Source: Thermosulfurimonas dismutans
GTDB taxonomy: Bacteria; Desulfobacterota; Thermodesulfobacteria; Thermodesulfobacteriales; Thermodesulfobacteriaceae
Assembly: GCF_001652585.1 (NCBI RefSeq)
Contig: NZ_LWLG01000014.1
Span: 1 to 32,000 of the forward strand
Length of the DNA stretch: 32,000 bases
Direction: 5' to 3'
Shown here: positions 1-32,000 of the stretch, piece by piece
How positions within the stretch are numbered: position 1 is the stretch's first letter
Layout of the letters: each line of letters opens with the position of its first letter
Made by a program: the position numbers and the translations under genes
Notes under the pieces: model-generated
The model's database searches: none
Seen by the model: the letters and a program-made list of their open reading frames with translations, nothing else
What the model was told of the DNA's origin: nothing

Positions 1-315
1 GGAGATGGTGGAGTGGTCGGGAACGGGATCGGTAGCGGAAAGGCCGAGGAAGCGGCGGTAGAAGAGGTTGCCGTAGAGCATGATTTCCATTTCGGGGTCG
101 GAGTGACCGTAGATTTGCTGGATGATGAGGATTTTGAGCATGAGGAGGGGATCGTAGGCTGGGCGTCCTACGGAGGAGGGATGGAGTTTGGAGAGAATGC
201 GTTCGAAGGGTTTCCAGTTGATGAGGCGGTCGAGTTCTAGGAGGAGGTCATCAGGGAGGTTTTGGTAAAGAATATTTTCCCCGAAAGTGAGTTGAGTATG
301 CTGTTTCTTATACAT
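1..315 (-). CDS. IS5/IS1182-type transposase, N-terminal part (gene runs off the left edge of the window)
   Basis: It is absent from the ORF track because it has no stop in the window. The reverse-strand ATG at 315..313 translates to MYKKQHTQLTFGENILYQNLPDDLLLELDRLINWKPFERILSKLHPSSVGRPAYDPLLMLKILIIQQIYGHSDPEMEIMLYGNLFYRRFLGLSATDPVPDHSTIS. This fits the GRPxYDP..MLK.L.LQ..Y..SD...E......FR.FLGL...PDHST pattern of the DUF772 transposase N-terminal domain. An AAAGGAG motif lies 6 nt upstream of the ATG. Confidence 0.8.
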   Translation of the reverse strand, partial: MYKKQHTQLTFGENILYQNLPDDLLLELDRLINWKPFERILSKLHPSSVGRPAYDPLLMLKILIIQQIYGHSDPEMEIMLYGNLFYRRFLGLSATDPVPDHSTIS

Positions 316-364
316 GCTCAACTCCTTTAGTTTTTAAGTGAGTTTATTATGAGAAATAAAATTG
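1..364 (-). mobile_element. Right-hand end of an insertion sequence (transposase plus about 50 nt of terminal sequence). The exact terminal inverted repeat is not determinable from one end.
   Basis: The transposase CDS starts at 315. The neighbouring NERD-like ORF terminates abruptly at 365, so the element boundary is inferred to lie between 316 and 364. Confidence 0.5.
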
Positions 365-550
365 TCAATCTGATTTTGCAAAGGTCTCAATATAATAAGC
401 AGAATCGTCTTCTCCGGAATCTCCTCTTTTAATTGCATATATTTCCCGTTCTATGAGAAATTTCTGCTTCGGAGAGAGATTGTAAGAAGACAATAATTTT
501 TTCAGTTCTTTAATATCTCTTTCTCTTGAATCACGATCTTTTATGATCAT
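365..550 (-). pseudogene. N-terminal fragment of a NERD (nuclease-related domain) protein, apparently truncated by the IS insertion
   Basis: The 61-aa ORF ends ...EREIYAIKRGDSGEDDSAYYIETFAKSD*. From memory, this matches the conserved N-terminal leader of NERD proteins (..K.G..GE.D.AYYI.....KDS..), which normally precedes the HDLR...QIDH nuclease core. The core is missing and the ORF stops at the IS junction. Confidence 0.5.
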
Positions 551-620
551 ATTTGATTATCTCTACAACCAAATTATGTATTTTTTTCTCATTTTCGAAA
601 TACGAATCTAATATCTTGCT

Positions 621-692
621 GATATGTATGACCTGTAAGCGTGTGGGTAAAAAAATATCGAACTGAATATTTGTTTTTAGGCAAAGTCATAT
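621..692 (-). repeat. Island repeat copy C (imperfect palindrome, attC-like or REP-like), immediately downstream of the 698..1195 ORF
   Basis: The minus-sense sequence reads ATATGACTTTGCCTAAAAACAAATATTCAG...ACCCACACGCTTACAGGTCATACATATC. It shares GCCTAAA..CAAAY..CAG on the left and CCRC..GYTT..GKCRT.TATAT on the right with the copies at 1438..1534 and 2427..2506. It has terminal inverted repeats TATGAC/GTCATA. Confidence 0.55.
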
Positions 693-697
693 TCTAT

Positions 698-1195
698 TTA
701 GTCTGGTCTGAATTTTTCCTTTGCTGCCATTACTAGGTGACGAAGATAATCAATATATAGTTTAGCTAGATTTGGGATCGAAGTATCATTTATTTCCTGT
801 CCTAGGTGGCACTTAGGTGCATCCGGAAAATGTAAACTTACGAAACCAATATCTTGGGGAAGTTCTACATAATATTTTTCTATAGAACCATCAGGGAGTT
901 GAACTTCCCATCCGCTACCACCAAGTTTATCGCCTATGAAGAACCCTTTTGCATTTGGTGGTGGAGGACCAAAGCGGGTTAAATCTTCAGGAATTTGGAG
1001 CTGCCTTATATAGATACGGGTTGAGGTTTCTAACAATCCTTCTTTGAGTATCTTTGAACGTAATTTATAGAAATATTTCATAAGAGAATCATTTTTCATT
1101 TCTTCTCTATATTTCTCGTACCAAGCATCAAAATCTGGTTCTATAGAACGGAGATTTTGAAGAACATTAGTAACAGCACGACCAAAAACAATCAA
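698..1195 (-). CDS. Hypothetical protein with no recognisable family. The true start is probably upstream at ATG 1323 across a frameshift.
   Basis: The 165-aa ORF in the track uses a TTG start. The same frame stays open upstream to 1294 (YYKKAEETLKTAEQGLEDLIKGPPERKLSGLRN...) with no ATG or GTG. An ATG with a plausible RBS sits at 1323 in another frame. Confidence 0.55.
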   Translation of the reverse strand: MIVFGRAVTNVLQNLRSIEPDFDAWYEKYREEMKNDSLMKYFYKLRSKILKEGLLETSTRIYIRQLQIPEDLTRFGPPPPNAKGFFIGDKLGGSGWEVQLPDGSIEKYYVELPQDIGFVSLHFPDAPKCHLGQEINDTSIPNLAKLYIDYLRHLVMAAKEKFRPD

Positions 1196-1437
1196 ATTTC
1201 TTAGACCTGATAGCTTTCTTTCTGGTGGTCCTTTAATTAAATCCTCTAAACCTTGTTCTGCTGTCTTCAGTGTTTCTTCAGCCTTTTTATAATATCAGTT
1301 GTAGTATGACGAAAAACTGACATCTCTTAATCCCTTTAAATTTTTGTGATTTCGGCTAACTTATTTGTATCCGCATCATAAATGTATTCTTCATTTGCGC
1401 ATATAATTCATTCATTTCTTTCATTTGTTTCTTTTAT

Positions 1438-1534
1438 GATATAATGACAAAGCTCGGTGGCGTCTGCGAAGCGTCAGCGAAACACGCATCCACTGCAGCG
1501 ATTTGTTATGTAGTATTTTCTTCTATATTTAGGC
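1438..1534 (-). repeat. Island repeat copy A, overlapping the 3' end of the 1506..2411 ORF and the downstream spacer
   Basis: The minus-sense sequence reads GCCTAAATATAGAAGAAAATACTACATAACAAATCGCTGCAG...TTCGCAGACGCCACCGAGCTTTGTCATTATATC. The left box (GCCTAAA, CAAAT, CAG), the TTCGCAGAC box and the right box align with copies B and C. Confidence 0.55.
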
Positions 1535-2411
1535 CAAGTTTCTTGGCAATAGCTCTTACTCTTTTCTCTAATGATTCACATAACTCGGTATAATCATTAT
1601 ATTCAATTCGATTTATCGCCGCGACATCAAAGTGAACCGCAGTTCCCTTTCTTGCAAGAAGCACAACCTCTTTATTTGCTCTATGAGCCCATCCTACCTC
1701 ATAGTATACATTCGGCCTCTCTCCTGTTAAATCAGCGACAACAAATGCAGCGGATTCAATTTGAGTTAATATCTCCGCTGTAACAGTACGATTATGTTGA
1801 ATTTGATCTACTCTTACAGGCTTAAATCCAAGTTTAGTCAATGTAGGTTCTATTGCCACATAATAAGCATCTCTAAATTCGGGCTGAAAGCTCATTATGA
1901 CAAAGACATTTCTTGCAGAAACTTCATCTGGTATAGGAGTTGGAGCAAAAGGCCCTGGAAGGAAATTCTCTTTGACAGGAACAACTTGCTCTTCAGCCTT
2001 AGGCTCACCTGTTACTTCTCTATGACTTTTAGGAAACTTATCTTTTATAAGGTCGAATAGCTGTCTAGATTGTTCTCTTGTAAAATTTTGAGTCTGAAAA
2101 GTAAAAATTCTGTTCTGAGCAGTATAGCTCATGTTTATTGTTTTACGAGGATTCTCGTTAATGACAATTGATGCATTAAAACTATGAAATTCGCACTCTT
2201 CCGGGATTTGATTTATATCATTTCTAACTTGATCAATAGTTCCTGTTACTTGGATATCATCAAAAATGATGTTAACCTGAATTTGCCCTGCATTTTTCAA
2301 TAGTTCACTTGTTCGTAATTTATCTATTGCATCAATAAAAACTTGAGGTATATCCGGTAATGATTCAACAAAATACTGTCTCAGAAAACGATTTAGATTC
2401 TGTATAGGCAT
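1506..2411 (-). CDS. Two-domain protein: unknown N-terminal domain plus a C-terminal nucleoside 2-deoxyribosyltransferase-like / TIR-like Rossmannoid domain
   Basis: This is a 301-aa ORF. Its C-terminal roughly 135 aa read NVFVIMSF..(helix)..KPVRVDQ....ILTQIESAAFVVADLTGERPNVYYEVGWAHRANKEVVLLARKGTAVHFDVAAINRIEY. This fits the pattern 'F.S.SF / ..I..ad.viaDlt...pNV.yE.G.A...gK.vill......PFD....r...Y' of NDT-like/TIR-like effector domains. AGAGGAAGGAAG lies upstream of the ATG. Confidence 0.6.
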   Translation of the reverse strand: MPIQNLNRFLRQYFVESLPDIPQVFIDAIDKLRTSELLKNAGQIQVNIIFDDIQVTGTIDQVRNDINQIPEECEFHSFNASIVINENPRKTINMSYTAQNRIFTFQTQNFTREQSRQLFDLIKDKFPKSHREVTGEPKAEEQVVPVKENFLPGPFAPTPIPDEVSARNVFVIMSFQPEFRDAYYVAIEPTLTKLGFKPVRVDQIQHNRTVTAEILTQIESAAFVVADLTGERPNVYYEVGWAHRANKEVVLLARKGTAVHFDVAAINRIEYNDYTELCESLEKRVRAIAKKLGLNIEENTT

Positions 2412-2426
2412 TCTTTCTTCCTTCCT

Positions 2427-2506
2427 CTATATAACGCCCAAACTCAGCGGCCCGCTGTATAGTAGGTCTGCGAAAAGGAAGTTTGCCTCTTTAGGCGTAG
2501 CTATAG
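2427..2506 (-). repeat. Island repeat copy B, immediately upstream of the 1506..2411 ORF
   Basis: The minus-sense sequence reads CTATAGCTACGCCTAAAGAGGCAAACTTCCTTTTCGCAGACCTACTATACAGCGGGCCGCTGAGTTTGGGCGTTATATAG. Its ends are imperfectly complementary (CTATA..ACGCC..CAAAC versus GTTTG.GGCGT.TATAG). There is an internal CAGCGG/CCGCTG palindrome. The ORF ATG follows 17 nt after the right end. Confidence 0.55.
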
Positions 2507-2729
2507 AAAGCCCCCCTCTTTGCACTAACTTTTCCTTATTAATTGGATATTAGTCTCTACCCTTTAATAGGGATATTTGAATTTCCAGTAACTTATGTGC
2601 TTAATGCAGTCAAGTTTCAAGTTCGGGTTTTTGGCGGAATTAATGTCTGATAACGTATTTTAAATGCGGAAAACTTCACAAAAATGGCTTAAAATTTTTT
2701 GGTTTGTTGGGAAGCAGGAAGGTAGGGGA

Positions 2730-2757
2730 GGTGGCCGGTGTGGAGAAACCGGCCACC
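2730..2757. terminator. GC-rich hairpin between the AT-rich island and eno; candidate eno terminator or boundary hairpin
   Basis: A perfect 10-bp stem pairs GGTGGCCGGT (2730..2739) with ACCGGCCACC (2748..2757) around an 8-nt loop, 17 nt past the eno stop. The T-run (GTGTATTTTCT) lies on the plus-sense side, not the eno-sense side, so directionality is ambiguous. Confidence 0.45.
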
Positions 2758-2774
2758 GTGTATTTTCTGGAAAA

Positions 2775-5036
<2,262 letters not shown>

Positions 5037-5037
<1 letters not shown>

Positions 5038-6059
5038 TAGGCTTCCTCGGTGGCAGTTTCTTTGGTTGGCAGACCGGCCATTTCTCGGATGCGGGCCTCG
5101 ATTTCGTGGGCTAGTTCAGGTTTCTCCTTTAGGAGCCGTCTTACGTTTTCTCGGCCCTGTCCCAGGCGTTCACCATTATAGGAAAACCAGGAGCCGCTTT
5201 TTTCGATTAGGCCCATAGCGAGTCCCAAGTCTATGAGTTCTCCTTCCTTGGAAATGCCTTCTCCGAAAAGGATGTCGAATTCGGCTTCCCTGAAAGGGGG
5301 GGCCAGCTTGTTTTTTACCACTTTGACCCTGGTACGGTTGCCGATCTGTTCGGTTCCTTCCTTCACCTGACCTATGCGGCGGATGTCGAGCCGGAGAGTG
5401 GCGTAAAACTTTAAGGCCATGCCACCGGTGGTGGTCTCCTGTTGTCCGTAACCGAAACCTCCGATCTTCATGCGAGTCTGGTTGATGAAGATGACCGCCG
5501 TATCGGTTTTGGCAATTACGGAAGTGAGTTTGCGCATGGCCTTTGACATGAGCCGCGCCTGTAGGCCTACCTGTTGTTCGTCCATTTCACCTTCGAGTTC
5601 AGCCCTGGGCACCAAGGCCGCCACCGAATCCACCACGATGACATCTACACCTCCGCTTCGGGCTAGAACCTCCGCGATCTCCAAGGCCTGTTCACCCGTA
5701 TCCGGCTGACTGATTAAAAGGTCTTCCACGTTTACGCCTAGTTTCCTGGCGTAATGGACGTCTAAGGCATGTTCGGCATCTATGAAAGCCGCTACCCCTC
5801 CCGCTTTTTGGGCTTCGGCTACGATGTGCAGGGCCAACGTAGTCTTACCCGAGGACTCCGGGCCGTAGATTTCGGTAACTCGTCCTCTGGGTATGCCTCC
5901 TATACCGGTAGCAATGTCAACACCAAGCGAACCGGTAGAGATATTTCGGATTTCGATCTTGCGTTCGGTTTCGCCAAGGCGCATGATGGCGCCTTTGCCG
6001 AACTGGCGTTCGAGCTGTTTGATGGCCGCTTCTACGGCTTTCTTTTTGTCAAGCGACAT
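5037..6059 (-). CDS. recA: Recombinase RecA
   Basis: The 340-aa ORF has Walker [19 protein letters not shown] and the L2 region. A GGGAGGAG RBS lies upstream. Its stop overlaps the hldA start (TAATG at 5035..5039). Confidence 0.97.
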
Positions 6060-6097
6060 AAAAGAACTCCTCCCTTTGAAGGTTTCGGAAGTATTTT

Positions 6098-6125
6098 AGC
6101 ATGTTTTATAATAAGAAAACATGCT
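6098..6125. promoter_or_regulatory. Perfect palindrome AGCATGTTTT-N8-AAAACATGCT in the recA/recN divergent promoter region; candidate operator overlapping a TATAAT box and the recN start codon
   Basis: The left arm (6098..6107) is the exact reverse complement of the right arm (6116..6125). TATAAT sits at 6107..6112, and the recN ATG at 6121..6123 lies inside the right arm. Confidence 0.5.
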
Positions 6126-7728
6126 TTTGGAGTTAAGGCTCAAAAATTTTATCCTCATCGAGGAGCTTTTGCTTACCTTTGAGCCCGGTTTTACCGTTTT
6201 TACCGGTGAGACCGGGGCCGGGAAATCCCTTTTGATCAAAGCCTTGAAGCTCATCCTGGGTGAGCGCGGAGGCCCGGATTACATCCGTCCCGGTCGCAAG
6301 GAAGCCGTGGTGGAGGCCCTTATCTACGGCGGGTCTTTATTGCGGGAACGCCTTGAGGCCCTGGGGTTTGAGCCCTCGGAGGAAGTCCTCCTCAGGCGGG
6401 TGATCTCCCCAGAAAGAACCAGAGTCTATGTCAACGGCTCGCCGGCTACTCTCAAGATCCTTTCTGAACTTACTCGGGGTTTCATCGTGCTCACTGGGCA
6501 GCACGAGTTCCGATTGCTCTTCTCTCCGGATTACAGGCTTTCGGTCCTGGATGACTTCGCGGGGCTCACGGAAGAGCTTGAGGCTTATCGACGGGTCTTT
6601 TCGGAATGGAGGAAGGTCTCGGCCGAGAGGGAGAACCTGGAGAGGGAACTTTCGGAGATCGAGAGACGCCGGGATTTTCTGGATTATCAAATTCGGGAGA
6701 TAGAAGAGGCCGGCCTTTCCCCGGAGGAAGATCAGGAGCTCGTCCGGGAAAGGGAGGTTTTGCGGCACCTTTCCCGACTCAAAGGGGGACTGGAAGAAGC
6801 CGCCTTTTCTCTTGATAGGGCTGCGGAGGCCTTGGCCGAAGCCCGTGGCTTCCTTTCCGAACTCGCAAAATTTGATGCCGAACTCCAGTCTCATGCCGAA
6901 AGGCTTGAGAATCTTTATTACGAAACCGTGGAATTGGCTCGAGAGATGGCCTCCCGGAGGGCCGATCTCCCCGAAGACGACTCTCGACTTGAGGAGATCG
7001 AGGCCCGTTTGAGCCGCTTGGAGCGCCTTAAGAGGAAGTACGGAGGTACAGTGGAAGAAATTTTGCAGACTTTAGAAAGACTCCGGGCCGAACGGGAAAC
7101 CCTGGAAACCGGGGAGGAGCGACTTCAAGAACTTGTGAACCGGGAAACGGCGCTCCTCAAAGAGGTCCTTGAAAGGGCGAAATCTTTGAGCGATAGACGG
7201 CGAAAGGCCGCCGGGGTTTTGTCCGAAGAGGTTACCCAAGAGCTTTCTTCCCTGGCCCTCTCCGGAGCCGAATTCCGGGCGGAGGTCAATACCTTGCCGG
7301 CCTCTGCCGAAAGTCTTACCGCCTCCGGTCTCGATAAGGTAGAGTTCCTAGTGCGCACCAATCCCGGGACTCCGGAAAGACCACTTGAGAAGGTGGCCTC
7401 TGGAGGCGAACTTTCACGGGTTTTCCTGGCCCTGAAATGTGTCCTTTCCCGAAAGGATAGTGCCACTTGTCTCATCTTCGACGAGGTGGATACCGGGATC
7501 GGGGGGCTAACCGCGGTAAGGGTAGGGGAGAAACTTCGCGAGCTTTCCGAAAACGAGCAGGTAATCTGCATCACCCATCTTCCCCAGATCGCCAAGCTGG
7601 CGGATCACCATTTTGCAGTGGAAAAAGAGGTCTCCGGTGGTGAGACCTTTACCCGGATAAGACCTCTTTCTGAGGAAGAGAGGGAACAGGAGCTTTCGCG
7701 AATGATGGGGGTTACCTCGAATGCTTAA
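6121..7728 (+). CDS. recN: DNA repair protein RecN (SMC-like ATPase)
   Basis: The 535-aa ORF has an N-terminal Walker A GETGAGKS and a long E/R/L-rich coiled coil. Its C-terminal region has the SGGELSR signature and Walker B LIFDEVDTG. Confidence 0.93.
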   Translation: MLLELRLKNFILIEELLLTFEPGFTVFTGETGAGKSLLIKALKLILGERGGPDYIRPGRKEAVVEALIYGGSLLRERLEALGFEPSEEVLLRRVISPERTRVYVNGSPATLKILSELTRGFIVLTGQHEFRLLFSPDYRLSVLDDFAGLTEELEAYRRVFSEWRKVSAERENLERELSEIERRRDFLDYQIREIEEAGLSPEEDQELVREREVLRHLSRLKGGLEEAAFSLDRAAEALAEARGFLSELAKFDAELQSHAERLENLYYETVELAREMASRRADLPEDDSRLEEIEARLSRLERLKRKYGGTVEEILQTLERLRAERETLETGEERLQELVNRETALLKEVLERAKSLSDRRRKAAGVLSEEVTQELSSLALSGAEFRAEVNTLPASAESLTASGLDKVEFLVRTNPGTPERPLEKVASGGELSRVFLALKCVLSRKDSATCLIFDEVDTGIGGLTAVRVGEKLRELSENEQVICITHLPQIAKLADHHFAVEKEVSGGETFTRIRPLSEEEREQELSRMMGVTSNA

Positions 7729-8653
7729 AGCCAGAGTCCTTCTTCTCTTTTCGGGTGGTCTTGACAGCATACTAGCCGGCAAGGTCCTTCAGGCTCAGGG
7801 CCTCGAGGTACTGGCAGTGCGTTTCATAACGCCGTTTTTTCATTGGCAGTGGCGAGGTCGGGAGGAAGAATTCGACCGGATGCTGCGTGAAAAATACGGT
7901 TTTCGGGGACTCATCCGAGATATAAGTGAAGAATACCTGGAGCTGATGAAGGATCCTCCGCACGGTTTCGGGTCCGCGGCCAATCCCTGTATCGATTGCA
8001 AGATCCTCATGTTACGGAAGGCTCGGGAGATGCTTTCGGAGGTTGAGGCGGATTTTCTGGCCACCGGGGAGGTAGTGGGCCAGAGACCCATGAGCCAGCG
8101 TCGGAACATCATGCGCCACATAGAGAAGGAGGCCGGGGTTACCGGGATCCTCCTGCGTCCTCTCTGTGCCAAGAGGCTTCCGCCCACCGAACCCGAAAAG
8201 AAAGGGCTTGTGGACAGAGATAGACTCTATGACTTTTGCGGTCGAGGTCGAAAGCCCCAGATGCGGCTAGCCGAGGAGTTCGGGATCACGGATTATCCCT
8301 CTCCGGCCGGGGGCTGTATCCTGACCGATCCCCAGATCGGTGAACGGCTGAAACGTCTTCTTGCCCTTAGAGGTGGTCTTTCCGTGAGAGAGGCCGAGCT
8401 GGCTCTTTTCGGGCGCCACTTCATCGAAGACGGTTTCTGGTTGATCCTCGGCCGCAAAGAATTCGAAAACCGTAGGCTCCAAGAATTGGCCCGTCCTGGG
8501 GATCGGCTCTTTAAGATCCGTGGAATCCCCGGGCCCACGGCTCTTTTAGTGGAAGGCCGAGGGGAGGCCGAGAGGGTGCGGGAGATCCTCAAGCGTTACA
8601 CCCCCAAGGCCCGTGGGCTTCCAAAAGTCGAACTCGAGGAGATAACGCCATGA
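7721..8653 (+). CDS. PP-loop ATP pyrophosphatase, ThiI/MnmA-like tRNA sulfurtransferase family
   Basis: The 310-aa ORF has an N-terminal SGGLDS PP-loop (LLLFSGGLDS) and a CIDCK cysteine motif. It overlaps the recN stop by 8 nt. Confidence 0.6.
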   Translation: MLKARVLLLFSGGLDSILAGKVLQAQGLEVLAVRFITPFFHWQWRGREEEFDRMLREKYGFRGLIRDISEEYLELMKDPPHGFGSAANPCIDCKILMLRKAREMLSEVEADFLATGEVVGQRPMSQRRNIMRHIEKEAGVTGILLRPLCAKRLPPTEPEKKGLVDRDRLYDFCGRGRKPQMRLAEEFGITDYPSPAGGCILTDPQIGERLKRLLALRGGLSVREAELALFGRHFIEDGFWLILGRKEFENRRLQELARPGDRLFKIRGIPGPTALLVEGRGEAERVREILKRYTPKARGLPKVELEEITP

Positions 8654-9417
8654 AGCCACCAATAGTCCTTCTTACCGATTTCGGACTCCAGGATCACTAT
8701 GTGGGAGTGATGAAAGGGGTCATTCTCTCGCGGGTCCCGGAGGCCACTTTCGTGGATCTCACCCATGAGGTTTCCCCGCAAGACGTAAGGGAAGGGGCTT
8801 ATTTACTGGCAGTTTCCTATCGGTATTTTCCCGTGGGGACGATCTTCTTGGCGGTGGTGGACCCTGGGGTGGGCACCGAAAGACGGGCACTGGTGATCCG
8901 GACAGAAGCCCACTTTTTCGTGGGGCCGGATAACGGTCTTTTTACGCTGGTCTTGAAGCGCAGTCGCACGGCCGAGATCCGGGCGGTCGAGGTCGAACGG
9001 TTTAGGCTCCCCGAGGCGTCATTTACCTTTCACGGTCGCGATCTATTTGCGCCGGTGGCGGCCGAAGTCCTTTCCGGACGCCCCTTTGAGGAGTTCGGTC
9101 CGAAGATTTCCGATCCCGTGCTCCTTGAGTTTTCGGAGCCGGAACCGGTTCCCGGAGGTTTCAGGGTTCCGGTCCTCAAGGTCGATCGTTTCGGAAACCT
9201 CATCCTGAACTTTTCGGCCGAAGCGCTTTCCGGCCGAAGGTTCCGCGTAGTAGTGGAAGGCCGGAGGGTGCCTTTCGTCAGGACCTACGCCGAGGCCCCG
9301 GAAGGCGAGCCGCTCGCCCTCATAGGAAGTGATGGTTTCCTTGAGATTGCCGTGAATCGGGGCTCAGCCGCCCGGATTTTTGGAAACGATCCCGAGATAC
9401 TCCTTCTATGGGAATAG
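8650..9417 (+). CDS. S-adenosyl-L-methionine hydroxide adenosyltransferase (SAM hydrolase, DUF62 / fluorinase-chlorinase-like family)
   Basis: The 255-aa ORF begins IVLLTDFGLQDHYVGVMKGVI, followed by VVDPGVGT, which is characteristic of this family. Confidence 0.8.
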   Translation: MKPPIVLLTDFGLQDHYVGVMKGVILSRVPEATFVDLTHEVSPQDVREGAYLLAVSYRYFPVGTIFLAVVDPGVGTERRALVIRTEAHFFVGPDNGLFTLVLKRSRTAEIRAVEVERFRLPEASFTFHGRDLFAPVAAEVLSGRPFEEFGPKISDPVLLEFSEPEPVPGGFRVPVLKVDRFGNLILNFSAEALSGRRFRVVVEGRRVPFVRTYAEAPEGEPLALIGSDGFLEIAVNRGSAARIFGNDPEILLLWE

Positions 9418-10190
9418 AGACCTTTTCCCGCGATACACTCTTTTCCGGGAAGCTCGTGATCTATCAGTCCCGCGATGGTTACCGCTTCTCCATCGAGGCC
9501 CTCCTTCTGGCGGGCTTTGTGCGTCTCAAAAAGGAAGCCCTTGTGGCTGATTTAGGAGCCGGTTGCGGGGTGATCTCCGCCATCTTGGCCCTTCGTTTCC
9601 CTGCCGCCAGGATCGTGGCCCTGGAGATCCAGGAAAAGCTCTCTCGGGCGTTATTCCTCACGGTCTCTTCGAACGGATTGGATAAAAGCATTCTGCCCGT
9701 GAGAGGAGACGTGAAAAGATGGCCCCTAAAGGCCGGGAGATTTTCGGTCGTGGTGATGAATCCCCCCTTCAAGCCTCCGAAGACCGGAAGGCTTCCTCCG
9801 GATGAGGAGAACCTCGTGGCTCGCACCGAGTCCCTGGCTAATCTTTCGGATTTTCTGGAGGCCGCTTGGGAGCTCCTGAAGCCCGGAGGGCGGCTCTTTC
9901 TGGTACATTCGGCCTTGAGATGTGCGGAAGTCCTCTCAGAGATGCGAAATCACGGTCTGGAACCCAAGCGCCTGAGGTTCGTACACTCTTATCCCGGAGA
10001 TGAAGCCCGGTTCATCCTGGTGGAGGGGAGGAAGGGAGCCGGTCCGGAGGTGAGGGTGCTTCCTCCGCTATTTATCTACCAGAAACCGAAGGGGCCTTAT
10101 TCTTCGGAGGTGGCCCGCTTCTTTTCTGCGCCTGAAGAAGGACTCGCCGCCACCTTCGAAAGGCCTCCCTCAGCTCCGGATCTTCAATAA
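9408..10190 (+). CDS. N6-adenine-type SAM methyltransferase, TrmN6/YfiC-like (tRNA m6A37 family)
   Basis: The 260-aa ORF has the SAM-binding DLGAGCGVIS and the catalytic (N/D)PPF motif VVMNPPF. Its layout resembles E. coli YfiC. Confidence 0.65.
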   Translation: MGIETFSRDTLFSGKLVIYQSRDGYRFSIEALLLAGFVRLKKEALVADLGAGCGVISAILALRFPAARIVALEIQEKLSRALFLTVSSNGLDKSILPVRGDVKRWPLKAGRFSVVVMNPPFKPPKTGRLPPDEENLVARTESLANLSDFLEAAWELLKPGGRLFLVHSALRCAEVLSEMRNHGLEPKRLRFVHSYPGDEARFILVEGRKGAGPEVRVLPPLFIYQKPKGPYSSEVARFFSAPEEGLAATFERPPSAPDLQ

Positions 10191-10557
10191 GCGCCGCTTC
10201 TCGCTGGGCCTTTTCCTCCTCTTCCGGAGAGAGGGGAGAGGCCCTTCTGGCTTTGCGTTTCCAGAAGGCCGGAGGTTTTCCTACCACGAACCGTATGGAA
10301 GTGAACAGTTTTTCTCCGGCAGCCTTATTCAGGGCCTCAAGGATTTTGGGGGCCTCAAACCGCAAGGCTGCTCCCCATATGGGGTCCGCCACGCCCAGGG
10401 TGAGTCTTCCGTGCGCGAAGGCCACCGGCCAAGTCCGCCGGGCCAACTCTTCCCCCACCACCTCTTCCCAGTCGAGAAGGATCCCCCACGCCTTGAGCCT
10501 TTCCCGATAGCCGGGGATCTTCAAGAGATTTTCTAAGAGTTTCCCCAAGGCCTCCAT
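10072..10557 (-). CDS. DUF721 domain protein
   Basis: The 161-aa ORF has an N-terminal region W..VVGEELARRTWPVAFAHGRLTLGVADPIWGAALRFEAPKILEALN typical of DUF721. It sits directly after the mutase gene stop (TGAATG). Confidence 0.6.
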   Translation of the reverse strand: MEALGKLLENLLKIPGYRERLKAWGILLDWEEVVGEELARRTWPVAFAHGRLTLGVADPIWGAALRFEAPKILEALNKAAGEKLFTSIRFVVGKPPAFWKRKARRASPLSPEEEEKAQREAALIEDPELREAFRRWRRVLLQAQKRSGPPPKNKAPSVSGR

Positions 10558-11916
10558 TCAGGCCATCACTTCCTGGAGTTTGCCCTCGATAAGGGCCTTT
10601 ATCTCCTCCAGCCTTTCGGGACTCTGGGCTTCGAATCGAAGCACCAGGACCGGCTGGGTGTTTGAGGCCCTTACCAGCCCCCAGCCGTCGGGAAAGATCA
10701 CCCGGGCCCCGTCCACATCTACGACCTCGTAACCTTCCTCTTTCAGCTTCTTGGTGAGACGTTCCACCACCTTGAACTTGATCTCATCCGGGCACTCGGT
10801 GCGGATTTCTGGGGTGTTGTAGGTCTTTGGAAGATCGGCAAGGAGTTCGGAAAGGGGTTTTTCGCTCTCGGAGACGATCTCAGCGAGCCGAAGACTGGCA
10901 TAGACCCCGTCGTCGAAACCAAACCAGCGCTCGGCAAAAAAGATATGGCCGCTCATCTCCCCGGCCAGCAGGGCCCCGGTCTCCTTCATCTTGTTCTTGA
11001 TAAGGGAATGGCCCGTCTTCCACATCAAGGGCCGACCACCGAGCCTGGCGATCTCGTCATACATCACCTGGGAGCACTTGACCTCTCCGATTACAGTGGC
11101 TCCGGGGTGTTCCGCTAGTAATTTGCGGGCAAAGAGCACCATGAGCTGGTCTCCCCAGAGGATTTCACCGCGCTCGTTCACCACCCCGAGTCGGTCGCCG
11201 TCTCCGTCATAGCCCACCCCGAAATCCGCTCCAATTTCAAGGACTTTCTTCCGCAAGGTCTCCAGGTTCTCTTTCACCACCGGGTCTGGAAAATGGTTGG
11301 GGAAGGTCCCGTCCACCTCGCAGAAAAGGCACTCGACCTCGCAGCCGAGGGCTCGAAAGACTTCCGGGGCTGTAAGGGCGCAGACCCCGTTTCCGGGATC
11401 AAGGACTACCTTGAGTGGCCGCTTGAGCCGGATGTTCTTTTTGAGATATTCCTTGTAAGGGCCTAGAGCGTCGAGGTCGGTAACCTCGGCCTGGCCGGAT
11501 TCGAAGTCTTCCTTCTCAATGAGGTCCCTCAGAGCTCGGATTTCGGCCCCATAGATAGTCTCCCGACCTACACAGATTTTAAGGCCGTTGAACTCCGGGG
11601 GGTTATGGGAGCCTGTTACCTGAATGCCGCCGTCAAAGCCCTCGAAGTAATGCAGGGCGAAATACATGACCGGGGTAGGGGTCATACCAATATTAGCCAC
11701 TGAGATCCCGGCCGAGGTGATACCTTCTATCAAGGCCTGCTGAAGTTTAGGACTCGAAAGCCGGCCATCTCTTCCGCAGAGAACTTGCTTCCCGCCGCGC
11801 CTGCGAATAACGGTGCCATAGGCCCGACCGATGACTCGTACTACCTCCGGTGTGAAGTCTTCGTCCACCTTTCCCCGAATGTCGTATTCTCTAAAGATAT
11901 AGGGGCTTACTTTCAT
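10558..11916 (-). CDS. Phosphomannomutase/phosphoglucomutase (alpha-D-phosphohexomutase)
   Basis: The 452-aa ORF has the active-site loop TGSHNPPEFNGLK (the PMM/PGM type rather than the GlmM TASHNP..DNGIK type). It also has the metal site DGDGDR and the GEMSGH sugar loop. Confidence 0.88.
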   Translation of the reverse strand: MKVSPYIFREYDIRGKVDEDFTPEVVRVIGRAYGTVIRRRGGKQVLCGRDGRLSSPKLQQALIEGITSAGISVANIGMTPTPVMYFALHYFEGFDGGIQVTGSHNPPEFNGLKICVGRETIYGAEIRALRDLIEKEDFESGQAEVTDLDALGPYKEYLKKNIRLKRPLKVVLDPGNGVCALTAPEVFRALGCEVECLFCEVDGTFPNHFPDPVVKENLETLRKKVLEIGADFGVGYDGDGDRLGVVNERGEILWGDQLMVLFARKLLAEHPGATVIGEVKCSQVMYDEIARLGGRPLMWKTGHSLIKNKMKETGALLAGEMSGHIFFAERWFGFDDGVYASLRLAEIVSESEKPLSELLADLPKTYNTPEIRTECPDEIKFKVVERLTKKLKEEGYEVVDVDGARVIFPDGWGLVRASNTQPVLVLRFEAQSPERLEEIKALIEGKLQEVMA

Positions 11917-11920
11917 ATTT

Positions 11921-13669
11921 TTACCTCCCTGTGGTTTGTAGATCGATTACTTTAAGCTCCAGGTACCTTTCTCCTCTAAAATCGGAGATATAAGGGGTGG
12001 CAGCCAGATGAAAACCCCCTAACTGAGGGAGATTCCGAAAGAAATCTAATTTGTCCGGAGGAGCCTGAAAGAAAATGGCTGAAAGTCCGGTGCCTTTTTG
12101 CCAGAGAGTAAAACGCAGGTGTTTTTCGGCCACCAGACGCGGATTCCGGATCTCGAAGTTTGAAAGGGCCACTACCGGTTCAGGATTGCCGGGACCGAAG
12201 GGGGCCAGTCTTTGAAAGCCTTCAAGGAAGTCTGGATCAAGTAGTTCCGGGATTTCGGCCCGAGCTTCAAGGAAGAGTCGGGGTTTGAGCTCGTCAACGG
12301 TGGTCTTGCCGGTTTTTTCGGTAAGCATGGCCTTTACCGTTTCTCCGAACTGTCTTTCAAAAAGCGGGAGGGCTTCGGGGGCAAGTTTTAGCCCCCCAGC
12401 TGCCGGATGGCCTCCGAAACCCAGGAGTGTTTCCTGGCATCGTTGAAAGGCCTTGAAGAGATCTATCTCTGGAATGCTTCTTCCCGACCCCTTGATCTGA
12501 TCTTTCTTTCGGGTGAGAAGCACCACCGGTCGGTAGAATCTTTCGGCAAGCCTTCCGGCCACAATCCCGATGACCCCGAGGGGCCAGTCTTCCTTGTAGA
12601 GCACCAAGCCCGGGGGGATCTCACCCTTTATCATTTCAAGGGCTTCGTTCAGGATTTTTTCTTCGATCCGTTGTCTTTCGGAGTTGAGGGCGTTCAGTTC
12701 TCGGGCCAAGATCCGGGCCTTCTCCTCCTCTTCCGAGACTAGGAGTTCGAAGGCCAATCGGGCTTCCCTAAGTCTTCCGGCGGCGTTGATCCTCGGGGCC
12801 AGGCGGAAAAGGACCTCCTGGGTGCCTATGGCCCCGTTGGTTCCTGAAACCTCGCGCAAGGCCTTGATCGCGGGACGCTCCGACTCCGAGAGTTCGGCCA
12901 GCCCGAAGACCGTAATCAGGCGATTCTCCCCTACGAGGGGGACCATGTCCGCCACGGTGCCTAAGGCCACGAGATCTAGATATCGTTTAAGGTTGGGGAC
13001 CTCACGTCCGGCGAAAAATCCCTGTTCGTAAAGATAGCTCCGCAGGGCCCTTATCAGGGCAAAAGCCATTCCTACCCCGGCAAGGTCATAGAAAGGAGAG
13101 CCCCTCGGTGTACGTTTGCCGGTAATGACGGCTTCGGCCCGGGGAAGTTCCGGCGGAAGCTCGTGATGGTCGGTTACGATGACCCTGAGTCCTAGTCTTT
13201 TGGCTTCCTCTACGGCTTCCCGCGCACTTATCCCACAGTCCACCGTAATAACGAGCGCTACCTCCTTCTCCTTGAAAAAGGGTAAGAGATGGGCATGAAA
13301 ACCGTAGCCGTCCCTTTCTCGATGAGGGAATAGGACTTCCACCCGGGCCCCAAGTTCTTTCAGGAAGAGATAGAGGATAGCCGTTCCGGTAACCCCGTCG
13401 GCGTCGTAATCGCCGTAGAGTCCGATTTTTTTCCCGGAAAGCAAGGTTTCGGCTATGAGTCTTACCGCCGAAGCCATGTCCGGAATGCGAAAGGGATCTT
13501 CGAAATCCGACAGCCGGGGATAGAGGAAGGTGTGAGCCCTGCGCCAATCTGTTAACCCGCGGTTTACAAGGAGGGTTGCTAGAAGCTCAGGGAAGCCGCC
13601 TTCCTTTTGAAGACTTAAAACGTGTTCCCGTTCGGGGAGTTTGAGGACCCAGCGGTAGCCAGCGATCAT
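11921..13669 (-). CDS. recJ: Single-stranded-DNA-specific exonuclease RecJ
   Basis: The DHH family motifs GDYDADGVTG, TVDCG and VTDHH are present. The track ORF extends to a TTG at 13714, but I prefer the ATG at 13669 (MIAGYRWVLKLPE...), which matches the usual RecJ N-terminus. The start is uncertain. Confidence 0.9.
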   Translation of the reverse strand: MIAGYRWVLKLPEREHVLSLQKEGGFPELLATLLVNRGLTDWRRAHTFLYPRLSDFEDPFRIPDMASAVRLIAETLLSGKKIGLYGDYDADGVTGTAILYLFLKELGARVEVLFPHRERDGYGFHAHLLPFFKEKEVALVITVDCGISAREAVEEAKRLGLRVIVTDHHELPPELPRAEAVITGKRTPRGSPFYDLAGVGMAFALIRALRSYLYEQGFFAGREVPNLKRYLDLVALGTVADMVPLVGENRLITVFGLAELSESERPAIKALREVSGTNGAIGTQEVLFRLAPRINAAGRLREARLAFELLVSEEEEKARILARELNALNSERQRIEEKILNEALEMIKGEIPPGLVLYKEDWPLGVIGIVAGRLAERFYRPVVLLTRKKDQIKGSGRSIPEIDLFKAFQRCQETLLGFGGHPAAGGLKLAPEALPLFERQFGETVKAMLTEKTGKTTVDELKPRLFLEARAEIPELLDPDFLEGFQRLAPFGPGNPEPVVALSNFEIRNPRLVAEKHLRFTLWQKGTGLSAIFFQAPPDKLDFFRNLPQLGGFHLAATPYISDFRGERYLELKVIDLQTTGR

Positions 13670-13728
13670 GCTTTGAACCTTTTCAAAGGTCTCAGAAAAG
13701 GCAAAAATTGTCAAGGCGGAGGTTTGAG

Positions 13729-13923
13729 ATGGAGAGTCTGGAAGTAGTAATCAGTATCAGACCAGAAAGAATGGCCTTCTTGAAATTCATAATCGAAGGC
13801 TTTGGACATTTGGCTCTGCCAGTGACCCTATCAGCGAAAGAAGGAAAGATAAAACTTCTTATTTCTCCTCAAGAAAAAGATCGGTGGGAGGAAATTTGGG
13901 AGGACTTTCAAAGCTGGCTTTAA
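13729..13923 (+). CDS. DUF4911 domain protein
   Basis: The small ORF reads MESLEVVISIRPERMAFLKFIIEGFGHLALPVTLSAKEGKIKLLISP.... The pattern (..I.FLKFI.E....LA...T.D...G...L...P) fits DUF4911. A GGCGGAGG RBS lies 6-7 nt upstream of this ATG. The track's TTG at 13708 is less likely. Confidence 0.55.
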   Translation: MESLEVVISIRPERMAFLKFIIEGFGHLALPVTLSAKEGKIKLLISPQEKDRWEEIWEDFQSWL

Positions 13924-14438
13924 CGCTGTCTGATTTCCCCAAATCCAAACTCTACGATACTTACATCCCGAATCTTGTCTCCGTAAAGAAACATGATCCG
14001 CTGTGTTAGGACTTTTTTGAATTCCATAAAGCCGTTCCGACTTCTGAACCTTTCGTAAGGAAACCTTTGAATAGTATCCAAGATAAGAGTAGCGAGATTC
14101 CCCTGCCTACCGCTAAGTTCCTCGGCCGTCTTCTTATCTAGGGCTTCGAGAACTACGCTTACCCGGACGTACTTTCCTAGAGGGGCTCCCTTGGGGCTGC
14201 CTACGATGTCTTCAATGAGGATTTGAGTAGGCGTGAGTTTTTCCTTTATTAGGGGGAGTCTTTCCTTCTTTTTTTCTTGTAAAATCTCAAAAGGTAAAGC
14301 CCGGATCATAGAGGGAGTTTTCTCGGAAGACCCACTCAGATTGACGAGCAGGTTTTTCAAGGCTGTCCATTTGAAGAGGGCTAGAATGGCTAAAGAAATG
14401 ATTAAAAGAATTAAGAAGACTTTAAGGTAGCGTCTCAT
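13920..14438 (-). CDS. FliL-like membrane protein (single N-terminal TM helix)
   Basis: The 172-aa ORF has a hydrophobic N-terminus, then [36 protein letters not shown]...[10 protein letters not shown], resembling the FliL core. Confidence 0.45.
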
Positions 14439-15501
14439 GGTTGCGAAAGGCCTTCAAGACCAATTGTCTCAACAGATAATCCGCCAGCACCAAGCGAACC
14501 ATGGCCTCACACACGGGCACAATTCGGGGAATGGCCGAGGCGTCATGTCTTCCTCCGACACGGATTTTTACGGCCTCGCCCTTTTCGTTTATGGTGAGCT
14601 GTTCCCTAGAGATGCTGGGGATAGGCTTGACTGCTACTCGGCAAACTATCTCTTGGCCGGAAGATATCCCTGCGAGGATTCCTCCGGCATTATTGGATAG
14701 AAATCCTTCGGGAGTAAGGGGATCGTTGTTTTCGGAACCTTTTTTTTCGGCCGCCGAAAAACCGGCTCCGATCTCCACGCCCTTTACGGCCCCGATACTC
14801 ATAAGGGCCTTGGCTAGCTCGGCGTCCAATTTGTCGAAAACCGGCTCTCCCAGCCCGGGAGGCACACCTCGGGCCACGATTTCTACTACCCCTCCCAGGG
14901 AGTCTCCCTCTCGGCGGGCTTCCTCTATGCGACGACACATTTCCTCATAGGCCTCGGCATCCGGGCAGAAGAGATGGTTTCTGTTGATCTCGGAAAGATC
15001 CCGTTTACGGGCCCACACTCCACCTAGGGCTACGGTGTAGGCCTGGACCTGGATGCCGTATTCGGCAAGCACTTTCTTGGCTACCGCACCGGCGGCCACC
15101 CGGGCTACGGTCTCCCTTCCGCTTGAACGCCCTCCGCCTCGCCAGTCTCTTAAGCCGTATTTCCAGAAATAAGTGCAGTCACCGTGCCCTGGGCGGAAGA
15201 TGTCTTTTAGGGGTTCATAAGCCGCGGATTTGGCGTCCCGATTGTAGATCACCAGGGCGATAGGGGTTCCTAGGGTTTGGCCTTCAAAGACTCCTGAAAG
15301 GATCTCTACTCGATCGGGCTCTTTGCGGGGGGATTCCCCTAGGTGTTTCCCGGGACGGCGTCTTTCGAGCTCAAACTGGATGTCCTCCTCCGAAAGAGGA
15401 ATGCCCGGAGGACAACCGTCTATGACGGCTCCCAGAGCTCTGCCATGGGATTCGCCGAAAGTAGTTACCCGGAAAAGGGTCCCAAAGGTGTTGCCAGCCA
15501 T
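14422..15501 (-). CDS. aroC: Chorismate synthase
   Basis: The 359-aa ORF has the canonical AroC blocks [30 protein letters not shown] and RHD. Confidence 0.95.
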
Positions 15502-16179
15502 TTATCTTTTCCCGAAAAGTAAGGTCTTTTCCTCGGTAGTTAGCCCTTCGGTAAAAGGTTCAAGGGTTGATTTGAAGACGATAGTGCTTCGTCCGGCCTC
15601 CTTAGCTTGGTAAAGTAGTTTATCCACTTCTTTTAAGAATTCCTTCGGTGTCATGCGGTAAAAGGGCCTGAAAGTAGCTCCACCTATACTAACCGAGGCT
15701 TTCACTTTACCATTCGGGGTCTGAAAGATCAAATCCTCGATGGCCTGTTTGAGGCGTTTGGCTACTTTAAGGCCACCGTAACCTCCCGTTCCCGGAAGGA
15801 TGACGGCAAACTCTTCTCCCCCGTATCGGGCAGGAAAGTCCAGTTTTCTCAAACCATTCTTGATGGTTTGGGCTACAGCCTTTAAGACCTGATCTCCGAA
15901 AACGTGTCCATAGGTATCATTGAGGCGTTTGAAATGGTCAAGATCGAGAAGGAGCAAGGTAAAAGGGGCTTGCTCTCGTTTGGATCTTTCTATGGAGGCC
16001 GATAGGGCCTCTTCGAAGCTTCGGCGATTGTAAAGACCCGTAAGATAGTCCCTGGTATATCCTTCATAAAGAGTTTGATAAGCCCTCTTTACGAGGGCGA
16101 GTTTTTCTTTGATCTCCGGAGAGGGAGCCTTCTCAAGGAGTTCTTCTAGAAGGGAAAGACCGTATTCTGGAAGATTCAT
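15502..16179 (-). CDS. Diguanylate cyclase (stand-alone GGDEF domain with an intact I-site)
   Basis: The 225-aa ORF contains LTGLYNRRSFEE, LLLLDLDHFKRLNDTYGH and the active site RYGGEEF. An RKLD motif lies five residues upstream (an RxxD I-site). The N-terminal extension is only about 45 aa. Confidence 0.9.
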   Translation of the reverse strand: MNLPEYGLSLLEELLEKAPSPEIKEKLALVKRAYQTLYEGYTRDYLTGLYNRRSFEEALSASIERSKREQAPFTLLLLDLDHFKRLNDTYGHVFGDQVLKAVAQTIKNGLRKLDFPARYGGEEFAVILPGTGGYGGLKVAKRLKQAIEDLIFQTPNGKVKASVSIGGATFRPFYRMTPKEFLKEVDKLLYQAKEAGRSTIVFKSTLEPFTEGLTTEEKTLLFGKR

Positions 16180-17729
16180 CTAGACCTTTTCATTAGTTTG
16201 ATTTTCCAGAAAAGGAGTCCTTCTTCAGGACCTAAAAGCTTGACCTCTGCCAAAAAGAACATCCCACAGAGAAGAATGCTTAGAAGTACGGGCAGCTTTT
16301 CTTTCAGAAGGAAGGCCAGTCCCCCCATCACTCCGGCTTCTATGAGGAGTTTTAAAAATCCTAAAAAGAATTTTTTGAAAGGTAAACCTTTAACTTTATA
16401 GCAAAAAAAGCCCATAAGGAAAATGGCCTGACCGAGGAGGGCGACCGCAGTTCCTAGGGCTACGGCCTTGAAGTTGAGGTAGGGAAGGGTGAGGAGGACG
16501 ACCGTAAGGTTTAGTCCCACCGCAAGGAAGCTCCCTAAGGCCGGGATTAGGGTATTGCCCAGGGCATAAAAGACCGGCACCGTAACTTTGCTTATGCCAT
16601 AAGCCGGAAGCCCTAGGGCAAAAAGGCTTAAGGCCTGAGCGGTATTTAGGGTGTCTTCGGGAGAAAATTGTCCGTGTTCAAAGATGAGCCGTACGATGGG
16701 CTTTGCCAGAATGGCCAGCCCTACGGCTGAAGGAAGCGAGAGACTCAAACCCACCAAAAGCGAGGAGACATAGGTGTTTTTTAGAAGTTCGATATCATTG
16801 CGGGCGGCCTGACGACTGGCTTCGGGGAGAAGGGCCAGAGAAAGTCCTACTCCGAAGAGTCCCAAGGGGACATACATGAGACGGAAGGCGTAGGCCAGCC
16901 AGGAGACCGCTCCTTCTCCGCAAGAAGTGGCAAAGTAGGTGTTGAGGAAGATGTTTATTTGGACGGCCGAAAGGCCTATCACAGAGGGTCCCATGAGTTT
17001 CAGGATCTCTCTTACGGCCGGAGACCGAGGCGCCAAGACCGGAGAGAACCTAAATCCCTTAGCTCGGAGAAAGGGCCAATTGAAGGCCGCTTGCATGGCC
17101 CCTCCGAGGAGCACTCCCAGGGCCATCCCGATGACCCCGGGGTATCCTAGAAATCTAAAAAGGAAATAGAGGACCAGGCCCACTAGGATGGAGGTGGCGT
17201 TGAAAAGGGCGGAAGAGAAGGCCGGCCAAAAGAAGACTCCTAGGCTGTTTAACATTCCGGCGAGTACCGCCGCTAGACTTATAAAAAAGAGAAAGGGGCT
17301 CATGATACGGGTAAGGAGGACGGTGAGCTCGAACTTGCCCACGAAGTTTTTGAAGTCCGGGGCCAGAAGCCCTACTATTTGGGGGGCCAGGATTTCGCCC
17401 AAGATTACCACCAGCAGGACTAAGAGTCCGAAGGTGGTGAGGGCCTCGGAGGCTACCTTGAAGGCCCTTTCGGTCCCTTCCTTTTCCCGATAATGACTGA
17501 AGACTTTGGTAAAGGCCATTCCCAGGGCTCCCTCCGCAAAGAGGTCACGCAGGAGATTTGGAATACGATAGGCCACTACGAAGGCGTCCATCTGGGAGGT
17601 GGCTCCGAAAAGGGCGGCCAGCACCTGTTCGCGCACCAGCCCTAGGAGGCGGCTTATGATCACCGCCACCGTTACGGATCTCGCCCCCCGGGCTACTCTC
17701 TGAGCGCTATCATGGGTCTTTTTTTCCAT
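16176..17729 (-). CDS. murJ: Lipid II flippase MurJ (MviN)
   Basis: The 517-aa polytopic ORF has the N-terminal block SRLLGLVREQVLAALFGA...DAFVVAYRIPNLLRDLFAEGAL typical of MurJ. Confidence 0.9.
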   Translation of the reverse strand: MEKKTHDSAQRVARGARSVTVAVIISRLLGLVREQVLAALFGATSQMDAFVVAYRIPNLLRDLFAEGALGMAFTKVFSHYREKEGTERAFKVASEALTTFGLLVLLVVILGEILAPQIVGLLAPDFKNFVGKFELTVLLTRIMSPFLFFISLAAVLAGMLNSLGVFFWPAFSSALFNATSILVGLVLYFLFRFLGYPGVIGMALGVLLGGAMQAAFNWPFLRAKGFRFSPVLAPRSPAVREILKLMGPSVIGLSAVQINIFLNTYFATSCGEGAVSWLAYAFRLMYVPLGLFGVGLSLALLPEASRQAARNDIELLKNTYVSSLLVGLSLSLPSAVGLAILAKPIVRLIFEHGQFSPEDTLNTAQALSLFALGLPAYGISKVTVPVFYALGNTLIPALGSFLAVGLNLTVVLLTLPYLNFKAVALGTAVALLGQAIFLMGFFCYKVKGLPFKKFFLGFLKLLIEAGVMGGLAFLLKEKLPVLLSILLCGMFFLAEVKLLGPEEGLLFWKIKLMKRSR

Positions 17730-17806
17730 CTTCTTCCGAACCGGGTGCTTTTGTCTCCTGAGAGGTAGGCTATAATAAAAAGACCTTTTTGTGGAGGCTG
17801 ATAGAG

Positions 17807-19030
17807 ATGCCTATTGCCACCATAGAGGAAGCTCTGGAGGACATTCGGGCGGGTAAGCTGATTATCGTGGTGGACGATGAGGACCGAGAGAACGAGGGTG
17901 ATCTCGTCATGGCGGCCGAGAAGGTCACCCCGGAGGCCATCAACTTTATGGCTAAATACGGCCGGGGTCTCATCTGTCTTACCCTCACACCGGAAGACGT
18001 GGAGCGCCTGCAACTTCCCCTTCAGCCCCGTCGGCATGGTACTCGTTTCGATACCGCCTTTACGGTATCCATTGAAGCCCGTTACGGGGTGACCACCGGG
18101 ATCTCGGCTCATGACCGGGCCCACACCATCCGGGTGGCCATAGACCCCCGTAGTGGTCCTGAGGACATCGTGACCCCGGGTCACGTTTTTCCCATCCAGG
18201 CCCGGAAGGGCGGGGTGCTTGTGCGGGCGGGACATACCGAGGCCTCGGTGGATTTGGCTCGGCTGGCGGGCCTTAGGCCGGCGGGCGTTATCTGTGAGAT
18301 CATGAAGGACGATGGCACCATGGCCCGTCTTCCGGACCTCGAAAAGTTTGCCGAAGAACACGGGCTCAAGATCATCACCATCCGGGATCTCATCGCCTAT
18401 CGGCTCCGTAACGAGTCTTTGATAACCCGTGAGGTTGAGACCCGGCTGCCCACCCCTTGGGGCGAGTTCAAACTCTACGCCTACACCAATCTGGTGGACC
18501 CTTTTGTACACGTGGCGCTGGTGAAAGGCGAAGTCACGGAAACTCCTATCCTGGTAAGGGTACATTCCGAGTGTCTCACCGGGGATGTCTTCGGCTCTTT
18601 GAGGTGCGATTGCGGGCCTCAGCTCATGCGGGCCCTTGAAATGATCGGAGAAGAGGGCAGGGGAGTCCTTCTATATCTCAGACAGGAAGGGCGGGGTATC
18701 GGACTCCTCAACAAACTCAAGGCCTATGTCCTTCAGGATCAGGGGAAGGACACTGTGGAGGCCAACGAGGCCCTTGGTTTCAAAGCCGATCTTCGCGACT
18801 ACGGCATCGGAGCTCAGATCTTGAGGGATCTCGGGGTGCGCCGTATGCGTCTCATGACCAACAACCCCAAAAAGATCGTGGGCCTTGAGGGTTACGGTCT
18901 CAAGGTGGTGGAGAGAGTGCCCATCGAAATCCCACCTCACGAGGAAAATTATCGTTATCTGAAATGCAAGAGGGATAAACTGGGTCATCTTCTGAGTGTT
19001 TTGGACTTAAAGGAATGCAGGAGGTCCTAG
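17807..19030 (+). CDS. ribBA: Bifunctional 3,4-dihydroxy-2-butanone-4-phosphate synthase / GTP cyclohydrolase II
   Basis: The DHBP synthase half has [12 protein letters not shown]. The GCH-II half has [23 protein letters not shown] 17807 is preceded by GGAGG at 17793..17797. The track's TTG at 17789 is less likely. Confidence 0.95.
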
Positions 19031-19495
19031 ATGCCTAAGGAGATTCAGGGAGAATATCGAGGAGAGGGGCTTAAATTTGGAATTGTAGTAGGGCGTTTCA
19101 ACTCCTTTATCAGCAAGGAGCTGCTCAAGGGCGCCTTTGATGCTTTCATGCGGCACGGGGTGAAGGAAGAAGATCTTACCGTGGTTTGGGTTCCGGGTTC
19201 CTTTGAGATTCCGCTGGTGGCCAAAAAGATGGCTCAGAGCGGAAATTATAACGGCGTGGTCTGTCTCGGGGCCATTATTCGAGGGGCTACTCCGCATTTC
19301 GAATACGTGGCCTCGGAATGCGCCAAGGGGATCGCTCAAGCTTCCTTAGAGACCGGGGTGCCCATCATTTTCGGGGTCCTTACCACCGATACCATTGAGC
19401 AAGCGGTAGAGAGGGCCGGTACCAAAGCTGGCAACAAAGGTTTCGAGGCCGCCATGGCGGCCCTAGAGATGGCCAATCTCATGTCAAAGCTTTAA
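19031..19495 (+). CDS. ribH: 6,7-dimethyl-8-ribityllumazine synthase
   Basis: The 154-aa ORF contains [14 protein letters not shown] and TKAGNKG, which are lumazine synthase blocks. Confidence 0.95.
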
Positions 19496-20541
19496 TGTCT
19501 CTTGTCCTTTGCGGCCCCTGCTTTTTTGAAAAGATAAATGGAGAGGTCGTTTATAGTCGGATTTTGGCCAAAGCTCTAACGGAACTTTTCCCTAAGGCCC
19601 GGGTGATATCTCTTACCCCCGAGAGACCCTCTTCACACTATGTTCCGATTTCATGCTTCCGATCTTTTAGAAGGGGCGTTCTGGGGTTGAAAAATCTTTT
19701 TGAGACTGCCAAGGGTGTCGTCTTTACCCGAACGAGTTGTTGGCCTTACGCCCTCCCGCTTTATCTCCGTAGGAAACCATATGTTTTTGTGCTTCACGGG
19801 ATTGAGGCCTGGCGTCGCTTCCCGCAGCCGGCTCGTTTTATCCTCGCGAGGGCCCAAGGCTTTCTTTCCGTAAGTCGTTATACCGCCGAGCGATTCCTTT
19901 CCGAAAATGCCTTTTCAAACCCTTGGTATCTCTTGCCTCCGGCTCTCGATCCCTATTTCAGACATCCGGGGCCTTCACCCCTTCCTGAAAATGGCCAATA
20001 TCTCATGACCGTGGCCCGTCTTGCCCGGGAGGCCCACTACAAAGGTGTGGATCTGGTTATAAGGGCCCTTCCGGAGCTCCAAAGCGAATTTCCGAATTTG
20101 CAATATGTAGTGATAGGAGGAGGGGATCTTCTTCCTCGGTATCACGAACTGGCGATCAAACTCGGAGTCTCGGATCGGGTACATTTTCTTGGAGAAAGAA
20201 AGGACGTGGCCCGATTTCTCAAGGCCGCGGAGGTCTTCGTCCTGGTAAGCAAGGGGGAGGGATTCGGGATCGTGTTCCTTGAGGCCATGTATTTTCGCAA
20301 ACCCCTTCTCGGGGCCTCGGCCGGAGGCATCCCAGAGGTAGTAAGAGATGGTGTAAACGGCTTCCTTGTGCCCTATGGAGATCTCAAGGCCTTGACCACG
20401 GCTCTAAAAAGATTATTAAGCCAGAAGGAAGAGGCTCAAAGGCTAGGCGAAGCCGGTCATCGTATCCTTACGGAAGAATATACTTACGAAACTTTCAAAA
20501 ACCGTTTGCAGAATATCTTGAGGGCTCTGACATGGGTTTGA
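19495..20541 (+). CDS. Glycosyltransferase, GT4-type (GT-B fold)
   Basis: The 348-aa ORF has the C-terminal [29 protein letters not shown] (EX7E-type motif). Its start overlaps the ribH stop (TAATG). Confidence 0.8.
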
Positions 20542-20948
20542 GGCATAGAGGACGGCAGATAGCGCTGCAGGTCCTATATCAGAAAGAGGTTGGGGGTATT
20601 TCCCTTGAGGAGGCCCTGTTAAATTACGAGAAGCATCTCAATCCCTCCCCGGAGGCCTTCCGTTTTGCTAGAGAGCTTACCGAGGGCGTGATCCGGCACC
20701 TGGAAAAGATTGATGAAGTCATCCAAAGGTATTCCGAGCACTGGCGCCTTGAAAGGATGTCGGTTACGGACCGAAATATCTTACGGCTGGCCACCTATGA
20801 GCTCCTTTTCAGGCCGGATATTCCGCCCAAGGTCTCCATCAATGAGGCCGTGGAGCTGGCCAAGGAGTTCGGCACCGAGGATTCGCCGGCCTTCGTGAAC
20901 GGTATTCTGGACGCCATCTATCATCACGAGGTCAAAGGTGGGCTCTGA
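20532..20948 (+). CDS. nusB: Transcription antitermination factor NusB
   Basis: The 138-aa ORF contains [11 protein letters not shown] and AFVNGILD, typical of NusB. Confidence 0.92.
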
Positions 20949-21795
20949 TCCCTTTTCTCCGGAGTTCTGGAAGGCCTATCAGAAACGTTTTCACACCGAG
21001 GAGGACGAACTTTTTCTCAAGCCCGATTTCTGGGATCAAATGGCCGAGAGTTACGATGACCTTGAGGCCACTCCTTTTTACCAGGAAATGGTGGAAACTG
21101 TGATTTCAGAAATGGAAGCCGCCGGGGCCCTTGCCCCGGAGATCACTCTGCTTGATCTCTGTTGCGGAACCGGGACCTATACTGTGCGTTTCGCTCGCCG
21201 GGTAAAAGAGGTCTGGGCCCTGGATATCTCCCCCGGTATGCTTAGGGTCCTTGAGAGAAAGATTGAAGAGCAGGGCCTCAAGAACGTGAGACCGGTTTTG
21301 GCCGATTGGCGCCTCTATTCACCTCCGCGTAAGTTTGAAACCGTTTTTGTTTCCATGACCCCCATTCTCAATGACCTTGAAGAGTTCGATCGCATCCTCG
21401 GGGTCACCGAACGTTACTTGGCCATTGTCCAATGGGCCGGTCTCCGGGAAAACGACTTCTATCGGGAGATCCTGGAGCGCTTTTTTAACCGGAAGCCCCG
21501 GAAACGGGGTCCGGGAGCAGTGGTCCTTTTCAATTACCTGTTCTCCCTGGGCTATCCCGCGGAGATTCGATTTTTCTCTGGGATATGGGAGAGGGCTCGG
21601 CCGCTTGAAAAGGAGTTGAAACGCTTGCTTTTCAAGATCCGGGGTGAAGGCCTCTCCGTAGATTCCCGTAAAGAGAATGAGATCCGGACTTTTCTTTCAG
21701 AAAGGGCCCGGGACGGAAAGGTTATCTCTCACACCCGGGTGCGCATCGCCTTTGTTTTTGCGGACCTGAAGAAAGAGGCCCTTGCCTTCGCCTGA
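20938..21795 (+). CDS. Class I SAM-dependent methyltransferase (substrate unknown)
   Basis: The 285-aa ORF has motif [13 protein letters not shown] and uses a GTG start overlapping the nusB stop. Confidence 0.7.
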
Positions 21796-21836
21796 GCCGT
21801 AATTATATATTTTTCCGGTTTCATTGGAGGTCTCCC

Positions 21837-22739
21837 ATGGTTGAGGCCCAGGGCCTCACAATGCATTACGGCCCGGTGGTGGCGGTCTCGGATCTCTCCT
21901 TCAAGGTCGATAAGGGAGAGATCCTTGGTCTTCTCGGGCCTAACGGGGCCGGCAAGACCACCATCCTCAAGATACTCTCTACCCAGATCGTGCCCACCGC
22001 CGGTACCGCTCGCATAAACGGTCTGGATGTCCTTGAACAACCGGAAAGGGTGCGTTCCCAGTTTGGTTATCTCCCAGAGAATCCGCCGCTTTATAACGAC
22101 ATGGAGGTAGAGGAATATCTTTCGTTTGTGGCTGCCGCCCGGGGACTTTCCGGGACGAAGAAGGCCTCCCGGCTCGACTGGGTGATTTCCGCCTGCGGGC
22201 TCTCTTCGGTCCTGAGAAAACCCATCGGGACCCTTTCCAAGGGGTTCCGGCAGAGGGTAGGCCTGGCCCAGGCCCTGATACATGATCCCCCCGTGCTTAT
22301 CCTAGATGAGCCCACTACCGGACTTGATCCCCTTCAGATAGCAGAGATGCGAAAACTCATCCGGGAGCTTGCTCGGGATAAGGCCGTCATCTTTTCCACC
22401 CACATCCTTCAAGAGGTGGAGGCCCTGGCTGATCGAGTGTTGATTTTGAACCAGGGGCGGATGGTGGCTTGTGGTACTCAGAAGGAGATCTACCGTCTGG
22501 TTTTCCCAAAACCGGTTTACCGCGTGGTGTTCGAGGAAAGCCCCTCTTTTGAGCTGACGCGCCTCTCCGGTATCGAGGAAGTTGTTCCGCTCTCGGATAC
22601 GGAATATCGGGTGATCTTTGAGGGGGAACCCTCGGCACTTCTATGTACTCTGTGCGATAGGGGCGCCCGGGTCCGGGAATGTTTTCGGGAAGCTCTATCC
22701 CTTGAGGAGATCTTTCTACGTCTGGTGGAGGAGTCCTGA
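21837..22739 (+). CDS. ABC transporter ATP-binding protein (ABC-2 / GldA-like)
   Basis: The ORF has Walker A GPNGAGKTT, signature LSKGFRQR and Walker B LILDEPTTGLD. Confidence 0.9.
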   Translation: MVEAQGLTMHYGPVVAVSDLSFKVDKGEILGLLGPNGAGKTTILKILSTQIVPTAGTARINGLDVLEQPERVRSQFGYLPENPPLYNDMEVEEYLSFVAAARGLSGTKKASRLDWVISACGLSSVLRKPIGTLSKGFRQRVGLAQALIHDPPVLILDEPTTGLDPLQIAEMRKLIRELARDKAVIFSTHILQEVEALADRVLILNQGRMVACGTQKEIYRLVFPKPVYRVVFEESPSFELTRLSGIEEVVPLSDTEYRVIFEGEPSALLCTLCDRGARVRECFREALSLEEIFLRLVEES

Positions 22740-25141
22740 TGCGGGGCCTTTGGGTCATCTTCCACAAGGAATTTTTTGGGTACTTTCGATCCCCCATTGC
22801 TTACATCTTCGGGGTGGTTTTCCTCCTGGTGGTAAATGGGCTTTACATGAACACCTTCTTTCTGGCCCGGGTCTGCGACATGCGGGCCTTTTTCGAGCCC
22901 TTTCCGGTGATCCTTTTGGTTTTCGCTTCTGCTCTCACCATGCGTCTCTGGGCCGAGGAAAGAAAAAGCGGGACCTTGGGGCTTCTTCTGAGTTTTCCCT
23001 CTTCGCCGTTGGCCCTGATTCTCGGCAAATTCCTGGGGACCTACCTCTTTGCCCTGACCGTCCTCTCCGGCACCCTGGTTATCCCCGTAATGCTTGCGAT
23101 TCTGGGGGATCCCGACGGGGGGGCTTTGTTTTCGGCCTATGTGGGTGCGGCCCTTCTGCTGGCCTTTTACGTAGCTCTGGGGGCCTTCCTTTCGGCCCTT
23201 TTTGAAGATCAGATCGCAGCCTTCATTCTTACCTTAGTCGGCGGGCTTGCAAGCATTCTTCTTGGAACGGATCTGGTGTCTTCTTCCATTGAGAGCTGGC
23301 TTCCAGGCTTTGGAGCCTTCCTGAGGGAGTCCCTAGGGCTTCTGCCTCACTTCAACCCCTTCGTCAAAGGCGTAGTGCCTTTAAGAGATGCTCTCTTTTT
23401 TCTGATCTACACCGCCGTCTTCTTGGTTCTTAACTACTACACCGTCTTTGGTTTCCTACGCTATTTCCGACGAAGGCTATTTTATCCCCTGACTGCGGTC
23501 TTACTGGGCTTGGCCCTGGTCTCAAACGCCCTTCTAGCCCAAGTAAGGCTCCCTCGGTTTGATTTTACCGAGGAAAGACTTTACACCATCTCACCGGTGA
23601 GTAAAAAAGTCCTAGCCCGCCTCAAGGCCCCCCTTAGGGTAACTTATTATGTGTCCTCTCCCCAAACACTTCCCCCGCCTATGAGGAACTTGTCTCTTGA
23701 GGTCAGGGCCCTCCTTGAGGAGTTTGCGGCCTTTAATCCCAAATTTCGGTTTGCGGTGGTAGATCCCACCCGTAATCCTGAATTGATTCAAAAGCTACGA
23801 AACAAAGGGGTTGAGCCCTTTGCCGTTCAAACCATCGAGCGGGACAAGGTGAGTGTTAGGCGGGTCTATAGTGCCATCGCCCTCTCTTATCTTGATAAAC
23901 CCGAAGAAGTCATCCCTCAGGTGGTTCCCGAATCTCTTTCCACCTTGGAATACGACTTAGTATCTCGGATCTACAAACTTACCCTTTCGGAAAAGCCTGT
24001 GGTGGCTATCTACAGCGGACGGAATTTTCTTGCCGGAAGCTACCGCACCGCCGAAGAGATCCTGCGCTCTCTGGGATTTGAGGTCAAAGGCACTTCCATT
24101 GACAAAGACCATTCCATTCCGGAGAAGGCGCGTCTCTTGATCCTCCTCTCTCCAGGGAAACTCAACAAGCGACAGCTTTACGAAATAGGGACTTTTCTTA
24201 ATCGTGGGGGATCGGTCCTTCTGGCCCATTCGGCAGCTATTTATTCTTACAACTCCGGACCCGAGGGAGAGATGCTGGCCACCCCCATGCCCCAGGATCT
24301 TTCCGTAAACGAACTGCTAAAGACCTACGGTCTGGAGATCGAAAAGAAGACCCTCTTTGATCTCCAGAGTGTGACCATGGCTGTTTCTCAAGAGAGGGAG
24401 ATAGGGATCTTTAAGGCCCTGGTTCGCATTCCGGTGAACTTTCCCATGCAGGTCCAGATCTTGCCGCCCCAGATGAACCGGAAACTTCCCATTATTCATG
24501 GGCTTTCGGCCCTGCTTTACCTTTGGGGGAGTCCGCTGAAGCTCGATGAGAAGATCCTCGAAAAGAAGGGCTTCAAAACGCAGGTGCTTTTTACCTCCAC
24601 TTCCCACGCCTGGGCTGAAGAGGTGGACCTAGGGTCTCTCAGCGAGAGGGATATCCAGCCTCCGAAGGAGACCTCCCGACTGCCTCTGGCGGTCCTGGTG
24701 GAGGGATGGTTTCCGCTTCCCTTTGAGGGACAGGTTCCTCCCTGGCCTGGGGAAAAAGGATCTTCCCAGGCTACGAAAGAAAAGGCTTCGGAGGAAAAGA
24801 ACGAAGCGCAAGCTCGGAGCCCTCAGAGAAGTGCTAAGCCCGGGAAACTGATGGTGGTGGGCTCCGGGGCTATGTTTGCCGATGGTATCATCGATATCTT
24901 CGACAACGCCCTCTTTTTGGCCAACGCGGCCGAGGCCTTAGGTTTGGGAGGAGAACTTCTTTCTTTACGGGCTAAGCTCAAACCCGTAAGGTATATCGCC
25001 GAGGTTTCGCCTTCGGCCAAGCTCCTATGGAAGATAGTCGTGGTCTTCGGTCCGGCCATGCTGTGGATGCTCCTCGGGATGACGGTCTTTATTCGACGCA
25101 GACGTCGCCGGATGCGTTTTGAGAGAGGGGAAGGTCTATGA
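22739..25141 (+). CDS. Fusion of an ABC-2 permease (GldF-like) with a GldG-like ABC-associated domain
   Basis: The ORF is 800 aa. The N-terminal roughly 240 aa are polytopic, with EERKSGTLGLLLSFP (ABC-2 permease). The remainder begins RLPRFDFTEERLYTISPVSKKVL...LRVTYYVS, typical of GldG. It ends in a TM helix plus an RRRRRR anchor. Confidence 0.75.
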   Translation: MRGLWVIFHKEFFGYFRSPIAYIFGVVFLLVVNGLYMNTFFLARVCDMRAFFEPFPVILLVFASALTMRLWAEERKSGTLGLLLSFPSSPLALILGKFLGTYLFALTVLSGTLVIPVMLAILGDPDGGALFSAYVGAALLLAFYVALGAFLSALFEDQIAAFILTLVGGLASILLGTDLVSSSIESWLPGFGAFLRESLGLLPHFNPFVKGVVPLRDALFFLIYTAVFLVLNYYTVFGFLRYFRRRLFYPLTAVLLGLALVSNALLAQVRLPRFDFTEERLYTISPVSKKVLARLKAPLRVTYYVSSPQTLPPPMRNLSLEVRALLEEFAAFNPKFRFAVVDPTRNPELIQKLRNKGVEPFAVQTIERDKVSVRRVYSAIALSYLDKPEEVIPQVVPESLSTLEYDLVSRIYKLTLSEKPVVAIYSGRNFLAGSYRTAEEILRSLGFEVKGTSIDKDHSIPEKARLLILLSPGKLNKRQLYEIGTFLNRGGSVLLAHSAAIYSYNSGPEGEMLATPMPQDLSVNELLKTYGLEIEKKTLFDLQSVTMAVSQEREIGIFKALVRIPVNFPMQVQILPPQMNRKLPIIHGLSALLYLWGSPLKLDEKILEKKGFKTQVLFTSTSHAWAEEVDLGSLSERDIQPPKETSRLPLAVLVEGWFPLPFEGQVPPWPGEKGSSQATKEKASEEKNEAQARSPQRSAKPGKLMVVGSGAMFADGIIDIFDNALFLANAAEALGLGGELLSLRAKLKPVRYIAEVSPSAKLLWKIVVVFGPAMLWMLLGMTVFIRRRRRRMRFERGEGL

Positions 25142-26070
25142 GTTCTAGAAATCTCTTCTTTTTGACCGGACTTCTCGTGCTTCTTTTGGTGATGTACTTT
25201 GTGGCCCAGCGTACGGTGAGCCCCCCGGGGATAAAAGAGGCCCTGCTGGTTCCCCTAGGCCAGCCTGAATGGCAGAGGGTAGATCGTCTGGAGATCTTTC
25301 TGGGTTCCGAGCCGGAAAAGAAGCTCTTCTTGGTAAAAAAGAAGACCGGCTGGGAGGTCTTAGGATCTTCTCCGGAAGAAAATTATCCCCGTCCGGCCAA
25401 AAACTCTCTCATAGATAATTTTCTATCGGACCTCAGCCAACTCTCTGGTGAGGAGAGGGTTTCGGGTAAATCCTTCTGGGAGCGATTTTTACTTACCGAT
25501 GAGAAGGCCCTGCATGTGGTGGGGTGGCGGGCGGAGCAAGAAGTTTTCCATCTATTGGTGGGCAAGAGAGGTCCTTACTGGGACAGCACCTTCGTGAGGC
25601 TTAAGGATTCGGAAAAGGTCTATCTCGTTCCCGAGAATCTCCTCGCCCGCTTTGAGATCTGGAAGGAACAACCCACGACACCCTCTGTGGACCCCTGGAT
25701 AGACAAAGAAATTCTTGTGGTTAATCTGCCGGATTTAAAAAAACTGAGCTTCGTTTGGAAAGGCAAAGTCTTGTGGCGTTTGGAGAGAGAAAAAGACCGC
25801 TGGTGGGTTGAGAAGGAAGGCCGTCGCCGAGAGGTCAACGAGGTCGAGAAAAAGTTGGGAGAGGTTTTTCCGCTTTTTGCGGAAAAGGTTTTAAGGCCCG
25901 AGACTTTCCGGAAGGAAATCGGCCGTCTAGAACTTGAGACCAAACTGGCTACCAGAGAGAGCCTTTCCTTTGGAGTTTCTTCCCAAAAAGGGCGTTATTT
26001 GGCTAAAAAGGGACCTTACGTGTACGAGCTTGGATCAGAGGTCGTGGAAAAGCTCCGAAAGCTCTTTTAG
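25138..26070 (+). CDS. DUF4340-like protein (usual partner of GldG-type ABC systems)
   Basis: The 310-aa ORF has a single N-terminal TM helix, and its start overlaps the upstream gene (ATGA). Its position after gldG matches the usual DUF4340 context. The assignment rests on context and general pattern rather than a strong motif. Confidence 0.5.
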   Translation: MSSRNLFFLTGLLVLLLVMYFVAQRTVSPPGIKEALLVPLGQPEWQRVDRLEIFLGSEPEKKLFLVKKKTGWEVLGSSPEENYPRPAKNSLIDNFLSDLSQLSGEERVSGKSFWERFLLTDEKALHVVGWRAEQEVFHLLVGKRGPYWDSTFVRLKDSEKVYLVPENLLARFEIWKEQPTTPSVDPWIDKEILVVNLPDLKKLSFVWKGKVLWRLEREKDRWWVEKEGRRREVNEVEKKLGEVFPLFAEKVLRPETFRKEIGRLELETKLATRESLSFGVSSQKGRYLAKKGPYVYELGSEVVEKLRKLF

Positions 26071-28373
26071 CGCACACAGACCGCACGGATCTGTTTGAGA
26101 TCGGTATCTCCGGCAAGTACTTTAAAGATACCGTCCTGTTTCAAGGTGTACATGCCGTTTCGCATGGCGGCCTCCCGGATCTCGTGTACAGGGGCAGCCT
26201 TAACAATGAGTTCCCGCAGTTCGTCGTTGGGGATCAAGAGTTCGTGGATGGCTATCCTTCCGCGATAGCCCGTATGGTTGCAACGGCTGCATCCCACTGA
26301 CCGATAAAGGGTAGCCTGTTTGACTTCTTCTTCGGTGAGGGGTTTTAGAGGATGTTCTCCGTACTCAAAGATGAGCTCCTCGATTTCCTTATCCGTGGGA
26401 TGGTAAGGTTTCTTGCAATCTGGGCACAAGCGTTTGGCTAGTCGCTGGGCTAAGACCCCCAAAAGGGCGTCTGCAAAATTGTAAGGATCGATTCCCATGC
26501 CTAGGAGGCGAGTAACTGTTTCCGGGGCACTGTTGGTATGGAGGGTGGAGAAAACCAAGTGTCCGGTAAGCGAAGCCTCGATGAGGGTGTGGGCCGTTTC
26601 TTCGTCTCGGGTCTCACCGATCATGATGATGTCTGGGTCTGCTCGTAGGAAGGCCCTGAGCACCCTGGCAAAGGTCAACCCGATTTTGGGTTTTACCTGG
26701 ACCTGTCTCAGCCCCTCTTGCACGATTTCTACCGGATCTTCAGCGGTCCAGATTTTCTTGTTGGGCCGATTAATATAGTGAAGGGCGGCGTGCAGGGTGG
26801 TGGTTTTACCGGATCCGGTAGGTCCTACTACTAAGATCAGGCCGTAGGGCATTTCCAGCAACTTCTTGAATTGTTCCATGACCTCCGGCCGGAGACCTAT
26901 TTCCTCAAGGGTTCGGGCCTGGACTCCTCCCAGGATCCGCATGACCACGTCTTCGTTGTTTTCGATGGTAGGCAGAGTGGCCACTCGGACCTCAAAGACC
27001 TTCCCTGTCCGGGTACGGAACTTGATCTTTCCATCCTGAGGAAGTCGTTTTTCGGCAATGTCTAGCCCGGCCATAATCTTGTAACGGGAAATAAGTGGTC
27101 TTTTCAAAGAATAAGGGACCATTTGGAAGGGAATGCATTCCCCGTCTATGCGAAACCTTATCTGTGCTCCCCGCCGCCCTGTGAGACTTTCGATGTGGAT
27201 ATCGGAGGCCCCGCGATTATAGGCCTCTTCAAGGATATAGTTGGCCAACTGGACCACCACACTTTCCTGATCCTCTGGAAGGGGCTCTTCTTCTTCGTGA
27301 GCCTCTTCTTCCTCAATGAGCTCTAACTCAGGGGCTTCTGGCGGCTGAAATGTAAGCTTTCCATAATAGAGATCGATTAGTTTTAAAATATCTTCTCTTA
27401 TGCCTACTGCGACTTCAAATTCTTTCAAATTTAGAATCTTTTTGGCCTGTTCGATTTGATCCAGATTAAAAGGATCTTCCGTAAGGAGGAAGATTTTTCC
27501 TTCTTCCTCCAGCGGAGCGATCAAAGTTTGACGAAGAAAGTTTTCCTTGACGCCTTCCAGGCACTTAGGTTTTATTACGATCTTATCGTCTGATATTTCT
27601 ATAAACGGACAGTTGTAGAACCTGGATAGGGCTTCTCCAATTTTATCTTTAGAAATGTGGAATTTCTCTATGAGTACGCTTTCTATACTGCTATTAGTTT
27701 CCTTGGCTATTTCTGCCGCTTCCTGACAAATAGAAGGAGTAATTATTCGCTCTTTAAGGAGAAATTTTAATCTTCTACAATTGGTAGTAATATTTTTTAA
27801 ATATTCTATCTTTTCTTGAATGGTATCCTTTTCTTCTACTTCATTGGCCAATTGAATATATAATCTTAGAGCTTCATCAAATTCGTAGGCCTTCTCAAGG
27901 TATTCCGCTAACAATTTTTTGAGATTTAATATATCTAATTTATTTTCTGCCGTCGCCGGGATTTCTTTTAAAGCCTGCCTTATAATATGGGCAGCCCTTT
28001 CAAATTGTCCTATATTTCCTAGACATTCAGCCAAATTTTTGTATACCTCTAAAGTTTTAAAGCCCTCTTCCAATAATTCTTCCAGAATTTTAATGGCCTG
28101 TTGGTAAAAGGCTCCATCTTTTAAAATCAAAGCTTTTTTGAGTCGTTCTTCCTGTGGGGTCTCCTCCAAAACCTCCTCGGAAACTATGCCTTTGAAGGCC
28201 TCTAGTTCGAAGATCCTTTTCTGGATCTCTTTTTTGAGTTCGTCTTGCTCTTCTGAAACCAGATTCTTAAGTTCACGGTATAGTTCTAGAGCTTCATCCA
28301 CTAGCCCCTGCTTGGCATATAGCTCAGCCTCTTTTAATTTGTTTTCTATGTAGGCTTTGATATCAGTATCCAT
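26067..28373 (-). CDS. PilB/GspE-class secretion ATPase with an N-terminal TPR-like extension and a T2SSE_N-like domain
   Basis: The ORF is 768 aa. The C-terminal core has GASDIHIE, Walker A GPTGSGKTTT, the Asp/His boxes and the tetracysteine CPDC...CSRC, which is typical of assembly ATPases (PilB/GspE) and not of PilT. Residues 1 to about 200 form about four TPR-like helix pairs (e.g. AELYAKQGLVDEALELYRELKNL and VYKNLAECLGNIGQFERAAHIIRQALKE). Residues about 205-290 resemble a GspE N-terminal domain (...IEKFHISKDKIGEALSRFYNCPFIEI). An acidic linker EEEEAHEEEEPLPEDQE follows. Confidence 0.85.
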   Translation of the reverse strand: MDTDIKAYIENKLKEAELYAKQGLVDEALELYRELKNLVSEEQDELKKEIQKRIFELEAFKGIVSEEVLEETPQEERLKKALILKDGAFYQQAIKILEELLEEGFKTLEVYKNLAECLGNIGQFERAAHIIRQALKEIPATAENKLDILNLKKLLAEYLEKAYEFDEALRLYIQLANEVEEKDTIQEKIEYLKNITTNCRRLKFLLKERIITPSICQEAAEIAKETNSSIESVLIEKFHISKDKIGEALSRFYNCPFIEISDDKIVIKPKCLEGVKENFLRQTLIAPLEEEGKIFLLTEDPFNLDQIEQAKKILNLKEFEVAVGIREDILKLIDLYYGKLTFQPPEAPELELIEEEEAHEEEEPLPEDQESVVVQLANYILEEAYNRGASDIHIESLTGRRGAQIRFRIDGECIPFQMVPYSLKRPLISRYKIMAGLDIAEKRLPQDGKIKFRTRTGKVFEVRVATLPTIENNEDVVMRILGGVQARTLEEIGLRPEVMEQFKKLLEMPYGLILVVGPTGSGKTTTLHAALHYINRPNKKIWTAEDPVEIVQEGLRQVQVKPKIGLTFARVLRAFLRADPDIIMIGETRDEETAHTLIEASLTGHLVFSTLHTNSAPETVTRLLGMGIDPYNFADALLGVLAQRLAKRLCPDCKKPYHPTDKEIEELIFEYGEHPLKPLTEEEVKQATLYRSVGCSRCNHTGYRGRIAIHELLIPNDELRELIVKAAPVHEIREAAMRNGMYTLKQDGIFKVLAGDTDLKQIRAVCVR

Positions 28374-28381
28374 CTTTTAGC

Positions 28382-29605
28382 CTATTTCCATTTGGTTATA
28401 GAAAAAAGAAAAACTTCTTCTCCTTCTATTAGAGCCTTTCCTATAAAAGGTTCTTTTGCGGACCTCCAGATCGTATTCGGGTCAACATTAATTAGTTTAT
28501 AGTCTTCCACTAAGACGACTAACCCTTTGTCGTTTTTCCATAATATTACTAATTTCTTTTCGCTGGTTAATGACTTGTTGGTTTTTATTCTTAGTTTTTT
28601 GAGTTCATGTTCTTCTTTTTCAGCCAGCTCACCTTGTAATTTAGGTTTTATTTTTCCAAAGAGCTGTTTGAGGAATCCTTTGCCTCTTAAAAGTTTTAAT
28701 GGGAATTGTCCCTCATGTAAATAAGGACGCCACCAATCTTCTATATCACTGGCGAAGGCAACTTCATCTATAGGTATTAGTATGGTCTTATTCAGAGTTT
28801 TGCAGAGGAGTCCCTCGTTTGCTTCTATTTTGATTTGACTTTTGGTTGTTTCTTCTTTTTGCTTGATAAACTCTTTTATCTCTTTTTCTCTTTCTCTTAG
28901 TTGTTTTTCGTAATCCTTGTTTAAAATTAATAGTGTTTTTTCTATTTCGTATTTGCTTTTTGTTAGCAACTTTTTTATAGCTCCTTTTTTGTTTCGGTCT
29001 AAAAGTTCTTCGATAGCTACTAATCTCTGATAATCTTTTAATAGTTGATTGATAAGAAGGTCGATCTTTGTTTGGTGTTCCCCTTTGGGAGATTCCTTGT
29101 GTGAAAAATCTTTAATAATTTCTTCAAGCTTACTCTGTTCTATTACTTCTTTTTCAATTTTAGCCTTGAACTCCTTTAGATCTTTTTCGATATCTTTGCC
29201 TTCAAAATTATAGGCATAAATAATGTTGCCTAATTGTTTCAAGTGATCTAATTTTTCCGGAGTAAGATTTGCGGGATGTTTAACCTCTTTCAAATAGGCT
29301 TCAAGGAGAGAGATGAGTTCTTGATTAGTGGCATCTAAAGATTGGGTCTTTAGTTTTTGGCATTTTTTAAGGGCCTTTTCGCTTATTTCTGGGACGATTT
29401 CCCACTCAAGAGTTAGGATTTCCCCTATCAGTTCTTCTAGATCCTTTTTGAGAGCTTCTTCTTCTCCCTCGGCAATAGGTTCGAGTAGCGAATAGGTTTC
29501 TATTTCTTCTTCTTTTAACTCCGTCTTTTTGGCTTCCTTAAATATTTTATCTAAGGCCTTTTCCACTTCTAATTCTAGATCTTGTATGTTTTCTTTTTCG
29601 CTCAT
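28382..29605 (-). CDS. Coiled-coil protein (K/E-rich) with a C-terminal globular domain of unknown family
   Basis: The 407-aa ORF has an AGGAG RBS (AGGAGAAAATAATG). Residues 1 to about 265 are heptad-like and K/E/L-rich. Residues about 265-407 switch to a beta-rich pattern (TILIPIDEVAF...KLLRGKG...KKLVILWKNDKGLVVLVEDYKLINVDP...FIGKALIEGEEVFLFSI). Its stop lies 8 nt before the ATPase start. Confidence 0.7.
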   Translation of the reverse strand: MSEKENIQDLELEVEKALDKIFKEAKKTELKEEEIETYSLLEPIAEGEEEALKKDLEELIGEILTLEWEIVPEISEKALKKCQKLKTQSLDATNQELISLLEAYLKEVKHPANLTPEKLDHLKQLGNIIYAYNFEGKDIEKDLKEFKAKIEKEVIEQSKLEEIIKDFSHKESPKGEHQTKIDLLINQLLKDYQRLVAIEELLDRNKKGAIKKLLTKSKYEIEKTLLILNKDYEKQLREREKEIKEFIKQKEETTKSQIKIEANEGLLCKTLNKTILIPIDEVAFASDIEDWWRPYLHEGQFPLKLLRGKGFLKQLFGKIKPKLQGELAEKEEHELKKLRIKTNKSLTSEKKLVILWKNDKGLVVLVEDYKLINVDPNTIWRSAKEPFIGKALIEGEEVFLFSITKWK

Positions 29606-29702
29606 TATTTTCTCCTAGGCAAACTATGCGATTTTGGTTTACGTCTCCGTTGGGGCTTTACCCCAAACCCCATGATTTTATCGCCCCAATTTTATCTTTA
29701 AC

Positions 29703-29734
29703 CCGAATTGAGCGTTCAGAATCGCTCAATTCGG
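29703..29734 (-). terminator. Perfect 12-bp hairpin immediately after the mglA stop (attenuator, stabiliser or partial terminator; no clear U-tract)
   Basis: CCGAATTGAGCG (29703..29714) pairs with CGCTCAATTCGG (29723..29734) around an 8-nt loop. A second hairpin, TTGGGG/CCCCAA, lies at 29650..29666, upstream of the next gene's RBS. Confidence 0.4.
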
Positions 29735-29735
29735 C

Positions 29736-30353
29736 CTAGTCACTATATTTAAGATATTTTTGGACTATATATCTTATACTCATTTTACTTATGGTTTTTA
29801 GGGTTTCAAAAACACCTATGCCTTTGGGAGCCACAGCTTCAAAGTAAGGGGCCTTGAGTTCCCGATTTAGATCTTCTTGTAATTCTTCTATGGTAAGAAT
29901 GGGGATACCTATTTCTCCGAGATCCCTTTTGTTATACTGAAAAACCAGGGGTATCTCATGAATATCTATGTTCCATTCTAAAAGATGTTCCTTTAGATCT
30001 TCAAGACTCTCCTTATTTTTCTCTCGGCGTATGCGAAGGGAATCTGCCACAAAGACTATGCCATCGACTCCTTTCAAAACGATCTTTCGGGCATACTTAT
30101 AGAGAGATTGCCCGGGAACAGTATAAAGCTGTAACCGGATATCTAGATCTTTTATTTTGCCCAGGCTTAGGGGTAAAAGATCAAAGAAGAGTGTTCTTTC
30201 TCCCTTGGTTTCAATGGTTAGAAGTTTCCCCCTAAATTTTTCCGGGAGAGAATTATATATGTAGAGAAGATTAGTGGTTTTCCCTGATCTTCCCGGACCA
30301 TAGTAAACTATTTTGCAGTATATTTCCTTTTTCTTGAGATCGATTAAGGCCAT
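29736..30353 (-). CDS. mglA: MglA-type Ras-like small GTPase
   Basis: The 205-aa ORF is collinear with Myxococcus MglA: KIVYYGPGRSGKTTNLLYIY (P-loop), GERTLFFDLLPLSLG (intrinsic Arg), LYTVPGQ (catalytic Gln), LKGVDGIVFVADS, QYNKRDL and AVAPKGIGVFETLK. Confidence 0.93.
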   Translation of the reverse strand: MALIDLKKKEIYCKIVYYGPGRSGKTTNLLYIYNSLPEKFRGKLLTIETKGERTLFFDLLPLSLGKIKDLDIRLQLYTVPGQSLYKYARKIVLKGVDGIVFVADSLRIRREKNKESLEDLKEHLLEWNIDIHEIPLVFQYNKRDLGEIGIPILTIEELQEDLNRELKAPYFEAVAPKGIGVFETLKTISKMSIRYIVQKYLKYSD

Positions 30354-30737
30354 TTATAATTCCTGGATTTGTTTGGCTAGTTGATTAGCTTTTAGACGTA
30401 CTAGCCCCAAAGGTACTTCGTCTGTAAATACTGTAACTAGAATTATATCGTCATTAATTTTGCTCAAGTGTATATTATCTTTTTTGCCCTTGTGATACAG
30501 AATGCTGAAATCGTCCTCGCCTAGAATTCTGGCGATCTGATTAGTAGCTCCGAAATTGGCAGCCGCCAGGGCCGCTAAAGAAGTGACATCTACATCTGCA
30601 TTTTTACCACTTGAGACTAAGATGTTTCCAGCTTCGTCTATCAAAAGAGCCAAGTTTACTCCAATGCTTAGTAAGTAGTTGCGAAGTAGTTTTTCTAGCC
30701 TAGACACCTTTTCTGGTGTGAGAACACGTATACCCAT
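30354..30737 (-). CDS. mglB: MglB-type Roadblock/LC7 domain protein (the cognate GAP of MglA)
   Basis: The 127-aa ORF contains LLIDEAGNILVSSG...VDVTSLAALAAANFGATNQIARILGEDDF...ILVTVFTDEVPLGLVRLKANQLAKQI. This parallels M. xanthus MglB (FLVDKNGQLISSAG...TTSLASLTAGNVAA...LGLVRLRIKKA). Its stop abuts the mglA start (TAAATG). Confidence 0.88.
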   Translation of the reverse strand: MGIRVLTPEKVSRLEKLLRNYLLSIGVNLALLIDEAGNILVSSGKNADVDVTSLAALAAANFGATNQIARILGEDDFSILYHKGKKDNIHLSKINDDIILVTVFTDEVPLGLVRLKANQLAKQIQEL

Positions 30738-31567
30738 TAGTAGACCTCTTATCCATTTAACACTTATCAGGATAATATGGATAATAGGAAAAAATCAAGT
30801 CCTTATTTTTCTATAGGAAAGGCGGTTAATGGTATGTAAGCTTTGAATTTGATGGAAAAACTTTCCTAAGCTTATGCATATTGGATGTTAATATGCCGGC
30901 CATGGATGCTTTAATCCTACTAAAAAACTTATGCTTAGGAAGCCGCTGCCCATCTTGAACACCCATTAATGGGGCGCTAAACACTAGATATTCGTGACCT
31001 AGAAATACCAAGTTTTTCAGCAGTTATTTGATGCCTGCCTTTTAATGACCCCCTGAATACGAAAAGCCGCGGTGAATCGGGTCTTGGTGATAAAAATGGG
31101 CGAGGCCTCTGGGCTATTCCTTTTACGCTATCGTAGAAGTTAAAGAAAGTTCTCCCGGACCGTCTTACCAAAGGTGAGGGAGAATAGTTATACAACTTCA
31201 AAGGAGAATCCATTAAAGTTGTGGTCCTTGACCCAAAGATTCTATAAGCCTCTCCTGTTGTTTGTTTGGAAGGCCGAGTTAGGGGGATGGCCTTTGGGGA
31301 GCTCCTTGGACAACAGGAGGCCTCTCTCAGGCCTTTCATGGAAAGCCTCAGAAGCTATAGTCCTTTTTTCGGACCGCCCAGGCTTTCTGGAAGGGACAAT
31401 AGTTTCGCCTTGGATTACATGATTTTCGAAAAGCTGACTTTTTTGTCAGGAAAAATCCTCGTAAAAGAAAGGTGGAAAAAGAAGCCTAGGGATTTAATTG
31501 CTTCTTAGATGAGCTTTTAAAATAGCTTTTTCTTCATTTAACCCTCTTTAATCCTCAAAAATTTTCC

Positions 31568-31597
31568 TTGACATTTGTATTAAAGAAATGCTAGGCT
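31568..31597 (+). promoter_or_regulatory. Candidate sigma70-type promoter for dsrA
   Basis: A perfect TTGACA lies at 31568..31573. After an 18-nt AT-rich spacer comes TAGGCT (TAnnnT) at 31592..31597. This would leave a roughly 45-nt leader carrying AAGGAGGGAG immediately upstream of the ATG. Confidence 0.45.
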
Positions 31598-31646
31598 CAA
31601 GGCTACCTATAGAAGTAGAAAAATCTGTTTGATTAAGGAGGGAGTG

Positions 31647-32000
31647 ATGGCTGAGATCAAAAAACACGATACACCGCTGTTAGAGGATCTTAAAGGCGGT
31701 CCCTGGCCCAGTTTTGTGGATGACATTTATTCTTATGCCGAAAAGCATCAGAAACAGGCCTGTTTCGACCTCATGGGACAGCTCGAGTTGTCTTACAAGC
31801 ACAAGGAGACCCACTGGAAGCACGGAGGTATCGTGGGAGTGTTTGGGTATGGTGGTGGTGTTATTGGTCGTTATTCCGACCAGCAGGAAAAGTTCCCGGC
31901 TATTTGGGCCTTTCATACCGTGCGTGTAAATCAGCCGGCCAGTAAGTGGTATCACACCTCGGCCCTTCGTAAGCTTTGCGAGATGTGGGATCACCGGGGT
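31647..32000 (+). CDS. dsrA: Dissimilatory sulfite reductase alpha subunit, N-terminal 118 codons (continues past the right edge)
   Basis: It is absent from the ORF track because it has no stop in the window. My translation is MAEIKKHDTPLLEDLKGGPWPSFVDDIYSYAEKHQKQACFDLMGQLELSYKHKETHWKHGGIVGVFGYGGGVIGRYSDQQEKFPAIWAFHTVRVNQPASKWYHTSALRKLCEMWDHRG. The blocks GPWPSFV, HWKHGGIVGVFGYGGGVIGRYSD and HTVRVNQP are hallmark DsrA N-terminal sequence. A strong RBS is present. Confidence 0.9.
   Translation, partial: MAEIKKHDTPLLEDLKGGPWPSFVDDIYSYAEKHQKQACFDLMGQLELSYKHKETHWKHGGIVGVFGYGGGVIGRYSDQQEKFPAIWAFHTVRVNQPASKWYHTSALRKLCEMWDHRG

Follow-up and report, generated by a model that had tools for sequence, protein, structure and literature searches.

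An AT-rich island (about positions 316-2720) lies beside the enolase gene in the 32,000-nucleotide stretch of Thermosulfurimonas dismutans DNA that was analysed here, which we call the window, and it raises the question of whether its genes are integron cassettes and, if so, in what state they survive. An integron cassette consists of a promoterless gene and, behind it, an attC site. In single-stranded form the attC bottom strand folds through pairing of R'' with R' and of L'' with L', with extrahelical bases left over, and the integron integrase cuts attC at G|TT of R', which leads to excision or insertion of the cassette. A previous reading of the island, made from sequence only, had described three copies of one imperfect-palindromic repeat next to three co-directional ORFs, likened them to attC sites in a cassette array that has no integrase, and named a REP/MITE-like element as the alternative.

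The description of the region as an AT-rich island is borne out: its GC content is 0.34-0.38 over positions 501-2500 against about 0.55 in the flanks, and it has no counterpart in a relative with 97.5% identity in the enolase DNA, where eno-HU-alaS is found instead. The three ORFs do share one direction, on the minus strand (365-550, 698-1195 and 1506-2411), the second being in reality a frameshifted gene that spans 698-1323. We conclude that the island is very probably a horizontally acquired and decaying fragment of an integron cassette array, a fossil remnant of the CALIN/SALIN type, the IntegronFinder classes for clustered (CALIN) or single (SALIN) attC sites without an integron integrase. 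The features are listed in Table 1.

Table 1. Features of the island and its borders, in window coordinates.
Feature	Position	Strand	Description
IS5-family insertion sequence end	1..381	-	Transposase N-terminus (315 to beyond the window) and promoter-like end; border near 381 probable
NERD leader and gene start	365..573	-	First ~56 codons, in the 61-aa ORF 550-365; apparently cut near 382
Cassette 2	574..1444	-	Leader, Ea47-like gene and 3' UTR; ends inside its own R''
Third 'copy' of the proposed repeat	621..692	-	Conserved 3' UTR of cassette 2, inside the 90.5% identical block of L109-L113
Ea47-like gene	1323-698	-	PF26900; 1-nt deletion near 1285
attC site B	1439..1511	-	Two covariance models and 5' half-site PWM; complete architecture
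Cassette 3	1445..2434	-	Starts at TTATAT, beyond the crossover point of C, and ends with base one of R' of B
TIR-like gene	1506-2411	-	Intact, 301 aa; C-terminal TIR/nucleoside-deoxyribosyltransferase-like domain
attC remnant C	2429..2487	-	3' half-site PWM; 5' half degenerate, loop almost gone
AT-rich non-coding leader	2488..2720	.	Between the enolase flank and C
GC-rich hairpin	2730..2757	+	Just past the enolase stop; terminator-like only when read on the + strand

The proposed three-copy repeat

The three stretches that had been taken for one element (621-692, 1438-1534 and 2427-2506) could not be aligned with each other above chance. When their Smith-Waterman scores were set against 500 dinucleotide shuffles, the pairwise p values were 0.50, 0.44 and 0.06; MAFFT found scattered identities only, and a repeat search within the 32-kb window gave no family and no further copies. 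The motifs quoted in support of kinship are present, with GCCTAAA at 676-682, 1528-1534 and 2490-2496 and TTCGCAGAC at 1462-1470 and 2466-2474, but neither is significant: for GCCTAAA the window has 5 occurrences where 5.7 are expected, and for TTCGCAGAC with at most one mismatch 11 against 6.0, a count that was reached in 6 of 100 shuffles. Chance accounts for both the 'left box' GCCTAAA and the shared 9-mer. None of the three stretches, on either strand, folded significantly better than shuffled sequence (z = -1.2, +0.75 and -1.2).

These results bear directly on the view that the island holds a lineage-specific REP/MITE-like intergenic repeat, or chance motifs within an ordinary defence island. 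Such a view would suit the intergenic location and the imperfect palindromes, and TIR-like and NERD genes are cargo typical of defence islands. It is nevertheless so improbable that we reject it, since the segments have no similarity above chance and no further copies in the window, while one of them fits attC models and another is part of a conserved cassette, as set out below.

A complete attC site with an altered crossover base

To search for attC sites directly, we used two covariance models, R1 (16 class-1 attCs) and R2 (15 metagenomic attCs), neither of which contains window sequences, together with half-site PWMs from 80 foreign attCs. A tblastn search with IntI1 against plasmids, aimed at diverse integron classes, had its listed matches filled by class 1. 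As controls, the attCs of L105/L106, mostly outside the training set of the model, scored 28-41 bits, and the maximum in 96 kb of unrelated DNA was 13.2 bits. Both models matched site B from end to end, R1 with 30.6 bits (E 1.1e-5 over the window, its sole match below E=4) and R2 with 44.9 bits (E 5e-10), and in the 64 kb of the two strands taken together neither model had any other match below E=0.3. The 5' half of B also had the top PWM score in the window, at 30.0 bits with the next at 7.9.

The layout of B is the canonical 7-5-3-1-6...6-3-6-7. Its R'' is ACATAAC (1511-1505), which overlaps the TAA stop codon of the TIR-like gene, holds the conserved AAC and fits RYYYAAC at six of seven positions; the sequence-only reading had instead assigned R'' to GCCTAAA, 17 nt upstream. 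There follow the spacer AAATC, L'' GCT(G)CAGTGG, which pairs with L' CCACCGAGC to leave an extrahelical base, and the second spacer TTTGTC, so that the spacers are 5 and 6 nt long. Compared with sites in the metagenomic array L109, B shares a 20-nt identical run, TAACAAATCGCTGCAGTGGA, with the attC at 4278 and is 66% identical overall to the attC at 902, although the genes upstream are unrelated. We conclude that 1439-1511 of the minus strand is a statistically solid attC.

At R' B departs from the consensus: the box is ATTATAT (1445-1439), with A in place of the invariant G of GTTRRRY, whereas the L109 attC at 902 has G at the homologous base. B is thus attC-derived yet off at a defining base, since GTT is invariant in all 31 training attCs (16 and 15). 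Its bottom strand has an MFE of -10.7 kcal/mol and the expected long-range helix is present, but with z = -0.47 the fold is no better than that of shuffled sequence and weaker than that of real attCs, two relatives giving z = -2.3 and -4.5.

An attC 3' half upstream of the TIR-like gene

At remnant C the 3' half, CCGCTG AGT TTGGGC GTTATAT (2450-2429), is intact. With the PWM it scored 27.8 bits, more than any other place in the window, where the next chance match has 10.4, and little less than the median of the training sites, 29.1. Over a stretch of 29 nt, C matches the 3' half of the L109 attC at 20-80 with 86% identity. We conclude that 2429-2450 of the minus strand is a genuine attC 3' half, and GTTATAT (2435-2429), already proposed as R', is the one box that the sequence-only reading had assigned correctly. 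The 5' half is degenerate: a candidate R'' GGCAAAC lies at 2487-2481, and the half-site PWM found nothing above chance there. As a full site C scored 12.4 bits with R2 (E 0.35 over the window, 0.027 over the island), within the range that chance reaches in the control, and had no match with R1. With such a score, a standard pipeline might list one attC only (SALIN) or find no cluster.

The remaining stretch that had been called attC-like, 621-692, gave no match with either covariance model even at E<=10 in a search of 2.5 kb, and its fold z was -0.4 to -1.2. The proposed check by attC covariance model thus yielded one strong full-length site of the three. A further attC-like match, at 2648-2712(-), had 6 bits (E 1.5, R2) and no half-site support, and was rejected.

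The cassettes and their genes

Cassette 3 carries the TIR-like gene. Its 301-aa product matches the PADLOC TIR effector model (2.1e-14), the only model that any of the cargo proteins matched at a curated family threshold, and matches PF05014 weakly; full-length homologues are 294-307 aa long, and for the cargo proteins a PDB sequence search and NCBIfam gave no matches. Looked up by exact sequence, the proteins of the window had no record. A homologue that is 49% identical (L006-L008) has attC matches on both sides, one of them overlapping the stop codon as here. It can be read from the sequence that ATATAAC, the reverse complement of GTTATAT in C, equals the R'' of B at six of seven positions. 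The TIR-like gene is the sole intact gene of the island, and transcription of the enolase gene could read through into it.

Cassette 2 has close counterparts in other arrays. Positions 1424..574 of the window are 90.5% identical over 852 nt to 971..1816 of L109, and L110 and L113 give like results; the homology sets in at the crossover point of the attC that precedes the cassette and ends 6 nt into L109's own 58-nt attC. Across L109-L113 the counterpart is flanked by attCs at 30-47 bits. In the window the cassette stops within its own R'' (ACATAA, 579-574) and the remainder of the site is missing; judged by this comparison, the attC expected after cassette 2 has been deleted. The Ea47-like gene that it carries is a pseudogene because of the 1-nt deletion, intact relatives being 207-208 aa long and up to 91% identical. 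Within the 3' UTR, GCCTAAAAACAAA presumably resembles the core of attI1, a likeness that we set aside since 621-692 is conserved cassette UTR.

A truncated NERD gene beside an IS5-like element

Downstream of cassette 2 the sequence passes through the junction ACATAA|TTTGGT (574/573) into the leader of the 61-aa ORF. With phmmer this ORF had 39 relatives, mostly of 250-375 aa, all aligned over residues 1-~57 only, and the homology stops at ...SAYYIETF; PF08378 NERD was found in all six relatives tested, starting at about residue 41. By these alignments the ORF is the start of a predicted NERD nuclease gene cut by an IS5-like element. The transposase of that element has a PF05598 DUF772 domain (1.8e-20), and TTGACA-16-TAAACT on the minus strand (368->341) resembles its promoter; the point at which NERD homology stops would place the IS end near 381. 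A possible fourth attC after the 61-aa ORF (GATTGAC AATTT...) lacked covariance-model support and is better explained as the -35 region of this promoter. The 574/573 junction has the look of two cassettes that were fused when the interior of an attC was lost, and the NERD gene is probably a third cassette; a distant NERD gene adjoins a 51-bit attC in L142.

State, arrival and setting of the array

Taken along the minus strand, the proposed array runs from half-site C through the TIR-like cassette, attC B and the Ea47-like cassette to the NERD gene start, which is cut by the IS5-like element and was probably fused to cassette 2 by the attC deletion. The signs of decay are the frameshift in the Ea47-like gene, the G-to-A change at an invariant column, the weak fold of B and the IS cut in the NERD gene. 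The array is probably no longer mobile, since B has A in place of the crossover G and a weak hairpin, C is without its 5' half and the third attC is gone.

We also considered that the island is an active CALIN, with cassettes mobilised in trans by an integrase elsewhere in the genome or on a co-resident element. B keeps its full architecture and scores well with both models, the 3' half of C is intact, GTT included, and CALIN cassettes are reported to be open to use by exogenous IntIs (PMC9668308). This explanation is nevertheless improbable given the ATT of B, its fold, the lack of a recognisable R''/L'' in C, the deletion of the third attC, the frameshift in one cargo gene and the failure to find IntI in the window. 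A tblastn search of the 32-kb window with IntI1 gave nothing below E=1; as the island lies 316 nt from the end of the window, which falls within the IS, this search sees one side only, and further array or an integrase could lie beyond the IS or elsewhere in the genome.

In the position that intI and attI would take next to an array stands the enolase gene, with the cassettes co-oriented and directly downstream. Its stop codon is where similarity between the window and the 97.5% relative ends. Among the matches listed in a scan of genome contigs with the enolase, the relatives were at most 65% identical. The AT-rich leader beyond it has no ORF of at least 40 aa wholly inside it in the ORF list and, C itself excepted, no similarity to the fetched arrays. 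The hairpin is absent from the 97.5% relative, and on the minus strand, the sense of the enolase gene and the cassettes, it is followed by TCCCCTACC and not by a T-run; Rfam and tRNA scans of the window gave no matches. If the contig is metagenome-assembled, the enolase/island boundary may be a chimeric join.

This setting recalls the insertion of cassettes one at a time at a non-integron site (attC x attG), a route proposed for SALINs and small CALINs, with the site here lying downstream of the enolase gene. The island does directly follow, and is co-oriented with, a highly expressed housekeeping gene, and two to three cassettes without an integrase are the profile given in bioRxiv 10.1101/2022.09.11.507474. 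However, that route leaves only TTRRRY at the 5' boundary of a cassette, whereas here L', the spacer and R' are all kept; about 230 nt of AT-rich foreign DNA and a foreign hairpin separate C from the enolase gene, and an IS lies on the other flank. We judge single insertions less probable still than an active CALIN, and favour arrival as an array fragment, perhaps with IS involvement.

Comparison with known systems

What became of the initial idea of a cassette array without an integrase is that it stands on attC B, half-site C and cassette homology, and not on the three-copy repeat from which it had been derived. We found no report in the literature of integron elements in Thermodesulfobacteria, and the island shows what becomes of integron cassettes, and how they decay, once they are outside integrons, in a lineage that is not known to carry such cassettes. 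Three stages of attC erosion can be followed in it clearly: a base substitution at the crossover G, a lost 5' half and a complete deletion that probably fused two cassettes. The kind of element is already known, and current models are extended rather than changed.

The island resembles CALIN/SALIN elements in its attC-bounded, co-oriented and promoterless cassettes, in having no intI nearby and in being a small array beside a transposable element; integrase loss or TE-mediated rearrangement is the origin that Cury et al. and Loot et al. discuss for such elements. It differs in that one attC is fully detectable, with A at its crossover G, a second is a half-site and a third is deleted. The default CALIN rule asks for at least two detected attCs, co-oriented and within about 4 kb; the locus, which has one full attC, a co-oriented half-site at a distance of 918 nt and one deleted site, is borderline. 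A complete integron, with intI, attI and a promoter beside the array, is not what the window shows: no IntI homologue was found in it, and the enolase gene takes that position.

A gapped pattern from the attC family of B retrieved 42 metagenomic loci (L122-L163), and the class-1 model bore out every one of them as an attC, with scores of 30-57 bits; many lie in arrays, and two (L130 and L151) adjoin IntI homologues 47-50% identical to IntI1. With this AT-rich family (L109-L113, L122-L163) B shares R''-spacer-L'' and L'-spacer-R' sequence, cassette 2 has its 90.5% identical counterpart there, and the GC content agrees (0.35 in the island, 0.34-0.36 in L109-L113). The differences are that B is at the lower end of the family's class-1 scores and folds less well, and that a Thermodesulfobacteria chromosome of 55% GC, rather than an AT-rich array-bearing genome, is the host here. 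One member protein of the family, MHA1337980.1, is annotated from a Promethearchaeota (Asgard) MAG, and it is the protein of the cassette to which the Ea47-like cassette is 90.5% identical in DNA. A thermophile chromosome is thereby linked to a pool of AT-rich cassettes that is widespread and in part lies on contigs binned as Asgard archaea, and if the archaeal binning is right this would be a natural example of cross-domain cassette traffic. It is a doubtful but conceivable extension that hosts of very different kinds have recently exchanged these cassettes within one anoxic sediment or vent community, and that the TIR-like gene is perhaps a working single-gene defence cassette.

The 574/573 junction has a parallel in the fused cassettes of mobile integrons (blaOXA-10/aadA1 in L103, ...GGCTAAAACAAAGTTAAAC...), in which consecutive cassettes are likewise joined on an attC stub; here, however, the downstream NERD cassette is a putative one, and no intact version of the junction was found. 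Finally, the anti-phage cassettes of sedentary chromosomal integrons (bioRxiv 10.1101/2024.07.02.601686) are, like the cargo here, compact defence-type genes, and the predicted TIR-like effector, NERD nuclease and phage-derived Ea47-like gene would join the list of cassette-borne candidate defence genes.

Genes and boundaries of the AT-rich island

Between about 500 and 2500 the GC content is 0.34-0.38, whereas past 2700 it is about 0.55; the island has sharp edges, and its coding potential lies on the minus strand throughout. Enolase comparison, with 82-84% identity to the named species, puts the host beside Thermosulfurimonas in the Thermodesulfobacteria. Three metagenomic contigs carrying enolase DNA that is 97.5% identical have the gene order enolase, HU, alaS, and their match to the window ends at the enolase stop codon, which makes the island accessory DNA. 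A GC-rich hairpin at 2730-2757 is terminator-like on the plus strand only, and it is therefore plausible that transcription of the enolase gene would read through into the co-oriented cassettes. Elsewhere in the window there is a second AT-rich segment (27000-31000, GC 0.33-0.40) with a minus-strand gene set, where the drop in GC is located within the T2SSE ATPase gene.

Genes of the island, its flanks and the second AT-rich segment
Feature	Coordinates	Strand	Remarks
IS5-family transposase N-terminus	315 to 1	-	left flank; PF05598, 1.8e-20
61-aa ORF	550-365	-	
165-aa ORF	1195-698	-	extends upstream in another frame
301-aa ORF	2411-1506	-	
Enolase gene	4046-2775	-	right flank; then sugar-kinase gene (PfkB family), recA
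T2SSE ATPase, 768 aa	26067-28373	-	TPR+MshEN N-terminal part inside AT-rich segment
K/E-rich 407-aa ORF	28382-29605	-	no family
Small Ras/Arf-like GTPase	29736-30353	-	
Roadblock/LC7	30354-30737	-	

Covariance models identify one attC site, half-site matrices the remnant of another

The architecture of attC sites is conserved rather than their sequence, and a covariance model was therefore needed. Model R1 was trained on 16 attCs from class-1 integron arrays with limits set by eye (the aadA1 attC was checked against plasmids, in 1,962 records at 99% identity or more) and has canonical pairing, to which R''/R' contributes 7 bp and the L boxes 3+6 bp. Model R2 was trained on 15 metagenomic attCs from loci L109, L110 and L006, none of them from the window, and half-site matrices were built from 80 unique foreign attCs. 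As a positive control, other attCs in L105 and L106, mostly outside the R1 training set, scored 28-41 bits.

Run with filters off, R1 gave one full-length match only in the 32-kb window, at 1439-1511(-) (site B; 30.6 bits, E about 1e-5), which R2 scored at 44.9 bits (E 5e-10). The layout of site B is ACATAAC AAATC GCT(G)CAGTGG ... CCACCGAGC TTTGTC ATTATAT, with R'' overlapping the TAA stop codon of the 301-aa gene. Its 5' half is the best in the window (30.0 bits; runner-up 7.9) and its 3' half the second best (17.8 bits; chance matches 10.4 or below). In R' an A replaces the G of GTT, a base invariant across both training sets, and the predicted hairpin is weak.

Second by R2 was 2429-2487(-) (site C), with 12.4 bits (E 0.35 for the window, 0.027 for the island); as chance matches in 96 kb of unrelated DNA reached 13.2 bits, this score is insufficient alone. 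The best 3' half in the window, however, lies here (2450-2429, CCGCTGAGTTTGGGCGTTATAT, 27.8 bits; training median 29.1), so that site C is a genuine attC 3' half with a decayed 5' half. Its GTTATAT forms the left boundary of the cassette carrying the 301-aa gene, and the reverse complement, ATATAAC, agrees with R'' of site B at 6/7 positions, as expected if they bound one cassette. Insertion at this boundary by attC x attG recombination is unlikely, because the boundary keeps L', spacer and R' of an attC; arrival by an IS-associated rearrangement, or by uptake of an array fragment, would fit better.

Further upstream, a weak attC-like match at 2648-2712(-) (R'' TCCCAAC, R' GTTATCA; 6 bits, E 1.5) coincides exactly with the GC/AT composition boundary; the half-site matrices give it no support. 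The stretch 2559-2599, upstream of site C, resembles the leader at 1331-1367 of the middle, Ea47-like cassette (ATAAGTTA..GAAAT.CAAA..TTAAAGGG; alignment p only 0.14) and may be what is left of a further cassette leader.

The three proposed copies are not one repeat

The sequence-only reading had proposed that 621-692, 1438-1534 and 2427-2506 are copies of one attC-like element. The motifs it quoted are found in the window; by the statistical alignment set beforehand as the refuting test, the repeat fails on sequence similarity alone, with local alignment p values of 0.50, 0.44 and 0.06 (500 dinucleotide shuffles). MAFFT produced no coherent alignment of the three, a repeat search of the window reported no family, and on folding both strands 0/3 stretches did better than shuffled sequence. 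The window contains GCCTAAA 5 times, where 5.7 occurrences are expected, and the 9-mer common to two stretches is within chance frequency. The GCCTAAA within 1438-1534, taken for an attC box, is just coding sequence, the R'' lying 17 nt downstream, and with R1 the other two stretches stayed under 3.5 bits even when the search was confined to 2.5 kb.

The cassettes and their decay

The C-terminal domain of the 301-aa protein is TIR/nucleoside-deoxyribosyltransferase-like (PADLOC TIR effector, 2.1e-14; Pfam matches weak); a sequence search for solved structures gave no relative. In L006-L008 its 49% identical homologue P0022 has attC matches on its flanks, one across its stop codon; other homologues occupy ordinary defence-island settings without attCs.

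The middle gene (1323-698) belongs to PF26900 (Phage_lambda_Ea47), and intact relatives have 207-208 aa and up to 91% identity. In the window it is a pseudogene, frameshifted by a 1-nt deletion near 1285 relative to L109; a 3-nt in-frame insertion lies 14 nt upstream of the deletion. The 91% relative is found in L109-L113, in co-directional arrays with attC matches of 26-49 bits and a GC content (0.34-0.36) equal to that of the island. It is deposited as MHA1337980.1 from a Promethearchaeota MAG, an assignment that is soft because the contigs are of 5.9 kb or less.

Window 1424..574 and L109 971..1816 share 90.5% DNA identity over 852 nt. The crossover of the attC before the cassette marks the start of this homology; upstream of that point the two attCs share only 66% identity and the genes are unrelated. 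The homology continues through 621-692, which is therefore cassette 3' UTR within a conserved block and not a recombination site, and ends 6 nt inside the cassette's own 58-nt attC, where the window has only ACATAA (579-574) followed by TTTGGT. It looks as if a clean loss, beginning with the C of AAC and ending with the G of GTT, had fused two cassettes at ACATAA/TTTGGT, 568-580(-); the blaOXA-10/aadA1 junction in L103 has a similar stub.

The 61-aa ORF aligns solely to the first ~57 residues of proteins mostly 250-375 aa long, which have a NERD nuclease domain from about residue 41, and corresponds to the first ~56 codons of a gene for a NERD-domain nuclease. The homology stops near 382 and, just beyond, the IS end before the transposase start holds a promoter-like TTGACA-16-TAAACT (368->341(-)), so the IS5-like element has cut this gene. 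A distant NERD gene is a cassette in L142. Some IS families target attC sites, as in control plasmid L101, where an IS110-family element (2330-2635) sits within the attC of the smr cassette; the IS in the window is of a different, IS5-like family.

Relation to known integrons

A gapped pattern derived from site B and the L109 attC at 902 matches 42 metagenomic loci, many of them in multi-site arrays, and the class-1 model confirms 42/42 (30-57 bits). No IntI homologue was found in the 32-kb window; homologues 47-50% identical to IntI1 are present in L130 and L151, integrase and attC being divergent in the latter. In L130 the homologue (2077-3054, 50% identical) is on the same strand as a B-type attC (7871-7942), 4.8 kb apart.

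We conclude that the locus is very probably a decaying fragment of an integron cassette array of the CALIN/SALIN type (PMC9024848; bioRxiv 10.1101/2022.09.11.507474). Decay is read from the G to A change and weak hairpin of site B, the missing 5' half of site C, the deletion of a third attC, the frameshift in one gene and the IS cut in another. The idea of an attC-like cassette array stands, but its anatomy as first drawn, boxes and three-copy repeat, was wrong; the observation is partly confirmed and its interpretation partly supported. A literature search found no report of integrons in Thermodesulfobacteria. Integrons, mostly CALINs, are known across numerous phyla, Asgard archaea among them, and a cross-domain cassette, 92% identical, was reported previously (PMC9668308); the known cargo of cassettes includes defence genes (bioRxiv 10.1101/2024.07.02.601686).

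Follow-up and report, generated by a model that had tools for sequence, protein, structure and literature searches.

An operon conserved across sulfate-reducing Desulfobacterota looks like a compact version of the Myxococcus pilus-placing circuit

In Myxococcus xanthus, the MglA/MglB-SgmX-PilB circuit brings about unipolar type IVa pilus formation under the control of the Frz chemosensory system, with MglA-GTP placing PilB via the TPR protein SgmX (PMC7519303, PMC7668184, PMC11580455). The MglA-Bd2492-RomR hub of Bdellovibrio bacteriovorus also ties MglA to a TPR protein, and to the function of type IV pili at a single pole (PMC3983030). In the chemotaxis-like Tax/Pix systems of cyanobacteria, PATAN-domain response regulators bind PilB1 (bioRxiv 10.1101/2021.06.11.447907; PMC11181946), and in MshE, PilB2 and FimX-PilZ-PilB c-di-GMP controls the extension ATPase by way of the MshEN domain.

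We analyzed a stretch of 32,000 nucleotides from Thermosulfurimonas dismutans (contig NZ_LWLG01000014.1, positions 1 to 32,000; "the window"). A sequence-only reading of this DNA had pointed to four tightly packed genes, and we found all four minus-strand open reading frames intact, with the junctions as described: mglB (30354..30737; 127 amino acids); mglA (29736..30353; 205 amino acids), whose ATG immediately follows the mglB stop; a 130-nt spacer (29606..29735); a family-specific gene that we call X (28382..29605; 407 amino acids); and, after a gap of 8 nt (28374..28381), an ATPase gene (26067..28373; 768 amino acids) that combines TPR-like, MshEN and PilB/GspE-class parts. That reading did not recognize the cassette as a described system, and our literature searches found no published description of it either.

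The order mglB-mglA-X-ATPase is common to Thermosulfurimonas, Thermodesulfatator, Dissulfurimicrobium and "Deltaproteobacteria" MAGs. Chance adjacency had been named as what would undo the proposal; instead, the arrangement recurs in related genomes from several genera and MAGs, and two independent metagenome assemblies both show it. Among the loci that kept the order (T. marina, T. indicus, Dissulfurimicrobium and several MAGs), the ATPases are 50-98% identical. Around more distant versions of the ATPase (40-42% identity), from Desulfobacterales, Desulfatiglandales and Desulfonatronovibrionaceae, mglA is still the neighboring gene or lies no more than 7 kb away. Over 115 protein clusters (764-832 amino acids) span 98-100% of the window's ATPase. 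In all 16 of the loci that hold a TPR-type ATPase and at least the adjacent upstream gene, mglA lies within 7 kb, whereas, of the roughly 70 PilB loci in the same scan that lack the TPR profile, just 1 had mglBA, and this single exception carries a GAF-fused relative. Together with a natural fusion of an MglA-like protein to X, this strongly supports the claim that the switch is genetically wired to a TPR-bearing ATPase. We did not detect mglB in L015 or L037; the contig of L012 starts inside mglA, so the presence of mglB there cannot be judged.

The predicted GTPase-activating partner, MglB, is a Roadblock/LC7 protein, as had been proposed: it matches Robl_LC7 from Pfam at 45.4 bits (cutoff 23; E = 6.7e-12) and M. 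xanthus MglB (6H5B) at E = 2.5e-18, and it scores 62 bits with the NCBIfam model for MglB, which is under the cutoff of 200. MglA is a Ras-like small GTPase; M. xanthus MglA (6HJH) matches it from end to end (E = 1.3e-60), and T. thermophilus MglA (3T12) matches it at E = 5.5e-55. Its translation contains the motifs that had been reported, namely the P-loop GPGRSGKT, the intrinsic Arg53 (GERTLFFD) and the catalytic Gln82 (TVPGQ). Relative to a 96%-identical relative (L090), dN/dS is 0.36 for mglB and 0.12 for mglA.

The spacer between mglA and X is indeed structured (-46.4 kcal/mol, z = -4.6). Directly after the mglA stop there is a hairpin with a perfect 12-bp stem and an 8-nt loop (29703..29734, minus strand), followed by a second hairpin (GGGG/CCCC) and then by a ribosome-binding site (AGGAG). 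We rejected the idea that the first hairpin is a conserved terminator: it has no U-tract, terminator prediction does not call it, and it belongs to a 40-nt lineage-specific insertion that is missing from L090. In other relatives, mglA and X either overlap or are separated by just 3-22 nt.

The ATPase (all of its domains are encoded on the minus strand) begins with a predicted TPR-like helical-repeat domain (residues 1-207; 27753..28373). The best Pfam indication is TPR_12 (E = 7e-6), which, like the other TPR models, falls under its gathering threshold on the window's protein; homologs match TPR_16, TPR_19 and TPR_12 at E <= 1e-5, and a profile of residues 1-207 retrieves canonical TPR proteins, such as the product of a TPR gene in L076 (E = 7e-14). 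AlphaFold models these 207 residues as helix pairs with a pLDDT of 83-93 (a disordered loop at 61-72 separates the first 3 helices from the 7 that follow), as expected if the N-terminal 200 or so amino acids form a helical repeat. Next is an N1 domain of the MshEN/GspE_N type (residues ~213-339; 27357..27737; Pfam MshEN, 46 bits, E = 4.3e-12) and a disordered acidic linker (341-365; pLDDT <50). The c-di-GMP motif of the N1 domain is degenerate (18.6 bits with the NCBIfam model versus a cutoff of 38), and, reading the family consensus by eye, we found the RLG/G/Q positions of this motif to be missing.

The remainder of the protein consists of an N2 domain and the C-terminal PilB/GspE-class core (residues 367-768; 26067..27275; Pfam T2SSE, 401 bits). 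As had been noticed, the core has a Walker A motif (GPTGSGKT, 517-524) and a tetracysteine zinc motif; it also has the Asp box, Walker B and the His box. None of the 43 homologs compared differs at the four cysteines (C650, C653, C695 and C698) or at the catalytic residues. The PilB model (TIGR02538) scores 500.8 bits and the GspE model (TIGR02533) 478.6 bits, and both are under their equivalog cutoffs. The best Foldseek match to the core is PilF (5OIU; E = 4e-38, 46% identity, TM 0.86); Geobacter PilB (5TSH/5ZFR) is next, with GspE close behind, and the core is 44-46% identical to PilB/PilF. The core's dN/dS versus L090 is 0.08. In Smithella relatives, the extra sensor module is GAF instead of TPR.

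Protein X has no match in Pfam or NCBIfam, and it has just 9 close homologs (12 representatives). It had been described as a coiled-coil scaffold. The N-terminal ~250 residues are in fact helical, with two conserved motifs (xDxIF/LF and L-x-[LI]-[ED]-W-E), acidic disordered linkers, and long helices at 140-254, but the C-terminal ~150 residues (~258-407; 28385..28834, minus strand) are predicted to be a beta-rich, CheW-like domain. The AlphaFold model has a mean pLDDT of 79 (near 90 in the C-terminal domain), and every one of its best 18 Foldseek matches in the PDB is a CheW or CheA-P5 structure (E = 1e-4 to 7e-3, TM 0.50-0.57); profile-profile comparison with CheA-P5 gave no sequence support. 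The dN/dS of X versus L090 is 0.24. The fusion mentioned above (P0009) joins an MglA-like part, in which the Arg finger, the switch-I Thr and the catalytic Gln are all substituted, to X; the gene for the TPR ATPase comes after it and there is no mglB.

In most relatives, the cassette is flanked by divergently oriented genes for CheA, a response regulator, PATAN, CheB-like and HDOD proteins. (The known neighborhood link between MglAB and PATAN, PMC4316618, is recovered in these relatives.) Thus, the cassette, which had been called self-contained, was not so ancestrally. In the window's lineage this chemosensory arm is deleted. Using tblastn with the che proteins of relatives, we found pseudogene fragments at 30804..31475 on the plus strand and no intact reading frame within this region. 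The first fragment (30804..30955), which comes from a receiver domain and is broken across two frames, matches amino acids 50-77 of the response regulator (64% identity, E = 5e-6) and also amino acids 37-79 of the CheB-type regulator; a CheA P5 fragment (31098..31475) matches amino acids 446-565 of 574 (41% identity, E = 9e-20). As in the relatives, dsrA comes next, beginning at 31648. Between two lineages that both have the deletion, dN/dS is 0.10-0.36 across the four genes, so the cassette is under purifying selection after the loss of the arm. Overall, the observation in the sequence-only reading is confirmed and its interpretation is partly supported.

The explanation that we favor, with somewhat better than even confidence in it as a whole, is that Desulfobacterota have kept the cassette, by vertical descent, as a functional operon, and that it couples the MglA/MglB switch to a dedicated hexameric assembly ATPase with an effector-type TPR fused on. 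We infer the protein contacts, the direction of regulation and the machine that is powered. MglA-GTP would dock on the ATPase's TPR-like domain, on the helical N-terminal domain of X, or on both. This docking would bring the ATPase to the cytoplasmic base of a type IV filament machine (T4P or T2SS-like), or activate it there, the genes for the machine being elsewhere in the genome; MglB would stimulate GTP hydrolysis and turn the system off. X would be an adaptor whose N-terminal domain works with MglA and whose CheW-like domain ancestrally tied the module to the neighboring arm of CheA and PATAN response regulators. Because this arm is deleted in the window's lineage, the switch there would run without chemosensory input or with input encoded elsewhere. 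Besides the gene identities, the kept order, the fusion and the purifying selection, the filament-machine cluster beside the cassette in L091 (described below) and the M. xanthus and PATAN-PilB1 precedents speak for this explanation. Counting against it are the absence of filament platform, secretin and pilin genes from the window and most related loci, the separate ATPase of the L091 cluster, the sub-cutoff scores with the PilB, GspE and TPR models, the missing sequence support for the CheW-like assignment, and the loci L012, L015 and L037 with no X next to the ATPase. Also, direct contact between SgmX and PilB was not detected in M. xanthus (PMC11580455).

MglA might instead mainly steer the chemosensory side, with X as its means of assembling, positioning or gating a CheA array; the ATPase's TPR domain would then bind something other than MglA (PATAN regulators, PilM/PilC or a polar landmark, for example), and the operon would join two outputs rather than form a chain from GTPase to motor. 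The fusion in P0009 would make MglA-X, not MglA-ATPase, the tightest link, and the predicted CheW-like domain, the CheA, PATAN-response-regulator and CheB-like genes beside the cassette in most relatives, and the reported binding of PATAN domains to PilB1 in Synechocystis (bioRxiv 10.1101/2021.06.11.447907) point the same way. We nevertheless think this unlikely: in L012, L015 and L037, mglA is directly beside the TPR ATPase and X is neither adjacent to the ATPase nor detectable; the X-like proteins of L013 and L019 lack the CheW-like domain; and all four genes of the window remain under purifying selection despite the loss of the arm. That the cassette is a chance adjacency, or a relic decaying since it lost its chemosensory partner, is very improbable and already largely refuted. 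The fragmented arm, the unusually low GC3 of the segment and the palindrome inserted between mglA and X could suggest decay, but the order is kept down to 50% ATPase identity and the linkage to mglA down to 40%, every catalytic motif is retained in four intact reading frames, the dN/dS values between the two lineages that share the deletion are low, and the two metagenome assemblies repeat the arrangement.

It is similarly doubtful that the ATPase powers no pilus or secretion filament (as a stand-alone, polarly regulated hexamer with another role) or that it serves a T2SS or another non-motility filament, in which case the analogy to Myxococcus S-motility would be misleading. Cultured Thermosulfurimonas and Thermodesulfatator are flagellated swimmers, which would fit such a role, as would the near tie between the PilB and GspE models and the high rank of GspE structures. 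Also, as had been noted, the rest of the window contains no T2SSF/PilC, PilMNOPQ, secretin or pilin genes by Pfam annotation, and filament platform, secretin and pilin genes are not in most related loci either. In L091, a secretin/PilMNO/pseudopilin cluster lies convergent to the cassette. That cluster includes a GspD-type N0 secretin and a separate 503-amino-acid ATPase, which may leave the TPR ATPase as a second, specialized paralog. Against a non-pilus role, the core shares 44-46% identity with bona fide PilB and PilF, and the zinc motif and MshEN domain, which are typical of ATPases that assemble filaments, are kept; in Riflebacteria and Ozemobacter, the TPR and PilB parts are separate adjacent genes beside pilC and pilins; and T4P systems are reported to be present in all deltaproteobacterial genomes surveyed (PMC4546325).

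The operon can be set beside the described systems. It shares with MshE, PilB2 and FimX-PilZ-PilB the MshEN-type N1 domain, and L013 has genes for a PilZ protein and a nucleotide cyclase downstream of the ATPase, but the operon's c-di-GMP motif is degenerate and it has an extra sensor, the TPR (or GAF, in Smithella), which points to a protein or another ligand as the input, rather than canonical c-di-GMP binding. As in Tax/Pix, relatives have genes for CheA and PATAN response regulators beside a PilB-class ATPase with a GspE_N/MshEN domain; Tax/Pix systems lack MglA/MglB and the TPR fusion, and the window lacks an intact PATAN/CheA arm. Bdellovibrio similarly ties MglA to a TPR protein, but that protein is separate, and there is no MglB, ATPase fusion or operon (PMC3983030). 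With M. xanthus, the locus shares a Group-1-type MglA (intrinsic Arg finger and catalytic Gln) in tandem with a Roadblock GAP, a TPR module that would stand between the GTPase and an extension ATPase of the PilB class, and an association with a CheA-based chemosensory system, which here is ancestral. In contrast to M. xanthus, whose genes are dispersed and whose TPR module is a separate 14-TPR protein, the genes here form one operon and the ATPase itself carries the module, of some 200 residues (about 5 helix pairs); MglB is without the C-terminal extension of its M. xanthus counterpart; and the locus shows no RomR/RomX, FrzS or SopA but has the unrelated X instead. Because it has been kept across sulfate-reducing Desulfobacterota, the operon looks like a compact and undescribed variant of the Myxococcus circuit.

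The four cassette genes are encoded head to tail on the minus strand, and an ORF read-out of the window reproduced exactly the positions given by the sequence-only reading: mglB at 30737..30354 (127 aa), mglA at 30353..29736 (205 aa), the gene for a protein that we call X at 29605..28382 (407 aa), and the ATPase gene at 28373..26067 (768 aa). The mglB stop codon lies directly against the mglA start codon, and a tandem mglB is common to all close relatives. The spacer between mglA and X is 130 nt and the gap between X and the ATPase gene is 8 nt.

The same order, namely Roadblock (MglB), MglA, X, and an ATPase with TPR, MshEN, and T2SSE domains, is found in Thermosulfurimonas marina and in two Thermodesulfobacteria MAGs. 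Independently, starting from the ATPase, we found the same four-gene order in Thermodesulfatator indicus, two "Deltaproteobacteria" MAGs, Dissulfurimicrobium hydrothermale, and a further metagenome contig. It had been left open that the arrangement might be absent from relatives and hence a chance adjacency; because the order recurs in them, the adjacency is not due to chance. A profile search of species-representative genomes returned mostly generic PilB proteins (the patterns lay in the ATPase core), and these were used as a control set. Every scanned locus was scored with profiles for MglA, MglB, X, and the TPR region that were built from the family. At every scanned locus that had an ATPase with an N-terminal TPR region and had upstream sequence, mglA was at most 7 kb away. 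This linkage holds even for versions with 40-42% identity from the Desulfobacterales, Desulfatiglandales, and Desulfonatronovibrionaceae (loci L011, L012, L013, L015, and L037). Among the roughly 70 PilB loci that lack the TPR profile, just one (L019, from Smithella) has mglBA.

The GTPase and its partner are of familiar types. MglA aligns to the Myxococcus xanthus MglA (6HJH) over residues 1-193 with E = 1.3e-60 and to the Thermus thermophilus MglA (3T12) with E = 5.5e-55. The switch motifs of the sequence-only reading are retained and align with their M. xanthus counterparts: the P-loop (GPGRSGKT), the arginine finger R53 (GERTLFFD), and the catalytic Gln82 (TVPGQ). The same is true of switch-I Thr54. 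MglB is a Roadblock/LC7 protein (Pfam Robl_LC7, 45.4 bits with a cutoff of 23; E = 2.5e-18 to M. xanthus MglB, 6H5B_B). It is below the equivalog cutoff of the NCBIfam MglB model NF052242 (62.3 bits vs. 200), which is built on the Thermus type.

The core of the ATPase is equally clear. It matches Pfam T2SSE with 401 bits, and across 43 homologs, the Walker A, Asp box, Walker B, and His box residues are invariant, as are the four cysteines of the zinc-binding motif (C650, C653, C695, and C698). This tetracysteine motif distinguishes assembly ATPases from retraction ATPases. The best Foldseek matches are T. thermophilus PilF (5OIU: E = 4e-38, TM 0.86) and Geobacter PilB; matches to PilF and PilB have E of about 1e-37, 44-46% identity, and TM up to 0.87, and GspE/EpsE follow closely. 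The NCBIfam score is slightly higher for PilB than for GspE, and neither equivalog cutoff is reached (500.8 vs. 675.65 bits for PilB, TIGR02538; 478.6 vs. 630.25 bits for GspE, TIGR02533). Residues 203-766 of the ATPase span the PilB model over its full length (positions 4-562 of 564). The protein is thus an assembly ATPase of the PilB/GspE class that forms a subfamily of its own and carries an additional TPR-like module. The subfamily comprises over 115 clusters (764-832 aa, 98-100% query coverage, 48-98% identity). These were found with the full-length protein as the query, as the N-terminal 263 aa alone, a low-complexity region, gave no matches despite the existence of close homologs. An exact-sequence look-up for the window's ATPase returned no record.

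The sequence-only reading had proposed that the N-terminal region consists of TPRs, and the predicted fold agrees with this. In an AlphaFold model from a 43-sequence alignment (pLDDT 79.6), residues 3-207 form ten paired helices, followed by the MshEN domain (213-336), a disordered acidic linker (341-365), and the N2 and ATPase domains. The helices (3-21, 25-38, 44-60, 73-86, 90-102, 108-120, 124-137, 142-161, 165-176, and 182-207; pLDDT 83-93 with one loop interruption) are arranged as antiparallel helix-pair repeats. The best TPR model on the window's ATPase is TPR_12, at 26.6 bits with a cutoff of 30.1. Homologs match TPR_16, TPR_19, and TPR_12 at E ≤ 1e-5, and a profile of the family's N-terminal region matches canonical TPR proteins at E = 7e-14. 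As for the MshEN domain (Pfam E = 4.3e-12), we considered and rejected canonical binding of c-di-GMP: the motif (paired RLGxx(L)(L)xxG(L)(I)xxxxLxxxLxxQ) is degenerate (18.6 bits for the motif model with a cutoff of 38), and the family consensus, read by eye, lacks its Arg, Gly, and Gln positions.

X belongs to an unannotated protein family that current databases leave as "hypothetical." It has nine close homologs in 5.8 billion clusters and 12 representatives by exhaustive HMMER search, with no match in Pfam or NCBIfam and no sequence match in the PDB. X had been described as a coiled-coil protein. In an AlphaFold model (10-sequence alignment, mean pLDDT 79), however, it is more than that: the N-terminal half is helical and carries two disordered acidic linkers, and the C-terminal domain (residues ~258-407, pLDDT near 90) is β-rich. 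Without exception, the 18 best PDB matches for X from Foldseek are to CheW or to the CheA P5 domain (E from 1e-4 to 7e-3, probability 1.0, TM 0.50-0.57 on the target). At the sequence level, the C terminus has no Pfam match at E ≤ 0.01, and hhalign against CheA-P5 from related loci gave a probability below 1%, with one of the four templates being the wrong end of a partial CheA. The C-terminal 150 aa of X are therefore described here by predicted fold, as a putative CheW-like double β-barrel. The most widely kept part of X is its N-terminal region, with the motifs xDxLF and L-x-[LI]-[ED]-W-E; distant X-like proteins without a CheW-like domain still have it. For the N terminus, structural similarity to a RomX-like three-helix bundle (8ZNA) was not supported.

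Gene fusions and replacements indicate how these proteins might be connected. At locus L004 (8001..9860, from a MAG), X and an MglA-like domain are fused into one protein, and the domain shares 54% identity with the window's MglA over its whole length (E = 7e-64). In this domain, the residues corresponding to Arg53, Thr54, and Gln82 are Lys, Pro, and Thr; there is no mglB upstream or elsewhere at the locus, and the next gene encodes the TPR ATPase. The fused MglA looks like a GAP-independent, hydrolysis-dead version that is permanently wired to X. (A gene for a PilJ-type chemoreceptor lies 5 kb upstream of the fusion.) In Riflebacteria and Ozemobacter, the TPR gene is separate and lies directly 5' of a pilB of normal length, which is followed by pilC and pilin genes. 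Such "Rosetta-stone" arrangements suggest that MglA is tied to X and that the TPR module is tied to PilB. In the closest relatives that lack the TPR profile, at L019 (3968..6292, Smithella) and L016 (5451..7781, Deltaproteobacteria MAG), a GAF domain takes the position of the TPRs on the same ATPase scaffold. Nearby at L019 are genes for a response regulator and a PATAN protein, together with mglB, mglA, and an X-like gene.

Most relatives have a chemosensory arm that diverges from the cassette. Its products are CheA and a CheY-like protein, an HDOD-HD protein, two to three receiver::CheB-like proteins, and a PATAN protein fused to either a receiver or a CheB-like domain. In the upstream arms at L007, L008, and L092, an HDOD-HD protein and a PATAN::CheB-like fusion accompany two to three receiver::CheB-methylesterase-like proteins. 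The flanks there have no visible gene for a chemoreceptor, CheR, or a separate CheW. For a Che cluster, this composition is unusual. In the more distant versions, PATAN and HAMP proteins are encoded between mglBA and the ATPase gene, and downstream there is either a PilZ protein with a nucleotide cyclase or a receiver-PAS protein. Links between MglAB and PATAN (PMC4316618) and between PATAN and PilB (bioRxiv 10.1101/2021.06.11.447907) have been published, and here they are recovered together at one locus.

In the window itself, the 910 bp between mglB and dsrA contain just two gene fragments, both on the plus strand and both pseudogenes: a receiver domain of a response regulator in two frames (30804..30955) and a CheA P5 domain (31098..31475, E = 9e-20). 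These are the remains of the che arm that is intact in related genomes. The sequence-only reading had called the cassette self-contained; ancestrally it is not, as the arm flanks the cassette in most relatives and fragments of it remain here. Despite the loss of the arm, the operon has been maintained, as the four genes have dN/dS of 0.36 (mglB, the highest), 0.12 (mglA), 0.24 (X), and 0.10 (ATPase) relative to an independent, 96%-identical assembly. (In this sister assembly, L090, the start codon of mglB at 221..604 is ATT instead of ATG, and the gene is called 28 codons shorter.) The start of dsrA (dissimilatory sulfite reductase alpha) is at 31648..32000 on the plus strand. Because the placement of dsrAB next to the cassette is kept in Thermodesulfobacteria relatives, it places the window in that group.

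The spacer between mglA and X is strongly structured (z = -4.6), and it had been suggested that its hairpin (29703..29734) might terminate transcripts. This did not hold up: the 12-bp stem is not followed by a U-tract, there was no terminator call, and the hairpin is gone from a near-identical relative. It belongs to a 40-nt block (29700..29740) that is missing from the sister assembly and contains a perfect palindrome of 12 bp immediately past the mglA stop codon. In other relatives, the spacer is 3-22 nt or the genes overlap. The hairpin is thus a lineage-specific insertion and not a conserved regulatory feature. A promoter-like site in the 3' end of mglA (29809..29782) was no better than chance, and Rfam and tRNA scans of the window were both empty.

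We also noticed a sharp break in GC3 at around 27290, inside the ATPase gene. GC3 is 0.27-0.45 for mglB, mglA, X, and codons 1-360 of the ATPase gene (27290..31000) and 0.57-0.67 for codons 361-768 and for all of the flanking genes; relatives have the same trend, more weakly. An assembly chimera was rejected as the cause, as the same gene and junctions are present in two independent assemblies and dS is similar on either side. At the left end of the window, which is GC-poor, two ORFs on the minus strand (698..2411; 165 and 301 aa) have no Pfam match. GC3 is very low (0.23) in the 301-aa ORF, and this may be another foreign or fast-evolving segment.

As had been noted, there are no platform, alignment, secretin, or pilin genes in the window, according to Pfam annotation. 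Literature searches on type IV pili in Thermosulfurimonas or Thermodesulfatator gave no useful result. The remaining 20-odd genes are housekeeping genes (enolase, RecA, RecN, RecJ, MurJ, riboflavin genes, NusB), along with a GGDEF protein and a GldG-like ABC transporter. The former is a stand-alone diguanylate cyclase of 225 aa (15502..16179, minus strand) that adjoins murJ and has no evident link to the cassette. The latter (21837..26070, plus strand) comprises an ABC ATPase, a fused ABC-2 permease::GldG-like protein (800 aa), and a DUF4340 protein. It is convergent on the ATPase gene, with stop codons that overlap by 4 nt. As a neighbor of the cassette, it is conserved within the Thermosulfurimonas clade only, and neither Thermodesulfatator nor the genomes farther away share this feature.

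The reading with the best support draws both on the anatomy of the cassette and on what is established for MglA/MglB, SgmX, and PilB (PMC7519303, PMC7668184, PMC11580455). MglA-GTP would engage the TPR domain and/or X, and the ATPase would be recruited or activated at a type IV filament machine; MglB, a predicted GAP, would reset the switch; and X, where a CheA-type array is present, would couple the switch to it. The TPR region, which is genomically linked to mglA, is a candidate MglA-GTP effector of the SgmX type.

Two rivals are the main ones to weigh against this reading. MglA could act chiefly on X and the array, which is consistent with the MglA::X fusion and with the arm beside the cassette in most relatives; on the other side are the loci where mglA is directly beside the TPR ATPase and X is not detected (L012, L015, and L037) and the upkeep of all four genes here after the arm was lost. 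Or the ATPase could serve something other than a pilus. Most of the related loci lack filament platform, alignment, secretin, or pilin genes. The exception is L091 (11426..20364), from one metagenome lineage, where the cassette is convergent with a secretin/PilO/PilM-N/pseudopilin cluster. This is the only direct genomic tie of the cassette to a filament machine. The cluster has its own GspE-like ATPase of 503 aa, a hint that the ATPase with the TPR region may be an additional motor with a regulatory role.

A more specific version of control of the ATPase by MglA, which we put forward tentatively and consider somewhat more doubtful than probable, is that the cassette is a compact, ancestral-type Frz-MglAB-T4P circuit. 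The che arm would feed the GTPase switch, the TPR effector would be part of the pilus extension ATPase, MglA-GTP would directly license the PilB hexamer, and X, as a new class of MglA partner, would form a bridge between GTPase signaling and CheA/CheW-type arrays. If this is true, it would be the first direct control of a type IV filament motor by a small GTPase, and the cassette would be a thermostable minimal system for solving how a TPR effector acts on PilB. According to an evolutionary prediction (PMC4546325), MglAB first joined a chemosensory system, in order to regulate pili, and the locus matches this prediction. There are also cases of natural rewiring: the che arm has been lost here, a GAF domain replaces the TPRs in Smithella, and one MAG has a fused MglA that is GAP-less and apparently catalytically dead.

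All of the parts of the cassette belong to known kinds. Public annotations of its proteins are "tetratricopeptide repeat protein," "ATPase, T2SS/T4P/T4SS family," or "hypothetical," and in full-text literature searches, we found no description of a TPR-fused PilB, of the mglB-mglA-X-ATPase operon, or of X. The closest comparison is to Myxococcus, where SgmX causes PilB to localize "by an unknown mechanism" and no direct interaction between SgmX and PilB was detected (PMC11580455). The step from MglA/SgmX to PilB is thus explicitly unresolved in Myxococcus, whereas here the TPR module is fused to PilB, MglA can be fused to X, and the genes form one operon across the phylum. All three arrangements speak for a direct action of the TPR module on the ATPase, with the GTPase probably in the same complex. 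For the bacterial polarity and pilus field, the MglA-to-PilB step would become a problem of four proteins, and these small proteins from a thermophile are well suited to structural work.
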